A stretch of DNA of 64,000 nt, taken from a virus. A program made the position numbers and the translations under genes. A model generated the notes under the pieces. That model was given only the letters and a program-made list of their open reading frames with translations. It had not been told where the DNA came from and searched no databases. The stretch spans positions 5,087-69,086 of IMG/VR virus record IMGVR_UViG_3300010885_026736, one strand, 5' to 3'. Positions 1 to 64,000 of this stretch are shown here, one piece after another. Numbering within the stretch: the stretch's first letter is position 1; every line of letters begins with the position of its first letter.

Positions 1-301
1 TAGAGTCCTGACCTGTTGCTGAAAATAAACGAGCATCTAATGAAGCGATATTGCCACTGACACCTTTTGTCAAAGGCTTTGCTAATATGACGAATGAATC
101 TATAAGAATAGCACCGACGCTGCTTTTCCAGCCTGAACCTGTTTTGTTAGAAGTGAAGGTTCCACCTATTGCTGCAGCTAGAGCAGGAAGAGCGATCTTT
201 CTATCTTCTTCCATGTAGACAACAAGTCTCGTGGATGAAGCACGTTTGATTTGATCGTATCCTGCTGCTTTGATTTTAGCTTCAACATCTTGTATAAGCA
301 T
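1..301 (-). CDS. hypothetical protein, N-terminal part (runs off the window)
   Basis: Manually read open frame from ATG 301 (MLIQDVEAKIKAAGYDQIK...) with GGGAG SD and a CTAAATA late-promoter-like box upstream. Confidence 0.6.
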   Translation of the reverse strand, partial: MLIQDVEAKIKAAGYDQIKRASSTRLVVYMEEDRKIALPALAAAIGGTFTSNKTGSGWKSSVGAILIDSFVILAKPLTKGVSGNIASLDARLFSATGQDS

Positions 302-333
302 AGAGAACTCCCATAGGTATTCTCTATTTAGGT

Positions 334-882
334 TTATTGAATCCAATCGGGTGGATTACGCTTAGTCCATGTATGCAAATGTTGCTTACCGTTTTTGTAA
401 TAGTTACGATAATTTGTAATGGAGTCATCTGAGATAATATATTCCTCACCCATTGCACAAGGCATCTTAGTCATGTCCCAGTCACGCAGGTTGTACGGAG
501 GTGACTGAATGTAATAAGCAATCTCAGATGACTTATGAACCTTACCATAACGATATTTGTATTCATCCATAAGACCATAGAAGTGATCGACTAGCCAATT
601 ATAGTTTTCAACTGCCTGCCGACACCAAATAGCACTTGGATGGTTGATGTGAGTTGCATTATAGATAATGTCATTACGACTATCACCCAGTACCCATACT
701 TTCTTTTTACGAAGCTTGCCAGTATCTGGATGCTTGATAGTGACCTCAACAGGTGCACCGTCAATAACACGATGAGCTGTTGAGAGTAGCTGTGCGCTTT
801 CTAGAATCATTTTCACCACATGCTTGTCAACAAGATCAATTGCTGCTTTTTGTGGGTCTCTATCTACAAAAAATATGTTCAC
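334..882 (-). CDS. denV: pyrimidine-dimer DNA glycosylase / endonuclease V family protein
   Basis: N-terminal MNIF..D..P...A..L.DKHVVKMILESAQLLSTAH and H.NHPS..W motifs of this phage family. Confidence 0.7.
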   Translation of the reverse strand: MNIFFVDRDPQKAAIDLVDKHVVKMILESAQLLSTAHRVIDGAPVEVTIKHPDTGKLRKKKVWVLGDSRNDIIYNATHINHPSAIWCRQAVENYNWLVDHFYGLMDEYKYRYGKVHKSSEIAYYIQSPPYNLRDWDMTKMPCAMGEEYIISDDSITNYRNYYKNGKQHLHTWTKRNPPDWIQ

Positions 883-895
883 AATTGTTTCCTTT

Positions 896-903
896 TATAA
901 ATA
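896..903 (+). promoter_or_regulatory. T4-type late promoter (gp55) TATAAATA for the HNH gene
   Basis: Exact TATAAATA 26 nt before ATG 929, with GAGGA SD. Confidence 0.7.
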
Positions 904-928
904 TACACGTAGTTAAAATGAGGATCAT

Positions 929-1621
929 ATGTTAGACATTATAATTCAAGATACAATTTTTGTAAACAACAAATACAAAAGATGGTACATCTCTATAATA
1001 GAAAATAGAGTTAATAATATGCCGCAAGAATATTTTGAAAGACATCATATAGTACCAAAATGCATTAGAAAAGACTTATCAAAGAATCCAAATAATATAA
1101 TAAAATTGACAGCGAAAGAACACTTTATATGTCATTTGTTGCTCACTAAATTTACAATCGGAAAATATAAATCAAAAATGTGTGCTGCACTTTTATCAAT
1201 GATAAGAGTCAATCCATATCAAAATAGAAAATTTACTTCAGGTTATTATGAATTAGTTAGAAAAACTTATAAAACTTCTGCTATAGGTAGAACGCATACT
1301 GAAGAGACAAAGAAAAAAATTTCAGAATCTAATAAAGGAAGAGTGTCTCCTAATAAAGGAAATAAGTATGGCGGTGCTAGAACACCAGAAGCTAAAAACA
1401 AAATCAGCGAAAAAAAGAAAGGTGTAGCGTTAACAGAAGAACATAAGAAAAAATTAAGCCAAATTAAAATAGGAAAAAAAAGAGGAAGTTATAAAAAACA
1501 TAAAGAATATAACAAAGAAACTTGCATCTACTGTAATATTACTACAATAAAAACTAATATTACAAGATTTCATAATGAAAAATGTCAAGATAGAAAATAT
1601 TCACTTAGTCCTCATATTTGA
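929..1621 (+). CDS. free-standing HNH homing endonuclease with NUMOD3 repeats and C-terminal Zn finger
   Basis: ERHHIVPK...N.I.LTAKEHFICH HNH core, HTEETKKKIS repeats, CIYC...HNEKC; AT-rich and on the opposite strand to its neighbours. Confidence 0.85.
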   Translation: MLDIIIQDTIFVNNKYKRWYISIIENRVNNMPQEYFERHHIVPKCIRKDLSKNPNNIIKLTAKEHFICHLLLTKFTIGKYKSKMCAALLSMIRVNPYQNRKFTSGYYELVRKTYKTSAIGRTHTEETKKKISESNKGRVSPNKGNKYGGARTPEAKNKISEKKKGVALTEEHKKKLSQIKIGKKRGSYKKHKEYNKETCIYCNITTIKTNITRFHNEKCQDRKYSLSPHI

Positions 1622-1892
1622 TTACGTTGATAAATTCTAGTTTCTGATCTTTTGTCCAAGACTTTAGATACGTATTGTCATTATCAAATATAGCAAGATA
1701 TTCTTCTTCTGTCAAGGGGCGTGATGAAATAATATCTTCACTGATAAACTTTTGTGAGAACTCACGCCAGTCATCATTATAGTCCCCTTCAGTATTCATC
1801 ACGACTTCATCTAGAGCATGTGACTCTTCTTGTGCTTCGACAACATAGCGATGCCTGAAGATGGCGACAGTTTCAACTAGGTACTTAGTCAT
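1605..1892 (-). CDS. conserved hypothetical T4-like phage protein
   Basis: MTKYLVETVAIFRHRYVVEA; GGAG SD. Confidence 0.6.
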   Translation of the reverse strand: MTKYLVETVAIFRHRYVVEAQEESHALDEVVMNTEGDYNDDWREFSQKFISEDIISSRPLTEEEYLAIFDNDNTYLKSWTKDQKLEFINVIKYED

Positions 1893-2316
1893 CTTTCTTC
1901 TCCACAGTAAATCCAGGACTGAACTCAGCCACAGGACGATCATCAAATGATGGGTTTTCTAAATGATAATTCTTCTTAGCTAGATGTTCTACATGAGCCT
2001 GAAAGTCTTCTTGTGAATAGATTGCATTGTGCAGCTCTAGAAAGCCACACTGCATACCTAGTGCATAAGCATTAGGCTGGAATCCAAACACATCATAGAG
2101 CACCCAACGGTATGTACCCTTGTCTCTAAGCTCACCCTTGACCAGGCGCTTGACAACTGAGTAGAACATTTTGAGCTGGGTGTCATAGTCAAGAGCATTC
2201 CATGCTTCATCATATTCTTTATCAACTTGTTCTTCCCATTCCATTTGAAGACGAGTAAGCTCTTGCCACTCACCACTGTCAAGCAGTTTTGTAATCTTGT
2301 TTTCTTTATCCGTCAT
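1885..2316 (-). CDS. hypothetical protein
   Basis: 143-aa ORF translationally coupled to its neighbours. Confidence 0.6.
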   Translation of the reverse strand: MTDKENKITKLLDSGEWQELTRLQMEWEEQVDKEYDEAWNALDYDTQLKMFYSVVKRLVKGELRDKGTYRWVLYDVFGFQPNAYALGMQCGFLELHNAIYSQEDFQAHVEHLAKKNYHLENPSFDDRPVAEFSPGFTVEKKDD

Positions 2317-2720
2317 AAGTATTCCACTCCTTCATTGTCCATGGTATAGCATACATGTTTAATATTAAAGTTAGCAATAGCTCTTTGACAACCTTTACAA
2401 GGCTTTGCTAAACCTTGAATGAAGTAGTGTTTACGGTCATTGACCCACTTCATACGACATACATATAGTTTCGCTTTGGCAACTGTTTCAGTATCATACT
2501 TACGCAACGCATTATAAATCGCATCCGTTTCAGCATGTAGAAATATAGCGTCCTCGTTAGATGCATACTTCTTCTGAAACGGATGCGATTTATTTTTATT
2601 TGTTCCTATAGAAAGAATTTCATTCTTAAGAACAAGAGCCGCTGAGATTCTAGCCTGCGCTACGGGCTCGGTCGATTCCGCTATCTTGGAAAGAATCATC
2701 ATCACTTGTATATCGTTCAT
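2313..2720 (-). CDS. cytidine/dCMP deaminase-fold zinc protein
   Basis: HAE and PCKGC zinc-binding motifs. Confidence 0.8.
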   Translation of the reverse strand: MNDIQVMMILSKIAESTEPVAQARISAALVLKNEILSIGTNKNKSHPFQKKYASNEDAIFLHAETDAIYNALRKYDTETVAKAKLYVCRMKWVNDRKHYFIQGLAKPCKGCQRAIANFNIKHVCYTMDNEGVEYL

Positions 2721-2943
2721 TACGCAGCACCCATCCCATCGTGGGATCATAGAAACTAATCTTGTCAGAATAATGTGGCCTAACCTTTACATATTCTGAT
2801 AGCTTATTGATAGAGTCAAATACGATTTCATATGATTTCATAGAAAGTTCCTTTTGATTACCCTATATGCATTATACACGAAGACTGAAATAAATGCAAT
2901 ATCTGATATTGCAAATATTTCTCTAGATGTTGTAGTAATAAAC

Positions 2944-3204
2944 TCAATCACCGATTTTACCATCAGTGCGGATGCTAAGACGACGGCTGATATCCTTCTT
3001 ATAATCTAGTGACTTTGCGCGAGCATCAACATAAAGATAACACATTACCCAGATCCAACAGAATGTAAGAGTAAATCCGATTGCTTCTGGCATCACATAA
3101 TGAGAAATGATATTAACAAGAACGCAAGCAGAAACGATTGCAGCTAGAACAAGCCAGGTGTAGAAAAATGCTTTGGCGATATTGTGAATTTTATCTGAAG
3201 TCAT
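2944..3204 (-). CDS. small membrane protein (2 TM)
   Basis: Two hydrophobic segments. Confidence 0.5.
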   Translation of the reverse strand: MTSDKIHNIAKAFFYTWLVLAAIVSACVLVNIISHYVMPEAIGFTLTFCWIWVMCYLYVDARAKSLDYKKDISRRLSIRTDGKIGD

Positions 3205-3434
3205 TTGAAAATTCCTTTCTTGGGTTTGATTGATTTAGCTTCTTCAAGTTCTTTCTTTAGACGAGCAACTTGTTCTTGAAGGTCATCACGCTGAGTAATG
3301 ATATCTTCAAGTACGCTCACAGTCATGAAAAGAGAGTTAACAAAGGTGTTGTTACGCTCTGTAGAAGAAACTCCACTAAGAACACTCTTAATGGAGGTGA
3401 TCATGATACGCTCTACGTTATTCACAGCTTCCAC
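3201..3434 (-). CDS. hypothetical coiled-coil protein
   Basis: ORF in a tightly packed operon. Confidence 0.45.
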   Translation of the reverse strand: MEAVNNVERIMITSIKSVLSGVSSTERNNTFVNSLFMTVSVLEDIITQRDDLQEQVARLKKELEEAKSIKPKKGIFK

Positions 3435-3712
3435 CCTTCCTTATTGAGAAAGGCAGACATGGACTTATATTCTTCTTTGTACATTATAAGATCTTTTGCA
3501 AGCTCTGTTTTAGCTTCTTCTAAAGCAGCAATAGCCATTTTTTGTGTTTTGATAAGCTCTATAGCTTGACGTTGATTGATTGCTGCTTTTCTAAGCATGC
3601 CAGACAATTCATAAAGTCCGCTGTCACCTGTGAAGTCTTCCAAAATGGAAACATCAGACATATCGTTAAGTAGCAGAGAAGACCGTTCAAGTGCTTCAAG
3701 AAGCGATTTCAT
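3422..3712 (-). CDS. hypothetical protein
   Basis: ORF with GGAG SD. Confidence 0.5.
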   Translation of the reverse strand: MKSLLEALERSSLLLNDMSDVSILEDFTGDSGLYELSGMLRKAAINQRQAIELIKTQKMAIAALEEAKTELAKDLIMYKEEYKSMSAFLNKEGWKL

Positions 3713-3714
3713 AA

Positions 3715-4122
3715 TTATTCTCCCAGGAATTGCTTGATGGAACCAAAGGGAAGACCCCAGTTGTACTCGACTTCTTCGTAACCGTAGAAGCTAACACCCT
3801 CCTCCCAACCATCGGCTTGGATGAGGATACGAACAGCATCCTTCTTGGATGCATTGACCACCAGTGCCTGCATGTCGGCAACCCGCTTCTCAAAGCGGGC
3901 AACAGCTTCCTTCTGAGCTGCACGCTCCTCAGAAATCTCCCGGTCGATAGTACGCTGGAGGTAGTCGATCTGGCTATCAAAAGCCTCGACCGAACCAAAG
4001 AGGATAGGACTCTGGGGGCGAACGCCAGTGGCGTCCTTGTACATGTCAGAGTAGACCAGGCAGGCGTCGGCGCGCTCGGCCGAAGTAGCAGCGATCTGGG
4101 CGAGGGTCATGAAAGCAGTCAT
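3715..4122 (-). CDS. early hypothetical protein
   Basis: Follows an early promoter cassette; YSDMYKDATGVRP motif recurrent in T4-like early proteins; GC-richer codons. Confidence 0.7.
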   Translation of the reverse strand: MTAFMTLAQIAATSAERADACLVYSDMYKDATGVRPQSPILFGSVEAFDSQIDYLQRTIDREISEERAAQKEAVARFEKRVADMQALVVNASKKDAVRILIQADGWEEGVSFYGYEEVEYNWGLPFGSIKQFLGE

Positions 4123-4181
4123 TTGGGTTTCCTTCTTCGTTTCCATAATTAATAATAGCACAACTGGAATTAATTGCAACC
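4120..4181 (-). promoter_or_regulatory. early promoter/RBS cassette, copy 1
   Basis: TTGCAA-TTAATTCCA..-TGCTATTAT-TAATT-ATGGAAACGAAGAAGGAAACCCAAATG. Confidence 0.8.
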
Positions 4182-4185
4182 ATTT

Positions 4186-4398
4186 TTAAAAATTAATTCG
4201 TGGTTCTCCCAAGGTGTAATACGGCTCATAGTCCTCATCGTCATAGACCTCCCACTCAGCGGCATGCTGGTCTACATACTTCTTATGTTCAATAAGTTCA
4301 GACTCAGTCATATAGTCATATGACCATACTTCAGTTCCATCAGGGTATGCATACTTGAAGCCATTGTTCTCAATGCTCATGATAGCAATCTGGGTCAT
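4186..4398 (-). CDS. early hypothetical protein
   Basis: Follows cassette copy 2. Confidence 0.6.
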   Translation of the reverse strand: MTQIAIMSIENNGFKYAYPDGTEVWSYDYMTESELIEHKKYVDQHAAEWEVYDDEDYEPYYTLGEPRINF

Positions 4399-4457
4399 CG
4401 GTGTGTCCTGTCTCGTTTCCATAATTCATAATAGCATATATGGAATTAAACACAACC
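4396..4457 (-). promoter_or_regulatory. early promoter/RBS cassette, copy 2
   Basis: TTGTGT-TTAATTCCATATA-TGCTATTAT-GAATT-ATGGAAACGAGACAGGACACACCGATG. Confidence 0.8.
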
Positions 4458-4472
4458 GTTTTTTTAAGAAAA

Positions 4473-4661
4473 TTAAATTTCTACTCTCTTATAATAGAGA
4501 TGTAAAGGCCCCTTAGGCCCAAAGATGCACTTAGATATCTTAATGGCTTCTTCATAGTTTTCTGTGTGAAGCTTTAGCATGTGGATCTTTTCCGTACCTG
4601 GCGGAAAATGATAAGCGATCATATACTGATTCTTATACTTCTTGTCTGTTGATTTTTCCAT
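4473..4661 (-). CDS. hypothetical protein
   Basis: 62-aa ORF. Confidence 0.4.
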   Translation of the reverse strand: MEKSTDKKYKNQYMIAYHFPPGTEKIHMLKLHTENYEEAIKISKCIFGPKGPLHLYYKRVEI

Positions 4662-5337
4662 GTGTTAATCCATGATAGTCATAAAAAGTATTGATAACAG
4701 ATATCGCTTTGTCTATCCAGTCATCTCGTTTCTCAACAAAGACCTGAGGATAATCATTGTCTATAGCTATAATTATAACAATCTGTGGAACAGGAATACC
4801 TGTAAGCTCTTCAAACATCACAGCGTAGCAGGCACACTGCATGAAGTAATCTTCAATCCATTCACGCTTCTTAGGCTTGTTGGATGTCTTATAGTCAATG
4901 ATTGATCGTTTACCCTTGAACCGTGCAACTAAGTCAACAGTACCTGCAATACCTAGATGCTGTGAATACAAAGGAGTTTCAATTCCATGAACGTCATCAA
5001 TAGTCTCATCTAGGATGTCTACAATAGATGAGAATAGATCTAAGGTGCCTATGTCAAGGTTCTTGAAGTCAATAGGCTTATTACCCACATAGTCCTCGCA
5101 GACAGCATGGAGCTTAGTGCCTCTTGTAGAAGCCTTCTTTGAGATACGATTAGCTTCTTCTTCACCAACCTTTTCACGCCATGCCTTGAGAGAGTCCTTC
5201 TTGAAGAACCCTAAGACAGTGGTTACTGAGGGGACACGTTTCCCATCTGGTAGGACATAGAAACGTCCCCCCTCAGTATCTTCCCTATTAAGAGAATGCA
5301 GGTGTTTGAGGTTGTGGATAAACTGCTTTTGTATCAC
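4633..5337 (-). CDS. PD-(D/E)XK (Cas4/RecB-like) exonuclease
   Basis: PSVTTVL, RGT.LH, AGTVD, IIDYKTS and Q..CYA motifs; adjacent to phoH as in other T4-like phages. Confidence 0.85.
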   Translation of the reverse strand: MIQKQFIHNLKHLHSLNREDTEGGRFYVLPDGKRVPSVTTVLGFFKKDSLKAWREKVGEEEANRISKKASTRGTKLHAVCEDYVGNKPIDFKNLDIGTLDLFSSIVDILDETIDDVHGIETPLYSQHLGIAGTVDLVARFKGKRSIIDYKTSNKPKKREWIEDYFMQCACYAVMFEELTGIPVPQIVIIIAIDNDYPQVFVEKRDDWIDKAISVINTFYDYHGLTHGKINRQEV

Positions 5338-6085
5338 GATTAAAATATCCCCAAGAGTCTAGTTCAGCCAATACGAACTCACGGACGAAACCAGAACGAA
5401 CAATGTCTTCCACTAAGAACTCTACAGTGGCAACGGATGGAATCTTATTTAGAATCTTCATCATCTTCTTTAGACCAGACTCTTCATTGTAGCGTTCGCT
5501 AGTTAAATCATCTTGGTTTAGGTCACCGCACATAATGAGTCTTGAATCTTGTCCGACACGTGTTAGGACTGTCTTTTGTTCTTGGAAAGAAAGATTCTGA
5601 ATCTCATCTAGAATGATGACTGCGTTATCAATAGTTGTACCACGAAGGAATGAAGTAGATTCAAACTCAATGATACCTTTTTGTTTTAGAATAGAATAAG
5701 CGTCTCCACGATTGAAGAGCTTAGTGCAGATTGAAATGTAGGGTGCCTCAAATACTTCCATCTTTTGCTTAGCAGTGCCAGGTAAGAAACCAATACCCTT
5801 TGATGCTTGAGCGCTTCTAATAATGAATACCTTCTCATATGGCGAATTGCGAGAAAACACATCTTCAAGAGCTAAGAATAAACTAATAAAGCTTTTACCA
5901 CTACCGGGTACACCATGCAATAGTAAATTTTTATTATTATCATATAATTCAAATGCTAATCTTTGATTATCTGTTTTAGGTGATATATCAACTAATTTGA
6001 AATTATTTTGATGTTGTTCTTCCTGTCTATTGTCTTGTTGCTTGTTAAGTCTACGCTCTCTTCTAGAAGGTCTATTAGTAGCCAT
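5288..6085 (-). CDS. phoH: PhoH-family ATPase
   Basis: GVPGSGKS Walker A, IGFLPG, FLRGTT, ILDEIQN, TRVG, GD..Q.D, DIVRSG. Confidence 0.95.
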   Translation of the reverse strand: MATNRPSRRERRLNKQQDNRQEEQHQNNFKLVDISPKTDNQRLAFELYDNNKNLLLHGVPGSGKSFISLFLALEDVFSRNSPYEKVFIIRSAQASKGIGFLPGTAKQKMEVFEAPYISICTKLFNRGDAYSILKQKGIIEFESTSFLRGTTIDNAVIILDEIQNLSFQEQKTVLTRVGQDSRLIMCGDLNQDDLTSERYNEESGLKKMMKILNKIPSVATVEFLVEDIVRSGFVREFVLAELDSWGYFNRDTKAVYPQPQTPAFS

Positions 6086-6132
6086 GGGGTTCCTTTTTAA
6101 GGTTTGAGTTGTAGTCTCACCCACACATTTTA

Positions 6133-6444
6133 TTATACCATTGACCCTCCAAGCTTATTACGAGCTCGTTTCATTGCTTCTCGGGTCTTTGTTGCTTTGA
6201 TACCTTTGTCGCCGTATGTATCTGCTAGGGGCGTAGTTGGGTTTGCTTGTGCAATCCTAGAGAACATTTCTTTCATACCAGAGTCTGTCTTAACTCTGTC
6301 ACCTGTGCCACCAATAATTGTAATAGCGACGGGCACACGCTTAATGTGAGGATTTTCTTCTAACATAGTCTCTGCAGCGGAGATGCTTAAAAACTCATCC
6401 CACTCTTCACCAGTCGTAGTATCTTTAAAAGTATATGTTGGCAT
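6133..6444 (-). CDS. conserved T4-like hypothetical protein (MPTY.F family)
   Basis: MPTYTFKDTTTGEEWDEFLSI N-terminus, typical upstream of phoH. Confidence 0.7.
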   Translation of the reverse strand: MPTYTFKDTTTGEEWDEFLSISAAETMLEENPHIKRVPVAITIIGGTGDRVKTDSGMKEMFSRIAQANPTTPLADTYGDKGIKATKTREAMKRARNKLGGSMV

Positions 6445-6445
6445 C

Positions 6446-7042
6446 TTAACTCTCAATCTTGTTTCCAGGCGTACCAAGGCTGATCTTAGTATGCCATTCG
6501 TCACCTATCTTACGTCTATAAAAATGATCTTTTAGCTCTGGGTGAGCTACTAGCTCTGGATCATCATGTGGAACATTTGTGTCAATCTCATCATCGGGCA
6601 TCAGACGCTTGACTTCATCATGATGTAGAGCCATTTTTTGTAAATGATTTTCAGGAAGTTGTTTCTTTAAGAACGATAAAGCTTTACCAGACTTTTCACC
6701 ATATGAACGGCCACGCATAATATCATCATGCATAATAGTAGCTAGATGCTTCTTACCTTCAGGTGTGCCGTCTGTAGCACATGCAACTGACTTACGGCCA
6801 CCTTTGTCTTTATAGAAGACAGCAGCTTTAACCTTGCCGCCCTTCTTCTTAATTTTCCAGAAAGGGATATTTTTGGCCATGTCATCAGGATTTTTGAATC
6901 CAGATCCATGAATGCCGCCGATAGGCTCATAGGCCTTTTGAACCATATCAAACACTTCTTGCTTATGCTTTTCCTTATCGGGATGGTTTCCGATAAGATT
7001 ATGGAAATGCTCTTGTAGCAAGAATTTTGTAAATGTAAGCAT
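6446..7042 (-). CDS. late hypothetical protein, candidate internal head protein
   Basis: Late promoter at 7061-7068; N-terminus MLTFTKFLLQE resembles the T4 capsid-targeting sequence. Confidence 0.65.
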   Translation of the reverse strand: MLTFTKFLLQEHFHNLIGNHPDKEKHKQEVFDMVQKAYEPIGGIHGSGFKNPDDMAKNIPFWKIKKKGGKVKAAVFYKDKGGRKSVACATDGTPEGKKHLATIMHDDIMRGRSYGEKSGKALSFLKKQLPENHLQKMALHHDEVKRLMPDDEIDTNVPHDDPELVAHPELKDHFYRRKIGDEWHTKISLGTPGNKIES

Positions 7043-7060
7043 ACTCTACCTCCGTTGACT

Positions 7061-7068
7061 TATTTATA
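7061..7068 (-). promoter_or_regulatory. late promoter TATAAATA
   Basis: Exact motif upstream of a GGAGG SD. Confidence 0.75.
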
Positions 7069-7070
7069 AT

Positions 7071-7634
7071 TCAACCCACCTGGTAGAGCAGTTGTTTGAT
7101 CGCTTCAACCATTTCAGGATAGTTCTCAAACCGATGGCTACCACCTTCAAGAACTTTAAGATGAGCATGATAATATTTATCTAGCTGAAGTTGTGCTTCT
7201 ACATCTTTATGAGAAATGACTTCATCACCTTTTTCACAAAGGACGATTCTAGGAATGCCATCATTCAGTTTTAGCTTAGTGCTAGAATAAGCTATGCAAT
7301 CTTGCAGAGACCACTTTCTGCCATCAACAACTTGACCAATATATTTCTGTAAGGTGGTAGTAGGATCAAGTGCAGGATTGAGAAGCAACGCACTACATCT
7401 AAAATGAGAGGAGAACAATGCTGCCCAAAACGCACCAAGGCTGGTCCCAACGAAGATAAGTTCCTCGTCAGGATCAACCTTGCCGATTTCATGATACAGT
7501 TTCCGATAAGCCTCATCTGCTCTTGCAGGAGTGTAAGGCACGATTACGTCACCAGGAAAGGCCTTTTCTAAAGCGTCAACCTTAGGCGAGGGACCTCCGC
7601 CAGCGAACCCATTGATGTAGATAATTTTCGTCAT
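7071..7634 (-). CDS. YqiA/YcfP-like alpha/beta hydrolase (esterase)
   Basis: YINGF, GTSLG nucleophile elbow, LLNPA, GDEV, GGSHRF. Confidence 0.85.
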   Translation of the reverse strand: MTKIIYINGFAGGGPSPKVDALEKAFPGDVIVPYTPARADEAYRKLYHEIGKVDPDEELIFVGTSLGAFWAALFSSHFRCSALLLNPALDPTTTLQKYIGQVVDGRKWSLQDCIAYSSTKLKLNDGIPRIVLCEKGDEVISHKDVEAQLQLDKYYHAHLKVLEGGSHRFENYPEMVEAIKQLLYQVG

Positions 7635-7670
7635 AACTTATAATAGCATGTCTGAGTTAAATGTCAACCA
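7632..7670 (-). promoter_or_regulatory. sigma70-type early promoter giving a probable leaderless mRNA
   Basis: TTGACA-17-TATTAT (TGCTATTAT) with ATG 5 nt downstream and no SD. Confidence 0.65.
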
Positions 7671-8033
7671 TCAATCCGCTTGACGAGTGATAAAGGTCTT
7701 GCGGATCTTCTTAGGAGCAAAGAACTCATCTACAGTCTGGACAGCCGTGTCAATATCAAACTCCTTGCAGGAGAAGATATCAATGTAGCCCTCGCCTGTG
7801 TGGTCATTGAAATGTGCCAGAATGTTTGAGGTCTCAATGAACTGCAGAACAGTCCAGCCTTCTAGATGTACTTCATTGTGTCCGAAGTGCAGCAGCTGGG
7901 GTTCACCGTAGGGAACCATGTCAATGCGCTTGACTAGTGTCTTAACCCAGAGCTCCAAGATGCCCTTGTCTGTGATGGTATTCTTGTCGCAGCCACTGCA
8001 ATCAAGAAGTAAATGGTATCCCCAGTAACTCAT
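7671..8033 (-). CDS. speD: S-adenosylmethionine decarboxylase proenzyme-like
   Basis: WGYHLLLD, IETSNI cleavage-site region, YIDIFSCKEFD. Confidence 0.8.
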   Translation of the reverse strand: MSYWGYHLLLDCSGCDKNTITDKGILELWVKTLVKRIDMVPYGEPQLLHFGHNEVHLEGWTVLQFIETSNILAHFNDHTGEGYIDIFSCKEFDIDTAVQTVDEFFAPKKIRKTFITRQAD

Positions 8034-8209
8034 TAGTCTTCATCCCATTCTTCTAATTCAATGAGCTCATTGATGTTTCTTGTTTTAAGCGCTCGTTCAA
8101 TACGATGCTCTTTCTTACGGCTTCTATATTCTTCATAAGATAATGCGGAATCAAATCCATCTTCATAATAATCATCGTAATGCTTATTTGTCTTTCTGCT
8201 CTTGCTCAT
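8033..8209 (-). CDS. small charged hypothetical protein (58 aa)
   Basis: Manually read MSKSRKTNKHYDDYY...EWDED, coupled to speD by TAATG. Confidence 0.6.
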   Translation of the reverse strand: MSKSRKTNKHYDDYYEDGFDSALSYEEYRSRKKEHRIERALKTRNINELIELEEWDED

Positions 8210-8227
8210 TGACTTAGCTAGTTCCTG

Positions 8228-8746
8228 TTATGCTGTTTTTTGCTTAGGAGGGCGACCACGCCCACGACGAATTGGCTGATCGTCTGGCGTATCATCTTCT
8301 TGGGTGGCTGGCTTGGCTTGAAATGTACCTTCTGGTAGCAAGCCTGGGAAGACTTCTCTTACCATGTCCTCTGTAACGTTGGCATAGGGTAGAGTCTTTT
8401 CCTTAACCGAAAGAAGAAGCTTTGCATCATCTGGATCAAGTGATTCCAGTGTATTGATGAATAGCTTTTCCTTTTGTAACTGTGTAACATTAGGATTGCC
8501 ATCACCCACAAATAGATACATCTTACGGAGTGATTGATATAGCATCGCTTGCTGATCACCATACTGGCATGGCTTGTAGGGTGGAGCACCTTCTGGTAGA
8601 TTCCATACAATAGATGGGTCAAATGCTAGTCTAAAGATTGCTAGTACACCTTGATTTGTTGCACAAGTTGCTAGCATTCGCTTACGATTATCTAGATCAG
8701 GTTCACTTGAGATCTTACTTAGGATCTCAGAAATACCTAGTTGCAT
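8228..8746 (-). CDS. conserved T4-like hypothetical protein (neighbour of RNase H)
   Basis: FDPSIVWNLPEG.PPY and KEKLFI..LESL...DAKLL..KEK.L motifs. Confidence 0.75.
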   Translation of the reverse strand: MQLGISEILSKISSEPDLDNRKRMLATCATNQGVLAIFRLAFDPSIVWNLPEGAPPYKPCQYGDQQAMLYQSLRKMYLFVGDGNPNVTQLQKEKLFINTLESLDPDDAKLLLSVKEKTLPYANVTEDMVREVFPGLLPEGTFQAKPATQEDDTPDDQPIRRGRGRPPKQKTA

Positions 8747-8889
8747 ATTGTTCTCCAATGTCTTTTAAAAAATATTTTTCTGATTCTTTTGCAAACTGAA
8801 TCCATTTGCGTTGCTTTTCACTTTCAATACTATAAAAGTTTGTTTGCGGATACATCATGTGCCATAGAGAAGCCGCTTGTTGTTGATGT

Positions 8890-9735
8890 CTAGAAGTCAC
8901 CTATGCACTCCATCAGGTTCTTAAGCTTATGTGCAATGAAGTAATTGAACAACTTGCTACGATCCTTGATCTGTGATGTGTATTGCTCAAGCACTTGAGT
9001 AGAAATATCATCTGGGATACATTCAAGATCAATCAGTTGTTGGTTACGCTTATAATTACGTAGCATGGTTTCATCACAAAACTGCTCGGGTTCCTGGATC
9101 ATCCACACCTGAAGCTTCTTAGAAGTCACAGGTGTTTGACGACCTCCAATCACAAATACATTATCTGGTGACAGGAAGTTAGGAATGCCATCGCTAGAAT
9201 CGCCCCGCATGATGTGCTCCTTGAGGAACAGATCTGGATTAGCACAGTTGATGTACTTCTTAAGCACTGGGCTATACTGCTTTACGTTCGGATACTTTTG
9301 CAGCTGGCCAAAGTCTTTGTCACCAGATAGAATAAGAATCTTTTCTTGATAACAAAATTCTTTGACCAGGGTTGCAATAATATCATCTGCTTCAGCATGC
9401 TCAATCTGAATAACCTTGTATGGAAAATTATCCTTGAGCTCTTGACGGATCTTATTGAGTGTTTCAAACACCGCATTCCAATCAAGCTCTGAAGCGTCAC
9501 GCTCCTTCTTACGATTGGCTTTGTAGTAAGGATAAACCTGCTTACGCCAATAGTTCTTGTCATCACAAGCAATGACAAGTTCCCCGAACTCAGCGGAGAA
9601 CCTTGCCTTGTGTGACCTAAGTGCATTGAGCACCATATGACGAACAATGTCTTCTTCAATTTTAATATTTTTATGATTTCCAATCTGCGCCATAAGCGTA
9701 GAAATCATAACCTGGTTCAAGTCAACAATAATCAC
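8890..9735 (-). CDS. rnh: T4-type RNase H (5'-3' flap exonuclease)
   Basis: IIVDLNQ, YWRK..YPYYKANR, EADDII, SGDKDF.QL, GD.SDGIPN. Confidence 0.95.
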   Translation of the reverse strand: MIIVDLNQVMISTLMAQIGNHKNIKIEEDIVRHMVLNALRSHKARFSAEFGELVIACDDKNYWRKQVYPYYKANRKKERDASELDWNAVFETLNKIRQELKDNFPYKVIQIEHAEADDIIATLVKEFCYQEKILILSGDKDFGQLQKYPNVKQYSPVLKKYINCANPDLFLKEHIMRGDSSDGIPNFLSPDNVFVIGGRQTPVTSKKLQVWMIQEPEQFCDETMLRNYKRNQQLIDLECIPDDISTQVLEQYTSQIKDRSKLFNYFIAHKLKNLMECIGDF

Positions 9736-9795
9736 AATGCACCTCAATTTGCTCTATAATTTAATTATATAGCAATATTTATATTAAATCAACCA

Positions 9796-10179
9796 CTATT
9801 CTTCATCATCATCAAGATAGTCTTCAAAGCTATCAATATCAGGTAATTCAATTAGCTTCTCGGCTGCATGTTGTAGAGAATGTTCAATACCCATAGTCTT
9901 AAGCATTAGAGACTTAACAGCTTCAACTACTAGAACGCTATCCTTGATATAATCAGGATCATCAAATGTAAATCCCATGATGCTAAGCTTGTAGAAAAGT
10001 TCTTCAATCAATTCAGCAGAAAGAAATGAAACGAAGTCCATCTTATTCTGTGCAGCTTGTAAGATTAGTTCTTCTAAGTTAGATCCGACAAAAGGATTCT
10101 TGTGCGGTTTTGGAAATTTAATAACATTTGAGGGGACCTCATCAACACCTTCATTTTGTAGTTGAGTGTTGTCTTCCAT
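9796..10179 (-). CDS. hypothetical protein
   Basis: NVIKFP motif, acidic tail. Confidence 0.6.
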   Translation of the reverse strand: MEDNTQLQNEGVDEVPSNVIKFPKPHKNPFVGSNLEELILQAAQNKMDFVSFLSAELIEELFYKLSIMGFTFDDPDYIKDSVLVVEAVKSLMLKTMGIEHSLQHAAEKLIELPDIDSFEDYLDDDEE

Positions 10180-10188
10180 CTAATACCC

Positions 10189-11148
10189 TTACTTTTTTTG
10201 TTGTAGTGATTGAAGTAGCGCAGCCCACTCTTGTGATTTGTTTTCCCAGCCATGCACTCTATCAACCTGGAGCTTTTGTAAAGCAAGATCAGCTTGAATA
10301 GCTTCACGTTGATTTTTCATGACTTCAATGCCTTGAGCTAGTACAGAATAAAATCCTTGTGCATGAGTTTGTAGATCTTCACTCCATTGATACATCCAAG
10401 TTAGTCCCATTCCTGTTTCAGGTAGTGCAGCAAGGTTAGGATGAATGCAAAGCAGACCTGCAGACATTGCTTCAATTAGGCATAGGCAGGAAGTTTCCTT
10501 CCAGATACTAGGATAAGCAAAAATATCTGCATTAAGAAGACCATCACGTAGTTCTTCATTTGACACTGTACCATGGTATTTAATGTTTGGATGATTTCTG
10601 CAAATCTCATAAAGCTCTTCATACTGCTCATCACGCTGTTCCCAGCCATAAAGCTTGAAAGAAGAATATACATCTAGTTCAATATCTGGATACTGCTTTA
10701 CAAGTTCTAGAAATACTGGAATAAGAATCTGCAGACCCCGATGAGGTGTAGATGTGTATACCAGACGGATCTTATCACTCTTAGTACGCTTTGATACGTC
10801 TAGTGGAATGATAGAATTCTTGATCACAACAGAATCATTATACGGGACGCCACGCTTCTCAGCATACTGTTCCATCTGCCAGTTTGATACGAAGACGAAC
10901 TTCTCAAACTTCTTACGGAATAGAGGATCGCTAAGACGAGACGATTCTGGATCCTCTGGTAGGTCATGTGCGTAGAAGATATGTTGACGTTCAGGATCTA
11001 GTTCACGAGCTCGTGAGAATACAATTTGATATTTCTCTAGTAGCTCACGTGGCACAGAGCCGTCATACAGGCGTTCTTGTAGTAGTTCGGTTCCTCCCTT
11101 TGAATTGGCATTAAGCTCGTTACGCTCAATAAGATCATGGTTACTCAT
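10189..11148 (-). CDS. GT-B (GT4-like) glycosyltransferase
   Basis: GGTE, FVFVSNWQ, YTSTPHRGL, YPS.W.ETSC...IEAMSAG. Confidence 0.85.
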   Translation of the reverse strand: MSNHDLIERNELNANSKGGTELLQERLYDGSVPRELLEKYQIVFSRARELDPERQHIFYAHDLPEDPESSRLSDPLFRKKFEKFVFVSNWQMEQYAEKRGVPYNDSVVIKNSIIPLDVSKRTKSDKIRLVYTSTPHRGLQILIPVFLELVKQYPDIELDVYSSFKLYGWEQRDEQYEELYEICRNHPNIKYHGTVSNEELRDGLLNADIFAYPSIWKETSCLCLIEAMSAGLLCIHPNLAALPETGMGLTWMYQWSEDLQTHAQGFYSVLAQGIEVMKNQREAIQADLALQKLQVDRVHGWENKSQEWAALLQSLQQKK

Positions 11149-11362
11149 TTGGTTCTTCTGCCTCTATTTGTTGGATATAACGTTCTTGATAATCTCTTGC
11201 AACTTCAATGCAAAGAGATAGAACTGCTAGGCCATTGATCCTAGCAGCAATGTTGATCACAATCCACTTGGCAACTGTTGCTGTGAATTTCTGCCAACCT
11301 GTTAGTTCATGTTTCATAGGAGAGTAAACTCTAGAATACTGTCCTTGCGGAATGAGCGCCAA
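11141..11362 (-). CDS. hypothetical protein
   Basis: ORF overlapping its neighbours. Confidence 0.35.
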   Translation of the reverse strand: MALIPQGQYSRVYSPMKHELTGWQKFTATVAKWIVINIAARINGLAVLSLCIEVARDYQERYIQQIEAEEPNE

Positions 11363-11559
11363 CCCTCATCATCAACAGACCATACTGATACAATGTTTGG
11401 ATTTGGAACTCGACCAGTCATGGTGGGCTTATCGTTTGGAGGAAGTAGATCTTCCTTCAGGGTGCAACGCATCTCACGAATGCTGCCATCTACTTTTGTA
11501 AACTTTACAAAGCAGACATGTTGCTGTAGATCACTCAGACAGAAATCTTGCTGGGTCAT
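11314..11559 (-). CDS. SH3/Sm-like (WYL_2-type) small phage protein
   Basis: V.FTK.DG.IREMRCTL and W......WRSFR motifs. Confidence 0.75.
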   Translation of the reverse strand: MTQQDFCLSDLQQHVCFVKFTKVDGSIREMRCTLKEDLLPPNDKPTMTGRVPNPNIVSVWSVDDEGWRSFRKDSILEFTLL

Positions 11560-11779
11560 AATTTTGAAACCTTTCAACTAGTTCTTGGAAACCACCGATA
11601 TATTCGTCTTTATAAAAAATTTGTGGATAAGACTTTGCATGTGGTATCATCTCAAAGAGCATCTCACGTGTAAAGTCTCGTTCCACTTTCAGTTGTACAA
11701 ATGGCTGTGACTTTTGCTCAAGTAGCTTTGCTGCTGCGTCACAGTATCTGCAATTTTCTTTTCCATAAATCTTATACAT
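11531..11779 (-). CDS. nrdC: glutaredoxin
   Basis: CRYC, YPQIF, IGGF. Confidence 0.9.
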   Translation of the reverse strand: MYKIYGKENCRYCDAAAKLLEQKSQPFVQLKVERDFTREMLFEMIPHAKSYPQIFYKDEYIGGFQELVERFQNYDPARFLSE

Positions 11780-11794
11780 TATTTCTCCTTGATT

Positions 11795-11870
11795 TGGTAG
11801 GCGAGGTCAGATTCGAACTGACGACCAGTCCGTTATGAGCGGACGGCTCTAACCGCTGAGCTACTCGCCT
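11795..11870 (-). tRNA. tRNA with CAU anticodon (Met or lysidine-Ile2)
   Basis: Cloverleaf AGGCGAG/CTCGCCT, GTCCG-CTCATAA-CGGAC, TTCGAAT, encoded CCA. Confidence 0.92.
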
Positions 11871-11874
11871 GTGT

Positions 11875-11967
11875 TGGTAGTCCCCGCTGGATTCGAACCA
11901 GCACTACTCGCTAATCTGGCGATGCGGCCTTATAAGGACCGTGTGCTAACCATTACACTAGAGGACT
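11875..11967 (-). tRNA. tRNA-Ile(UAU) with a long variable arm (93 nt)
   Basis: AGTCCTC/GGGGACT, CGGTC-CTTATAA-GGCCG, 22-nt variable region with TCGC/GCGA stem, CCA. Confidence 0.88.
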
Positions 11968-11975
11968 ATAATTGA

Positions 11976-12572
11976 TTATACACCTTTGTAGAAAATATGT
12001 AAACCAATCTTTGCTGTCTTGATTAGCTTTTTATTATGTGACCAATCAGGGTCTACATACTCAGCATGGTAGAACGTGGCGCCATTAGTCACGTCCGATG
12101 TATTATTTAGGTATACGTTTTGAGCAATTTCATATGTCTTATGATATACAGTCAGGTCCTTGTGTGTAGTGTTTTTGTGAATACATACCCAAGAGAATTG
12201 GCAGTGATCCTCAATCTTCTGATTGATTACTGAGCATGGCGTTTTGCCAAAAGAATCACTTTGTTTAGTTCTATTCATAACAACATTAGACACAGCAATC
12301 ATACCTGTTTCAGTTTGATTACCTGCCTCATAGTATGCATTGTCAGCAAGACACTTGATCTGCTGCTTGTCTTTGGTGTTTAACTTTACTGGGACCTTGA
12401 CAATCACTTGCTTCTCGATAACCTGCGGGGTCTTCACTTCAATCACTTGTGGCTTTGGATAAAACGTGATCATAAGAATGATGCTTATGGCAGCACCCGC
12501 TAGTAGTCCGTTAGTAGTCCAAAGTAAAGAACGTAGATCATACCCTCGTAATTTCTCGATTAAGTTTTGCAT
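11976..12572 (-). CDS. SleB-like cell wall hydrolase (Hydrolase_2) with N-terminal TM anchor
   Basis: CLADNAYYEA, AVSNVVMNR, CQFSW.C, GATFYHA.YV.P.W, IG.HIFY. Confidence 0.9.
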   Translation of the reverse strand: MQNLIEKLRGYDLRSLLWTTNGLLAGAAISIILMITFYPKPQVIEVKTPQVIEKQVIVKVPVKLNTKDKQQIKCLADNAYYEAGNQTETGMIAVSNVVMNRTKQSDSFGKTPCSVINQKIEDHCQFSWVCIHKNTTHKDLTVYHKTYEIAQNVYLNNTSDVTNGATFYHAEYVDPDWSHNKKLIKTAKIGLHIFYKGV

Positions 12573-12660
12573 GTCTTCCTCTTAGTAAGATGATTCTGGT
12601 GATAACTAGCCATAGCATAGCAATCACTACTAAGAAGATCAAAAGATCTTCGCCGTTCAT
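12538..12660 (-). CDS. unannotated 40-aa single-TM peptide
   Basis: MNGEDLLIFLVVIAMLWLVITRIILLRGRHAKLNREITRV with purine-rich GAGGGAG directly before the ATG. Confidence 0.4.
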   Translation of the reverse strand: MNGEDLLIFLVVIAMLWLVITRIILLRGRHAKLNREITRV

Positions 12661-12789
12661 CTCCCTCTTACTAGAGATGCAAAATCATCCGGTTTCTGTT
12701 GTGGTGTTGAGGTTACTCGATCACCGCTTCTTAGCCAACTATGACTTTAAGCTTTGTAAGAGTCACGAAGATAAACAGATCTTCATGTG
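12573..12789 (-). ncRNA. candidate structured 5' leader RNA
   Basis: Several perfect or near-perfect stems (GAAGAT/ATCTTC, GATGATTTTG/CAGAATCATC, GAAGATC/GATCTTC, CATCTC/GAGATG) after the late promoter at 12790-12797. Confidence 0.5.
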
Positions 12790-12797
12790 TATTTATA
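12790..12797 (-). promoter_or_regulatory. late promoter TATAAATA
   Basis: Exact motif. Confidence 0.75.
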
Positions 12798-12802
12798 TAT
12801 CG

Positions 12803-13174
12803 TTAACGCCGCATTGCTGAAATTTCTTTAGCCTTATCTTTATTATCAGCAAAGACAGGCACCAAGCAGCTCTTGTGCATAGTGGCAATCCCAATCAATT
12901 TGTTCTGGCCAGAATACGCAATAGGTTCTGCTTTGGCTGCAACACCGCCTGGAATTTGGTTGGAACATTGTGTCTTTGATATAGGTGGCATACTATGTCT
13001 ATCATAGGACAGAGCTCGGGCAGAGCTACGGTCAGAAGGAGGTGTGCCCTTGACACCCATCTTTTTGAGATACTTTGCATGGCTTTCGTCTGCTGCGATC
13101 TGTGAGGGGGTCTTCTTTGGAGACTTCTTCTTGCGTGAAGAGGTCGTGGTGTAGTAAGCTGGAAGCAGAGGCAT
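12803..13174 (-). CDS. conserved basic T4-like hypothetical protein
   Basis: C-terminal IGIATMHKS.LVPVF......EIS.MRR motif. Confidence 0.7.
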   Translation of the reverse strand: MPLLPAYYTTTSSRKKKSPKKTPSQIAADESHAKYLKKMGVKGTPPSDRSSARALSYDRHSMPPISKTQCSNQIPGGVAAKAEPIAYSGQNKLIGIATMHKSCLVPVFADNKDKAKEISAMRR

Positions 13175-13278
13175 TACTGTAGGAACTGCCCAATGATTGA
13201 TCCGACACCAAGCCAGAACAGCATACAGATGCCCAGTGCAACAAGCCAAGCGATCATACGAAATGCACGTTCTGACAT
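13174..13278 (-). CDS. 34-aa membrane peptide
   Basis: Manually read MSERAFRMIAWLVALGICMLFWLGVGSIIGQFLQ; GGAGG SD; coupled to both neighbours. Confidence 0.45.
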   Translation of the reverse strand: MSERAFRMIAWLVALGICMLFWLGVGSIIGQFLQ

Positions 13279-13517
13279 CACATAGCCTCCTTCATCTGAG
13301 GATACTTGGACTTGAAGCCGTTGAGCTTGTCAAGATATGCACAGACCATTTCCAGTTCAAATTCTGGATGCTCCATGCAGTATTGACCAAGACGTGAAAT
13401 TTCCATATGAATGTTTTTCTCAGAATTTATTGTCCGAGCGTAGTCTGCAGCTGCAGCAACCATAGTCCTATAAGAAAAATACTTGTCAGCAAAGTGTTGC
13501 ATCTCTTCTTTCCTCAT
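13278..13517 (-). CDS. early hypothetical protein
   Basis: Follows the promoter at 13518-13557. Confidence 0.55.
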   Translation of the reverse strand: MRKEEMQHFADKYFSYRTMVAAAADYARTINSEKNIHMEISRLGQYCMEHPEFELEMVCAYLDKLNGFKSKYPQMKEAM

Positions 13518-13557
13518 GTTGAAATTTATAATAGCACATGTGGAATTAAATGCAAGG
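13518..13557 (-). promoter_or_regulatory. early promoter (cassette core)
   Basis: TTGCAT-TTAATTCCACATG-TGCTATTAT. Confidence 0.75.
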
Positions 13558-13559
13558 GG

Positions 13560-14222
13560 TTATATCAGTTTAAACCCAATCTTTTTTTCAAGATCCTCAA
13601 TGCTGATATCATGCACTTCAGCTGTGTCTACGTTATCAGCAATGAAAGCTTCTATGGTGCCATCAGTCAAGAAGGCTACCTTCCAGTACCAAGCAGGTAC
13701 GGGTATCTTATTCTTACCAATTGTCTTAGGTACGTCCTCGTAGCAGGCGCCTGTGAGGGCGAAAGTGGTATCTAGATCCCTGACGTAGGCTTCTAACTCT
13801 TTCCAGGCTCCACGATTGAGCTCTGAGGACTGTGGGGTCATATTGCTCAGTAAGAAGGTGTCATGCATTTCTTCTTCTGTTGTAGCATCAGCAGCTGCTG
13901 TCAGATGACCTCTGTCATAGCCAGAACCCTCATAATCATTTAGTGTAGGTGATCGCTTTAATCTTGGGTCATGCCTGAAGTCATCTGTACGCCCTACAGG
14001 ATCTTTGTGTTGATGAGTTATAGCTGCTGAAAGAATAGCAGCACACATCTTCTCATCAAAAAGAACTACATAGAATGAATTACAAAGTGCTGTAGTTCCA
14101 GGTATAACAATCGGCTTACCATTATGAAAATAGTTTTCTATAGGTAAAGGTGTACTTAATTTCCTTTTAGAAAAAGAAAAAGCAGCTGTTAGTTTTCTTG
14201 CGAATAGTAACAGCTGCTTCAT
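13560..14222 (-). CDS. DNA/RNA non-specific endonuclease (Endonuclease_NS)
   Basis: GYDRGHL, TF.LSNMTPQ...LNRG.W..LE, IPVP...WK; late promoter at 14252-14259. Confidence 0.9.
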   Translation of the reverse strand: MKQLLLFARKLTAAFSFSKRKLSTPLPIENYFHNGKPIVIPGTTALCNSFYVVLFDEKMCAAILSAAITHQHKDPVGRTDDFRHDPRLKRSPTLNDYEGSGYDRGHLTAAADATTEEEMHDTFLLSNMTPQSSELNRGAWKELEAYVRDLDTTFALTGACYEDVPKTIGKNKIPVPAWYWKVAFLTDGTIEAFIADNVDTAEVHDISIEDLEKKIGFKLI

Positions 14223-14259
14223 TTTTCTTTGACCTATTGGTTAATAGATCGTATTTATA

Positions 14260-14874
14260 TCAGTCCCATAGTGCCATGAAATACTTTCCAAATAGCTTAG
14301 TACCATTGGTGATACGTTCTAGATGCTTATCATATCCCTTGCGGTCAAATACGTAAGTATCGTTAGGACCATTCTGCATTTCAAGACCACCTTCAGTAGG
14401 TACCCACTTGATATCATGTTCACCGCTATGAAATTGATCTTCCCAAGTGCCAGAGGCAATTTCACCAAAGGCAAAGATCATTTCACCTAGGATCCAATCC
14501 CAGCGGGCATCATGATTTGCATCTGTGTCATATTCGTTTTCCTTTGGTGGGGCAGATGTTGACCGTAGATGTTTAGGCACATCTTTATCATCAGTGAATG
14601 GAGACCCATGCTTTGTCTTTTGTAGTTGAAGAAGCATAGGGTGAATAATCAAAGATAGTGTATGATCAGTTGACCAAGTATCATATCTGTCAATCTTAAC
14701 TTCAACTTTTCTTTGTCTCTTGTTGTAAATGAATTGACAGATATTGTTTAGAGGTGTTTCTGTTAGCCATCTACCAACAATATGACGCTTATCTTCATTT
14801 ACAAAAAAAAGAAGTTTGTCAACAATTTGAAACGGACCAACCCATGTCTTATACGGACCTAGTTTAACTTTCAT
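14260..14874 (-). CDS. conserved hypothetical phage protein
   Basis: IDRYDTWS.DHTL..II.PML.QL...KHG.P and RWDWIL.EMIFAF motifs. Confidence 0.75.
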   Translation of the reverse strand: MKVKLGPYKTWVGPFQIVDKLLFFVNEDKRHIVGRWLTETPLNNICQFIYNKRQRKVEVKIDRYDTWSTDHTLSLIIHPMLLQLQKTKHGSPFTDDKDVPKHLRSTSAPPKENEYDTDANHDARWDWILGEMIFAFGEIASGTWEDQFHSGEHDIKWVPTEGGLEMQNGPNDTYVFDRKGYDKHLERITNGTKLFGKYFMALWD

Positions 14875-15136
14875 TGGACTTAGGCTCTTTCATGTTAAAG
14901 AACTTTGGGTTGCCCCAGAGGTCATTTGTGCGGACACGGATGTGGCGCTTGTTGGTGGCTGCCTTATCTGGATTCTCAATCGTGATCCAGGGGTTCTTAA
15001 AAGCCTTCCATGCATCCGTGATGAAAGAAAGCTTCTCAAGGTGCGTCCGATCAGCCTTGACGGCTTGAGTGATGCCCCTGCTCACTGAAGAGTGAATGCC
15101 AGCGGATGAGTACTTCTTACGTGACTTAATGGCCAT
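14864..15136 (-). CDS. basic hypothetical protein
   Basis: AW....NPWITIENP motif; AAAGGA SD. Confidence 0.6.
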   Translation of the reverse strand: MAIKSRKKYSSAGIHSSVSRGITQAVKADRTHLEKLSFITDAWKAFKNPWITIENPDKAATNKRHIRVRTNDLWGNPKFFNMKEPKSNES

Positions 15137-15152
15137 GATATATCCTTTATGG

Positions 15153-15226
15153 TGGAGCGGAATATCGGATTCGAACCGATCTCTTTAGCTTGGAAGGCTA
15201 AGGCACAACCCCTATACCAATTCCGC
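15153..15226 (-). tRNA. tRNA-Gly(UCC)
   Basis: GCGGAAT/ATTCCGC, TTAGC-CTTCCAA-GCTAA, U73, CCA. Confidence 0.92.
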
Positions 15227-15229
15227 AGG

Positions 15230-15448
15230 TTACATGATTTGATCGTAGGTCTTACCTGATTTACTTCCTACAGCCTTAATACGGCTATCAGGATATCTTT
15301 TCTTAGTCATATCTAAAGCACGTGAAATGCTTTGTGATCTATTGGGTATGCCACCCTCTACTTTACGCCAAGTAGAATCCTTACCCAAGACTTCAATATT
15401 GATTGTCTCATGAGTTTCAGATTCTGAAAAGAATTTAAATGTCTTCAT
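15230..15448 (-). CDS. small hypothetical protein with a CTS-like N-terminus
   Basis: MKTFKFFSESE... Confidence 0.55.
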   Translation of the reverse strand: MKTFKFFSESETHETINIEVLGKDSTWRKVEGGIPNRSQSISRALDMTKKRYPDSRIKAVGSKSGKTYDQIM

Positions 15449-15683
15449 TGTCATCTTCCTCACCTTCGGGTAATGAATATATCTGCTGATTAATATAATC
15501 AAACATCAATGAGTTGCCTAGTTCTTCAGAACCTGCAGCAAGACATAAACCTTTTCTAGAATATTCCATCATGATAGTAGCAACCATCATGATTTCAGAT
15601 TCATCTTGGCATTGTGTAATTAACATATCTAATCCATCACAAAAGAAATCAAACCTTGCTCGGATAAACTTTTGTGACTTCAT
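15435..15683 (-). CDS. hypothetical protein
   Basis: AAAGGA SD; acidic tail. Confidence 0.5.
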   Translation of the reverse strand: MKSQKFIRARFDFFCDGLDMLITQCQDESEIMMVATIMMEYSRKGLCLAAGSEELGNSLMFDYINQQIYSLPEGEEDDNEDI

Positions 15684-15697
15684 AATAGATCCTTTGT

Positions 15698-15773
15698 TGG
15701 TGCCCACGGGAAGAATCGAACTTCCTGTCTTCGGGTTACAAATCCGCTGCATCGCCAGCAATGCTTCATGGGC
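15698..15773 (-). tRNA. tRNA-Thr(UGU)
   Basis: GCCCATG/CGTGGGC, loop TTTGTAA, TTCGATT, CCA; anticodon stem has two mismatches. Confidence 0.85.
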
Positions 15774-15778
15774 TAATT

Positions 15779-15895
15779 TTAATTCTGCTTCCTGAGTTTA
15801 TTTATGACACTTTGCCAATAAAGCCTTCCCCAGTCACAGCGGGCTCTATCACGAGCCTGCATTGCCATATTGATTCTACGCAGCATCTGTTCCAT
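15779..15895 (-). CDS. 38-aa hypothetical peptide
   Basis: MEQMLRRINMAMQARDRARCDWGRLYWQSVINKLRKQN. Confidence 0.4.
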   Translation of the reverse strand: MEQMLRRINMAMQARDRARCDWGRLYWQSVINKLRKQN

Positions 15896-16427
15896 GCTTA
15901 AGCCACTCCATTACACTTTCGGGGGATGATACGCTATAGGGGTCTGTGGTAGCATTGTCACCACGATTAGGCTCAATGAACAACTTCTCAATCTTGCCAT
16001 TGTTGATCACAGCAGCATAGCGCCAAGACCTCATACCAAAGCCAAGGTTATCCTTATCAACTAGCATATTCATGCCTTCCGTAAAGTGACCACCGCCATC
16101 TGGAATCATCTTTACATTTTCAATAGTCTTTGACTTAGCCCAAGCATTCATAACGAAAGCATCATTTACTGACAGACAGTAGATTTCATCAATGCCATAC
16201 TTACCAAAGTCATAATACATGCGCTCAAACCCAGGTAATTGGTAAGCAGAGCAAGTAGGTGTGAAGGCTCCAGGCAGTGCGAATAGGATAACTCGCTTGC
16301 CGCCGAAGTAATCAAAGCTAGTCTTGTCTTCCCAACGATATGGATTTGGTCCCTCAATACTATCATCACGCACTCGTGTCTTGAAAACAACTGATGGAAC
16401 TACTGATGGTGGATTAGCATAAATCAT
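15876..16427 (-). CDS. peroxiredoxin (Prx5/redoxin family)
   Basis: LPGAFTPTCS, SVNDAFVMNAW, GFGMRSWRYA. Confidence 0.95.
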   Translation of the reverse strand: MIYANPPSVVPSVVFKTRVRDDSIEGPNPYRWEDKTSFDYFGGKRVILFALPGAFTPTCSAYQLPGFERMYYDFGKYGIDEIYCLSVNDAFVMNAWAKSKTIENVKMIPDGGGHFTEGMNMLVDKDNLGFGMRSWRYAAVINNGKIEKLFIEPNRGDNATTDPYSVSSPESVMEWLKHGTDAA

Positions 16428-16456
16428 TTTATCTCCATAATGTAAAAGTTAAAAGG

Positions 16457-16532
16457 TGGCTGGACAAGTAGGGCTCGAACCTACGACCGCAGCATTAACA
16501 GTGCCGTGCTCTACCAACTGAGCTATTGTCCA
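16457..16532 (-). tRNA. tRNA-Asn(GUU)
   Basis: TGGACAA/TTGTCCA, CGGCA-CTGTTAA-TGCTG, G73, CCA. Confidence 0.93.
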
Positions 16533-16539
16533 ATAATTC

Positions 16540-16842
16540 TTATCTACAAACTTGTACTGAGTAAGGCCTACCGTAGTAATCATAGCGCGTCTCTACCCAG
16601 CATGGTGGCGGAGTAGGTTCAACGTAAACGACTCTAGGTTGCTCTTGGTAATAATTATATTCGTTATATTCGTGGTACTCATGATGGCGTTCTCTGAACT
16701 CATGAGCAATAATGGCTCCCACAATAGCACCTGTTACAAAGGTCGCTACAGGGCGTGAATGATAATGATGATAATGATCACCAGCTAGAGCGGGTGTCGC
16801 TGACAGAGCAAGAGCGGCAATCATACCTGCTACTAGTTTCAT
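16540..16842 (-). CDS. signal-peptide-bearing His/Tyr-rich small protein
   Basis: MKLVAGMIAALALSATPALA signal and glycine-zipper-like TGAIVGAII segment. Confidence 0.65.
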   Translation of the reverse strand: MKLVAGMIAALALSATPALAGDHYHHYHSRPVATFVTGAIVGAIIAHEFRERHHEYHEYNEYNYYQEQPRVVYVEPTPPPCWVETRYDYYGRPYSVQVCR

Positions 16843-17288
16843 GATAGCTTTCCTTCTATAAATTCATCAAACAAGATCCACTCCTTGGCGTATGCTTCTA
16901 CTTCCCAAGGCTGGCTGTTATAATTATCATCGTCATTACTGCACTTGTGACGAGACCCCTGCCACACAATCTGGTCTTCAATGCTGAGCAGATCACGGAG
17001 CTCGCCACGTGCATACTGCTTCACGTGTACCATCTCATGAGCGAGAGATACAAACTCAGGTTCTCTGTGTGTGGGATCAAGACGAATAGAGAACTCCTTA
17101 CCCCGCACTGGTTCGTCAAGCCAGGTTGCAAGACCTGCATAGCCCAGATCATCATCAAAGTTGATGTAGATGGTCAAGGTGTCTGCCAAGCGCTTTGTCA
17201 TTAGCTTTGACGCAAAGAAGTTGGCTGCCTTGATGACTTCATACCGCGAGTGCTTTGACTTCTTAATGTTCTTTACATAGATCTTCAT
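16839..17288 (-). CDS. zinc metallopeptidase-like protein (HExxH)
   Basis: LAHEMVHVKQY...EL and Y..QPWEVEAY. Confidence 0.8.
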   Translation of the reverse strand: MKIYVKNIKKSKHSRYEVIKAANFFASKLMTKRLADTLTIYINFDDDLGYAGLATWLDEPVRGKEFSIRLDPTHREPEFVSLAHEMVHVKQYARGELRDLLSIEDQIVWQGSRHKCSNDDDNYNSQPWEVEAYAKEWILFDEFIEGKLS

Positions 17289-17541
17289 AGTCTCTCCAGT
17301 CAATGTACATGAAGCCAAATACACAAGTTACAAGGATTGATAGTGTTATGCTTACAAGTGCTAGAGTAGAAAAGAAAAGTCCGCCCATGGTAGAGAATGC
17401 AATTGCAAGCCCACCAAGGCATCCGCTAACCCAAATCCTACCAAACATGACTTCAACGGTTCTACGTGAATAGGATTCTGGAAGGATAATTTGTGTCTTT
17501 AGAGGATCTGGTAACCGTGTTTGCTTTTTAAAATTAAGCAT
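17263..17541 (-). CDS. membrane protein (2 TM)
   Basis: Hydrophobic C-terminal hairpin; GAGGA SD. Confidence 0.5.
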   Translation of the reverse strand: MLNFKKQTRLPDPLKTQIILPESYSRRTVEVMFGRIWVSGCLGGLAIAFSTMGGLFFSTLALVSITLSILVTCVFGFMYIDWRDYEDLCKEH

Positions 17542-17542
17542 G

Positions 17543-17749
17543 CTACATCCTCGGCCGATGCTGTTCCCAGAGAGCGTCAACTTCGTTCTTGTAGCCAAGC
17601 TGACGGAGCTGGGTGCTCTCTAGCTCAATAGCAGACTTATCAGCGAAGCCACGGCGATTGACCCCTGGGTCATCAGAGTACACGTAGTACCAATCATGTT
17701 GCCTAAGACGAGTTTCAAGAGCCGCAAGGCGAGTTTCAACTTCGGTCAT
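17543..17749 (-). CDS. early hypothetical protein
   Basis: HDWYY.YSDD motif; follows a cassette copy. Confidence 0.65.
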   Translation of the reverse strand: MTEVETRLAALETRLRQHDWYYVYSDDPGVNRRGFADKSAIELESTQLRQLGYKNEVDALWEQHRPRM

Positions 17750-17808
17750 TTGACTTTCCTGTTTCGTTGTCATAATTCATAATAGCATAGCTGGAATTAA
17801 TGTCAAGC
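17747..17808 (-). promoter_or_regulatory. early promoter/RBS cassette copy
   Basis: TTGACA-TTAATTCCAGCTA-TGCTATTAT-GAATT-ATGACAACGAAACAGGAAAGTCAAATG. Confidence 0.8.
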
Positions 17809-17994
17809 AGACTTTTTAGCGGCGTTCAATTTAGCTTTAGATTCTTCATACGTCCGCACCACGATCTCGGCTTGTGCAGTCACCACCTTCTTATGTTCTT
17901 CGCTAAGAGAAGACCACTGGCGGCCACTAGGGCCATGCTCAAAGGCAGCCTCTGCGGCTGCCAAGATCGCTTGCTTGTTGATACGCATTGCCAT
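17803..17994 (-). CDS. hypothetical protein
   Basis: GAGGTG SD downstream of the ATPase. Confidence 0.5.
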   Translation of the reverse strand: MAMRINKQAILAAAEAAFEHGPSGRQWSSLSEEHKKVVTAQAEIVVRTYEESKAKLNAAKKSA

Positions 17995-18005
17995 CAGAGC
18001 ACCTC

Positions 18006-18884
18006 TTAGCGGCAGCAGGTGACGCGAGCGATCTTTTCCCAACGGGAGCTGCTCATCTTACGGATGCCAGCAACCTTGAGAGCCATCCGCAGGGACAGTT
18101 CCCGCATTGAGTCTTGGTTGTCATCAATGAACCGGATCACGTCTTCTTGACCCAGCTTATCGAGACCTTCTTGAGCCAGGAGACCCTTGCTCAGGACCTG
18201 ACGGATCCGAACCAGGTAGTCACGCTTGGTCTTCATCGCCAGATCAATGTAGTGAGCACGGCTGATCATAGCGTTGAGGTGAGGAGCCAACTTGTGACCC
18301 TTGCTGATCATAGCATCAAAGTCGTAGTTGGTGATGAAGATGATGGTACCCTTGAACTCAAAGCTCTTAGGCAGCTTAGTAGCCGTATCTTCATCATAGA
18401 GCGAACCCTCAGTCATGTAAGACACCCGACGAACCTTGCTGCTGTCACAAGCAGCCTTGAGCAGGTTCAGCGAAGTGTCATCAAAGAAGATCGTGTCGGC
18501 ATCGTCAAACACCAGGACCTTACCTTCTTCAGCATGCTGGTAGAGCAGCTTGAACAGGGCAGTCGCCTTGACGTAGCCCTTCACGATAGTGTGGTTGATC
18601 TCAGAAGGATCCCACTGCCGAAGGGTTTCTTCAACGGTGAAGGACTTGCCTAGACCAGCAGGACCAGAAACGATAACCGCACGGGCATCTCCGTAGAGAG
18701 CAGCGTTGGTCATCTCCTCGAGGATCTCAAAGCGATCAGCGATACGCTCTTCGATCTCAGCGTCAGTTTCATACTTAGTTACCATAGCAGAATCAAGAAC
18801 CTCCTTGATCTTTGCCACTTTGGCGTGAGAAGCAGTCGAAGCGGAACGGTTACGAAAACCAGCAGCAGGGACTCCACGAGGCAT
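18006..18884 (-). CDS. early AAA+ ATPase
   Basis: GPAGLGKS Walker A, VLVFDDAD Walker B, IIFITN, A..SR; promoter at 18916-18949. Confidence 0.85.
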   Translation of the reverse strand: MPRGVPAAGFRNRSASTASHAKVAKIKEVLDSAMVTKYETDAEIEERIADRFEILEEMTNAALYGDARAVIVSGPAGLGKSFTVEETLRQWDPSEINHTIVKGYVKATALFKLLYQHAEEGKVLVFDDADTIFFDDTSLNLLKAACDSSKVRRVSYMTEGSLYDEDTATKLPKSFEFKGTIIFITNYDFDAMISKGHKLAPHLNAMISRAHYIDLAMKTKRDYLVRIRQVLSKGLLAQEGLDKLGQEDVIRFIDDNQDSMRELSLRMALKVAGIRKMSSSRWEKIARVTCCR

Positions 18885-18915
18885 TTCTATTTCCTTTGTT
18901 GTGTTCAATTGATAA

Positions 18916-18949
18916 TTTATAATAGCACAGCTGCTATTAATGTCAAGCG
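18916..18949 (-). promoter_or_regulatory. early promoter (cassette core)
   Basis: TTGACA-TTAATAGCAGCTG-TGCTATTAT. Confidence 0.75.
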
Positions 18950-18958
18950 GATTTTTCG

Positions 18959-19126
18959 TCAGTCGAAAAAATTTCCGGAGACCCATTCAAACTGGTTCTC
19001 ACCACGTTCAAACCAAGCACCGCTATGAGGATGGAAGTACTTGTTAGCTTCAGCCATAGCAAGGTGGCGTTCCGAAGAGCTAAAGTTGTAATTGACACCT
19101 TGATACCGGAAGGTAAAGTAAGTCAT
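18959..19126 (-). CDS. early hypothetical protein
   Basis: Follows a cassette copy. Confidence 0.55.
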   Translation of the reverse strand: MTYFTFRYQGVNYNFSSSERHLAMAEANKYFHPHSGAWFERGENQFEWVSGNFFD

Positions 19127-19186
19127 TTGTGTTTCCTTTTTCATTTCCATAATTCATAATAGCATATATGGAATTAAACGCAACCG
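19124..19186 (-). promoter_or_regulatory. early promoter/RBS cassette copy
   Basis: TTGCGT-TTAATTCCATATA-TGCTATTAT-GAATT-ATGGAAATGAAAAAGGAAACACAAATG. Confidence 0.8.
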
Positions 19187-19187
19187 G

Positions 19188-19661
19188 TCACATGCGAAAT
19201 TTCAATGGTTTTAAAAACTTTGTATCCTTGGGATATTTCCAGTATTTAATGCCATTATTTCCAACAGGCTTATTGCTGGTCCCGCCGATTGGATTACGCA
19301 GAACACTCATAGGCAAATAATAGATATCACCATTAGTAGCATCAACAAATGCTAAGACAAGATCATATCCAAATTCCAATGAAAGATTAATATAATCAGT
19401 AACTGCATCACAATCAGCATTTAATGTATCAAAAGATTTATATTTTGTCTTAGCTTCAAAGAAATAATTCTTACCTTCATATTGAATTAAATAGTCCGGC
19501 AGACGTTTTCCATTATGCCTATACGTATCCTTTGAATAATATTCATGTGTTGATTGAATAGTATTAGATGTACCTTCAAATTTTCCCGTGTAATAAGCAT
19601 ACAAATATGCCTGGCCAACATCACCCTTTAACTTTGCAGATGAAGTTTCAAATTTATGCAT
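19188..19661 (-). CDS. putative PD-(D/E)XK endonuclease
   Basis: LPDY...FFEAKTK motif; AT-rich. Confidence 0.55.
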   Translation of the reverse strand: MHKFETSSAKLKGDVGQAYLYAYYTGKFEGTSNTIQSTHEYYSKDTYRHNGKRLPDYLIQYEGKNYFFEAKTKYKSFDTLNADCDAVTDYINLSLEFGYDLVLAFVDATNGDIYYLPMSVLRNPIGGTSNKPVGNNGIKYWKYPKDTKFLKPLKFRM

Positions 19662-19932
19662 AGCGAGTATAGTGCCTTTTCCATTTCGACCCGACAACAC
19701 CAAGCCCATCGCCAGACAGGTACATATCGTAAAACATTTTCATAATAGCGATAGATGATTTTTTAGATTTGATGTTATATTCAAGGCGCACAAATTTTTG
19801 CCCATCATTTTTTTTGACGGCATTTTTATGTTCAGAATGATCATGAAGGATTTGCATTGCATAATTTTGAGCATCAGGAAGCGTCATATATTGAATGGAC
19901 GCAATCATTTCAGGAGTCAAATTAAGTTTCAT
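19654..19932 (-). CDS. hypothetical protein
   Basis: GAGGAG SD; TTGACA/TATTAT promoter upstream; LSGDGLGV motif. Confidence 0.6.
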   Translation of the reverse strand: MKLNLTPEMIASIQYMTLPDAQNYAMQILHDHSEHKNAVKKNDGQKFVRLEYNIKSKKSSIAIMKMFYDMYLSGDGLGVVGSKWKRHYTRYA

Positions 19933-19969
19933 GTTTATCTCCTCATTTCTTATTTTAATAATAAGTCAA

Positions 19970-20158
19970 TCAGAAATTAATGTCAACCGCTATGAGGGAA
20001 AAGAATGCAGGGGTATGGCCGTCGAAGCCACCCCCTGCGTTAAGGTTCATGCATACTGCTTTGATCTCTTGCTCATTAGCTGAGCCGTGTATCAACCTAT
20101 GGGTAGTCGTCTCGTAAACGTACCAAAGACCATTGAGGGTCTTGATCTTATATATCAC
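19970..20158 (-). CDS. conserved small protein downstream of g41
   Basis: LN.GGGFDG.TP.FF motif. Confidence 0.6.
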   Translation of the reverse strand: MIYKIKTLNGLWYVYETTTHRLIHGSANEQEIKAVCMNLNAGGGFDGHTPAFFSLIAVDINF

Positions 20159-21588
20159 GATAGCTTTAGGCTAGAAAAATCTTTCTTACCTGCTTTCTTA
20201 GTAGTAAATCGCATCTGCTCTTCTTCCTGATACCTTTCACCGAAGGACGAATTGTCCATTACGGGCTTGTTATATTTAGGCCCATCAATGATATCGTCTT
20301 GTGCAGATTGTTCTACATCATAGAACTTCATCTTAGCTCTATTAACTCCAATAACAAACTTTCTGTTGTTACCTGGATCATCATATCTATTCTTAAGTTG
20401 CTTGACTAGAATCTGTCCGAGGTCTTGTAGTTCCTCAGTAGAGATCAATGCAAACATGAAGTCAGCAGTTGCAGGCAAAGCAAACGACTCAGACGTGTTA
20501 TCTAATCCGATATCAGATGAGTTGTAGGCATCACGATTGCTCTGTGTTGCTGAGATGATGGGAACTTCAAACTCAACAGCAAGTCCTCGCAGTTCTTCTG
20601 CAATTGACTTGATATAAAGATAACTATTAACTGATCCACCCATCTTCATTCTAGATGATGCACAGATATTCAAGTAGTCAATATAGATGATGTCTGGTTT
20701 GAAGTCTTTCTTGATTCTGAGCTCTTGAATTAGGTGTCTGAAGTGTGCAGACCCTGCAGCAGCTGTTGGGTATTCTTTGATGATTAGTCGACCACGGGTC
20801 TTTCCTTTGATCTTATCAATCTTCTTTTCAAAAGAATCCTTAGGCAGATCCTTCAATTCATCAATCGTAATATTCATCAAGTTAGCATCAATACGTTCTG
20901 CAATACGTTCTTCAGACATTTCCATTGTAATGTAAAGAACGTTCTTTCCCATAGTAAGATTATTTGCAGCACAGTGAGTCATGAACATTGTCTTACCGAC
21001 ACCTGTTGATGCCAGAATGATGTTTAGAGTCTTCTTTGACAACCCACCCTTAGTGATCTTGTTGAAGTATTCCAGGTCAAACTCAATCTTCTCTTCTCGC
21101 ATGTGATAGTAATCATAACGAGAGTCAGCATCTGCAATAAAGTCATGCCCAATATTTGTATCAAAAGAAACACTAAGAGCCTCTGTCAGAATCTGTGGAA
21201 TAGAACCTTTGTTACGCTTCTCATCTTTCTTATCAATGATCTTGATTGAATCCATGATAGCATTATACACTGCTTTTTCTTGACAAAACTTTTCTGTATT
21301 GTCTAGCAACCAATCAATAGAAGTTGAAGGATCTGCTTCTAGTGAATTGACTTGATCTATACAACCTGTATATTCATCAGTGCTGATATTACTCAGACCC
21401 TGGATATCAGATATGATGGATTGCTTAGATGGAATCTTGTAATAGGTTTTGACATGATTGTCAATTAGTTCAAAGAGGATCTTATTAGTTCTAGTTTGAA
21501 AGTATTCTGTCTTTAGAAAAGGGATTACTTTTCTGCTGTATTCTTCATTGAAAAGAAGATGCGAAAAGATTACTTCTTCTATAGCCAT
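20155..21588 (-). CDS. 41: DNA primase-helicase gp41
   Basis: ASTGVGKT, YITMEMSEE, IYIDYLNIC, SATQSNR, ESFALPATAD, KQLKNRY. Confidence 0.97.
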   Translation of the reverse strand: MAIEEVIFSHLLFNEEYSRKVIPFLKTEYFQTRTNKILFELIDNHVKTYYKIPSKQSIISDIQGLSNISTDEYTGCIDQVNSLEADPSTSIDWLLDNTEKFCQEKAVYNAIMDSIKIIDKKDEKRNKGSIPQILTEALSVSFDTNIGHDFIADADSRYDYYHMREEKIEFDLEYFNKITKGGLSKKTLNIILASTGVGKTMFMTHCAANNLTMGKNVLYITMEMSEERIAERIDANLMNITIDELKDLPKDSFEKKIDKIKGKTRGRLIIKEYPTAAAGSAHFRHLIQELRIKKDFKPDIIYIDYLNICASSRMKMGGSVNSYLYIKSIAEELRGLAVEFEVPIISATQSNRDAYNSSDIGLDNTSESFALPATADFMFALISTEELQDLGQILVKQLKNRYDDPGNNRKFVIGVNRAKMKFYDVEQSAQDDIIDGPKYNKPVMDNSSFGERYQEEEQMRFTTKKAGKKDFSSLKLS

Positions 21589-22646
21589 TACTCATCACCA
21601 TAAATGTTGTTTAGTTCTTCATCTGTTACAATTGCACCAGATGTAATTAAATACTTGTGCTCAATAAATTCTCTAAATGTCTTTGATTTAAGAATAGGCA
21701 ACCAGAACTCCTTTTTATCAGTATCGGCAATACGATAATTCTTATCATACACCTCACCTGTTTCTTTGTCAACCTTCTGATACCAACCATTTTTTGGTTT
21801 GATTACATGACCAGACTCTAAAGCAATATCAAGTAGACCTGACCAGGGACTAATACCACCGGTGAATGAAACTTCAATAGGAATCTTTGACTTCTCTTTT
21901 ACATAACGTGATTTTTCTACATTGATGATAAAGTTATAACCGATAGTCTCTGTGCCTTCTTTTTCTTGCTGACGACCAATGATAAAGATGTTGTCTGCAG
22001 AATAGTAAGAACCTGTACCCCCACCGACAATAGCCTTTGGGTATAGACCCATTTCCATATAGATGTGATTAACTACAACTAGTGGAATGTCCTTGATGTT
22101 AAGGTGTGGTGTAATGATACGGAATAGAGACTTTAGTTGCTTTGCACGGGTCATGTCTGCAGCACCCTTGCCCTCTAGTGCATCATCTGCTTCTTTCTTA
22201 GAAGCAATATTGCCGATAGAGTCAATAACGATAATAACATGATCGCCACGACTAATAGTATTAAGTTGACTTACTATATCAAATTTAAGCTGTTCAATAT
22301 CAGTAATAGGTGTGTGTAATACTCGTGAAGTATCAATTCCAAATGTCTCAAAATACGCTTGAGGTGCTCCGAACTCAGAATCGTAGAATAGAAGTGCTGC
22401 ATCCTTATACTTTTCCATATATGCCTTTACCATCATCAGCGAGAACGCTGTCTTGAAATGCTTTGACGGGCCTGCAAACATTGTCATGCCAGGAACTAGT
22501 CCTCCATCAAGACGACCTGATAGGGCTACGTTCAACATAGGAACAGCAGTCGGAATCATATCCTTCTTCTCAAAGAACTTAGAATCTCTAAGGATTTCTG
22601 CTTCTTTGATTGTAGATGACTTTTGTAGTTTTTCTAGAATGCTCAT
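21588..22646 (-). CDS. uvsX: RecA-like recombinase UvsX
   Basis: GPSKHFKT, LFYDSEFG, DMTRAKQLKSLFR. Confidence 0.97.
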   Translation of the reverse strand: MSILEKLQKSSTIKEAEILRDSKFFEKKDMIPTAVPMLNVALSGRLDGGLVPGMTMFAGPSKHFKTAFSLMMVKAYMEKYKDAALLFYDSEFGAPQAYFETFGIDTSRVLHTPITDIEQLKFDIVSQLNTISRGDHVIIVIDSIGNIASKKEADDALEGKGAADMTRAKQLKSLFRIITPHLNIKDIPLVVVNHIYMEMGLYPKAIVGGGTGSYYSADNIFIIGRQQEKEGTETIGYNFIINVEKSRYVKEKSKIPIEVSFTGGISPWSGLLDIALESGHVIKPKNGWYQKVDKETGEVYDKNYRIADTDKKEFWLPILKSKTFREFIEHKYLITSGAIVTDEELNNIYGDE

Positions 22647-22655
22647 GTTGTTTCC

Positions 22656-23360
22656 TTAAATGATCTTATAAATTGCGTCTGATACAGTGGTATCAACTTT
22701 CTTATATCCAATAGGACCAAGCAGGTCTAGGATATCTGCCTCTAGTGTATTACCCGTCATGATTTTAGCATTATGTTTTAGACCGTCCTGCTTTACATGA
22801 TCAAAGTATGAAAGCCATCCAAGTTCACATGTGATTACAGGCTTGAACTTCTTTATAGTTTCAATAGCACCACGAAGAACATTTAGTTCATAATATTCAA
22901 CATCAAGCTGAAGAAACCCCAAGTCATCTAAATTTAGACTATCCAATGTGATCATCGGGATGATTTGATAGTTCTCATTGATAGTATTCATACCAACATT
23001 GTCTTCTCTGGGACGGTTGACTGTGATTAGCTTGTGCTCATGACCCAGTGCCATTTGTTGTTTGATAATATTGTCCTTCTGGCAGTTGTGTGTTAGACAA
23101 TAAAAGTTCAATGGATCGGGTTCAAATGTATAAACACGTGTAAACATATCAGATAGCAGCCTTGGGTATATACCTGTGAACCCGCCAGCTTGTACACATA
23201 CATTCCAGTTATCAACATACTTTAGGTACTTCTCTTTATGAGAATTTACCCAATCCTGGGTTACACCTTGAAAACCTTCACGATCATTTGAAGGCCATGC
23301 CCAATCTTTAACTCCATCAATTTCATAATCTATTGATACACACATCTTAGCATAATTCAT
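22656..23360 (-). CDS. FkbM-family methyltransferase
   Basis: VQAGG..G, TFEPD, LQLDVE.YE..VLRGA. Confidence 0.85.
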   Translation of the reverse strand: MNYAKMCVSIDYEIDGVKDWAWPSNDREGFQGVTQDWVNSHKEKYLKYVDNWNVCVQAGGFTGIYPRLLSDMFTRVYTFEPDPLNFYCLTHNCQKDNIIKQQMALGHEHKLITVNRPREDNVGMNTINENYQIIPMITLDSLNLDDLGFLQLDVEYYELNVLRGAIETIKKFKPVITCELGWLSYFDHVKQDGLKHNAKIMTGNTLEADILDLLGPIGYKKVDTTVSDAIYKII

Positions 23361-23364
23361 TATA

Positions 23365-23613
23365 TTATTTCCCTGCAATGGTAAGTAGGTTTTTACGAAA
23401 AGCCTCAATCTTTTCTTTACGATTTGGCCAATGGATCATATCCTTTTCAGGATTTTTTGCTAAGTTATCTAGTAATGGCATGATTGCATTTAACAGCTTG
23501 TCTACTGTATCATTAGCCTTATTAGTAACAATAGGTGCAACAATCTCATCTAATGTTGTTGATGTAAATCCAAAGTCATTTGTATCATCAATTTGTGTTG
23601 TTTGTTTAGCCAA
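23365..23613 (-). CDS. conserved small protein downstream of g43
   Basis: DFGF...PLL.NL.KNP.KD.I.WPNR motif; TTG start with GGAGG SD. Confidence 0.65.
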   Translation of the reverse strand: MAKQTTQIDDTNDFGFTSTTLDEIVAPIVTNKANDTVDKLLNAIMPLLDNLAKNPEKDMIHWPNRKEKIEAFRKNLLTIAGK

Positions 23614-26119
23614 AGAATGCCTCCAGTGTTGATCTCTTTTCAGGTGACCAAGAAATAACATCTAAGATAATACTTAGAGGATCAAGGAATGCTTTCTCAA
23701 ACTGCAGATCATAATCAATATATCTGTTGAGTTCAAATTCCTTGGGCAGTACATTAGGCACTGCAATAATATTTTCTCGGAGCGGGTTAGGTAGTTTTAA
23801 GTAACAGAACTTGACTTTTTCACCTTCTTGAATAATAGGATATCTCTTTGTCAAGCCATGCTGGTCCAGTAGATGATTGTAAATCAATGCTCCACGGACA
23901 TGAATAGGTGTTCCTTTTTTATATATGCCTTCCTTAGATCTATAATCTGCAAGGCCTCTACATCCTCTGGGGAATGCAACTTCTTCAAAGGGAAGATTAC
24001 GAAACTCAACACGGAAGTCTTGAATGAACTTCTGAAGTGTTGGCTCGTCTGTTTCCATGATGAGTTTCAGACCCTTCTTAATATTCTCCCGACAAGATGC
24101 AGGAGTAGATGACTTGACAGCTTCAATGCCCATCATCTTTAGTTTAGGTTCTGTGTAACGGATACCTTCATTGTCATACACGTTTAGAATGTAACGCTTC
24201 TTTGCTGTCCAAATACCTTTGTTAGCAATCGACTCACGCTTCATCTTCATGAAGTTTACATAGGCATTAGTATGTTGTGCCAGATCAGCAAAACAAGAAT
24301 CAATATATGGTTCTATTTTATTCTCACAAATCTTATCTACTATGCCTACTAGCTTCTCAATGTTTTGGCTTTGATAGGCATCAGGCATCAATTGGGAAAC
24401 CAAAGGACCTAGGTTCAAGTAGTTTGAATCTGTATCAACTGCAATGATGTAGTCCTTGTTACCCGTCTTTAGGGTCTTGTTAAAGTAGTCGTTAAGATTT
24501 GTTTCAATCCAGCGAATAACAAACTGACCTGTCAAAGTAATCGCTTCAGCAAACTCAATAGAGAAGTATCGGAAGTATTGATTTCCTAGTGCCCCATAAA
24601 GTGAGTTAAGAAGAATCTTACGAGCCATCTGCATGTTGTTGAAGCGTGCAATGTCATTGAACAGTTGCCTGGTCGGAGTCTTTTGATACTCCTTCTGAGC
24701 ATCCTGCATCTTCTTCTTATACAGCTTACGTTCAACCATCATCCTTTCGACAAGTGCAGGAAATGCTCCCTTTACACTTCTATCCCAAAGACAACTGTTA
24801 GCTGTAATGGCTACATCTTCTTTGTGTAGTTTGTTTTGGATATCATCATCACCGAAGGCGCCCTTTAGCAGATCATCAATAGGGAAGTCCTGCTTGATCT
24901 TTCCTGCATAGGTTTCTGGTGAGATGTTATACTGAACAATCAAAGAAGGATACAGGGAGTTGATATCAAATGATGTGACCCAGTTGTGTAGACCTACGAT
25001 AGGATCTTTAACATACGCACCTGAGAACTGCGCTGACTTTTCAGTAAACTTTCTAGGAGGAATAACAACCTTGTTTGCCATAAGGTAGTTATGAATGATA
25101 ACCTCCCAGGTTTTAACAGGGCTGAAGATGTCATCATAAGTGATCTTAGCATCATAAGCAATAGTCAATGCCTGGTCAATGAAGTTTAGTTTCTTGTCCA
25201 GCTTATCAACGAGTTCAACGTCTTTAATGTTGTAGTCAATAAATCTTTGATAATCTCGCTTATATAAGTCAAACAGATTGTCAAAATCGGAATAATCATT
25301 TTTGCCCTCGCCAATTTCAACTGAACAGATATGGTCTAGGCGATAGGATTCTTGATTGCTGTAAGTATACTTCTTGTATAGTTCTAGATAATCGAGAACG
25401 CAGATGCCACGAATGTTGTATATGTTTTGTGTCTTAGTTTGTAATCTAACTTCTTTATCATGAACCATACCCCATGGCGAGAGTTTCTTGACCCACTCTT
25501 TACCTAGTACACGCTCAATACGATTGATCAGGTAGGGAATATCAAAGAACTCAACGTTCCATCCTGTGATGACATCCAAGTCAAGCTTTTGCCATACATC
25601 AATAAACTTAGCAAGTAGTTGCTCTTCGTCTTTACACTTGATGTATGTTACACGTGGATCACTTTTAGTATAGTCGCCACAACCTAAAACTAATATAGCA
25701 TCTTTGACTTTGAGTGCAATTGCAGTAACTCTCTTGTCAGCCTTTTCAATACTCGGGAATCCAGAGTCGGACTCAACCTCGATATCAAGTGTGGCTACAT
25801 TGATCTTATCTCTGTCAAAAACAATTTCTCCAGGATATGCATCATTTAGATAACAATACAAGAAGGTTTCAAAGCCATGGATCTCCATGCCCGCAACATC
25901 TTTATAGTTGGTGATGAAGTCCTTTGCTTCACGAATATCACCAAAGGTAACCTTATCAACTGGCTTACCTGCTAGTGTACTATATTCTGCATTTTGTTTC
26001 TTTGAAGGGACAAAGAGATATGGGCGGTATTCAAGCCGATCTTTGAAGCGGCGGCCGTTTTCAATACCTCGGACAAATATGTGATTGCCTAACTGGAAAG
26101 CAGATGTGTAAAAATTCAT
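23606..26119 (-). CDS. 43: family B DNA polymerase gp43
   Basis: DIE, TGWN..FFD, SFDINSLYPS, KILLNSLYG, DTDS, KKRY; no intein or intron seen. Confidence 0.98.
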   Translation of the reverse strand: MNFYTSAFQLGNHIFVRGIENGRRFKDRLEYRPYLFVPSKKQNAEYSTLAGKPVDKVTFGDIREAKDFITNYKDVAGMEIHGFETFLYCYLNDAYPGEIVFDRDKINVATLDIEVESDSGFPSIEKADKRVTAIALKVKDAILVLGCGDYTKSDPRVTYIKCKDEEQLLAKFIDVWQKLDLDVITGWNVEFFDIPYLINRIERVLGKEWVKKLSPWGMVHDKEVRLQTKTQNIYNIRGICVLDYLELYKKYTYSNQESYRLDHICSVEIGEGKNDYSDFDNLFDLYKRDYQRFIDYNIKDVELVDKLDKKLNFIDQALTIAYDAKITYDDIFSPVKTWEVIIHNYLMANKVVIPPRKFTEKSAQFSGAYVKDPIVGLHNWVTSFDINSLYPSLIVQYNISPETYAGKIKQDFPIDDLLKGAFGDDDIQNKLHKEDVAITANSCLWDRSVKGAFPALVERMMVERKLYKKKMQDAQKEYQKTPTRQLFNDIARFNNMQMARKILLNSLYGALGNQYFRYFSIEFAEAITLTGQFVIRWIETNLNDYFNKTLKTGNKDYIIAVDTDSNYLNLGPLVSQLMPDAYQSQNIEKLVGIVDKICENKIEPYIDSCFADLAQHTNAYVNFMKMKRESIANKGIWTAKKRYILNVYDNEGIRYTEPKLKMMGIEAVKSSTPASCRENIKKGLKLIMETDEPTLQKFIQDFRVEFRNLPFEEVAFPRGCRGLADYRSKEGIYKKGTPIHVRGALIYNHLLDQHGLTKRYPIIQEGEKVKFCYLKLPNPLRENIIAVPNVLPKEFELNRYIDYDLQFEKAFLDPLSIILDVISWSPEKRSTLEAFFG

Positions 26120-26174
26120 GGCACCTCACTAGTAAAACATATTGCATAATAAGCGGTTTAGCAATTAATGTCAA

Positions 26175-26912
26175 CTAGTATAATGATAACATTGCATCAT
26201 TTTTCTTTTGTAGATAATCATTAAGCTTATCTAGATAGCCTTTATTTCTTAAATCTTTATATATAAGATTTTCCATACTGAACTCACCTGAACGTTGAAT
26301 GCCTGCGCCACGCATAGCATGCAGCTTTCCTTTTAACTTTTCAATTTCTGATGTATGTTCACCTGGCTCAGATAAAATTCGTTCTATCATATTCATGTAT
26401 TCTTCAATTTTTTTCAATAAAGCTTTATCTGTTATGAAGTCAGGATGTTTCTCATGCTTTGGTTTAGCTAGCCATTTACCTTTTTCTATAGAATACACAC
26501 CTTGAGATGTGGCAACTTTCTCTCTATAGTTTTGTGCGTATAGTTCTACAGGATATCCCATTACAGTTAAATTTGGGTGATAGTGAGCCCAAAGAATCTT
26601 TTTACTGAAAAGAAAGTCATCAAGAAGATCTCCCTGAATAGGAAGCTTAGACATATCAACCATAACATGAATATCTAAATCTGAATAAGGAGTATAATTG
26701 AAATTAGCATTACCTCCTGTTAGTACAATATCACGAATTGCTTCTTCAGGTATCTTGGCAAACTCTGCCCACATTTTTCCAATTTGTAATAATCTAGCTT
26801 GCACCTTTTTTTTCATGCTGCTATCAGTTTCCCATATCAGAGGATTTAGTACATCATGATATTCTAAAGACAAAGCAATGTCTTCTTTTATGAAAGAGGA
26901 AAGGCGCTTCAT
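26175..26912 (-). CDS. nucleotidyltransferase-fold protein with a CTS-like N-terminus
   Basis: TGGNANFNY...SDLDIH (GS/DxD-like) and PVELY motifs; MKRLSSFIKE start. Confidence 0.7.
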   Translation of the reverse strand: MKRLSSFIKEDIALSLEYHDVLNPLIWETDSSMKKKVQARLLQIGKMWAEFAKIPEEAIRDIVLTGGNANFNYTPYSDLDIHVMVDMSKLPIQGDLLDDFLFSKKILWAHYHPNLTVMGYPVELYAQNYREKVATSQGVYSIEKGKWLAKPKHEKHPDFITDKALLKKIEEYMNMIERILSEPGEHTSEIEKLKGKLHAMRGAGIQRSGEFSMENLIYKDLRNKGYLDKLNDYLQKKNDAMLSLY

Positions 26913-26920
26913 GATTACCC

Positions 26921-27403
26921 TTATTGATGTTTGAATGGATCATATGTTGCATCAGGATACCACACGCCCTTGAATAGGCGGTTCTGATCTGCAACGGCTA
27001 CACGCTGAACATGATCTAAATCTCTGAAGCTGTGATGTAATTGAGGGGTACCCCAATCGCCGCCCCATACTACTCCAACCTGATCTGCAAGTAATCCAAG
27101 TAGTGAGTAGTCACCTTTATAAGAAGGTTGGCCATGATCTAAGAATACGATATCAGCAGCTAACCCATAATGATGTACACCGACATCTTTTAGCTGGGTT
27201 AGCTTTTGATCAAATAATTTTTTTTGTCTTTCAGGACTTCTATATGTTTCAATCACCCGCATAGGCCTATTCTGTGCTTCTGCTGCAGCAAGTATTTTGT
27301 TTACTAAAACTCTAAATGTAGGCTCGAGCATATTGATATCATTAACAATATTAGTGCTACGAAACAAGGGACTCTTCTGAATAACTTCTGTATAAAAACT
27401 CAT
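26921..27403 (-). CDS. M15-family L-Ala-D-Glu peptidase (endolysin)
   Basis: ETYRS.ERQ..L, HHYGLAAD, WGGDW, D..H. Confidence 0.85.
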   Translation of the reverse strand: MSFYTEVIQKSPLFRSTNIVNDINMLEPTFRVLVNKILAAAEAQNRPMRVIETYRSPERQKKLFDQKLTQLKDVGVHHYGLAADIVFLDHGQPSYKGDYSLLGLLADQVGVVWGGDWGTPQLHHSFRDLDHVQRVAVADQNRLFKGVWYPDATYDPFKHQ

Positions 27404-27418
27404 GATGACCTCTGAAAT

Positions 27419-27448
27419 GAAAAGAGGGAGGATTGCTCCTCCCTCTCT
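27419..27448 (-). terminator. intrinsic terminator after hsp20
   Basis: AGAGGGAGGA-GCAA-TCCTCCCTCT followed by TTT. Confidence 0.7.
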
Positions 27449-27455
27449 ATTTATA
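27448..27455 (-). promoter_or_regulatory. late promoter TATAAATA for the endolysin/NTase genes
   Basis: Exact motif overlapping the hsp20 stop codon. Confidence 0.75.
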
Positions 27456-27930
27456 GTTTTAAATCTTCTGACAGGAACTCAGGCGGTTTCGTCAGGTCAT
27501 CATCAATCTTAATTTTTTTAGGTTTTTTGCTATCTGGGATAACATGTTCTAAGAAGATCTTCAGCATACCGTTTACCAGTTTTGCATTTCTAATCTCAAC
27601 ATTATCAGCTAAAGTGAATTGACGAGTAAAGACTCTGTCAGCAATTCCTTTGTGAATGTATGTTTTTTCAGAACCATCTTCTAGAACTTTATCTAGAGTT
27701 TCATATTTGCCTTTGACTTTCAGAATGTTATCTGCAAGTTCAAGTTCAATATCATGTTTACCAAATCCAGCTACAGCTAGTTCTATCAGATATCTTGTAT
27801 CATCAAGTTTACTAATGTTATAGGGGGGATATCCTGTTACCTGTTTAGCTACTGAAGCATGAGCTTCTTCTAAACGACGAACTGTATCTTCTAATCCGAT
27901 AAAGAAAGGATATGAGTTAGTTAATAGCAT
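27451..27930 (-). CDS. hsp20: small heat shock protein (IbpA-like)
   Basis: YPPYNI, IELAVAGF, HKGIA.R.F.R.F.LAD, A.L.NGML. Confidence 0.95.
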   Translation of the reverse strand: MLLTNSYPFFIGLEDTVRRLEEAHASVAKQVTGYPPYNISKLDDTRYLIELAVAGFGKHDIELELADNILKVKGKYETLDKVLEDGSEKTYIHKGIADRVFTRQFTLADNVEIRNAKLVNGMLKIFLEHVIPDSKKPKKIKIDDDLTKPPEFLSEDLKL

Positions 27931-27990
27931 GAATGCCTCCTGTTAAGCAAGGGTTGAATGTTCAGGATCCCGAAGCAACCCTGAACATTA
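27931..27990 (-). promoter_or_regulatory. ROSE-like RNA thermometer
   Basis: 5' hairpin AATGTTCAGG/CCTGAACATT, then CCTTGCT-TAAC-AGGAGG (U(U/C)GCU paired with the SD) before the sHSP ATG. Confidence 0.75.
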
Positions 27991-28001
27991 TATATATGCA
28001 T

Positions 28002-28208
28002 TTATTTGTTTTTTTCAACCGGTGTTTTAATTTTTTTCCAACGGCTACCTAAAAATAATGATGTTCTCATTCTGTAGAACCAAGAAACATTCTTTCTAAG
28101 CTCTACTATCATTGTATCGTCACCAAAGACCTCCCAGACCCATTTTACAGGTGTACGTCTTGCCCTAATTTGATCTTCATACCAAATAGGGTCCCATGCT
28201 TCAGCCAT
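28002..28208 (-). CDS. hypothetical protein
   Basis: ORF between regA and hsp20. Confidence 0.5.
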   Translation of the reverse strand: MAEAWDPIWYEDQIRARRTPVKWVWEVFGDDTMIVELRKNVSWFYRMRTSLFLGSRWKKIKTPVEKNK

Positions 28209-28209
28209 A

Positions 28210-28605
28210 TTACTTTTTCCCGATATTATACTTGGTGACAAGCTCCCAATCATTCTTTTCCTTGTAAGAAAGAACTTTGATTTGACTTAAAGGGGTGACA
28301 GGTGATTCTGTCATCTTAGGATCGACTACAGTAATCAGATTCCATTCAGCTAGTAGATTGATAATAGTGTTTCTACGACCTTCATCTGTATCAGAAAAAT
28401 CAGTAGGCTTACCATCAAGAGCAAAGAGCTCCTTGAAGTGTACAATGTAATACTTCTTTTGTTTGTGAAGTATGTGGCATGATTGATAAAGGATTTTATC
28501 CTTACGTGATGCAATGCCGATTCTGGTTAATGTTTCTTTAACCTTCAAAAAGTCGTCAGGCTCTTTGATATGAACTTCAACTAATGCGTCTACTGATAAT
28601 TTCAT
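28210..28605 (-). CDS. regA: translational repressor RegA
   Basis: DDFLKVKETLTRIGIAS, LYQSCHILHKQ, YYIVHFKELF. Confidence 0.97.
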   Translation of the reverse strand: MKLSVDALVEVHIKEPDDFLKVKETLTRIGIASRKDKILYQSCHILHKQKKYYIVHFKELFALDGKPTDFSDTDEGRRNTIINLLAEWNLITVVDPKMTESPVTPLSQIKVLSYKEKNDWELVTKYNIGKK

Positions 28606-29075
28606 TTTTTTAATCCACCTGTACTAAGTCTTCTTTTTAATTCTTTTATTTGTTCGGCGGATAACAACGATAGTGCCACTTCAGCTTTCTTTTGTGAATA
28701 GCCGTATACCTGTTTCACTAACTCAATATCACCTGGCTTTTTATCTTTTTTAGCCCACCTAGAAAAGCGTTTCTTTGGACTAACTGTATTTAGCAAATAC
28801 ATATACTGAAGCTTTTTATCTAGGTGATAGCTCATATTAGTTTTGTTTGCTTGTTTTACCGTATCATAAAAGTATGAGAAGGCCTTATTTACAATCCATG
28901 GATTGTATTCTTTTTCTATAATTTCAGGAGACTCTGAATTTGCAAAGATATTTTTATTTGCATTGATACTATTGACATAGTCCCATACATCATTCAGTGG
29001 CTTGATTGTAAAGTCTTCTTCCTCTTCAGGTACTACATCTTTTGCTAATGTCATAACACTGAAAATATCAATCAT
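28602..29075 (-). CDS. 62: clamp loader small subunit gp62
   Basis: Position; Y.P.IVN..FSY, KRFS.WAK, YGYS..KA. Confidence 0.9.
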   Translation of the reverse strand: MIDIFSVMTLAKDVVPEEEEDFTIKPLNDVWDYVNSINANKNIFANSESPEIIEKEYNPWIVNKAFSYFYDTVKQANKTNMSYHLDKKLQYMYLLNTVSPKKRFSRWAKKDKKPGDIELVKQVYGYSQKKAEVALSLLSAEQIKELKRRLSTGGLKK

Positions 29076-30010
29076 TTGAAATTACACTCCAGCATGATTT
29101 CTGCAAGGCAAGCAACAATATTTATCTCTTGGTCAGCAACGAATGCTGCCTTATATTGAAACTCTGCAAGTGTATGGATCAGTAGAGGAACAGATGCTGG
29201 AGTGACCACTTCATTGACGTTATCATAAAGATGCCTGAAGATAGTTTGACTATCAACATCTGCATTCTCACCAACCCACTTACGTACAGCAGGGAAGTTT
29301 TTATCCTTTAGTGCAGAAACCAATGCCCCATAAGAATCGCTAGACAAACTAGCAAGTATACTCGAGTTGATGTGGCCAGACGCTGAATGCCTTTGAAGTT
29401 CATTTAGAATACGCCTCCAATCAGGGAAGTGACGATTGATCAGTTCAGCAACAACTTCCTTTTCAAAAGAAACATTCTCCTTCTGAAGGATTGTAGCTGT
29501 ACGCTTCATGAATTGAACAGCAAGAACAGGCTTATCTTTCTTTGGAATCTTGAACTCAACTACTGAGCATCGAGAATGCAAAGGTGCGATAAGCCTGTTC
29601 TTGAAGTTGCAGGTTAGAATAAACCCGCAGTTACGACTAAACTCTTCCATGAAATTACGAAGAGATGGCTGAGTGCTCTGAGCATTCAGATAGTCAGCCT
29701 CGTCTAGGATTACATACTTTCTACCTCCCTTAAAGGACACACTTGAAGCAAACTGCATGATCTCTCCACGCAGCGTGTCAATGTTACCATTAAGAGAACC
29801 GTTGATGACAATATAGTCACAGTCAAGTTGCTCTAACATAGCACGAGCAACTGTAGTCTTACCAACCCCTGGTCCACCAGTTAGTATAAGATTAGGAATA
29901 TTCTTCTGATCAACAAACTGTTGGAATACAGATTTAAGGTTTTCAGGTAAGATACATTCTTCAATAGATTTAGGTCTATACTTCTCTACCCATAGATAAT
30001 CTTCTAGCAT
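29072..30010 (-). CDS. 44: clamp loader large subunit gp44
   Basis: LWVEKYRP, GPGVGKTT, ILDEADYL, PLHSRC. Confidence 0.97.
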   Translation of the reverse strand: MLEDYLWVEKYRPKSIEECILPENLKSVFQQFVDQKNIPNLILTGGPGVGKTTVARAMLEQLDCDYIVINGSLNGNIDTLRGEIMQFASSVSFKGGRKYVILDEADYLNAQSTQPSLRNFMEEFSRNCGFILTCNFKNRLIAPLHSRCSVVEFKIPKKDKPVLAVQFMKRTATILQKENVSFEKEVVAELINRHFPDWRRILNELQRHSASGHINSSILASLSSDSYGALVSALKDKNFPAVRKWVGENADVDSQTIFRHLYDNVNEVVTPASVPLLIHTLAEFQYKAAFVADQEINIVACLAEIMLECNFK

Positions 30011-30102
30011 AATGTAACCTTTCATAATAAAATAATAAAATGCCGTTCACGAGAGAGGATGTCACACTATTCTCCAACGGCTCTGGCGACCCAGCATCAA
30101 TA

Positions 30103-30759
30103 TCAATTAAAGGTTGATGTAGACTCTACAGCAATCCAATAGGTCAACTTGTCACTAATAAATCTTGAGATACCTCTTGACGAAAGAGATACTTCATAGT
30201 CATTAACAAGCATTTTAAGGTTTTCATTCTTGAAGATAGCACAGAAGTTTTGTTCAGTGTCACCAATGATTGCGCTATATGAATCTGCAGTTGGGTTCTT
30301 GCTATCGTATGCCTTTAGCGAGATGGTTGACCCATTGCCGATAACAGCAATTTCTGGCAACTGAAGAACGTTACCTGCCCGTTGCACCTTTTGTAGATCT
30401 ACAGTACGTAGTGTAAACTCAACATCAGGGATAGGGAAAGTAACGTCCTTCACAGGAGGCGTAGCAAATGTTGAGGGGTCAGCATAGACATAAACTAGCT
30501 TACGCTTATCATCAACAATAGTTGCCTCCTTGTCACCTACCACGATCTCAGGAGTGTCAAAAAGGGATAGGACACCTAAAAACCGTGGTAGGTCAAAGAT
30601 AGCAAAGTCCTTTTCAAAAGTCTCATCGACTTCGGCCTTTGCCATGATTGTCTTTTGCGGGGAGATAGTACGAAGTATATTTCCTTCCCGAAAAAGAATA
30701 CTTGAATTGATGGAGGAGAAATTCTTTAATACTGTAATTGTTTGGTCACTGAATTTCAT
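30103..30759 (-). CDS. 45: sliding clamp gp45
   Basis: MKFS..T..VLKNFSSIN, F.IFDL..FL, YWIA.E. Confidence 0.95.
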   Translation of the reverse strand: MKFSDQTITVLKNFSSINSSILFREGNILRTISPQKTIMAKAEVDETFEKDFAIFDLPRFLGVLSLFDTPEIVVGDKEATIVDDKRKLVYVYADPSTFATPPVKDVTFPIPDVEFTLRTVDLQKVQRAGNVLQLPEIAVIGNGSTISLKAYDSKNPTADSYSAIIGDTEQNFCAIFKNENLKMLVNDYEVSLSSRGISRFISDKLTYWIAVESTSTFN

Positions 30760-30769
30760 TTATTACTCC

Positions 30770-31732
30770 TTAGGACCTCTTACCAAGCTTGGCAGGATCA
30801 GCTGTTGCGGCAGCACCCACGGCAGCAAGATCAGCGAGTGATCCGCCAAATACGTAGGTACCAACATGTTGTAGTTGAATCCAGGGGCAGAGCCATACCT
30901 TTAGGCCAATTTCACGAGCCCACTGACAGAACATGTAGTCTTCTGACAGATAACGATTAGAATACTCATGACCGAAAGCGCTGTGCTTTGTGTCATCAAT
31001 AAAGGCAATCGTTTCTTCTGGAGTTGCTTCTGGATTGTTCTTATAGAACTCACGAATTTCCTTGCCGATACGAGCATGCTTGTTGTCAATGAGTGCATCA
31101 AAGAATGCCATGATCTCACGTGAACCATCAAAGGCTGCTGTACGAACATGGTCAGGACGATACATTAGAGCAGGATACTGAGTACCCATCTTCTCTAGAG
31201 CTGAGCGACGGATCATCATGAACCCAGTGCCTGACTCTAGAACTTCTGCAGGCTCTGAGATACGAATCTCGCCAGAACCATTAGCAGGATTGAATACGTA
31301 GTCGCCCACAAACTTCTCTAGGATATTAGCATCCTGATCAGCAAAGCCCTTGTCTACTGCTGTCTTAACCTTTTCCCATGAGATGCACTTCTTAGGATAA
31401 GGACCGCAGAGCACATCATATTCACTCTCATCTGACTGTAGAGCAAGCATGGTTAGGATATCTTGAGCATTGAATCCAATGTCAGAGTCAATAAACATTA
31501 GATGAGTGCAGTCTGAGCGTAGGAACTCATCCACGCAATAGTTACGAGCACGTGTAATTAGTGACTCGTTGAATAGATAATAGTAACGCACTTCAATGCC
31601 ATAATGCACAGCAAGTGCAGATAGGTCATTTGTGCTGCGGCAAAACATGCCTGCACAAGCTCCGCCATACATTGGTGTGGCGACAAACAGCTTGCGCTTA
31701 CGTAGTTCTTCTACTGGTACTTTAACTTCCAT
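30770..31732 (-). CDS. GT-A-fold glycosyltransferase-like protein
   Basis: ATPMYGG, NESLITRARN, THLMFIDSDI (DxD), GTGFMMI, YLSEDYMFC. Confidence 0.8.
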   Translation of the reverse strand: MEVKVPVEELRKRKLFVATPMYGGACAGMFCRSTNDLSALAVHYGIEVRYYYLFNESLITRARNYCVDEFLRSDCTHLMFIDSDIGFNAQDILTMLALQSDESEYDVLCGPYPKKCISWEKVKTAVDKGFADQDANILEKFVGDYVFNPANGSGEIRISEPAEVLESGTGFMMIRRSALEKMGTQYPALMYRPDHVRTAAFDGSREIMAFFDALIDNKHARIGKEIREFYKNNPEATPEETIAFIDDTKHSAFGHEYSNRYLSEDYMFCQWAREIGLKVWLCPWIQLQHVGTYVFGGSLADLAAVGAAATADPAKLGKRS

Positions 31733-31735
31733 GCT

Positions 31736-32059
31736 TTAATTCTCCTGATCATGCACGTAGAGTTGAATAATTGCGTAGTGGATCACCTTCATCATATCGT
31801 TTCGCCAATCTTCAGGTGATCCCTTACGGCCATAACGTTGAGCATACTTTAGAATATTACCAACACAAAATCCAGTACCATGCCCACCATCAATGATGAA
31901 CTCAGTTGCTTGATACTTGTTTTGGGAGTAATGTTGCCCATATGTGTTATCAATATAGGCACGGATTTCCTCGAGGGTTTGATCCTCGTTGTATTTATAG
32001 TCGTTGTCAGAGGTGGATGATGTAATATCCAATGTAATTTTATCGCCCTTTCTAATCAA
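31736..32059 (-). CDS. DUF3310 (T7 gp1.7/SaV-like) protein
   Basis: TY.QHY, GFCVGNILKYAQRYG.KG, D..K.IHYA. Confidence 0.8.
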   Translation of the reverse strand: MIRKGDKITLDITSSTSDNDYKYNEDQTLEEIRAYIDNTYGQHYSQNKYQATEFIIDGGHGTGFCVGNILKYAQRYGRKGSPEDWRNDMMKVIHYAIIQLYVHDQEN

Positions 32060-32868
32060 GCTGCATACTCCTTAAGAACTTGTTCAACATGTGACTTGGC
32101 GGTTTCCCAAGATACGGGACCTGTTTCATCTGCATACGCTACAGGATCTGCACGACCTAGCTTGATGAATGCTTCAATACGCTCAACAGACGATGCTGAC
32201 TTATAATCTGAATACCAGATGTTATTGTGTTGCATCGGCTTGTATGAGGTATTTGTGTTAGCATACACGGTATTGAAATTAATGTCAAGCTCTTCGCAAA
32301 GATTAATTCCGTCTTGTAGGATACCAAACTTATCAATTTCTAGATAAGGTGTGTAATAACCTACACGCTCTGCTTCCCAGTTACCAATACGGAATGCAGC
32401 GTCATCTGCATCTCGGAATTCTTGACGGCAGTCAGGATAGATCGCATGATCGCCAGCATGAATGCCTAGAGCAATTGAAACATCTTCTTGCCAAGAATTA
32501 GCAACTGAAAGTGCGACTGCTTGTGTGATTGAAGCAAAGATTTTGTTACGATTAGGAACAACTGTTGCCTTCATGTTTTCATGAGCATAGTGACCCTCAG
32601 GAACATCATCTCCGCCACGAATTAAAGCAGAGTTTAGAAGTTCAGGAAGCCCTACCATCTGAATAGTTTGATGAAAGATGTTATACCCACGTGTCTTAAG
32701 GTATTCAACTAGAGCTTCTGCACGTTCTAGTTCAACACTATGCTTTTGACCATAGAAGAATGATAGAGCAGTAATAGTACCATTGTTCTTTTTTGCTTGT
32801 GCTAGACAGTTTAGAAGAAGTGTGCTACTATCCATGCCACCAGATAGTGATACGACGAAATGCTTCAT
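32056..32868 (-). CDS. queC: 7-cyano-7-deazaguanine synthase
   Basis: SLSGGMDSST, YGQKH..E, TVVPNRN, HAGDHAIYPDCR. Confidence 0.95.
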   Translation of the reverse strand: MKHFVVSLSGGMDSSTLLLNCLAQAKKNNGTITALSFFYGQKHSVELERAEALVEYLKTRGYNIFHQTIQMVGLPELLNSALIRGGDDVPEGHYAHENMKATVVPNRNKIFASITQAVALSVANSWQEDVSIALGIHAGDHAIYPDCRQEFRDADDAAFRIGNWEAERVGYYTPYLEIDKFGILQDGINLCEELDINFNTVYANTNTSYKPMQHNNIWYSDYKSASSVERIEAFIKLGRADPVAYADETGPVSWETAKSHVEQVLKEYAA

Positions 32869-32925
32869 AATAGACTCCATAATAAAGACGGTATGTTGTT
32901 TAGAGTGGTTAGTCTCTTTGAACCA

Positions 32926-33852
32926 CTATTGACGCAGAGTCTTTGCAGAAATAAGTGTTGTATTTCTCAAATCACCTGCAATGTGGAGTAGATGATTATG
33001 TGATGCACGTACAGGATTAATATCAATCCCACCTCTACGAGTATATAGACATGCCACAAATAGTTCTTGTGGTTGAACTAATGAATGTAGTCGTGTATAG
33101 ATGCACTCACAAATTTCTTCATGGAAATGATTTTCTTTACGCATAGAAACGATATACTGCAAGAGAGATTCTTTGGTTGGTAGTTCATCTGCCTTGATGT
33201 AGATGTAAACATCACCCCAATCAGGTTGATTAGTCACACGACAATTAGAACGTAGTGAAGGTGACCATACACGCAGCATTCCTTTTTCTTGTGAGAGTTT
33301 AATGATATCAGGACTTTCATTATACGCACTAAAGTCAGTATTTGCTACACGTGTATTAGAATCTAACAATTCAAAGAAATTATGGCTGGGAATAGGAAAT
33401 TTTGTATAGCTATTATAAGCATTTGCAGAGTGTAATACAATTTCAACCTCAGTATTAAGAGCTGCTGATAGATCATGCTCAATGTATTCTCTAGCAAGAT
33501 ACATTGCATCTTGAAAATCATTATCAATCTTAACCATGTTGTAAGAGTTTAGATACAACTTCAATGATTTTGATTCTACAATAAATTCACTGTCTGCAGG
33601 ATAAGTGATCTTAGCAATACAGCTTACAGGATATCCATTTGTAAGTAGAAATGATACTTCATAAGCATGCCATGTGTCAAATCCAACAAAGGGAAGATGC
33701 TCTTCTTCAATGTTGTACTGTACACGATTTAGGCTGCGTGGAATAGGAACTAGAAGTGAAGAATCAATCTTGTCAGGTGTGACATAGGGCTTTACTGCAC
33801 TACCATCACCTGCTTTACCTAAGTGCACTCCTGCGATATCTTCAATCTTCAT
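32926..33852 (-). CDS. queF: NADPH-dependent preQ0 reductase (bimodular QueF)
   Basis: D.WHAYE, IVESKSLKLYLNS, SNCRVTNQPDWG, FHEEICE, YTRRGGIDINP. Confidence 0.95.
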   Translation of the reverse strand: MKIEDIAGVHLGKAGDGSAVKPYVTPDKIDSSLLVPIPRSLNRVQYNIEEEHLPFVGFDTWHAYEVSFLLTNGYPVSCIAKITYPADSEFIVESKSLKLYLNSYNMVKIDNDFQDAMYLAREYIEHDLSAALNTEVEIVLHSANAYNSYTKFPIPSHNFFELLDSNTRVANTDFSAYNESPDIIKLSQEKGMLRVWSPSLRSNCRVTNQPDWGDVYIYIKADELPTKESLLQYIVSMRKENHFHEEICECIYTRLHSLVQPQELFVACLYTRRGGIDINPVRASHNHLLHIAGDLRNTTLISAKTLRQ

Positions 33853-35240
33853 GAAAAGAAATCCTCTAATGTTGTTAGTTCATTATTACGAATGATACGC
33901 TTAGATGCTACATGTGTCTTACGTTCACGCATCCACCTTGCCATATCGTCACTTGTTTTGACATTAAGCAAAGCATTCAAAGCGAGTTCTTTATCTTTAG
34001 GATGCTTTGAATACTTTTGATATTCATCAGTGCTAACTTTATCTAGGTTAGTAACGAAGTTGTGAATTTGAAAATACGTATGTGCTGCATTACACAATAG
34101 TGTAGAACATATTGCATCTTCATTATTTGTTTCAAGGACACGATTCTTGATAGTTGAGAACTTCCAGTCACCCATACCATCACCAAAGATATTAGTCATG
34201 AATTGTTCTTCAGTGACGTATTCTTCAAATGTATCCTTAAATGTAGTATACACGTTTCTGAAATGTTTGTCAACCGCATATGTTTTATTAGTGCCAATTG
34301 ATTTACAAGTTCCGTTTAACTTAAGTAATCCATATTGGAAAGTTGATGTATGCGAACTAGAGTCATAAGAGATACGATCAAACTCGCTAAGATAACCTGA
34401 CTTAAGAAGGTATAGAATAGGACGCATACGTGAAATAGAGCCAACACCAAGAACGTGTAGATGCTTTCTGACGTTTTCATGACAGAACTCACTGATCATC
34501 TTTGCTGCACGAAGCATCTCAATAGACTCTAGTTCACCATTGCCCATGCACGTATCAGCGATTGCCATACCACCAATGTTTTCATAGTCGGAAGGCTCTA
34601 GGCGTGACGCAATACCACGATAGTAAGCAACCATGTCTTCTGCACAATTACCTTGCACAATAATAATAACTTTTGTCTTAGCACCTGATGACCTAAAGTA
34701 AGATGCCTGAGCTTTTACATTCTCGCCTGTAGCAAAAGCAGAGTCCTCATGCTTATCTGCATGAAAGATCTTGTTACCTACGTTAGAACGTTCATTACGT
34801 GTTCTAGTTAAAGAAACAGATGATAAAGGAATAACATCAAAGCACATAGCATAATCTGAATACGCTTGTGTCTGGTATATCTGCTTCTTGATTTCTTCGG
34901 TGATTGATTTACCTGCGGTAACAATCTGTAGTCCACCAGAGTCTGCATAGACGCTATCCGATCCTAGGTTTTCTAATCTTTTAAATTCTTCAACATGATT
35001 TTTCTCAGTGTACGCATTATAAAGAGTTGAGATTAGTGGCTTAGTATTGTGGCACGTTTCGTCAATACGCTTCTTGAGTGACTTCATCAATGATAGGGTA
35101 GCTCTCTTATAAAGAGGATACCAAGGTGCTTCATGATCGGCGGTGAATACACCCATCATGCCCACAGCACTAACTACATAATCTAACTTTTTAATATTAT
35201 CGGCCACCTGTAAACTTTTCCTGTAATGCAATGTTGTCAA
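33849..35240 (-). CDS. guanine transglycosylase (TGT/DpdA-like); start may be GTG 35207
   Basis: YADSGGLQ, CFDVIP, IVQG, HLHVLGVG, SYDSSS; no CxCxxC zinc site of tRNA TGTs; embedded in the que cluster. Confidence 0.75.
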   Translation of the reverse strand: MTTLHYRKSLQVADNIKKLDYVVSAVGMMGVFTADHEAPWYPLYKRATLSLMKSLKKRIDETCHNTKPLISTLYNAYTEKNHVEEFKRLENLGSDSVYADSGGLQIVTAGKSITEEIKKQIYQTQAYSDYAMCFDVIPLSSVSLTRTRNERSNVGNKIFHADKHEDSAFATGENVKAQASYFRSSGAKTKVIIIVQGNCAEDMVAYYRGIASRLEPSDYENIGGMAIADTCMGNGELESIEMLRAAKMISEFCHENVRKHLHVLGVGSISRMRPILYLLKSGYLSEFDRISYDSSSHTSTFQYGLLKLNGTCKSIGTNKTYAVDKHFRNVYTTFKDTFEEYVTEEQFMTNIFGDGMGDWKFSTIKNRVLETNNEDAICSTLLCNAAHTYFQIHNFVTNLDKVSTDEYQKYSKHPKDKELALNALLNVKTSDDMARWMRERKTHVASKRIIRNNELTTLEDFFS

Positions 35241-35886
35241 AAAATTCTTTCTTTACATCTGCATCATGAAACTGACCATGTAGAACAGTTGTTTGTGTTA
35301 GAGAAGATCTTGCCATGATCCCACGGTTCTCACAGCATCCATGTGTTGCTGCAATATAAACACCTACATCAGATGTATTTGTTGCAGCCATGATTTCCTG
35401 TGAGATCTCATTACAAAGTTGTTCTTGTAGAGTTCCACGACGAGCACACCACTGTGCCAGACGTGTATACTTAGACAACCCAATAACTGTGTCTCCAGGA
35501 ATGACTCCAATGTAGCAAACACCCTTTACAGGTTGATGGTGATGGGAGCAGATTGAATTGATCTCTGAGCGAACAACTAACATGCCATCATATGCATCTT
35601 CACCTGTATTTGGAAAAGCTGTAATATCAGGTCTATGATCATACCTGCCAGACATAATTTCATTGACGTACATCTTAGCAAGACGCTTTGCTGTCTCTTG
35701 TGAGTTAGGGTCTTCTGTAGTGTCAATTACTAAACTACGAAGAGCTAGCTCAAACATGATAGTTGCTTCTTTGATTAACTTTTCACGTTCTTCATCAGTG
35801 ATATATTCAGAAATATTATCACAAGCCCAATAACGAATGTTTGCTTCGTTAAGTCTATTACGAATAATTTCAGAAGTCAATTGCAT
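35197..35886 (-). CDS. folE: GTP cyclohydrolase I
   Basis: SICSHHHQP, IGLSKYTR, LQE, HGCCENRG. Confidence 0.95.
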   Translation of the reverse strand: MQLTSEIIRNRLNEANIRYWACDNISEYITDEEREKLIKEATIMFELALRSLVIDTTEDPNSQETAKRLAKMYVNEIMSGRYDHRPDITAFPNTGEDAYDGMLVVRSEINSICSHHHQPVKGVCYIGVIPGDTVIGLSKYTRLAQWCARRGTLQEQLCNEISQEIMAATNTSDVGVYIAATHGCCENRGIMARSSLTQTTVLHGQFHDADVKKEFFDNIALQEKFTGGR

Positions 35887-36743
35887 TAGGTACCCCAAGC
35901 GTTTTTGTAAAGTGGAACTTGAATACGAGGACTAAATCTAAACCCGTTATCCCTGCAATAGTCAGCAACGTTACGTTCATTCTTCTCATAAGAAGATGCT
36001 GTGCCGCCAACAGGCATTAGATATACAGGAACATTTACATTAGCTGTTGAATACGCAGAAACTGCATAGTTAACATCTTTAATGTCTTCTTCAGTTGATA
36101 CAACAAACTTTAGGTAAACGTTACTATTAGGAATTTCAGTATATTGCTTAACAACATTTGGACAAATAGCCTTTACCCAATCTTCACCTGATGAAGGCAA
36201 CTTTGCTGATACTGAGAATGTAATTCTGATATCACTAGAAATGCCTGCTAAGAAATTTTGTAGATCAGAAGTTAATAGTTGTGTACCATTTGTTTCAAAT
36301 GTAATATCTGTTAGATGCATATGACGAGAAGAAATTTCTTTGATGAGAGCAGGATATGCTCTTTGCCAACCTAGTAGTGGTTCACCGCCTGTGATGATTA
36401 GATGCTTATCAGGACCAAACTTTCCATCAGGAAGCATCTCCTGCATCTTGTCAACGATTTCAGAAATTTCCATGAAGGGAGAAAGATCTTTGAACCGTGG
36501 ATCCCATGATGCATAGGAGTCACATCCTGTATGAACAAGAGGTAGTTCTTGATATGACTTGTATGGATGAAACTCATGAAGTTGTGCTACGGTATCACGT
36601 TCACCTGATGCCTGACCACGCTTCATACCAAATCCTGAGCATGTAAAATTACAGCCAAAAGTTCTTAGAAATACAGAAGGTACACCGACAAACATACCTT
36701 CACCTTGTAAGCTGTAAAACAGCTCTGATACTTTAATCTTCAC
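35886..36743 (-). CDS. queE: 7-carboxy-7-deazaguanine synthase (radical SAM)
   Basis: ELFYSLQGEG, FLRTFGCNFTC...CD, ITGGEPLL, ETNGT. Confidence 0.95.
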   Translation of the reverse strand: MKIKVSELFYSLQGEGMFVGVPSVFLRTFGCNFTCSGFGMKRGQASGERDTVAQLHEFHPYKSYQELPLVHTGCDSYASWDPRFKDLSPFMEISEIVDKMQEMLPDGKFGPDKHLIITGGEPLLGWQRAYPALIKEISSRHMHLTDITFETNGTQLLTSDLQNFLAGISSDIRITFSVSAKLPSSGEDWVKAICPNVVKQYTEIPNSNVYLKFVVSTEEDIKDVNYAVSAYSTANVNVPVYLMPVGGTASSYEKNERNVADYCRDNGFRFSPRIQVPLYKNAWGT

Positions 36744-37191
36744 GATGCCCAACCCTCATAGCCATATTGTTATCTGTTTCACGTACTTCTACTTTGCAGC
36801 ACCACACTCGGTCGGACCAGCCGTAGTCCTTAAGAAAGCAATCATTCACATAAGTATATAGAAAATCCGCTAGACCTTCACACCCTGTTTTTTCTACCAG
36901 AGTAATTTTTGCTAGACCCATGTCTCCTAATAGCAACAGGTCTTCCTTGTGCGGATCATCTTCTGCAACTAGTAGTGTATGATCAAACCATTCTTCTAGA
37001 AGGCTCTTTAGTGGCTTTAGACCACCGAAGTCAACCACCCAGTTACGAGCATCAAGTGTATCAGACTCAAACTCAAAGTGAAATGATAGAGCATACCCAT
37101 GGATTAGATTGCAGTGACTGTCTGCTCGCCATTGACGATATGCAACAGGACCAATCTGCTTATAAGTTTTAGTTGAAATATATTTTGCCAT
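36733..37191 (-). CDS. queD: 6-carboxy-5,6,7,8-tetrahydropterin synthase
   Basis: SHCNLIHGY, WVVDFG, FDHT, E.ET..N. Confidence 0.92.
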   Translation of the reverse strand: MAKYISTKTYKQIGPVAYRQWRADSHCNLIHGYALSFHFEFESDTLDARNWVVDFGGLKPLKSLLEEWFDHTLLVAEDDPHKEDLLLLGDMGLAKITLVEKTGCEGLADFLYTYVNDCFLKDYGWSDRVWCCKVEVRETDNNMAMRVGHRED

Positions 37192-37193
37192 AA

Positions 37194-37652
37194 CTACTCC
37201 CAAGGAAATTGTACCCAACGCTTATCTTCATTACGATCAATAGTAACGCCGAAGTAATTAGCTTTTACAGGTTGAGATACATTATAAATTAAACATGCAG
37301 TCCTAATGTTGTCAGTATAAGGTAAAAAAGATAATTTGTCAAGTAGAATCTGCATAGTTTTACCAGAGTCTATAATATCATCTACGATAAGAACATTGCA
37401 ACCTGCTTTTACAATAGTTTCAAGCTTTGCAAAATTATTATCAATATCAACTATATTACCATCTCGAGTAGAGATATGAAGCATCAATGTAGGAACTTTC
37501 AATGCATGTGATAGGTATACTGCAGGAACACATCCACCTCTAACAAGTCCTACAATAATATCAGGAATCCATGTGTCTTCTTTCAGATCAATAGCAATCC
37601 TAAGAATGTCTGCTAAAAATTCTGAATGTTCATAATGTCTTAATTCACTCAT
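37194..37652 (-). CDS. purine phosphoribosyltransferase (Gpt-like)
   Basis: GLVRGG.VPA, VLIVDDIIDSGKT PRPP loop, WVQFPWE. Confidence 0.88.
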   Translation of the reverse strand: MSELRHYEHSEFLADILRIAIDLKEDTWIPDIIVGLVRGGCVPAVYLSHALKVPTLMLHISTRDGNIVDIDNNFAKLETIVKAGCNVLIVDDIIDSGKTMQILLDKLSFLPYTDNIRTACLIYNVSQPVKANYFGVTIDRNEDKRWVQFPWE

Positions 37653-38161
37653 GTTGAGGTTCTCTTTAAGAGGCGGTTATGCGCCTTAAGCATTCGCATT
37701 GCTTTTTCTTTATGAATAGGATTAGCTAAATCTAGATGACATAGACCATTAAGGTGATCTAGTTCATGTTGAAAACAACGAGCAGTTAATCCATCAAACT
37801 TCATTGTTTCAGTTACGCCATTAGGCATAGTGAAACGAACCTTGATGACACGTGGTCGCTTAATCTTTACAACAACACCTGGATAACTTAAACATCCTTC
37901 TTGCATTAGAACTTGTTCTTGAGAAAAGTCAACAATACGTGGATTGAAGCAGGCATACACCTGTTCACCTGTAAGCACAAAAACACGATAAGGAAGCCCA
38001 ACTTGATTTGCTGCAAGGCCAAGGCCATGATTTGCAATCATAGTTTCAGTCAAATCTTTTGATAGTTGAATAGGATCAATTGGTGGAGTCAAAAAATCAA
38101 AAGGTTGAGCAACTTGTTTTAGTGCAGGATGCTTGTCATCAACTAGATCTAGAATTGCCAT
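37649..38161 (-). CDS. def: peptide deformylase
   Basis: GLGLAANQ, EGCLS, QHELDH. Confidence 0.95.
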   Translation of the reverse strand: MAILDLVDDKHPALKQVAQPFDFLTPPIDPIQLSKDLTETMIANHGLGLAANQVGLPYRVFVLTGEQVYACFNPRIVDFSQEQVLMQEGCLSYPGVVVKIKRPRVIKVRFTMPNGVTETMKFDGLTARCFQHELDHLNGLCHLDLANPIHKEKAMRMLKAHNRLLKRTST

Positions 38162-38529
38162 TAGAAACTCTTTCCACCTTCTTTTTCTCTATTACTTAGC
38201 TGATGGTCAGCACGGGTACGATTGTAGTCATGCTTCTCAGCAATGGCACCTGCAATATCATAACCCTCACGTTCTGCTAAATCAAGGATACGAATGATGC
38301 AATCAGCTAGCTCAACCTCAGCCATCTTTCGATGGGTTAGATGATCATCCATCATGTTCTTACGAGCACCCTCTAGTGCTTCTGAAAGCTCAGAATGGCA
38401 AAGTGCAATCATGGTACCAAACTCACGAGGCTTATTATGCCAGCCCATATCCTTGGCTTGTTCATGCAGCTTTGATTGAATGTCTCTAAAACAAGTAATT
38501 TCAAGATGATCTAGTGAATATTCAGACAT
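38161..38529 (-). CDS. MazG-like NTP pyrophosphohydrolase
   Basis: IAL.HSELSEALE...EVELAD..IRILD; TTGATT/TATAAT promoter at about 38561-38590. Confidence 0.8.
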   Translation of the reverse strand: MSEYSLDHLEITCFRDIQSKLHEQAKDMGWHNKPREFGTMIALCHSELSEALEGARKNMMDDHLTHRKMAEVELADCIIRILDLAEREGYDIAGAIAEKHDYNRTRADHQLSNREKEGGKSF

Positions 38530-38609
38530 AGTGTTCCTTTCATAAATAGAATATATCTTCATTATAAGCGATGTGCAATTAAAAATCAACTGCTATTTTG
38601 GAGATTGTT

Positions 38610-38993
38610 ATGGCAGATAATAAGCCACCTTTAACCCTATCACAGAAGTTAGCAGATGGTGTAGCCTATGCTGTAGGTTCTTGGCGCTTTGTTATCATTC
38701 AATCAATGCTACTTATTGCTTGGATTGTAGCAAACATTTGTTTACCTAAAGCACTTAGATGGGATCCTTATCCCTTCATCCTTCTCAATCTATTCTTAAG
38801 TTTTCAAGCTGCTTATACGGCACCTATAATCATGATGAGTAGTAACCGCAGAGAAGAAATTGACAGAAGAAGAAGTATTGCAATTTATAATCTTGAAACA
38901 GAGGATCATATCATACTTGCAAAGATGTTAGATCATATTGATAAGCATTTTGATAACCTTCATACACGTATCAATAATCTAGAAAAACTTTAA
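38610..38993 (+). CDS. DUF1003 membrane protein
   Basis: GSW.F, DPYPFILLNL.LS.QAAY.APIIMMS.NR. Confidence 0.88.
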   Translation: MADNKPPLTLSQKLADGVAYAVGSWRFVIIQSMLLIAWIVANICLPKALRWDPYPFILLNLFLSFQAAYTAPIIMMSSNRREEIDRRRSIAIYNLETEDHIILAKMLDHIDKHFDNLHTRINNLEKL

Positions 38994-40708
38994 GAGTCTG
39001 ATCTAACACTAAAGTTCTTTTGTTTTTCAAACTTAATGATATTTGTAAACTTATCAATCAACTGGTCGCCCTTATGAGAGATGATGAATACATTTGTATC
39101 TGTTGTCAAGCTACTTAGGATCTTAAAGAACTCTTCTGTTCCTGATGAGTCTAGAGAACTATCAAATACTTCATCCATGATTAGAAGATTGGTGCTGGCA
39201 CTGTTACGTAACTTTGCAACGGCTCTCCACGTAAACAACAACGCAAGATCTATACGCATCTTCTCACCTTCACTGAATGAAGCATAAGAAAACTCATCTC
39301 TGAACCGTGACTTGATCTTCTCATTGAAGTTTTCGTCAAGTTCAAATTGAACAAAGAAATCCATTGCAGCAAGATACTTGTTAATTAGCTTGTTCATGAT
39401 AGGAACATACTGCTTGATGATCTTTGTCTTGATGCCGCCATCCTTAAGAAGAATTGCAGCTGTTCCAAGCAAGGTTCTATTGTTGATAATAGATTCTTTC
39501 AACAACAAAAGAGATTCTAATTCAATATTTGCTTTATTCAAATCTTGATTATCAGTATCTAGCTTCTTCTGTTGTGTCCTTAGACCTTCAATTTCTTTTT
39601 TAATATTAGTAATATACTTATCAATATTTCTAATATCTAACTCGTATACCGAGAGTTCTTGACTATGTAAATGATTGCTATCTCTGAGGTCAGATATCTC
39701 CACAACAGCCTTATACAGGTCTGTAATCTTTTCATTGATTTCCGCCAAGGCATTTTCTGTTTCTACTTTCTTTTCTCTATTTTGATCTTGAATGTCTGAA
39801 TGAAAGTTGTGATCTATGCCTTGCTTGCACATAGGGCAGCTAGTATTGTCATCATAAAATTTGATTTCGGCTTCAATCTTATTTAACTTTGCTTCAATTT
39901 GCTTACTTAGCTTTAACATTGCATCATGTTTTTGTGACTTGGGTAGTAGCTCATCAATAAGACCTAAGTTATGACGAAGTACACCCTGAACCTTATCGTA
40001 TTCAAGAGTCTTTTGAAGCATCAAATCATCTTGTTCTTCAATAATTTTTTCTTTAAGATTGATGATATCTTCTGTGTTTTGTCTTAATTGTTCTAGATGA
40101 TTCTTTCCAAGCTCGATTCTTTGTTCACATAGTGCAATATTACTAGCATTATCAGAAAGAGATTCTTTATTTTCTAAAATACGATTCTTAAGAATTGTAT
40201 TCATTGTAGAGAAGATTTGAATATCTAGTAGGTCCTCAATAAATTCTCTACGCATTTGAGCAGGCAGTTGCATGAACGGAATAAATGTTGATGCACCTAA
40301 AGTTATAATCTGTGAGAAAGACTTGTGTGTCAAACGCAAGATGTTCTTTTCTAGAATCTCTTGATAGTCTCTTACTGCTGCATCTTGATTAAGCAACTGC
40401 CCGTCTACAACAATTTCAAATACAGTAGGCTTAAGCCCTCTACGAACTAGATATTCTTTATTTCCAATACTAAACTCAATCTCCACCACACAGTTCTTGT
40501 TGTTGATTGAGTTGATTAGTTGTGGCTTATTGATTTTACGAAAAGGTTTACCATACAAAGCAAAGGAAATAGCTTCAATGAAGGTTGACTTACCTGCACC
40601 ATTCTCTCCAATTATAAGAGTTGCTTGGGCTTCATCTAGTTTTACTTCAGTGAATGTATTACCTGTACTAAGTAGATTTTTCCATCTAACTACTTTAAAA
40701 ATAATCAA
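38990..40708 (-). CDS. 46: SbcC/Rad50-like recombination endonuclease subunit gp46
   Basis: GENGAGKST, CPMC hook, FSEGEKMRID, LIMDEVFDSSLD. Confidence 0.97.
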   Translation of the reverse strand: MIIFKVVRWKNLLSTGNTFTEVKLDEAQATLIIGENGAGKSTFIEAISFALYGKPFRKINKPQLINSINNKNCVVEIEFSIGNKEYLVRRGLKPTVFEIVVDGQLLNQDAAVRDYQEILEKNILRLTHKSFSQIITLGASTFIPFMQLPAQMRREFIEDLLDIQIFSTMNTILKNRILENKESLSDNASNIALCEQRIELGKNHLEQLRQNTEDIINLKEKIIEEQDDLMLQKTLEYDKVQGVLRHNLGLIDELLPKSQKHDAMLKLSKQIEAKLNKIEAEIKFYDDNTSCPMCKQGIDHNFHSDIQDQNREKKVETENALAEINEKITDLYKAVVEISDLRDSNHLHSQELSVYELDIRNIDKYITNIKKEIEGLRTQQKKLDTDNQDLNKANIELESLLLLKESIINNRTLLGTAAILLKDGGIKTKIIKQYVPIMNKLINKYLAAMDFFVQFELDENFNEKIKSRFRDEFSYASFSEGEKMRIDLALLFTWRAVAKLRNSASTNLLIMDEVFDSSLDSSGTEEFFKILSSLTTDTNVFIISHKGDQLIDKFTNIIKFEKQKNFSVRSDS

Positions 40709-40711
40709 GGT

Positions 40712-41776
40712 TTACTCCACATGCATCGCTTCTTCATAGAGTGATCTTAACAGTCCATCAAGTGCGGGTTTATCAGTTTCTAGTTCTAGATTCTCAACAT
40801 ACTTTTTTAGAATTGTAATTGTATCTTCAGCTTCATCAACAAGGTCTTCATCTGTTTCAATATTCAAGTTCAAATTATCATCTACTACTTGAATGTTCAC
40901 AGCTTCTGCCTTTTCTAAAGCTTCAATATACAGATCAAACCAATAAGGATTTGATTTATTCTTAACAACAACTTTTACATAAGTACCTTTGTACTGTTCA
41001 AAATTGTGATGAAGTAACTCTTTCAAAGTTGTTTTAGAATCATCATAAAAGATCTTGTAGAATATTCTATATGGGTTCTCAATAAATGTCAACTCTCTAG
41101 TTGCAAGATCTAAGATATGGAATCCCTTAGGGTCATTATAGTCTGACCAGGTCATCTCATACGGAACACCTAGGTACGTGACATTACCTTTAGTTGATCT
41201 GTGATGATAATGACCTGTCAGAACCATATCAAACTTATTGAATAGTGCAGAATCCATACCATCATTATGCACAGCACCCTTATACATTTCAAACCCGCTA
41301 AGTTCTAAATGACCTAATAAAACTTGTGACTTAGAGGATTTCATGTATTCAAATGTTTCTACAATATTATCATCACAGATCCAAGGTAGCATTCCGACAC
41401 TATACTTGTGTGTGAACTTATAGTCACGTGGTTGATCAATCACTTCAATGTTTTTATATTCATTAAGAAGAAGTTGTAATGAATTGACCTTTAAAGTATT
41501 CTTGTAAAAGATATCATGATTGCCTGGAAACACAATCATGGTAAGATCAAGAGCCTTCAAACGATCAAAAAAATACTCACGACACAAGTATAGTGTGTTG
41601 AAGTTGATGTATTTTCTACGATCAAACAAGTCACCTACTTGAACGAATGTCTTAATATCATTCTCAATTAGATATGGAAAGAATATCTCTTCATAAAACT
41701 TCTTAAAGTATGCATGAAAGACCAAGCTATCATTACGAGCACCAAAATGAGTATCACCTAGAATGGCAACTTTCAT
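40712..41776 (-). CDS. 47: SbcD/Mre11-like recombination endonuclease subunit gp47
   Basis: GDTHFG, GDLFDRR, GNHD, GHYH. Confidence 0.97.
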   Translation of the reverse strand: MKVAILGDTHFGARNDSLVFHAYFKKFYEEIFFPYLIENDIKTFVQVGDLFDRRKYINFNTLYLCREYFFDRLKALDLTMIVFPGNHDIFYKNTLKVNSLQLLLNEYKNIEVIDQPRDYKFTHKYSVGMLPWICDDNIVETFEYMKSSKSQVLLGHLELSGFEMYKGAVHNDGMDSALFNKFDMVLTGHYHHRSTKGNVTYLGVPYEMTWSDYNDPKGFHILDLATRELTFIENPYRIFYKIFYDDSKTTLKELLHHNFEQYKGTYVKVVVKNKSNPYWFDLYIEALEKAEAVNIQVVDDNLNLNIETDEDLVDEAEDTITILKKYVENLELETDKPALDGLLRSLYEEAMHVE

Positions 41777-41967
41777 TAAGCACTCTTCTTACTAGAATCA
41801 TGTGTACGTTGCTTATCATATTCACCTAGTGCAATATCACAGTATGTCTTGATGGCAAGAAGTGTACGCTTATAATTCTCTCTGATATGTGGCTTATTGT
41901 TATGATCAAATAAGTTACGAGCCACATCTGTTACAATGGCTGGAACATTTTCTACAGTCTGTTTCAT
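41776..41967 (-). CDS. conserved small protein between g55 and g47
   Basis: GGAG SD; synteny. Confidence 0.6.
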   Translation of the reverse strand: MKQTVENVPAIVTDVARNLFDHNNKPHIRENYKRTLLAIKTYCDIALGEYDKQRTHDSSKKSA

Positions 41968-41968
41968 T

Positions 41969-42502
41969 TCATTCTCCTTCAATAAATGCTTCAAGACCCT
42001 TCTTCTTAGGAGCTTTCTTTTCTTCTAGCTTCTTTTCATAGTCATTCACAAAAGCATTCATATTATCATTAATATTCATTTCAGTAGAATTTTTGCTATC
42101 TACATCATTCAAGTCAGCAACACCGCCAATAAGGACTGCGTTCTCATATGCTTTATACTTGATGTAGGTTTGCTTTTTCTCCTTCTGGATCCTATGTACA
42201 TATGCATTATACAGTATTCTCGTAAAATATGCAAACGGATTATTTGACTTATCTGGATTAAAATTGTGCATGTAGTTGATGCAGTTCTCAATTCCATCAC
42301 TAATCATTTCTTCTCTGAAAGAATAATTGACAAAGTTTCCTTTAGTAGAAAGTTTTGTTGCTATTTTATAAATGCATACACCAATGTATTCTGGGATACG
42401 TGGGATTTCTTTACCTTCAGCTTCTGCTTCTTTACATTTAGTTTTGTATGCAACTAGTGCTGCGTAAAAAGATTTATTGTCAACATAATGTACTTTTGCC
42501 AT
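41969..42502 (-). CDS. 55: late-transcription sigma factor gp55
   Basis: HYVDN, YIG.C..KIA, NF.NY..REEMISDGIENC, NPFAYFT. Confidence 0.97.
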   Translation of the reverse strand: MAKVHYVDNKSFYAALVAYKTKCKEAEAEGKEIPRIPEYIGVCIYKIATKLSTKGNFVNYSFREEMISDGIENCINYMHNFNPDKSNNPFAYFTRILYNAYVHRIQKEKKQTYIKYKAYENAVLIGGVADLNDVDSKNSTEMNINDNMNAFVNDYEKKLEEKKAPKKKGLEAFIEGE

Positions 42503-42520
42503 TTTTATTCCTTTTATGGG

Positions 42521-42548
42521 TTGACAGATTTGTCAGACCGTGTATAAT
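42521..42548 (+). promoter_or_regulatory. antisense sigma70-type promoter just upstream of g55
   Basis: TTGACA-16 nt-TATAAT containing the palindrome TGACA-GATT-TGTCA. Confidence 0.55.
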
Positions 42549-42563
42549 CAACTGTGTTGTATA

Positions 42564-42938
42564 TCAATTAATACTAGTATTAGCAGTAGGTTCAAACGCT
42601 TGAAGCATCTCTAGATCCGAATAGGCATCGCTAAAGTTAGTAGATTCATCAGCTTCTTTCGTTTGTTTACGCTTTACATACTTTTCATAATAAGTAATAA
42701 AATCTTCATCAACGTTTGACTTAAGTATTACATGTCTTTTATGAATAGTAGAAATTGTTTCACCTGTATAGAATGGATTTAAAGAAGAAAGATAAATTTG
42801 TGTTCTAGAGTTATGCACATCATATGTGTAGTTAATGACCATAGGATAATCTAAAGTATATGAATCTTCACTTTCAGTGTCAAATCTTCCTACAACAATT
42901 TCTGAAGTAACTAACTTCAACATGATGTGTGTATCCAT
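42564..42938 (-). CDS. conserved hypothetical protein between uvsW and g55
   Basis: LKLVT.E.VVG Sm-like start; synteny. Confidence 0.7.
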   Translation of the reverse strand: MDTHIMLKLVTSEIVVGRFDTESEDSYTLDYPMVINYTYDVHNSRTQIYLSSLNPFYTGETISTIHKRHVILKSNVDEDFITYYEKYVKRKQTKEADESTNFSDAYSDLEMLQAFEPTANTSIN

Positions 42939-42942
42939 TGAC

Positions 42943-44394
42943 TTATCCTTTGATCTCAATATTGTAGACACGATACTCAAAATTTTCTTCAGCATAGATT
43001 TTCATTCTTTCTTTGAAATGCTCAAGAGTGTAGTTCGTTTTGTTTTTCCAAGACAAGTCATCTGCAATGTCATATAGCGTCACTGCTTCTTTTGTTTCAG
43101 ATTTACGTAACCCACGACCAATTGATTGAAGCGTTTTGATTTTTGACTTACTAGGTGAAGAAAAAATGATGTTATGTAAGTTACGAATATTTACTCCTGT
43201 TGAGAATGTACCTGACGATGCTATGATGATTGCATCTTTTTCTTTCTCAACTAACTTACGAATACCTTCTCTAGTTTCTCCATCTACTCCTCCATGAATA
43301 AAGAATACTTGACGATCTGGTACAGAAGCTTTGATGTCTTCGTATAGATCTTTTCCGTGTTTCTCTACATACTGGAATAGTATAAGTATATTACCTTTTA
43401 TGGATAATGTCAAGTTTTTTATGAATTTATTTCGTCCTTGATGACCTACTATAAAGTCAATCTCTTGCCTATAATCGTTCTTAGTATTCTGTTTTCGCAC
43501 ATCATCTTGATACTTGAGCATCAGGATCTTGATCTTCAGATCAGCTAGATGCTTCTTCTCAATGAGGTCAGCAGTTGATGCCACTCGCTTGACAGAACCA
43601 AATAGACCTTCTAACACCAGCTTGTTTGTTTCAGAGCCATCTAAGGTTCCAGTGAACCCAAATCTATACTTGCAGTTGGTTAATTTTTCCATGATAGAAG
43701 AAAGTGACTTAGCCTTGAATAGGTGACACTCGTCTCCGATCACTACGTCAAATTGTTGGAAATATTCTTTAGGAAGTTTGTATATGGATTGCCATGTTGA
43801 GATTGTGATTTGTTCAGGTGTATGTTTATCCACTCCCGAAGTAATCTTGTGGATTCGGCTAGGATCACTAAAGCCATAATCGGCAAAATCAGAAGCCAAT
43901 TGACTAACAAGAGAAATAGTTGGAACAATAATAAGAGTGCGAGCATTATAATACCTCGTTAGTAGATAGATGATAAGAGACTTACCGGATGCTGTAGGAG
44001 AGAGCAGCAGCGCTCGGTCTTTACGAACGCCATGGGCAAAGGCTTCAAGCTGATAATCCCTAGCGTCAAAGGGCAATCTGAGGTCCTTGCTGAACTCTCT
44101 GGCTTCATGAATTGAGAATTCCGTATCATGAAATTCAGAAAGAAATTCTATTTCATAGTTTCTTGTTCTTGCAAAAGAAAGAATATTATAAAAGAGTCCT
44201 GCGTATATCAATCTAGTCATGACATTGAACAGACGTATCTTTCCATCCCAGACTTTGTTTCTGTATAGAGGATGAAATTTTGCATTAGGAACCATGAATG
44301 TAAAGTGATCAGAAAGTTCCATAGCAAGAGATGCTTCGCAGTCTATACGAAGATACACTTCATTTACTTTTGTTATCTTAATAACATCACTCAT
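42943..44394 (-). CDS. uvsW: SF2 DNA helicase UvsW
   Basis: WDGKIRLF, SPTASGKS, GDECH, FTGT, QSIGR.LR. Confidence 0.97.
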   Translation of the reverse strand: MSDVIKITKVNEVYLRIDCEASLAMELSDHFTFMVPNAKFHPLYRNKVWDGKIRLFNVMTRLIYAGLFYNILSFARTRNYEIEFLSEFHDTEFSIHEAREFSKDLRLPFDARDYQLEAFAHGVRKDRALLLSPTASGKSLIIYLLTRYYNARTLIIVPTISLVSQLASDFADYGFSDPSRIHKITSGVDKHTPEQITISTWQSIYKLPKEYFQQFDVVIGDECHLFKAKSLSSIMEKLTNCKYRFGFTGTLDGSETNKLVLEGLFGSVKRVASTADLIEKKHLADLKIKILMLKYQDDVRKQNTKNDYRQEIDFIVGHQGRNKFIKNLTLSIKGNILILFQYVEKHGKDLYEDIKASVPDRQVFFIHGGVDGETREGIRKLVEKEKDAIIIASSGTFSTGVNIRNLHNIIFSSPSKSKIKTLQSIGRGLRKSETKEAVTLYDIADDLSWKNKTNYTLEHFKERMKIYAEENFEYRVYNIEIKG

Positions 44395-44828
44395 ACTGCA
44401 CCATTTGTAAATCTTTGCCAATCAATAAAATTCTTGACAATGTATCCACGCTCACTAATATTTTTAATGATTGACTCTAGCAAGTTGATCTTTTCTTTTT
44501 GATAAGCAATCTTAAGTGTAAGATTAATAATGTCCTGGTCTGCATCAATATGCATAGGAATATCTGACTTCAGTATGCTACGACGATTAGGTATCCACCC
44601 ACGTTCATCTAGAGTTTCTTTATCTAAAGTTCCTAGGTAGTAATCAAATTTCAGTAGATAGAGCTGCTTATAATCTGCTTCTAATTTTCTTAGTGAAAGT
44701 CTTTCATTTGAAAAGACCTTGTAATATTTGTGATGGAGTTGAGGAATCTTCACGGCCTCTTGATCAATTGCAGCCGTATTCATCTCTGAGTCCTGAGCCC
44801 AGAGGTCATATATTTCATCTAATTTCAT
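44391..44828 (-). CDS. uvsY: recombination mediator UvsY
   Basis: W..DS, KIP.LH.KY, I..R.Y.VKN.IDW..F. Confidence 0.92.
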   Translation of the reverse strand: MKLDEIYDLWAQDSEMNTAAIDQEAVKIPQLHHKYYKVFSNERLSLRKLEADYKQLYLLKFDYYLGTLDKETLDERGWIPNRRSILKSDIPMHIDADQDIINLTLKIAYQKEKINLLESIIKNISERGYIVKNFIDWQRFTNGAV

Positions 44829-44842
44829 GATATACCTTTAAG

Positions 44843-45367
44843 TTAAACTACTCTTGTATATGTATACTGCCTGTATTTGAAGGTAGCAGTAGCTGTAATG
44901 TAGTTCACATCACCTTCTTTACTATCAAACTTGAAACCAGTAAGAGAAACTGGAACCACATCATTGAAGGTTACTTTGATAATAGGGTTCATGGTTCCGT
45001 TTAAGATTAAAAGGTCGGCATCTACAATTGTGCCAAGACCTGATGTCTTTGACTTTGCATCAATAGCTGCATATTGATCAAAGGATTCTGGGAAGCCTAG
45101 CCCTACCATCCAATCAACTAGCTCAAAGTAACCAAACATATTTTCATCAATTTTGAAAGTAACAGAAAAGTCGCTGAAGGTTAGGTGGTCACCTGGTATC
45201 ATTATCTTATTGAAGGGAGTCTGAAGGTCGCCAGTCCTGTTCAAGGTAAGCTCTGGGAAGTCAACGCTCTGAACGAAATATTCTAGATTTGGTAGCTTGT
45301 TGATGACAAACTTGTAGCCTAATGGGGACAAGAAATTAATGTCGGTTGGCTGACCTATGATGGACAT
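44843..45367 (-). CDS. 3: tail completion / tube terminator gp3-like
   Basis: NFLSP.G.KF, PGD.L.F..F.V.F.IDE, F....P.SL; late promoter at 45390-45397. Confidence 0.85.
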   Translation of the reverse strand: MSIIGQPTDINFLSPLGYKFVINKLPNLEYFVQSVDFPELTLNRTGDLQTPFNKIMIPGDHLTFSDFSVTFKIDENMFGYFELVDWMVGLGFPESFDQYAAIDAKSKTSGLGTIVDADLLILNGTMNPIIKVTFNDVVPVSLTGFKFDSKEGDVNYITATATFKYRQYTYTRVV

Positions 45368-45407
45368 AAAAAATTCTCCAGATTTCTATTATTTATATGA
45401 AAAAAAT

Positions 45408-45469
45408 GGTTGTGTTTTAATCCAGTTATGCTATTATTAATTATGGAAATGAAACAGGAAATGGCAATG
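45408..45469 (+). promoter_or_regulatory. early promoter/RBS cassette copy
   Basis: TTGTGT-TTTAATCCAGTTA-TGCTATTAT-TAATT-ATGGAAATGAAACAGGAAATGGCAATG. Confidence 0.8.
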
Positions 45470-45814
45470 ACGAAGTTCACGAAAGAAACGATCCTTGACT
45501 CGAGTGGCTGGCTGACCTATGCTCCGCAAGGAGTTGGCACTCATTGGAAGGAATGCAAATTCATTGCGAACTTCGCTAAGCGTGGTGGTGGAAAAGCTTC
45601 CTTCATCACGTTCCTGATCAAGAACTTCACTGTTGAAGAATACTTCGCTGGGATCGAAGCGGGTAAAGCTCCGCTTAAGATCGTTGAGGAGAAGGGTTAT
45701 CTTCTGCCGCACATCAAGAAGTGGCTGAAGGAAGAAGGTTACCCCGTCAGCCGTGCTGGTTACGAGCAGTATGTTGCTGACCGTGTTTCCTCTTACAAAA
45801 AGAAGGTTGCTTAA
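45467..45814 (+). CDS. early hypothetical protein
   Basis: Follows a cassette; F.TFLIKNFTVEEYF...PL.I.E.KGY motif. Confidence 0.7.
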   Translation: MTKFTKETILDSSGWLTYAPQGVGTHWKECKFIANFAKRGGGKASFITFLIKNFTVEEYFAGIEAGKAPLKIVEEKGYLLPHIKKWLKEEGYPVSRAGYEQYVADRVSSYKKKVA

Positions 45815-45816
45815 TC

Positions 45817-46053
45817 ATGGAAATGTTAACCGCTACCACATACACCACTAAAGAGGAAAAGATGACTGAGTTTGAAACTATGAATGAGTTTACGAAGCAG
45901 CTTGAAAAATTCTGCTTCGGCACACAGACTGGTTATAAGACTGCGTACAGAGCAGGCTACTACGAAACTTTCATTGCTCACATGATGCAAACCCTTCCCG
46001 GAGCACGTGAGTACGTTGAAGAGCGGCTGGCTTACATCAAAGGGGAAAATTAA
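45817..46053 (+). CDS. early hypothetical protein
   Basis: GAGGA SD before an internal ATG; YRAGYYE motif. Confidence 0.55.
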   Translation: MEMLTATTYTTKEEKMTEFETMNEFTKQLEKFCFGTQTGYKTAYRAGYYETFIAHMMQTLPGAREYVEERLAYIKGEN

Positions 46054-46054
46054 T

Positions 46055-46402
46055 ATGGGTACCAACTACTTCATTCACGAAACCAAGTGTAGTCATTGTG
46101 GTCACCAGCCTGAACTGGTTCACATTGGCAAGTCTAGTTCTGGTTGGAAGTTTGTCTTTCATGCTACTGACTTTTGCAAATCTCAGGGTGACTGGGAAGC
46201 TTGGCTGCTGAACTGCGCTATCATTGACGAGTATGGTCGGTTTCATACCCATCAAGAATTCTTTGATATGGTAGAACAGAAACAAGGTGGTCTCGACCAC
46301 ACGACTGCTCCTGATGATATCTGGGGTCCTTGGATTAGAGAAGATGGAATTCACTATCTGGATCCTGATGGATATTATTTTTGTCGGGGAGAATTTTGTT
46401 AA
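46055..46402 (+). CDS. conserved phage protein with CxxC
   Basis: MGTNY...CSHCG...HIGKSS.GW.F motif. Confidence 0.7.
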   Translation: MGTNYFIHETKCSHCGHQPELVHIGKSSSGWKFVFHATDFCKSQGDWEAWLLNCAIIDEYGRFHTHQEFFDMVEQKQGGLDHTTAPDDIWGPWIREDGIHYLDPDGYYFCRGEFC

Positions 46403-46740
46403 TGTTTGAAGAATTTGATAATTCTAATAAAGCTTCCTGGGGTCCTCTTGCAGGTATGCCAAAAGAAGAATTGCAAGCTTTGATTAAGCAAGGTAAGACT
46501 AAGGATCGTCTTAAGTCCTATTCTAAGCAAAAATATTATAAAGTCACTCCTGTGCGAGTGTTCACCTTTGAGCAAGTTGGCGAGACTTTTACCGTTCCAG
46601 CCTCCAGCCAAAGCTTGCTAGAATATAATATTGGCTGGGACATCCGATATCAAAATGTCCGAGATGCAATTATTGAGGATCCTGACTTTTCTACTCTGGA
46701 GCCAAAAATTTCTAAGCGATATAAAATCGTACCAGCTTAA
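46402..46740 (+). CDS. hypothetical protein
   Basis: TAATG coupling; GGAG SD. Confidence 0.55.
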   Translation: MFEEFDNSNKASWGPLAGMPKEELQALIKQGKTKDRLKSYSKQKYYKVTPVRVFTFEQVGETFTVPASSQSLLEYNIGWDIRYQNVRDAIIEDPDFSTLEPKISKRYKIVPA

Positions 46741-46745
46741 AAAAA

Positions 46746-46808
46746 TGGTTGCGTTTAATTCCATATATGCTATTATTAATTATGGAAATGAAACAGGAAA
46801 CACAAATG
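46746..46808 (+). promoter_or_regulatory. early promoter/RBS cassette copy
   Basis: TTGCGT-TTAATTCCATATA-TGCTATTAT-TAATT-ATGGAAATGAAACAGGAAACACAAATG. Confidence 0.8.
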
Positions 46809-46964
46809 ACTCCGTTCACTTACACCTTCCAAACTTCTCAACCGCTCACTGATGAACAACTTGAATTTTTGAACTCCCATCTGTGTAATCTCCCCTTCCA
46901 GGATTATGACAATATGTCTGACGTTCCTGAATTTACGACTGATATTGAACTTGTGACGAATTAA
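46806..46964 (+). CDS. small acidic early protein
   Basis: Follows a cassette. Confidence 0.55.
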   Translation: MTPFTYTFQTSQPLTDEQLEFLNSHLCNLPFQDYDNMSDVPEFTTDIELVTN

Positions 46965-46965
46965 T

Positions 46966-47024
46966 GCTTGCATTTAATTCCACATGTGCTATTATGAATT
47001 ATGGAAATGAAAGGGAAACAAATG
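46966..47024 (+). promoter_or_regulatory. early promoter/RBS cassette copy
   Basis: TTGCAT-TTAATTCCACATG-TGCTATTAT-GAATT-ATGGAAATGAAAGGGAAACAAATG. Confidence 0.8.
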
Positions 47025-47252
47025 TTTGACGTTCGGCTTGGTGATCGGGTTCGTTGGGAATCTGCTGCTGGTACTATTCGCGGCACTCTTGTTGGTGCTA
47101 ATCTCGGTCCTAACGCTAAGAATGAGATGATCGTTTGGTACACCATTGAAATGCTCAATGGCCATAAGCATCGTCTCTGTGGTAATGACGATTACCTCAA
47201 GATGATGAAGTTCACGGTTATATTCCGTGATGGTGGTCTTGAAGCTGCCTAA
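47022..47252 (+). CDS. early SH3-like hypothetical protein
   Basis: GDRVRWESAAG.IRG; follows a cassette. Confidence 0.6.
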   Translation: MFDVRLGDRVRWESAAGTIRGTLVGANLGPNAKNEMIVWYTIEMLNGHKHRLCGNDDYLKMMKFTVIFRDGGLEAA

Positions 47253-47272
47253 ATATCTTTTTGGAGGTGAAT

Positions 47273-47455
47273 ATGCTACAAGTTAGACAATACACATTTC
47301 CAACATACAAGCAAGGATTTTCTGCAGTTGAAAAATACAGAAATGAATTGCTGCAGAGATACCGATCAGGTCAGAGGCTCGACTGGGAAGAGCTTGATTG
47401 GCTAGACTGGGCTGAATTGACACTTCTAAAGAGGTCACATAGCTCAGCTGGATAG
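47273..47455 (+). CDS. hypothetical protein
   Basis: GGAGG SD; stop codon lies within the tRNA remnant. Confidence 0.5.
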   Translation: MLQVRQYTFPTYKQGFSAVEKYRNELLQRYRSGQRLDWEELDWLDWAELTLLKRSHSSAG

Positions 47456-47468
47456 AGCACCTGCCTTC
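47433..47468 (+). pseudogene. 5' half of a tRNA-Arg truncated in the anticodon
   Basis: GGTCACA-TA-GCTC-AGCTGGATA-GAGC-A-CCTGC-CT-TC, then non-tRNA sequence; the GGATA D-loop (A20) is an Arg identity element. Confidence 0.75.
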
Positions 47469-47469
47469 G

Positions 47470-47477
47470 TATAAATA
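47470..47477 (+). promoter_or_regulatory. late promoter TATAAATA inside an SD-sequestering hairpin
   Basis: TTCGTAT-AAATA-ATACGAA inverted repeat, extended by GCACCT/AGGTGT. Confidence 0.75.
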
Positions 47478-47496
47478 ATACGAATGGAGGTGTCAA

Positions 47497-48024
47497 ATGG
47501 CTTGGACAAAAGAATCAAGAGAAAAGGCTTTAGAAGCCAAAAGAAAAACTGGTATAAAGAATCAGTATTCTAAGGGCGCTGTAATATCTGATGATACTAA
47601 AAATAAACTTAGAGTTTCAGGCTTAGGAAGAAAGCATACACAAGAAACAAAAGACAAATTGAGTGAAAAGGGATTAGCATCCGATCATAGACGCCTATGC
47701 AGATCTATTCGACCATACACAAAAAAAGATGGTAGTATAGTTAATCTAGATTCTTCTTGGGAAGAAGCCTTAGCTATAAGATTGGATATGTTAAACATTG
47801 AATGGATTAGACCTACTCCTATTAAATGGATAGATAGTAAAGGTAAATCAAGAAATTATTTTCCTGATTTCTATCTACCTAAATTTGAATTATTCTTAGA
47901 TCCTAAAAATCCAATAGCAATGAAACAACAACATGAAAAAGTATCTTGGCTAAAATCTAATGTAAAAAATCTTATTTTTTTAGAATCTTTGGAAGAAATA
48001 GAACAATATATCCCGATAGTTTAA
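47497..48024 (+). CDS. putative homing endonuclease (NUMOD3 + PD-(D/E)XK/TnsA-N-like)
   Basis: GRKHTQETKDKLS; DSSWE; YFPDFYL....FLDPK; AT-rich. Confidence 0.75.
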   Translation: MAWTKESREKALEAKRKTGIKNQYSKGAVISDDTKNKLRVSGLGRKHTQETKDKLSEKGLASDHRRLCRSIRPYTKKDGSIVNLDSSWEEALAIRLDMLNIEWIRPTPIKWIDSKGKSRNYFPDFYLPKFELFLDPKNPIAMKQQHEKVSWLKSNVKNLIFLESLEEIEQYIPIV

Positions 48025-48084
48025 TGGATAAAACCGAAGTTTTCTAAACTTCTAATGAAAGTTCGATTCTTTCTCGGGATGCCA
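48010..48084 (+). tRNA. tRNA-Arg(UCU)
   Basis: ATCCCGA/TCGGGAT, GAAGT-TTTCTAA-ACTTC, GAAAG-TTCGATT-CTTTC, G73, CCA. Confidence 0.88.
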
Positions 48085-48090
48085 AAATAT

Positions 48091-48166
48091 GGCCACTTAG
48101 CCCAGCGGCAGAGGCAAAGGTCTTAAAAACCTTCAAGGGTGAGTTCGAATCTCACAGTGGCTACCA
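48091..48166 (+). tRNA. tRNA-Leu(UAA) with a short variable loop
   Basis: GGCCACT/AGTGGCT, AAGGT-CTTAAAA-ACCTT, 5-nt variable loop, A73, CCA. Confidence 0.85.
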
Positions 48167-48186
48167 ACATACTTAAAGGATACAAC

Positions 48187-48372
48187 ATGATTTGGCTTTT
48201 GATTTACTACGTTTATAGTGCTGGTGCACAAATTCCTACTCAGCTTCCACATGAATATGGTTCTAAGGTTGAGTGTGAGAATGCCGCAAAAATTCTAGAT
48301 AAAAACAATCCTTACGTACATGTGGATGGTCCTCAACCACATATTTGCTTAGGTGTTTCTAAAACCCATTAA
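48187..48372 (+). CDS. small secreted/membrane hypothetical protein
   Basis: AAAGGA SD; hydrophobic N-terminus; ECE.AA...C. Confidence 0.5.
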   Translation: MIWLLIYYVYSAGAQIPTQLPHEYGSKVECENAAKILDKNNPYVHVDGPQPHICLGVSKTH

Positions 48373-48451
48373 CTTCATTAATATTTCATAAAAAATTAAC
48401 CCTTCTAAATCATTAATGAACTAAATAATGTCATCTGCCTAGGAGGCCACG

Positions 48452-49552
48452 ATGACAAAAATTTTGTTTATTCTAAAGTATAGAGAAAGTGACTATGGTG
48501 ACAATAGTTACTCAGATGAAAAGCAAACGTGGGCTTTCAAGAAAGGCCTTAGTAGCGGTCTACTAAACTCAGCAAAATTTGTAAATGATATGCTGAATAC
48601 TGTTGAGGGCTTTGAAAGCAAGCTAATACAGGTTGTAGATAACAACTGTATTGATAGAGAAGTTACTCAGTATAAGCCTGATATTGTTATTATTGAAGCC
48701 TACTGGGTTGTTCCAGAAAAGTTTGACATTCTAACTAAGCTTCATCCAAAGGTGAAGTGGATTATTCGTAACCATAGTAATACACCTTTCCTAGCCAATG
48801 AAGGTATTGCATTTGGTTGGAGTGTTGACTATCTTAATAATCATAATGTCTTTTTAAGCTGCAATCATATTAAAGCTCTAAAGGATATGCGTAAGCTTAT
48901 CAAAAAGGTTTATCCTAAAGCATCAGAAGATACTATTGATAGACGTATTCCTTATCTTCCAAATTATTATCCTCTAAAGCATGAGTATGATATTAAAAAA
49001 GAAACAAAGCACCCTGGCGTACTAAACGTTGGGTGTTTTGGTGCAATTCGTCCACTAAAGAATCAAATGATCCAAGCTCTAGCAGCTATTGAATACGCAC
49101 ACCTTACCAAGAAGCATTTGAAGTTTCATATCAATGGGAACAGAATCGAAGGTAATGGCGGACCTATTCTAAAGAACCTTCGTGACTTGTTTGCAAGAAC
49201 ACCAAATGCTGAACTAGTAGAACACACTTGGTTGCCACATGATCAATTTCATCAGCTAATATCTAAAATGGATATTGGTCTTCAGGTAAGTTTCTCTGAA
49301 ACATTTAATATTGTAGCTGCTGACTTTGCAGTGAATGATGTACCTGTAGTGACATGCAAGGAAATTGATTGGTCTAATAAGTACCTACATGCTGATCCTA
49401 CTGACTGTGATAGTATTGTACAAGCCATGTTCAGAGCGCAATACTTACAGAAGTTCACACAATGCTATAAGCCACATATTTGGGGCTTATCAAATTATAA
49501 TAAGAAAAGTAAGAAGCAGTGGATTAGAGTGATACGTTCACTTCATAGATAA
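48452..49552 (+). CDS. GT-B glycosyltransferase-like protein
   Basis: VGCFGAIRPLKNQ and MDIGLQVSFSETFNIV.AD (E-x7-D); GGAGG SD. Confidence 0.75.
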   Translation: MTKILFILKYRESDYGDNSYSDEKQTWAFKKGLSSGLLNSAKFVNDMLNTVEGFESKLIQVVDNNCIDREVTQYKPDIVIIEAYWVVPEKFDILTKLHPKVKWIIRNHSNTPFLANEGIAFGWSVDYLNNHNVFLSCNHIKALKDMRKLIKKVYPKASEDTIDRRIPYLPNYYPLKHEYDIKKETKHPGVLNVGCFGAIRPLKNQMIQALAAIEYAHLTKKHLKFHINGNRIEGNGGPILKNLRDLFARTPNAELVEHTWLPHDQFHQLISKMDIGLQVSFSETFNIVAADFAVNDVPVVTCKEIDWSNKYLHADPTDCDSIVQAMFRAQYLQKFTQCYKPHIWGLSNYNKKSKKQWIRVIRSLHR

Positions 49553-49554
49553 TG

Positions 49555-49580
49555 AAAAGGGGGCTTTCGCCCCCTTTTTT
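49555..49580. terminator. bidirectional intrinsic terminator
   Basis: AAAAGGGGGC-TTTC-GCCCCCTTTTTT between convergent genes. Confidence 0.85.
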
Positions 49581-50343
49581 ATTTCCTTACTGTCCAAGCA
49601 TCTGATCCAAATGCAGGATTTTCTATATACTCTGCTGGGATCCAGAAGTGTCCATGATCTCCCCAAGAGGTCCCCCATGAATTGCGAACTTCATAGTAGC
49701 ACTGTCCTGGGCAAAACATGTTTGTTTTATATTTTTCATCATAGCCAATAACAGTTACAGCATGACCACCTAAGCATCTTTCTGATGACCCAGGCATAGG
49801 TACTACACCTGAGTTTGACACTTCTTGAGACTCAAAGCTATCATAGATTTGAATACCAATGATGAATGGGAATCCATCAGCAAGACACTGCTTGTATTCT
49901 TGACCATTGCTTAGACGAGAATATTCTACAATCTTGTTTTGTGCAGCTTCGTCAATTTCTATTTGAGGAGGTGCTTCTTTAAACTTTGAAATATCATATG
50001 GCCAATCTTTTTCAAGTCCAACACCTTGCTTGTTTAGGACTTGAATAGCATCACGTAAGTAAGCACCGCTGTCTTGATCAACAGTGCCTTCCATAAGCCT
50101 TTCCCAGTAGTAAAGAGCAAGACGAGAATATGGACCACCACCATGTTCATAAGTGAATACGGCAGTAGCAGCTTGAGCTGAACAACTACCTAGTTCACCT
50201 TGATCATATGGAGGTTCTTTAAACTTATCACGAAGGCTTACCTTTTCAGGCAATTCAATAGCGCCAGGAGCATGTACTGCATTGAATTTCCAATCTCTTG
50301 GATCTTCACGATCTCTTAAATATCCATATACTCGTCTTGTCAT
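49579..50343 (-). CDS. papain-like (C1A) cysteine peptidase
   Basis: DQGELGSC, GGHAV..IGY, VRNSWG..WG..G.F. Confidence 0.92.
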   Translation of the reverse strand: MTRRVYGYLRDREDPRDWKFNAVHAPGAIELPEKVSLRDKFKEPPYDQGELGSCSAQAATAVFTYEHGGGPYSRLALYYWERLMEGTVDQDSGAYLRDAIQVLNKQGVGLEKDWPYDISKFKEAPPQIEIDEAAQNKIVEYSRLSNGQEYKQCLADGFPFIIGIQIYDSFESQEVSNSGVVPMPGSSERCLGGHAVTVIGYDEKYKTNMFCPGQCYYEVRNSWGTSWGDHGHFWIPAEYIENPAFGSDAWTVRK

Positions 50344-50355
50344 AGTTACTCCTTA

Positions 50356-52608
50356 TTAGGACATTGCTTCCTGAGCGATGATATGCACACCGACGTTAGA
50401 ACCTGCTGTACTTGTTGTTGTTACAGCAACTGTTAATACGTCAGGTAAGTTTCCTGCTACTGTATTGTATAGCGGGAAGAAGTATGATAAGTCAATTTCC
50501 TGTAGACCAGACCCACCTGCAGGTGCTGTGAAAGCAAACACAACTTCACCACCTGACATGGATTGAGATGTTACATCACGCATAGCAAACGAATAGTCAG
50601 AACCTAATCCTGCGTAACTTATAGGATTAGTATTTGTAGTTGTTAATCCTGTTGCTTGTTGTAAAAGCCCTGCAGTTGTTTGAGTATATGTAAGGTTTGC
50701 TAAAGTATTCCATGAGGTACTAGTAGTTAAAAGAATGGGTTTTTGTGTTGTGCTTGTGATTAATTCAACAATACAAGTAGCATCAGCAGAAATATACATT
50801 TTCTTGGGTAGTAGCTGTCCACGATTAATCAATCCAATTTGGAACATAGTTCCATTCATTGGTTGTGTATTTGCAATAGGTAAACCTGTTACAATATCAC
50901 CAAATGTAATTACTGTTGAATTACTTGCAGTAACACGAGCTGTAATACCTGTATTTGATGTAGTAGCTGCTTGGCCATAATTATTACCTTGACCTGGGAA
51001 ATAAATATGACGGCCAACAAGTGTATTTTGTGTATATGTGTTTACAGTAGCACCTGTTGCAGTACCTGAAGGTGTTGCATTGATAATATATGCAGATGAA
51101 TTTACATAAGTTACTACAGGGTTTCCTGAAGGGAATCCTGCTGCAGAAGAATTGACATATTGACCCACAAATACGTTAGCAGTTGATCCTGAAGTTACTG
51201 TAATAACATTGCTAGTAGTTGAAAAGTTTGCAGTTAATGAAGATGCTAATACTCCATCAAATTTAGTATTAGCAGCTACTAAAGTAATTTGAGAATTTGT
51301 ACTAGCTGCTGAAGTATTATTCCAAGTGGAATTACCGCTCATTTCAATAACACCCATTTCACGAGATGAAATTGAAAGAACAGGGTATCTTGTACTACTT
51401 TGAGGCACAGTTCTTCTTTGAGTTGCTGCAGTTGATGGGTTCATTCCATAGGAATATGTGAATCCACGCTGCTCATCCTGACCACCTTCGACAACCACAG
51501 ATACACCCCAGTGATACATATCGTTTTGTGAAGAAGTTGCCGCTAAGTTTCTTTGTTCATAACGAACAGGAAGATTACCTGTTCTAGCCCAGGGTGATAC
51601 TTGGGTAGGATATGCAATTACACCAGTAGCAGGATTACTAGAATTTACAGGTCCTTTGTTTCCAAAGCCTACATAGTTTAGAACGATTAATTCTCCATTT
51701 ATAACAACCCCCCAACGGCACATACCTGCACCATACCAAGTATATTCTTGCCATATCATTTGAATACGAGTCCAATCAATAGCAGCAATTGTTGCTTGAT
51801 CACCATTCCAAGCAGGAAGCGGAATACGATAATCTGTAGGAATTCCGTTATTTGTTCCGTGATTTTGAACACCTGTAGCATTAACATCAGAACGAATGAC
51901 AGTATACATTCCAAAAGGATTTGCTTGTGTAGTAAATGTATAGGTAGTTCCTACAGAAGTTGTTGTAGCAGGAGAGCTAATTCCAATTGCTGTACTGTTG
52001 ATAATATTTTGAACAACAGTAGTATTAGGAATAGCAATAGGATAGTTAGGATCTTTTCCTGAAATACTTGGAGCAATATTTGGGCCTGTAATAGGCATAC
52101 CGACATACATTGAAGATGTACTAGAAAGATTTGTAATAATATTTAAGCCAGCAGTTGAACTACCTGTAAAATTAGCTGTTGTTGTATTAAAAACAGGATC
52201 ACCTTGTTCAATGAACATACCGTTACCATCATCAAAGAATCCTACACGTTGACGCTGATTATTTTGAGCAGTACCAAAGTTTAATGCGGTAGACATGAAC
52301 ATTGTCTTACCAGGCTGATAACGATGATATGGACGTGTTTGGCGAATTGTTGCATCACCAGATGCGGTGCCTAGACGCATACGAACACCACCAGAACCTG
52401 GTAGCTGGTCAACTCGAGAAGCTCCTGATGGGCTGACAATGAAGTTCTCCCAGCGCATAGGCTGTGTACCATATTCAAAGTCAGCTTCATAAATGTTTTG
52501 ATGCCTAGAAGTTCTGATACGACCTAGGTTATCAGTCGATCCAAACATTGCACCACCTGCATATGCAACTGGAGTAATCACGGTATTATTTGCTGGCTTC
52601 TTAAACAT
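50356..52608 (-). CDS. late Thr/Ser/Asn-rich virion structural protein (fibre/decoration)
   Basis: Late promoter at 52649-52656; RQT..Y.RYQPGK and WYGAG motifs; beta-rich composition. Confidence 0.65.
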   Translation of the reverse strand: MFKKPANNTVITPVAYAGGAMFGSTDNLGRIRTSRHQNIYEADFEYGTQPMRWENFIVSPSGASRVDQLPGSGGVRMRLGTASGDATIRQTRPYHRYQPGKTMFMSTALNFGTAQNNQRQRVGFFDDGNGMFIEQGDPVFNTTTANFTGSSTAGLNIITNLSSTSSMYVGMPITGPNIAPSISGKDPNYPIAIPNTTVVQNIINSTAIGISSPATTTSVGTTYTFTTQANPFGMYTVIRSDVNATGVQNHGTNNGIPTDYRIPLPAWNGDQATIAAIDWTRIQMIWQEYTWYGAGMCRWGVVINGELIVLNYVGFGNKGPVNSSNPATGVIAYPTQVSPWARTGNLPVRYEQRNLAATSSQNDMYHWGVSVVVEGGQDEQRGFTYSYGMNPSTAATQRRTVPQSSTRYPVLSISSREMGVIEMSGNSTWNNTSAASTNSQITLVAANTKFDGVLASSLTANFSTTSNVITVTSGSTANVFVGQYVNSSAAGFPSGNPVVTYVNSSAYIINATPSGTATGATVNTYTQNTLVGRHIYFPGQGNNYGQAATTSNTGITARVTASNSTVITFGDIVTGLPIANTQPMNGTMFQIGLINRGQLLPKKMYISADATCIVELITSTTQKPILLTTSTSWNTLANLTYTQTTAGLLQQATGLTTTNTNPISYAGLGSDYSFAMRDVTSQSMSGGEVVFAFTAPAGGSGLQEIDLSYFFPLYNTVAGNLPDVLTVAVTTTSTAGSNVGVHIIAQEAMS

Positions 52609-52663
52609 AAATTGTTCTCCTGAATATCATAGCGATATGATTATACTGTATTTATAATTCTAC

Positions 52664-52696
52664 AAAAAAGGGGGAGACCTTTTCAGATCCCCCCCA
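52664..52696 (-). terminator. intrinsic terminator after g23
   Basis: G-run/C-run stem around GATCT-GAAA-AGGTC followed by a T-run. Confidence 0.8.
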
Positions 52697-52727
52697 AGTT
52701 TGTCAGTTAACCTGATCTTCTAATTAA

Positions 52728-54119
52728 TTAGATGATGTTGGCAACTAGGAAACGACGATAGAATAGGTTGGCATTAGCAGTAAGTGCACCTGATGTTGTA
52801 TTAGCAGCACCGTTGATAGCACCTAGTGAGAATGGATTTGCAACCATACCATAACGTGTCTTGAACCCGATCTTGGGCTGGAAGGTATCCTGACCGACTG
52901 CACGAACCATTTGTAGTGGAACGTATGGGCAGTAGAATAGACCAGCATCAAAAGCGGATGAACCCTTATAACCAACAACGCAATAGTTACCACCAGCGTA
53001 TGGATCAATATACACACGGAAGCGGCCGTTTAGAACACCAGCGAATGTATTGCCAGTGTCATCAACTTGTAGGTTGTTGCTGTTAAGAGCAGGAGCGTAG
53101 TCAAGAACTCCAGCCATTTGAAGAGCAGAGGCAACGTCTGAAGAGCAGACGATGACATTACCCTTACCACGGCGTGTATTCTTGGCAATTGCGTTAGCTT
53201 CACGCTCGATCTGGAACATTAGACCCTTGAACTTTTCAACTGACCAACGACCGTTTGAGTCGACGTCTAGATCGAAAACACCTGGGTTTGTTGTATCAGT
53301 TGCACCAGCCTGAGCAGTTAGAACGATTGTACGAACAACTTCACGATTGATTTCAGCAAGAATTTCAGCTGAAAGAATTGTGGAGAGCTCGGTCTCAGCG
53401 TCTAGACCATGAATTGCCTTTAGGTCTTGAGCTAGTTCGATTGAATACTCAGCCTTTAGAGCACGTGACTTAGCTGTTACTGTAACCTTATCAATTGAGA
53501 AGGCCATCTGAGCAAAGTCAACGTTTGGAGCAGCTACGATTGAACCATTGATGTTTAGGTTACCTGTAGCAGCACCTAGACCTTCTGCATACCCGGTATT
53601 CATACCACCAGAGAAGTTGTATGTTGAACCAGAACCAGAAGCAACAGTTGTGTTTGACCCACCGAGCCACATACCACCAACGTTATTTGAACCGTCACCA
53701 ACAGCAGATGTACCACCAGTGTTACCTGAGGCGAAAGCTGTGTTAGGCTCATAGAAGAATGCATCAGTACCAGACTGGTTAGCATACTGAGGACGTAGAG
53801 CAAAGATAAGTCCTGTTGGACCTGTCATTGGCTGAACACCGCAGATGTCATAAGCAATTAGGTTAGGCATTGCACGACGAACTAGTGAGATAAGCACTGG
53901 ATCGTAGTTTAGTGAACCACCTGAAACGTTTGTAGGTGATTGGTCGGAAGTTTCTAGTAGTGACTGGGGTGAATATGAACCAGCTTCACGTAGAGCAGAT
54001 TCGGTATTCTCTAGCATTTGTGCAACCACAGAACGCTTATGAGCATCTTGGATCCTGGGAAGATCAGGATGCTCTAGTACTGGGCCCCACTTGCGGGTAA
54101 TTTCTTCGTTGAGTAACAT
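52728..54119 (-). CDS. 23: major capsid protein gp23
   Basis: DPVLISLVRR, GVQPMTGPTGLIFA, KSRALKAEY, QPKIGFKTRYG; late promoter at 54153-54160. Confidence 0.98.
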   Translation of the reverse strand: MLLNEEITRKWGPVLEHPDLPRIQDAHKRSVVAQMLENTESALREAGSYSPQSLLETSDQSPTNVSGGSLNYDPVLISLVRRAMPNLIAYDICGVQPMTGPTGLIFALRPQYANQSGTDAFFYEPNTAFASGNTGGTSAVGDGSNNVGGMWLGGSNTTVASGSGSTYNFSGGMNTGYAEGLGAATGNLNINGSIVAAPNVDFAQMAFSIDKVTVTAKSRALKAEYSIELAQDLKAIHGLDAETELSTILSAEILAEINREVVRTIVLTAQAGATDTTNPGVFDLDVDSNGRWSVEKFKGLMFQIEREANAIAKNTRRGKGNVIVCSSDVASALQMAGVLDYAPALNSNNLQVDDTGNTFAGVLNGRFRVYIDPYAGGNYCVVGYKGSSAFDAGLFYCPYVPLQMVRAVGQDTFQPKIGFKTRYGMVANPFSLGAINGAANTTSGALTANANLFYRRFLVANII

Positions 54120-54163
54120 TTCTATTTCTCCCTTTCCTTTGGGTTCGTTATTTATTTATAAAA

Positions 54164-55423
54164 TTACTTTTTTGTGGTTTTAGAAATTGCTTGAACATAG
54201 TGTGACATTGGCCCAGATACATTATCTGAGACAGTATTGTCATCAGCATCATAATCGAGGTCTTCAGTTAAAGTTGTTGGTGTTGTCTTTCCTTTAGCAG
54301 GAAAATATGTTTCTTTAATCACGTTAAGCTTCTTTGTAAATTCTGTAACGTCAGAATACTCAATTCCTTCAACTAAGGAACGGAGCTTTTCTTGTTGTGT
54401 TAAAGGTAGAGTCTCTACTGCTTCAGAGAATACCTTATCAACTTCAAGTGAATCTACGTAATCCTTTAGTTCAAAATTTTCCTTTAGTACATGATTTACT
54501 TTCTCTTCTAGTTCAGCTACATGCTGTGATAGTTCAGAAACTAAATCAATCTTATCATCAGGAAGTTCTACATAGTTTTCAACAAATAGATTCTTTAACC
54601 CGTGAATAAAATCTTCAACAACTTCAGCCTTTAAACCAGATTCAATAGCAAGTTCGTTTTCAGAAACCCACTGTTCAACGGCGTAAGAGAGATAACGATC
54701 AATATTTTCAGAAAGTTGTGTAACCTTGTCTTCTAATGCTTCTGTCAAAGCAACTTCAAATTCTTCTTCAAGGCGAGCAATTTCAGTATAAAGCTTTGCA
54801 TTTACAGCAGCTTCAAAAATGGTTAGAGCCTTTTCACGAACTTCTTCTGAAAGCTCTTCACCACCGAAAATGATATCCATATCTTCAGCTTGAACGCTTG
54901 TAGGAGAATAACGTGTTTGAGCTAAGGTCTGAGCATTTGTATCATCCTTAACTGATCCACCAATACGACGAGTGGATAGAGCCTTATTCTTATCATGAGG
55001 AAGCTTATCAGTTAGACCCTTGAATACGTTAGCTAGCTCTTGATGACCTAGACCGCTTAGGTGACCCATGATTTGATTGATAGCTTCAACCTTGGTGAAG
55101 AATTCGGGCATGGGTTGATTGACGTCTGACTTATCAGCCTTGCGCTTTGAATTCTTGGCAACAGGATCTGCTGTATGGCTGATGCCGTCTGAAGCATCAA
55201 ATTCATTGAGGTTTTCTTCTTTCACAGCGCCGTCCTTTAACTTCTTGAAATGTGCCTTACCATGTGCAACTGCTGCAGCATGGGTCTTGCCTTCATTGGC
55301 ATCTAAAACTTCATCATAGATATGCTGATGAGCTTCTGCAGTTGACATACCGTTTCTATGAGCATGAATAGCAGCCTTTACAGCAATAGCATGAAGGTCC
55401 TTATCTTGAATATTCTCAGCCAT
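54164..55423 (-). CDS. 22: prohead core scaffold gp22
   Basis: ELSEE..EKA.TIFEAAV, YL.Y.VE.W..EN, LF.E.Y; late promoter at 55451-55458. Confidence 0.92.
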   Translation of the reverse strand: MAENIQDKDLHAIAVKAAIHAHRNGMSTAEAHQHIYDEVLDANEGKTHAAAVAHGKAHFKKLKDGAVKEENLNEFDASDGISHTADPVAKNSKRKADKSDVNQPMPEFFTKVEAINQIMGHLSGLGHQELANVFKGLTDKLPHDKNKALSTRRIGGSVKDDTNAQTLAQTRYSPTSVQAEDMDIIFGGEELSEEVREKALTIFEAAVNAKLYTEIARLEEEFEVALTEALEDKVTQLSENIDRYLSYAVEQWVSENELAIESGLKAEVVEDFIHGLKNLFVENYVELPDDKIDLVSELSQHVAELEEKVNHVLKENFELKDYVDSLEVDKVFSEAVETLPLTQQEKLRSLVEGIEYSDVTEFTKKLNVIKETYFPAKGKTTPTTLTEDLDYDADDNTVSDNVSGPMSHYVQAISKTTKK

Positions 55424-55463
55424 AATTTTCTCCTTTGGGATGCGATCTTTTATTTATAAATTG

Positions 55464-56132
55464 TTATTTGTTAACTAGAGAATTTAAATATTTCTCAAAA
55501 TAGTAAAGACTAGACTCATCAATTTTTTTGACGGCCATTTGCTTTAATTCTTTTTTTGTTTCTTCTAATGCTTCAGCGGCTCTCCAAGAACCTGATGCAA
55601 CATCATAGACCCAATCAACATTTTCCATGACACCACGGACGAATGCTTTATGAGCTGAAGGATCAGCAACAATATCAGCGGCAGTTGCAAGCATAAAATC
55701 ATCTTGCACTTCCATGATACCTTTGTTTTCTTTTAATGTACCCATGCCTCTAGAAGAAACGCCAAGATTAGCACCTTCATCAAGAAGATTCATTACAATG
55801 TGTCCCATAGGAGTATCTGTAATTTTTGCCTTACCAATATAATCATTTCCTTCTCTTTTTAATTCTTTAATCATGTGTGAAACACGATCAAGATTAATAG
55901 AAGGACCTGAAGGATGACCTAGCTCACCATAGGCTCTATTTCCTTCAATGAGGTCTTTAGTATAACGGGCTACTTCTTTTTCAAGAACAGGCATACGATA
56001 TACACGGCCGTTCTTGTTCTTTTCTTCACCCATTAGGAATACACCTTGAATATGGTAATTCTTTTTACCATCTTCTTTGGTTTCTTTAATTAGTGATAGC
56101 TTTGATTCTAGCGTCTCTACAATAAGTTTCAT
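55464..56132 (-). CDS. 21: prohead protease gp21
   Basis: NKNGRVY, GELGHP, LGVSSRG.G, DIVADPSA. Confidence 0.97.
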   Translation of the reverse strand: MKLIVETLESKLSLIKETKEDGKKNYHIQGVFLMGEEKNKNGRVYRMPVLEKEVARYTKDLIEGNRAYGELGHPSGPSINLDRVSHMIKELKREGNDYIGKAKITDTPMGHIVMNLLDEGANLGVSSRGMGTLKENKGIMEVQDDFMLATAADIVADPSAHKAFVRGVMENVDWVYDVASGSWRAAEALEETKKELKQMAVKKIDESSLYYFEKYLNSLVNK

Positions 56133-56731
56133 TTATAGGTTTCCTTACAGTTGTCAAAGTGCCATTGTTTCATTTGTGATATTGCACCAATCTTACTACA
56201 ATGTGGACACTCTACTTTTTTTCTGTTTTTTGCTATGTTAGATTGTTTTTGTATTTCCTCTGCAGAGCGAAATCCAGGACGACCACTGTAACTACCATTC
56301 TTTCTTCTTGTTTCTACAACTTTTTTATAATCTGCTGATTTACCGTAACCAAAATATATGTTTCCTGCAGCTTTTCTTTTTTCTTTAAGGTCTGGTGTTT
56401 GTATTGATCTCAGGGATTTACTGATTTTTTCTCGGTGTTCATCAGTATACATTTCTGGAATCCATCCAGATCCGCCGCCCAAAACAATATTCAAACAAAG
56501 TTTATCTAATAAAGTATCCTCATTGACTAATAACTTTTCATACTGAAGAGCTTCTTCATAAGTTTCAAAAGTTTTTAATATCTCTCTTTCAAAATTCTCT
56601 GGGTATTTATTATATTTTTGTTTGAATATTGTTCCTGATCCTATATAGCCGTCATCAACAGTACCTTTATGAACACCAATATAGTATTCACCGGTTTTAT
56701 TGTTTGACCACTTATATACGAAAGAATACAC
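56129..56731 (-). CDS. GIY-YIG (Seg-like) homing endonuclease
   Basis: FVY.W.N..TGEYYIG.H, Y.GSG, E..L, N; C-terminal CPHC...WHFDNC. Confidence 0.85.
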   Translation of the reverse strand: MYSFVYKWSNNKTGEYYIGVHKGTVDDGYIGSGTIFKQKYNKYPENFEREILKTFETYEEALQYEKLLVNEDTLLDKLCLNIVLGGGSGWIPEMYTDEHREKISKSLRSIQTPDLKEKRKAAGNIYFGYGKSADYKKVVETRRKNGSYSGRPGFRSAEEIQKQSNIAKNRKKVECPHCSKIGAISQMKQWHFDNCKETYK

Positions 56732-56746
56732 TAAAAACTCCCGTTA

Positions 56747-57739
56747 TTATAGTTTTGCTAAAATGGATTCGGTGATCTTTTGACTTGTTCTTCTAACAAA
56801 TTCAGCAGATTCTTTTGCTAAAGCTTGGCCGTCACTACCTTTAAATGCAGTTGGCTTTTGTGTATCTGTTTGATCTTTATTGCCCTGTTCTGCATTATCT
56901 TCAGATTCATCAGATGAAGATGAAACGTGGTCTTGAATTGATGTAATAAACTGTTGTGCTAATTGAAGCTTTTCTAGAATCCAGCTAGGTAACTTCATAT
57001 CATCTGGGATGTTTTCAAATAGCTCAGCTGAAGTCATTGCAATAGATTCTAAAGCATCACGTGCTTGTTCTACTGTTTCATCAGAACCTTCAGTAGACTT
57101 ACCCTTGTCACCTGACTGTGAATCTTGACGAGTGTTGTCTGCAGTATCCTTACCTGTATCACCTGACCAACCTGGACTGTCAGATGTTGCAGGTGCAGGA
57201 GCCATTGGTTCACCTAGTTCGTAAAGGTAATCTTCACCTAGACCCCTACCCTTAGCTTTTGTAGGAACTGGGGTCTTTACTTTAGGTCTTTTTTGAACTG
57301 TATCAGTGCCATTACCTTCAGTTTCAGAAGCTTCATGTTCTGTTGAATTATGTGAATTTACAGAACCCTTTTTTTGAGCATTAATTTCAAGGCTCTTTTT
57401 TACGATATTCCCAACTGCCTTTTTAGCAACAGAGCCTACAACTGGATATTGTGGCTGGCCTTCTCCATAAGCTTTTTCATCTTGCCCTAATTCATAATCT
57501 GCTCTTCTAGTGGTGTCATCTTTAACAGCGCCCCCACCATAGATATTTTCATTTTCTTCAGGTGAATTATTTGGCTCATCACGTCTTAGTACAGGATGGC
57601 GTGAAGAAAATGCCTTCAGACCTGCACGTGTTTCAGGCCCGACAACAAAAGTAGACAAATCTGTTGTGACTAATTTACGAGCGATTGCCTTAGGATTACT
57701 AGGAATAGCTTCTTTTGTTTTGTTGTCTTGCTTAGGCAT
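56747..57739 (-). CDS. acidic low-complexity head-core protein (g68 position)
   Basis: Located between g67 and g21; LPSWI..KL motif. Confidence 0.6.
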   Translation of the reverse strand: MPKQDNKTKEAIPSNPKAIARKLVTTDLSTFVVGPETRAGLKAFSSRHPVLRRDEPNNSPEENENIYGGGAVKDDTTRRADYELGQDEKAYGEGQPQYPVVGSVAKKAVGNIVKKSLEINAQKKGSVNSHNSTEHEASETEGNGTDTVQKRPKVKTPVPTKAKGRGLGEDYLYELGEPMAPAPATSDSPGWSGDTGKDTADNTRQDSQSGDKGKSTEGSDETVEQARDALESIAMTSAELFENIPDDMKLPSWILEKLQLAQQFITSIQDHVSSSSDESEDNAEQGNKDQTDTQKPTAFKGSDGQALAKESAEFVRRTSQKITESILAKL

Positions 57740-57902
57740 CTGTGTCCTCTGGATTAAACAAAGTTTTTGCTACTTCAATTTTCTTTGATGCTAGAATCTG
57801 TGTAACACGTTCTTTCATTAAAGCATCAACTGCGTTTTGAATGTTGGTAATATCGCCATCAATAGCAAAATCAATGATATCTGATACGCTGTAATCTGAC
57901 AT
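57732..57902 (-). CDS. 67: prohead core protein gp67-like (56 aa)
   Basis: Manually read MSDYSVSDIIDFAIDG...KKIEVAKTLFN directly after the portal; GGAG SD. Confidence 0.75.
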   Translation of the reverse strand: MSDYSVSDIIDFAIDGDITNIQNAVDALMKERVTQILASKKIEVAKTLFNPEDTDA

Positions 57903-57938
57903 TTTTAATCTCCGTTCAACAGTATTTATTATTTATGA

Positions 57939-59528
57939 TTATTGACTTAGCTGAGGTTCTTGAGGCCCCTGCTGACCCCCTGGAGCAGCTCCTGGCTGGC
58001 CTTGATCCATTCCAGGAGGCTGTAATTCAGCTTGTTGTTCCATTTGTTGCTTTTGCAATTCAAAATTCTTTTGTGCATCTAGTTGCATCTCAACATCCAT
58101 TTGCTTAACATCTTCATCAGTTAGTTGAAGGATATTTTTCTTCACCCATTCTTCTGAATAATACTTACCCACAAAAGGATCAATTAAACTAAGTGTATTA
58201 ATTCTATTTGTAATGATTTCAGATTCTTTTAATTCAGCGAAGTAATTGTCTACTTGGAAATCAAAATGAATTTTATTCTTGATATCATTCCATTCACTAT
58301 CAGCAATGACACCTGTTAGTATTAGTTGCTTTTCAAGAGCTTTGAGGAATAGCCCTGAGAATTTTGTTCTTAAACGAAGGATAAACTTTTGAAACTTTAG
58401 TTCATCACGAGTGATTTCTGAAGAACGACCAAGGTTAAATCCAGAGTCGCTGATCATACGTGATACAGGAACATTTAATGATTGGTATAGCTTCTTTTCA
58501 AAGTATTCAACGTCTGCTAGCTCACCTAGATTTTGACCTGAAGGTAGAGTCGTTACTTGAGTTCCGCCGCCGCCTTCACGACGAGGGAACCAATAGTCTT
58601 CAAGCATAGTCATGAACTTACGGTCATCACGAACATTACCTGTGGTAGCATCATAAATCAAACGATTCTTATGCTTGACCATGACTTCACGGACGTATTG
58701 TTCTGCCTTCATTTTAGGAAGGTTGCCAACGTCAATACTAAAGATACGACGTTCTGGAGCACGACTAATACGATAGATTACTGTAGCATCTTCTAGAATG
58801 CGAAGTTGATTTAGAGGCTTGATAGCCTTGTGTAAGTAACCTAGAACAATTTTGTTGTCCTTATCTACAACACCTGAAGTAACGTGAAGAATAGAATCCT
58901 TGGCAATCTGCAGCCCTTGATTGTCCATTCCAGATGCAGAAGCACCCTTGAACCCACGCTCATTATACATGTAGAATTCTGTGTCAGTAATATTGACGTA
59001 TACTTGACCCTTACGGACACGCTTCATGGGACGAATTTTTCTGATCTTGCGTGGATCAATATAACGTAATTCTTGAATACCCTTACGAGGATCTGTTACA
59101 TCAATCATCACATGATAGTATATACGCCCGTCAACATACCAACGTTTGAAAATTTCATATCCATAGTTATTGAAGTCTAGTAGTTCAGAAATTTTATCCC
59201 ATTCAGTACGAATACGTTCTTTGATGTTTTCAGCAAAATCTAAATCATCAAGATCAATTTCAACGATCTTTTCTTTACCTTCTTTAACAATTGCTTCACC
59301 AATAATATCGTTTACTGCTAGTTCAACTTCAGGTTGAATTGACATTTCACGATACTTGGCTACAATCTCTGCTTCAGTTCTAGCAGACCCTTCAAGGTCA
59401 AGATACGTGCCATATGTACCGCCAGCAGAAACAACTAGAGCACCGTCATCAGTTTCTCTTGGGGCGAATGATGGGATGTCTAGCTGTTTCTCAGATTCTC
59501 TATTAATTTCAAAACCAAAAAGTTTCAT
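57939..59528 (-). CDS. 20: portal protein gp20
   Basis: MKLFGF, WYVDGR, LRYIDPRK, IYRISRAPERRIF.IDVGNLPK.KAEQY. Confidence 0.98.
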   Translation of the reverse strand: MKLFGFEINRESEKQLDIPSFAPRETDDGALVVSAGGTYGTYLDLEGSARTEAEIVAKYREMSIQPEVELAVNDIIGEAIVKEGKEKIVEIDLDDLDFAENIKERIRTEWDKISELLDFNNYGYEIFKRWYVDGRIYYHVMIDVTDPRKGIQELRYIDPRKIRKIRPMKRVRKGQVYVNITDTEFYMYNERGFKGASASGMDNQGLQIAKDSILHVTSGVVDKDNKIVLGYLHKAIKPLNQLRILEDATVIYRISRAPERRIFSIDVGNLPKMKAEQYVREVMVKHKNRLIYDATTGNVRDDRKFMTMLEDYWFPRREGGGGTQVTTLPSGQNLGELADVEYFEKKLYQSLNVPVSRMISDSGFNLGRSSEITRDELKFQKFILRLRTKFSGLFLKALEKQLILTGVIADSEWNDIKNKIHFDFQVDNYFAELKESEIITNRINTLSLIDPFVGKYYSEEWVKKNILQLTDEDVKQMDVEMQLDAQKNFELQKQQMEQQAELQPPGMDQGQPGAAPGGQQGPQEPQLSQ

Positions 59529-59558
59529 TTCAACGTCCTATGCCACTACTATATGTAA

Positions 59559-60110
59559 TTATACGCCTCCAGCGTTACCTGTCTGTCCACCAGTAACTTC
59601 CCAGTAATCATACATGAATGTTACTCGAAATTCTTCAATACGATCAGTGGCTTCCCAATCTAGTTCAATTGGGGCGATATCAGCAGGATAGATACCATGG
59701 AAGGTATATTGACGTAGGACAGAACCTGTTTTACCATATTGTGTTACAACAGCGTCTGACTTATAAAGTAAAGGTGATGCGCCACCAAATGAACGCAAGT
59801 TACCTTCAAATGTATTGATTTGATTCTGCCACTGTTCCATAGCATTACGAACTAGAAAATCTTCATCATTGATTACAGTTACTGCCCAATCACCAAATGT
59901 TCTATCACCTGCAATATTGATCTTACGACCAAAATAAGGAACAGCAATATTACCTACTCTAGCTTCAGGAATAGAAGATGCACGAACCATGAAAGGAACT
60001 TTAATATTAGCTGAAGAGTTTGCAGGGTTATTGAACTGAACACTGAATAGTGACTGTCTAGCTCCGCCGTACTCAAGATGTGACTTAATTTCGTTTACTG
60101 AAAACGCCAT
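59559..60110 (-). CDS. 19: tail tube protein gp19
   Basis: GGAR..LF, GR.I.IAGDRTF.DW.VT.INDEDF. Confidence 0.96.
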   Translation of the reverse strand: MAFSVNEIKSHLEYGGARQSLFSVQFNNPANSSANIKVPFMVRASSIPEARVGNIAVPYFGRKINIAGDRTFGDWAVTVINDEDFLVRNAMEQWQNQINTFEGNLRSFGGASPLLYKSDAVVTQYGKTGSVLRQYTFHGIYPADIAPIELDWEATDRIEEFRVTFMYDYWEVTGGQTGNAGGV

Positions 60111-60135
60111 GTTTTATTCTCCTATTATATTATTA

Positions 60136-62442
60136 TTAGAATTTACCTACGATTTCAGTGAAGTCAACCCCAGTTCTTACAGCCACGAAATTTAGCTGGA
60201 TATAATTGATTGAACGAGCAGGCTTAACATAAATGTCACCCACAAACTGGTTAGCATCAATAACCTGCTGTGTGTTGTTGGTTGTGTCGCAGACAACCTT
60301 GAAGTCAGTAATACCTCTGCGTCCCTGAACATCTTTCAAGAATGGAGTAACTAGTGAAACGAATTGTGCTCTGGTGAATGCATCATTGAACTCAAACATT
60401 GTATACTGAGCAGCGGCAGCAATTGCCTTTTCAAGTACAATGAAGAGTCTGCGGACGTTAATTCTGTCAAAAGCTGAGGGCTTTGCTTGTAGAGTCTTAT
60501 CACCAAATAGTACAGTGCCTTGACCAGGGAAGGTTACGACTGGGTTCACACCGACTGGATAAAGAGCATCACGCTGAGCCTTAGAAGGATTAAAAGCTAG
60601 CTTTATAACATTCTTGATCTGTCCACGATTGAATCCAGCAGGTGACCACCAAGGATCCTTTGTAGTATCTGTATATACGCAAAGCCCTGCAATATCTCCA
60701 TTCAATGGAATATAGCGATATACATCATTAAACTTATCGTATTGATACTTGTAACCAGAATCTAGGACGCCATATGATGAACTTGTTAGTCCATTACGGA
60801 ATGCGATAACTGAAGAATACTCATTACCTACGTTATTGACAACTGTTGAACGGTTAGGTGAAACGAATACCACGCAATCAAGTCTGTTTTGAGCAATATT
60901 CTGGATTAGATAATTGCCTAGAAGTGTTGTGTTAGTGTCGTCAGACTTACCTGTTAGAATAAGTGAGATAGGAGCTGTTTCAGCTGACTTGAATTGATCA
61001 AAAGCATTAGTGATAACACCAATATTTGTACCTACTGCTGTTTCAGCAAATCCATCCTGACCTCCAGCAAATTGCACTGAAAGCGGAGTAGTAGAGGATG
61101 GTGTATTGTTTACTAAAGCTGCGTTAGCAACGTATGTAGATCCACCTCTGTGATTAGTGAACCATACATACTGTGACTTCTGGTTTACTTGGTTCACATA
61201 GTAGTTTGACTGGCCATCTGATGTCTTTGCATCTGTAGCACGTGACATACCCTGGAATACTTCTAGGATCTGTCCAGGAATACCTGTGAATCTACCTAAG
61301 GAGTCATAAACAACCACATCAATTTCATCTGTTGCGGCTGTGTTTCCGAACTGCTGAATATATTGTGTGGATGCTGGAGCGGATACTACGGAGTTATAAA
61401 ATTGCCATAGACGTCCAACGTTACCACCTGTAGGAGTTGTGAAAGATGTTGAAAGTGTATATGGGCTGTAGAAGGAAAGGTTTAAATATTCTTGAGCAAG
61501 CTTTAGTGTACCAGAAGCAGAACCAGCAGCAGCAGCTGATAATGTAACAGTTGTACCTGTAGTAGAAACAACTGTAGTTCCATTAGCGATTCCAGGGCCT
61601 TGAGCAACAAATCCAATATATGCGTTTGACATACCGGTTAGACCTGTTACAACAGTACAAGCACCGAATGATGCTGAAGAATTAATAACTAGAACAGGAG
61701 CGGAACCCTTTGATGCAATTTGTAGAGTTTGTGTACCTGTTGTTACGTTACCAACTGTAATAAAATCACCGACTGTCAAGGCACTCCATGCAGCGTATGA
61801 TGCTAGATTTGAAGCAACAGTAGCAGAACTAATAGTTGAGTTAGCATCATTGAAGTTCAATGTTCCAGTATTTGATCCATTTACAAAAGAAGTATTTGCA
61901 ATATTGATAAGATTTGAAGAATAAGCAGCGGCGCTATCAATTGTTGAAACACCAAGGCTGCTTCCAAGAGCACCTGGATACTTGGCTGCATAAAGGTATG
62001 TTGACTGAGAAGCAAAGCTACCTGCGTTGGCTTTGTTGTTGTAGTCATCGCTGTTTAAAATATTGAATGTAGCTGATACGTTTGCGCCCCAATATGTATT
62101 GGCAGCAACGTTAGCAACAATTGCTCCGCTTGAATCTGCGATAGCTGTAAATGTGCCGTTACCTGAAATTGTTAGGTCTGTTGTGTTTGCAGCACGGCTA
62201 ACATAAAGCTGATTGCCATAAGCAAGGAAGTTTGATGCAGTAAAGAATGTTTCTGCATTGAAGTTTGTTGGCTTACCATACTTGGTGACAAGATCAACTT
62301 GTGAGGATACTAGCTGGATTTGCCCAATTGGACCCCAACGGAATAACCCGCCGATTGCCCCTGCTGTAGTAGATACTGAAGGTACGATTGTTGTTAAGTC
62401 AATCTCGCTTACGTTAACGCCTGGGCTGACTTGAAATGCCAT
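60136..62442 (-). CDS. 18: tail sheath protein gp18 (with inserted domains)
   Basis: SPGV.VSEIDLT, WWSPAG.NRG, FDRINVRRLF; late promoter at 62488-62495. Confidence 0.97.
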   Translation of the reverse strand: MAFQVSPGVNVSEIDLTTIVPSVSTTAGAIGGLFRWGPIGQIQLVSSQVDLVTKYGKPTNFNAETFFTASNFLAYGNQLYVSRAANTTDLTISGNGTFTAIADSSGAIVANVAANTYWGANVSATFNILNSDDYNNKANAGSFASQSTYLYAAKYPGALGSSLGVSTIDSAAAYSSNLINIANTSFVNGSNTGTLNFNDANSTISSATVASNLASYAAWSALTVGDFITVGNVTTGTQTLQIASKGSAPVLVINSSASFGACTVVTGLTGMSNAYIGFVAQGPGIANGTTVVSTTGTTVTLSAAAAGSASGTLKLAQEYLNLSFYSPYTLSTSFTTPTGGNVGRLWQFYNSVVSAPASTQYIQQFGNTAATDEIDVVVYDSLGRFTGIPGQILEVFQGMSRATDAKTSDGQSNYYVNQVNQKSQYVWFTNHRGGSTYVANAALVNNTPSSTTPLSVQFAGGQDGFAETAVGTNIGVITNAFDQFKSAETAPISLILTGKSDDTNTTLLGNYLIQNIAQNRLDCVVFVSPNRSTVVNNVGNEYSSVIAFRNGLTSSSYGVLDSGYKYQYDKFNDVYRYIPLNGDIAGLCVYTDTTKDPWWSPAGFNRGQIKNVIKLAFNPSKAQRDALYPVGVNPVVTFPGQGTVLFGDKTLQAKPSAFDRINVRRLFIVLEKAIAAAAQYTMFEFNDAFTRAQFVSLVTPFLKDVQGRRGITDFKVVCDTTNNTQQVIDANQFVGDIYVKPARSINYIQLNFVAVRTGVDFTEIVGKF

Positions 62443-62490
62443 GGTTTTCTCCTATCCCAAAAAAATTAGATGAATATCTATTCTGATTAT

Positions 62491-64000
62491 TTATAAAAGC
62501 CAATTTTTAAACTCTTGCTCAAATCCATCATCTAAACCTTCAGGATCTCTCCATACATCATCTATAAATCCAAATGGAGACATTTCTTCTTCTCTGGCAG
62601 CACGATTACTTTCTAGTAACTCAAGTCTTGCATCTTGATCGGTCAACTCCTTGAAATAGCTTTGATGAACCAACCAAGAGAACAATACACAGCACATAAC
62701 TAGATCATCATGTTCACCCTCTTCAGCAGCATATTTTGCATTATTTTCTACGAATCTAAACATTTCATAAAGTAAATCATAATCATTAATTATGAGTTTA
62801 TCGTTCTCAACTAAGCTTTTGAAGTTAGCACATCCAATTCGTTTTACTTGAACTGTAGTACGAACACCTAAAGCAAAACGAATGCCATTATCACTGCTTC
62901 CAATCTTTTGACCAGAACGACCTTTGACTTTAGTTGAGATTACATTCTCATATTCAAGGTCATGAAGAAGAATATCAGCCACCTGCTGACCCACATCATT
63001 AACTTCAATTAAAGCATGTGCATTATTATAATGTCTACCCAGGTTATAAATGATAGTCGGGTAGACCATAGATTCAATGGTATTGTTTCTATACTTAGCC
63101 ACTACTTTATATGGAACAGATGTTACATCAAAAACAATGAATGCAGAGTAATCAATACCTGCACCTCTAGATGTGTCTGCAGCTATTACATAGATATGGT
63201 TTTCTTTAGGTTGTTCAAATATATCAACATTACCAGAACTTACTACAGGATCCGTATATGGAATTTGTGCAAGCTTTTGTCCATCAATCAATGTATTGGA
63301 ACTACCTAGAAACTCACATTCATACTCTTGTCTGAATTGACGTTCACTAGTGTTTGCAATCGTTTCATCTTGCCATGCTTTGTCACGTCCAGGTATTTGA
63401 GACCAATGGACATCACATCTCACATAACGGTTCTTTCCGTTCTCGCTATCAGACCAAATCTTATAGAAGTAATTCATTCCATGAGGAGTGGATGTAATAA
63501 GAGTCTTTGTCGTTTTACCAGAAGAAATTGTAGGATAGATTGATGTAAAGAAACTCTCTTGCAGGTTGTTAGGTACGAATGCAAACTCGTCTAGGTAAAT
63601 GATGTTATACGTATCACCACGACCAGAGGATCCTGTTGTCGCAGTTGCTACAATCTTTGATCCATTCTCTAGAGAGATATCACCTTCATTCCAGCGAACA
63701 ACCCCCTGCTGTAACCACTTAGGCAGATACTCAAACATCATTTTGATTCTAGAAAGAATTTCACGTGCCTGAGTATCTTTGTTGGCCAGAATAGCTACTT
63801 TGAAATTTTCATTGAAGATCACTTTGTGAAGAAGATATGCAGCAACTGTAGTTGTCTTACCTACCTGACGAGGCATCTTACAAATAACGAAACGATTGGT
63901 CTCAAATTGATTGACCATATTCTCCTGAAAAGGCCATAGGTCAAAGTTAACTAGACCCTTATCAACGTGGACAATCCTACAGTATTTTTTAATGAAATAA
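62491..64000 (-). CDS. 17: terminase large subunit gp17 (5' end outside the window)
   Basis: PRQVGKTT, IYLDEFAF, TSTPHG, FRQEYECEF, HDDLVM. Confidence 0.97.
   Translation of the reverse strand, partial: YFIKKYCRIVHVDKGLVNFDLWPFQENMVNQFETNRFVICKMPRQVGKTTTVAAYLLHKVIFNENFKVAILANKDTQAREILSRIKMMFEYLPKWLQQGVVRWNEGDISLENGSKIVATATTGSSGRGDTYNIIYLDEFAFVPNNLQESFFTSIYPTISSGKTTKTLITSTPHGMNYFYKIWSDSENGKNRYVRCDVHWSQIPGRDKAWQDETIANTSERQFRQEYECEFLGSSNTLIDGQKLAQIPYTDPVVSSGNVDIFEQPKENHIYVIAADTSRGAGIDYSAFIVFDVTSVPYKVVAKYRNNTIESMVYPTIIYNLGRHYNNAHALIEVNDVGQQVADILLHDLEYENVISTKVKGRSGQKIGSSDNGIRFALGVRTTVQVKRIGCANFKSLVENDKLIINDYDLLYEMFRFVENNAKYAAEEGEHDDLVMCCVLFSWLVHQSYFKELTDQDARLELLESNRAAREEEMSPFGFIDDVWRDPEGLDDGFEQEFKNWLL

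Follow-up and report, generated by a model that had tools for sequence, protein, structure and literature searches.

A conserved pseudoknot in phage queC leaders: a probable, hitherto undescribed relative of the preQ1 riboswitch that would sense a metabolite

What occupies the only gap in a viral cluster of 7-deazaguanine genes, and does it control the gene that follows? The window, a 64,000-nucleotide stretch of viral DNA, was taken from a 69-kb viral contig with a CheckV completeness of 39%. It carries the following genes, given in the order in which the minus strand is read.

36733-37218, minus strand: QueD-like gene
35886-36752, minus strand: radical-SAM QueE-like gene
35197-35898, minus strand: FolE gene
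33849-35240, minus strand: ORF of 463 aa without a Pfam family
32926-33852, minus strand: queF-type preQ0 reductase gene, two-domain, 308 aa, with Pfam QueF_N and QueF domains
32056-32868, minus strand: queC, 7-cyano-7-deazaguanine synthase, 270 aa, Pfam QueC E = 5.8e-35

These genes form a tight cluster in which neighbors abut or overlap, and the sole gap is the 57-nt queF-queC spacer, bounded by the queF stop codon (32928-32926) and the queC AUG at 32868 on the minus strand. T4-type clamp and clamp-loader genes (gp44/gp45 homologues) follow the cluster. No promoter or terminator was found in the spacer, and the number of terminator-like sites in 32000-34000 was zero; the spacer belongs to a polycistronic queD-queE-folE-(463-aa ORF)-queF-queC message. 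An alternative in-frame ATG at 32880 was considered and is an unlikely queC start, since the N termini of homologues align with the start at 32868.

The sequence-only reading of this DNA had placed in the spacer, directly upstream of queC, an H-type pseudoknot resembling a variant preQ1-I riboswitch, and its transcript agrees letter for letter with the minus strand at 32928-32866. The parts of the element, in the 5'-to-3' direction of the RNA, are as follows.

32921-32927, minus strand: P1 5' strand, 7 nt, whose initial two bases also serve as the second and third of the queF stop codon
32918-32920, minus strand: L1, 3 nt; first base a pyrimidine in 25/25 relatives
32912-32917, minus strand: P2 5' strand, 6 nt, within the P1 loop; invariant C at its end
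32911, minus strand: L2, a single U between the P2 5' and P1 3' strands; U in 25/25
32904-32910, minus strand: P1 3' strand, 7 nt; its second base is a paired A at the position of the preQ1-I specificity C
32890-32903, minus strand: L3, 14 nt, A-rich; invariant A-run and invariant C-A-Y-A-C end
32884-32889, minus strand: P2 3' strand, 6 nt; invariant G at its start
32875-32878, minus strand: Shine-Dalgarno (SD) sequence GGAG, outside the pseudoknot; separated by 5 nt from P2 and by 6 nt from the AUG
32868-32866, minus strand: queC AUG start codon

The result is an H-type pseudoknot of about 44 nt with a 7-bp P1, whose loop spans 32920-32911 on the minus strand, and a 6-bp P2. In the leaders that share this form, called type A here, a linker of 1 to 2 nt separates the C-A-Y-A-C end of L3 from the P2 3' strand. 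The P1 hairpin has a calculated energy of −5.9 kcal/mol, and type-A P2 helices alone range from −2.5 to −4.5 kcal/mol. As a separate observation, the first L1 base is associated with the Y of AYAC in 21 of 25 type-A leaders, an association indistinguishable from shared ancestry.

The window by itself cannot show that this fold exceeds chance; comparison with relatives does. The nested minimum free energy (MFE) fold of the window stretch gave z = −0.82, a value that is uninformative because nested folding cannot represent a pseudoknot. QueC-based retrieval from IMG/VR yielded 80 loci, among which were leaders with the same architecture and obvious compensatory changes. When pairs were counted on an alignment of 25 distinct type-A leaders, 95.4% of pair cells were standard pairs, with both-sided changes at 6 of 13 pairs (20 cells). 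Pairing as high as that observed occurred in 0 of 500 shuffles, and a control in which the partners were slid was 28 to 55% paired. P1 was 99.4% paired in that alignment (n = 25), with both-sided change at two of its seven pairs; the P2 count is understated, because under both MAFFT and covariance-model alignment 4 of the 25 rows are off by one base in the P2 3' strand owing to a 2-nt L3-P2 linker. A structure-aware parse of the same leaders found P2 paired at 6/6 positions in 25/25 and P1 at 7/7 in 24/25. It recovered 10 distinct P2 helices, every one of them fully complementary, with covariation at five of the six P2 positions. The presence of G-U pairs assigns the fold to the queC-sense RNA strand. 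By this covariation, the predicted pseudoknot of the queC leader is a real, conserved fold, and covariation across phage queC leaders, the check that the sequence-only reading had itself proposed, has been found in both P1 and P2.

Two sister forms were also recovered. Type B, the commonest form, has a 5-bp P1, a P2 of 3 to 4 bp, and a 3-nt L2 and was found in at least 120 stretches. In the loci examined, 75 of 80 type-B matches were followed by a QueC signature, two had too little downstream sequence, and three were followed by variant or decayed ORFs. Across 64 distinct type-B sequences P1 was 99.7% paired, with both-sided change at three pairs, and P2 variation was constrained by the scan pattern itself, hence the single both-sided P2 change seen. 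Type B also precedes queC in the cultured Flavobacterium phage immuto (NC_055915.1, about 18554-18587), where it is not annotated. Type C has 5-bp stems; 17 of its 21 pattern matches precede queC, and the other 4 have no P2 and look like chance. Its eight distinct sequences had 98.8% of cells paired and both-sided change at four pairs. Over all forms, P1 ranges from 5 to 7 bp and P2 from 3 to 6 bp. Common to all are a U just before the P1 3' strand, a P1 3' strand starting with A, a U-A top pair of P1, and an L3 end of AYAC or AAUAC, 1 to 3 bases before P2. This invariance of junction bases across forms that differ in stem length and sequence suggests an aptamer-like constraint, more than one on bulk structure. 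The type-B P2 of 3 to 4 bp is unlikely to be stable unaided and would be hard to hold without extra stabilization, as in preQ1-I.

Which neighboring gene does the element accompany? The type-A scan pattern comprised P1, the start of L1, the last P2 5' base, L2, and L3, with the P2 3' strand left out; its 47 matches in viral contigs all lie directly upstream of a QueC N terminus (47/47). In the first QueC set, a pseudoknot of this architecture was present in 53 of 80 loci and in 7 of 719 control windows, a count that includes one locus with just 1 nt upstream and lacks one type-C variant that the finder overlooked. A second query brought in additional forms; in the second set, retrieved with it, the pseudoknot was present in 41 of 65 distinct leaders (tallied as per-leader rows, not as distinct helices) and in 4 of 1256 control windows, counted after windows containing the motif's own core strings had been skipped. 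With the 1-nt locus left out, the element is absent from 26/80 queC leaders of the first set and 24/65 of the second. The gene immediately upstream was QueF in 51 of the 59 type-A loci with enough upstream sequence and came from outside the cluster in all 144 type-B loci, both locus counts including some contigs counted twice. Three type-A leaders (L003, L005, and L006) have upstream contexts that differ from the rest. The constant partner of the element is thus queC, whereas the upstream gene varies. The cis-regulatory role for QueC that the sequence-only reading had proposed fits this strict linkage.

Placement within the leader follows the same partner. The distance from the end of P2 to the AUG is 13 to 23 nt in 25/25 type-A leaders, and an SD-like stretch, located by eye, lies 3 to 13 nt after P2 in these 25; the constrained feature is the position relative to the queC start. 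These observations bear on the possibility that the pseudoknot is a recoding or termination signal that stimulates readthrough of the queF stop codon or frameshifting. Such a role could be read from the queF stop codon, which abuts or overlaps P1 in most type-A leaders. We consider it very improbable, however, as the stop lies inside P1 and not several nucleotides upstream of it, the sister forms follow unrelated upstream genes, the three exceptional type-A leaders have other upstream contexts, and what stays constant is the distance to the queC start.

The element family is found almost only in viral contigs. In species-representative prokaryote genomes (32.2 million contigs) the type-A pattern matched once, in a phage-like 1.9-kb contig of a metagenome-assembled genome with the layout queF-motif-queC. 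A blastn search of the short type-A motif against named phages gave no match, and that of the short type-B motif matched only four immuto records (three isolates); immuto is the sole cultured phage among the sequences with the element, the others being contigs of uncultured viruses. A search with model R1 picked up a single copy in the window, and none of its matches to the other forms was convincing. The element recurs, with compensatory mutations, in well over 100 marine phage sequences, and its backgrounds are very different, from SD-using T4-like contigs to SD-less, Flavobacterium-phage-like contigs with A/T leaders.

Is the element a preQ1-I riboswitch? A permissive scan of 401 bases around the site with all 4227 Rfam families matched only RF00522 (preQ1-I), at 13.1 bits versus a gathering score of 39 (E = 5.4). 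With RF00522 alone, the only match over the 69-kb record was this site (E = 0.22). The best two type-A relatives scored 21.7 and 20.3 bits against the same model (E of about 1e-4 to 6e-4 per record), and there was no RF00522 match at the motif in L006, type B, type C, or 20 second-set loci. The preQ1-II and preQ1-III models (RF01054 and RF02680) gave no match at E up to 10, whether in the 401 bases spanning the site or in 20 loci related to it. The Rfam search that the sequence-only reading had recommended therefore returned preQ1-I as the sole match, far below its gathering score, and the likeness that it had noticed is sustained at that level.

Several features are shared with preQ1-I. The element is a small H-type pseudoknot in the leader of a 7-deazaguanine gene, its P1 loop pairs with the 3' tail to give P2, and it keeps the G-G-U-U-C 5' end of P1. 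In preQ1-I an A-rich L3 lines the minor groove of P1 and contributes bases to the pocket; the L3 of the element is A-rich as well, would run along P1, and ends in A-x-A-C. The spacing of that end equals that of the pocket-lining A28, A30, and C31 of preQ1-I type I, as given in two sources (PMC11625349 and PMC8752633). The junction itself differs. All preQ1-I types are described, in a 2024 review, as having a strictly conserved ligand-pairing cytosine just 5' of the P1 3' strand, the bases there being UC in type I and AC in types II and III (PMC11625349). In the window, U-A-A precedes the 5-bp core of the P1 3' strand and both A's pair with opposite U's; in type B the base at the specificity-C position is U. 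The window A at that position pairs with an opposing U and covaries with it by U-A to A-U exchange, the pair being swapped in L006 and in type C. The statement of the sequence-only reading that an A stands in place of the ligand-pairing C, and that the element is accordingly not canonical, was correct, and the covariation adds that this A is base-paired.

The element thus differs from preQ1-I in having no specificity cytosine and in having at its place a paired A that makes P1 7 bp long. On this predicted pairing, P1 continues through the canonical preQ1-I pocket and closes it. Further differences are a 6-bp P2, a 14-nt L3, and a length of about 44 nt, compared to about 34 nt for the canonical preQ1-I aptamer; in preQ1-I the expression platform, SD bases or a terminator, is built into P2, whereas the P2 of the element does not include the SD, and the GC-rich hairpin with a U-run that would mark a transcriptional riboswitch is missing after it; the element is, moreover, almost confined to viral contigs. 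Judged by sequence and predicted pairing, the element is not a member of RF00522 as defined but a putative relative or look-alike with a rebuilt junction.

How might such an element act on queC? The sequence-only reading had called the pseudoknot switchable and had proposed that the loop can alternatively pair with a stretch overlapping the GGAG, thereby blocking the SD. That pairing does exist in the window (−5.2 kcal/mol, z = −2.0), but in relatives it is at chance level: z was below −2 in 1 of 25 leaders, the window only, and the mean z was +0.58. No conserved complementarity of any other segment with the SD region was found in the 25 type-A leaders. The SD-blocking pairing therefore stands as an observation on the window, whereas SD occlusion by alternative loop pairing is not supported by the 25 type-A leaders.

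The reading that we prefer, and for which belief and doubt are evenly balanced, is that the element is a new riboswitch variant resembling preQ1-I and acts as a steric block to QueC translation. P1 would fold alone, and docking of the 3' tail (P2, with L3 along P1) would be marginal. Docking would be stabilized by a metabolite of the 7-deazaguanine pathway, with preQ1 or preQ0 the likeliest candidates. The metabolite would occupy the P1/P2 junction, whose lining would consist of the L2 U and the AYAC terminus of L3, both invariant, together with the C-G pair that closes P2. In the window, 5 nt separate the end of the knot from the SD and 15 nt separate it from the AUG, a position from which the compact structure would hinder 30S loading sterically and not via SD pairing. 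The outcome would be product feedback on QueC, for which we infer ligand binding, ligand identity, and the sign of regulation alike. Four features together suggest that folding is ligand dependent, namely, the weak P2, the invariant junction, the likeness to the preQ1 aptamer, and the exclusive link to queC. Feedback on the ATP-consuming QueC step is plausible because, in phages with QueF, preQ1 derivatives take the place of guanine, and in immuto the replacement is complete, according to a preprint on phage 7-deazaguanines (bioRxiv 10.1101/2023.04.13.536721).

Against a riboswitch stand the closed canonical pocket, the low RF00522 scores, and the related queC leaders that lack the element; in addition, the 7-bp P1 and 6-bp P2 of type A may be foldable without ligand. 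The element could then be a ligand-independent pseudoknot, a preQ1-I descendant or look-alike whose P1 is lengthened by two U-A pairs that run through the place of the ligand and its cytosine. Folded constitutively, it would attenuate queC translation to a fixed degree or insulate queC from ribosomes finishing the upstream gene. The covarying pair formed by the A aligned to the specificity C speaks for such a knot, as do two type-A stems that may hold alone and the finding of no conserved alternative structure. A queF stop within P1 also means that terminating ribosomes must melt P1. Conserved loop bases are typical of ligand-free pseudoknots with tertiary triples as well, and the ligand-free Tte preQ1-I crystal structure reportedly has an adenine in the pocket. 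We nevertheless consider a ligand-independent knot unlikely, if the most serious of the competing explanations, as type B, with a P2 of only 3 to 4 bp, a 3-nt L2, and an open junction, would hardly hold together unaided, forms with different stems keep the same junction bases, and a weak SD would be a cheaper fixed attenuator.

Conserved unpaired bases could instead contact a protein. The pseudoknot would then be a translational operator to which QueC or another common phage protein binds, repressing queC. Autogenous control has precedents in T4 genes 32 and 43 and RegA, and the T4 gene 32 leader, an autogenous translational operator, contains an H-type pseudoknot just 5' of the initiation region, the same layout as here. 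The window comes from a T4-like phage with gp44/gp45 homologues, and queC is the only constant neighbor of the element. The T4 gene 32 operator is, however, tied to the mRNA of the DNA-binding protein itself and to T4-like phages only, whereas the queC element follows queC across unrelated phage types, both T4-like and Flavobacterium-phage-like. Further, Pfam detected no RNA-binding domain in QueC, and the sequence likeness is to a metabolite aptamer. A protein operator is thus, in our estimation, quite unlikely, more so than a ligand-independent knot.

Steric repression of the kind envisaged in the preferred riboswitch reading has an engineered counterpart. With the preQ1-I type I aptamer of Carnobacterium antarcticum, translation was regulated by steric block with SD spacers of up to 10 nt, and natural cases of spacer-separated regulation were predicted (PMC10018353). 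In both arrangements a free SD follows a compact pseudoknot at a distance of a few nucleotides; the Carnobacterium construct is engineered and has the canonical pocket, while the phage arrangement is natural and its pocket is different. A binding site without the canonical cytosine may be compared with those of preQ1-II and preQ1-III, which the 2024 review describes as containing a conserved C, a conserved U, inclined adenines, and U-A-U layers (PMC11625349). These classes share with the element an association with queuosine-related genes, and the kinds of bases in their pockets are those invariant at the junction of the element; they differ in being HLout pseudoknots of a different and larger architecture. 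With a confidence slightly on the doubtful side of even, we postulate a phage-specific riboswitch class, of which this element would be the first known member, either descended from preQ1-I or convergent with it, that would use a pocket without a Watson-Crick cytosine in L2 to sense a 7-deazaguanine intermediate and would throttle QueC and the guanine-replacing flux. Its ligand could be preQ1, preQ0, or a phage-specific base, e.g., methyl- or formyl-preQ1.

No family in Rfam 15 covers the element or its other forms. In the literature searched, no riboswitch or pseudoknot upstream of phage queC was recognized, and an earlier mention is possible, e.g., in supplements or figures. To our knowledge, riboswitches carried by phages for their own metabolism are rare, and we know of none tied to DNA hypermodification. 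The word "riboswitch" occurs 0 times in the accessible part of the phage 7-deazaguanine preprint (bioRxiv 10.1101/2023.04.13.536721), as does "phage" in that of the 2024 preQ1 riboswitch review (PMC11625349). From its sequence relatives, the element is probably an undescribed, phage-borne metabolite-sensing switch related to the preQ1 riboswitch.

The family is abundant: 47 contigs carry type A, at least 120 stretches carry type B, 17 contigs carry type C, and 41/65 leaders of the second set have the pseudoknot. The combination of clean covariation with a cultured system, Flavobacterium phage immuto, makes it directly testable. If no ligand is bound, the element would still be of interest, as a naturally "locked" fold derived from a riboswitch. 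If the postulated phage-specific class exists, its forms act on mRNAs led by an SD as well as on the A/U-rich leaders, lacking an SD, of Flavobacterium-type phages, and they would provide natural riboswitch control by steric block without SD sequestration. The 2024 review names riboswitches on SD-less mRNAs and regulation without SD burial as open questions (PMC11625349), and a ligand-binding element would be a natural example of both cases. Ligand binding would also mean that a minimal aptamer can lose its specificity base and yet work, or change its ligand.

Within the 25 distinct leaders of alignment A3, which share the 7-bp P1 and 6-bp P2 of the window, two columns of the pseudoknot vary together: columns 8 and 35 (window positions 32920 and 32893), i.e., the first base of L1 and the Y of the AYAC sequence that ends L3. 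These positions are C and U, respectively, in 10 leaders and U and C in 11, with other combinations in the remaining 4. The association could reflect a tertiary contact or mere shared ancestry; column pairs with higher mutual information in the same alignment look phylogenetic. A further variant separates two near-identical leaders (each lying before position 401 of its locus, L316 or L317), in which the first base of the 3′ strand of P2 is A in L316 and G in L317, and the otherwise invariant closing pair of P2 thereby becomes a C-A mismatch in L316.

The ORF listing places the queC start at an in-frame ATG (32878 to 32880, minus strand) that overlaps the GGAG of the Shine-Dalgarno sequence, but the N-termini of homologues support initiation at 32868. 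An in-frame ATG of this kind also occurs within the SD-like stretches of two related leaders, L020 and L026.

The gene cluster also contains, between folE and queF:
33849-35240, minus strand, 463-aa ORF

No Pfam family was found for this ORF, and its sole match was phrog_10773 (function unknown). Its place in the cluster makes it a candidate DNA transglycosylase of the DpdA type. Elsewhere in the window, seven tRNA genes exceed the Rfam threshold, as expected for a large T4-like phage:
11798-11967, 15156-15226, 15701-15773, and 16460-16532, minus strand, tRNA genes
48010-48163, plus strand, tRNA genes

The only match in the genome collection was a 1.9-kb contig (L130, 1 to 1886) in a Melainabacteria MAG bin; it carries the end of queF, the motif, queC, and another ORF of 165 aa and seems to be a piece of phage sequence, not part of the host genome.

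Three motifs of a sister form (type B, with a 5-bp P1) are not followed by a standard QueC. The downstream ORF lacks the PP-loop SGGMDS stretch in one (L137, 8008 to 8042) and has a PP-loop variant in another (L136, 140 to 173), while the third (L176, 10605 to 10638) precedes nothing but a short ORF. In these cases the leader may have been retained by a queC gene that is decaying or has diverged. The type B form also precedes queC in the cultured Flavobacterium phage immuto:
L001 5939-5972 (NC_055915.1, about 18554-18587), immuto motif

This locus provides an experimental system that is ready for use.
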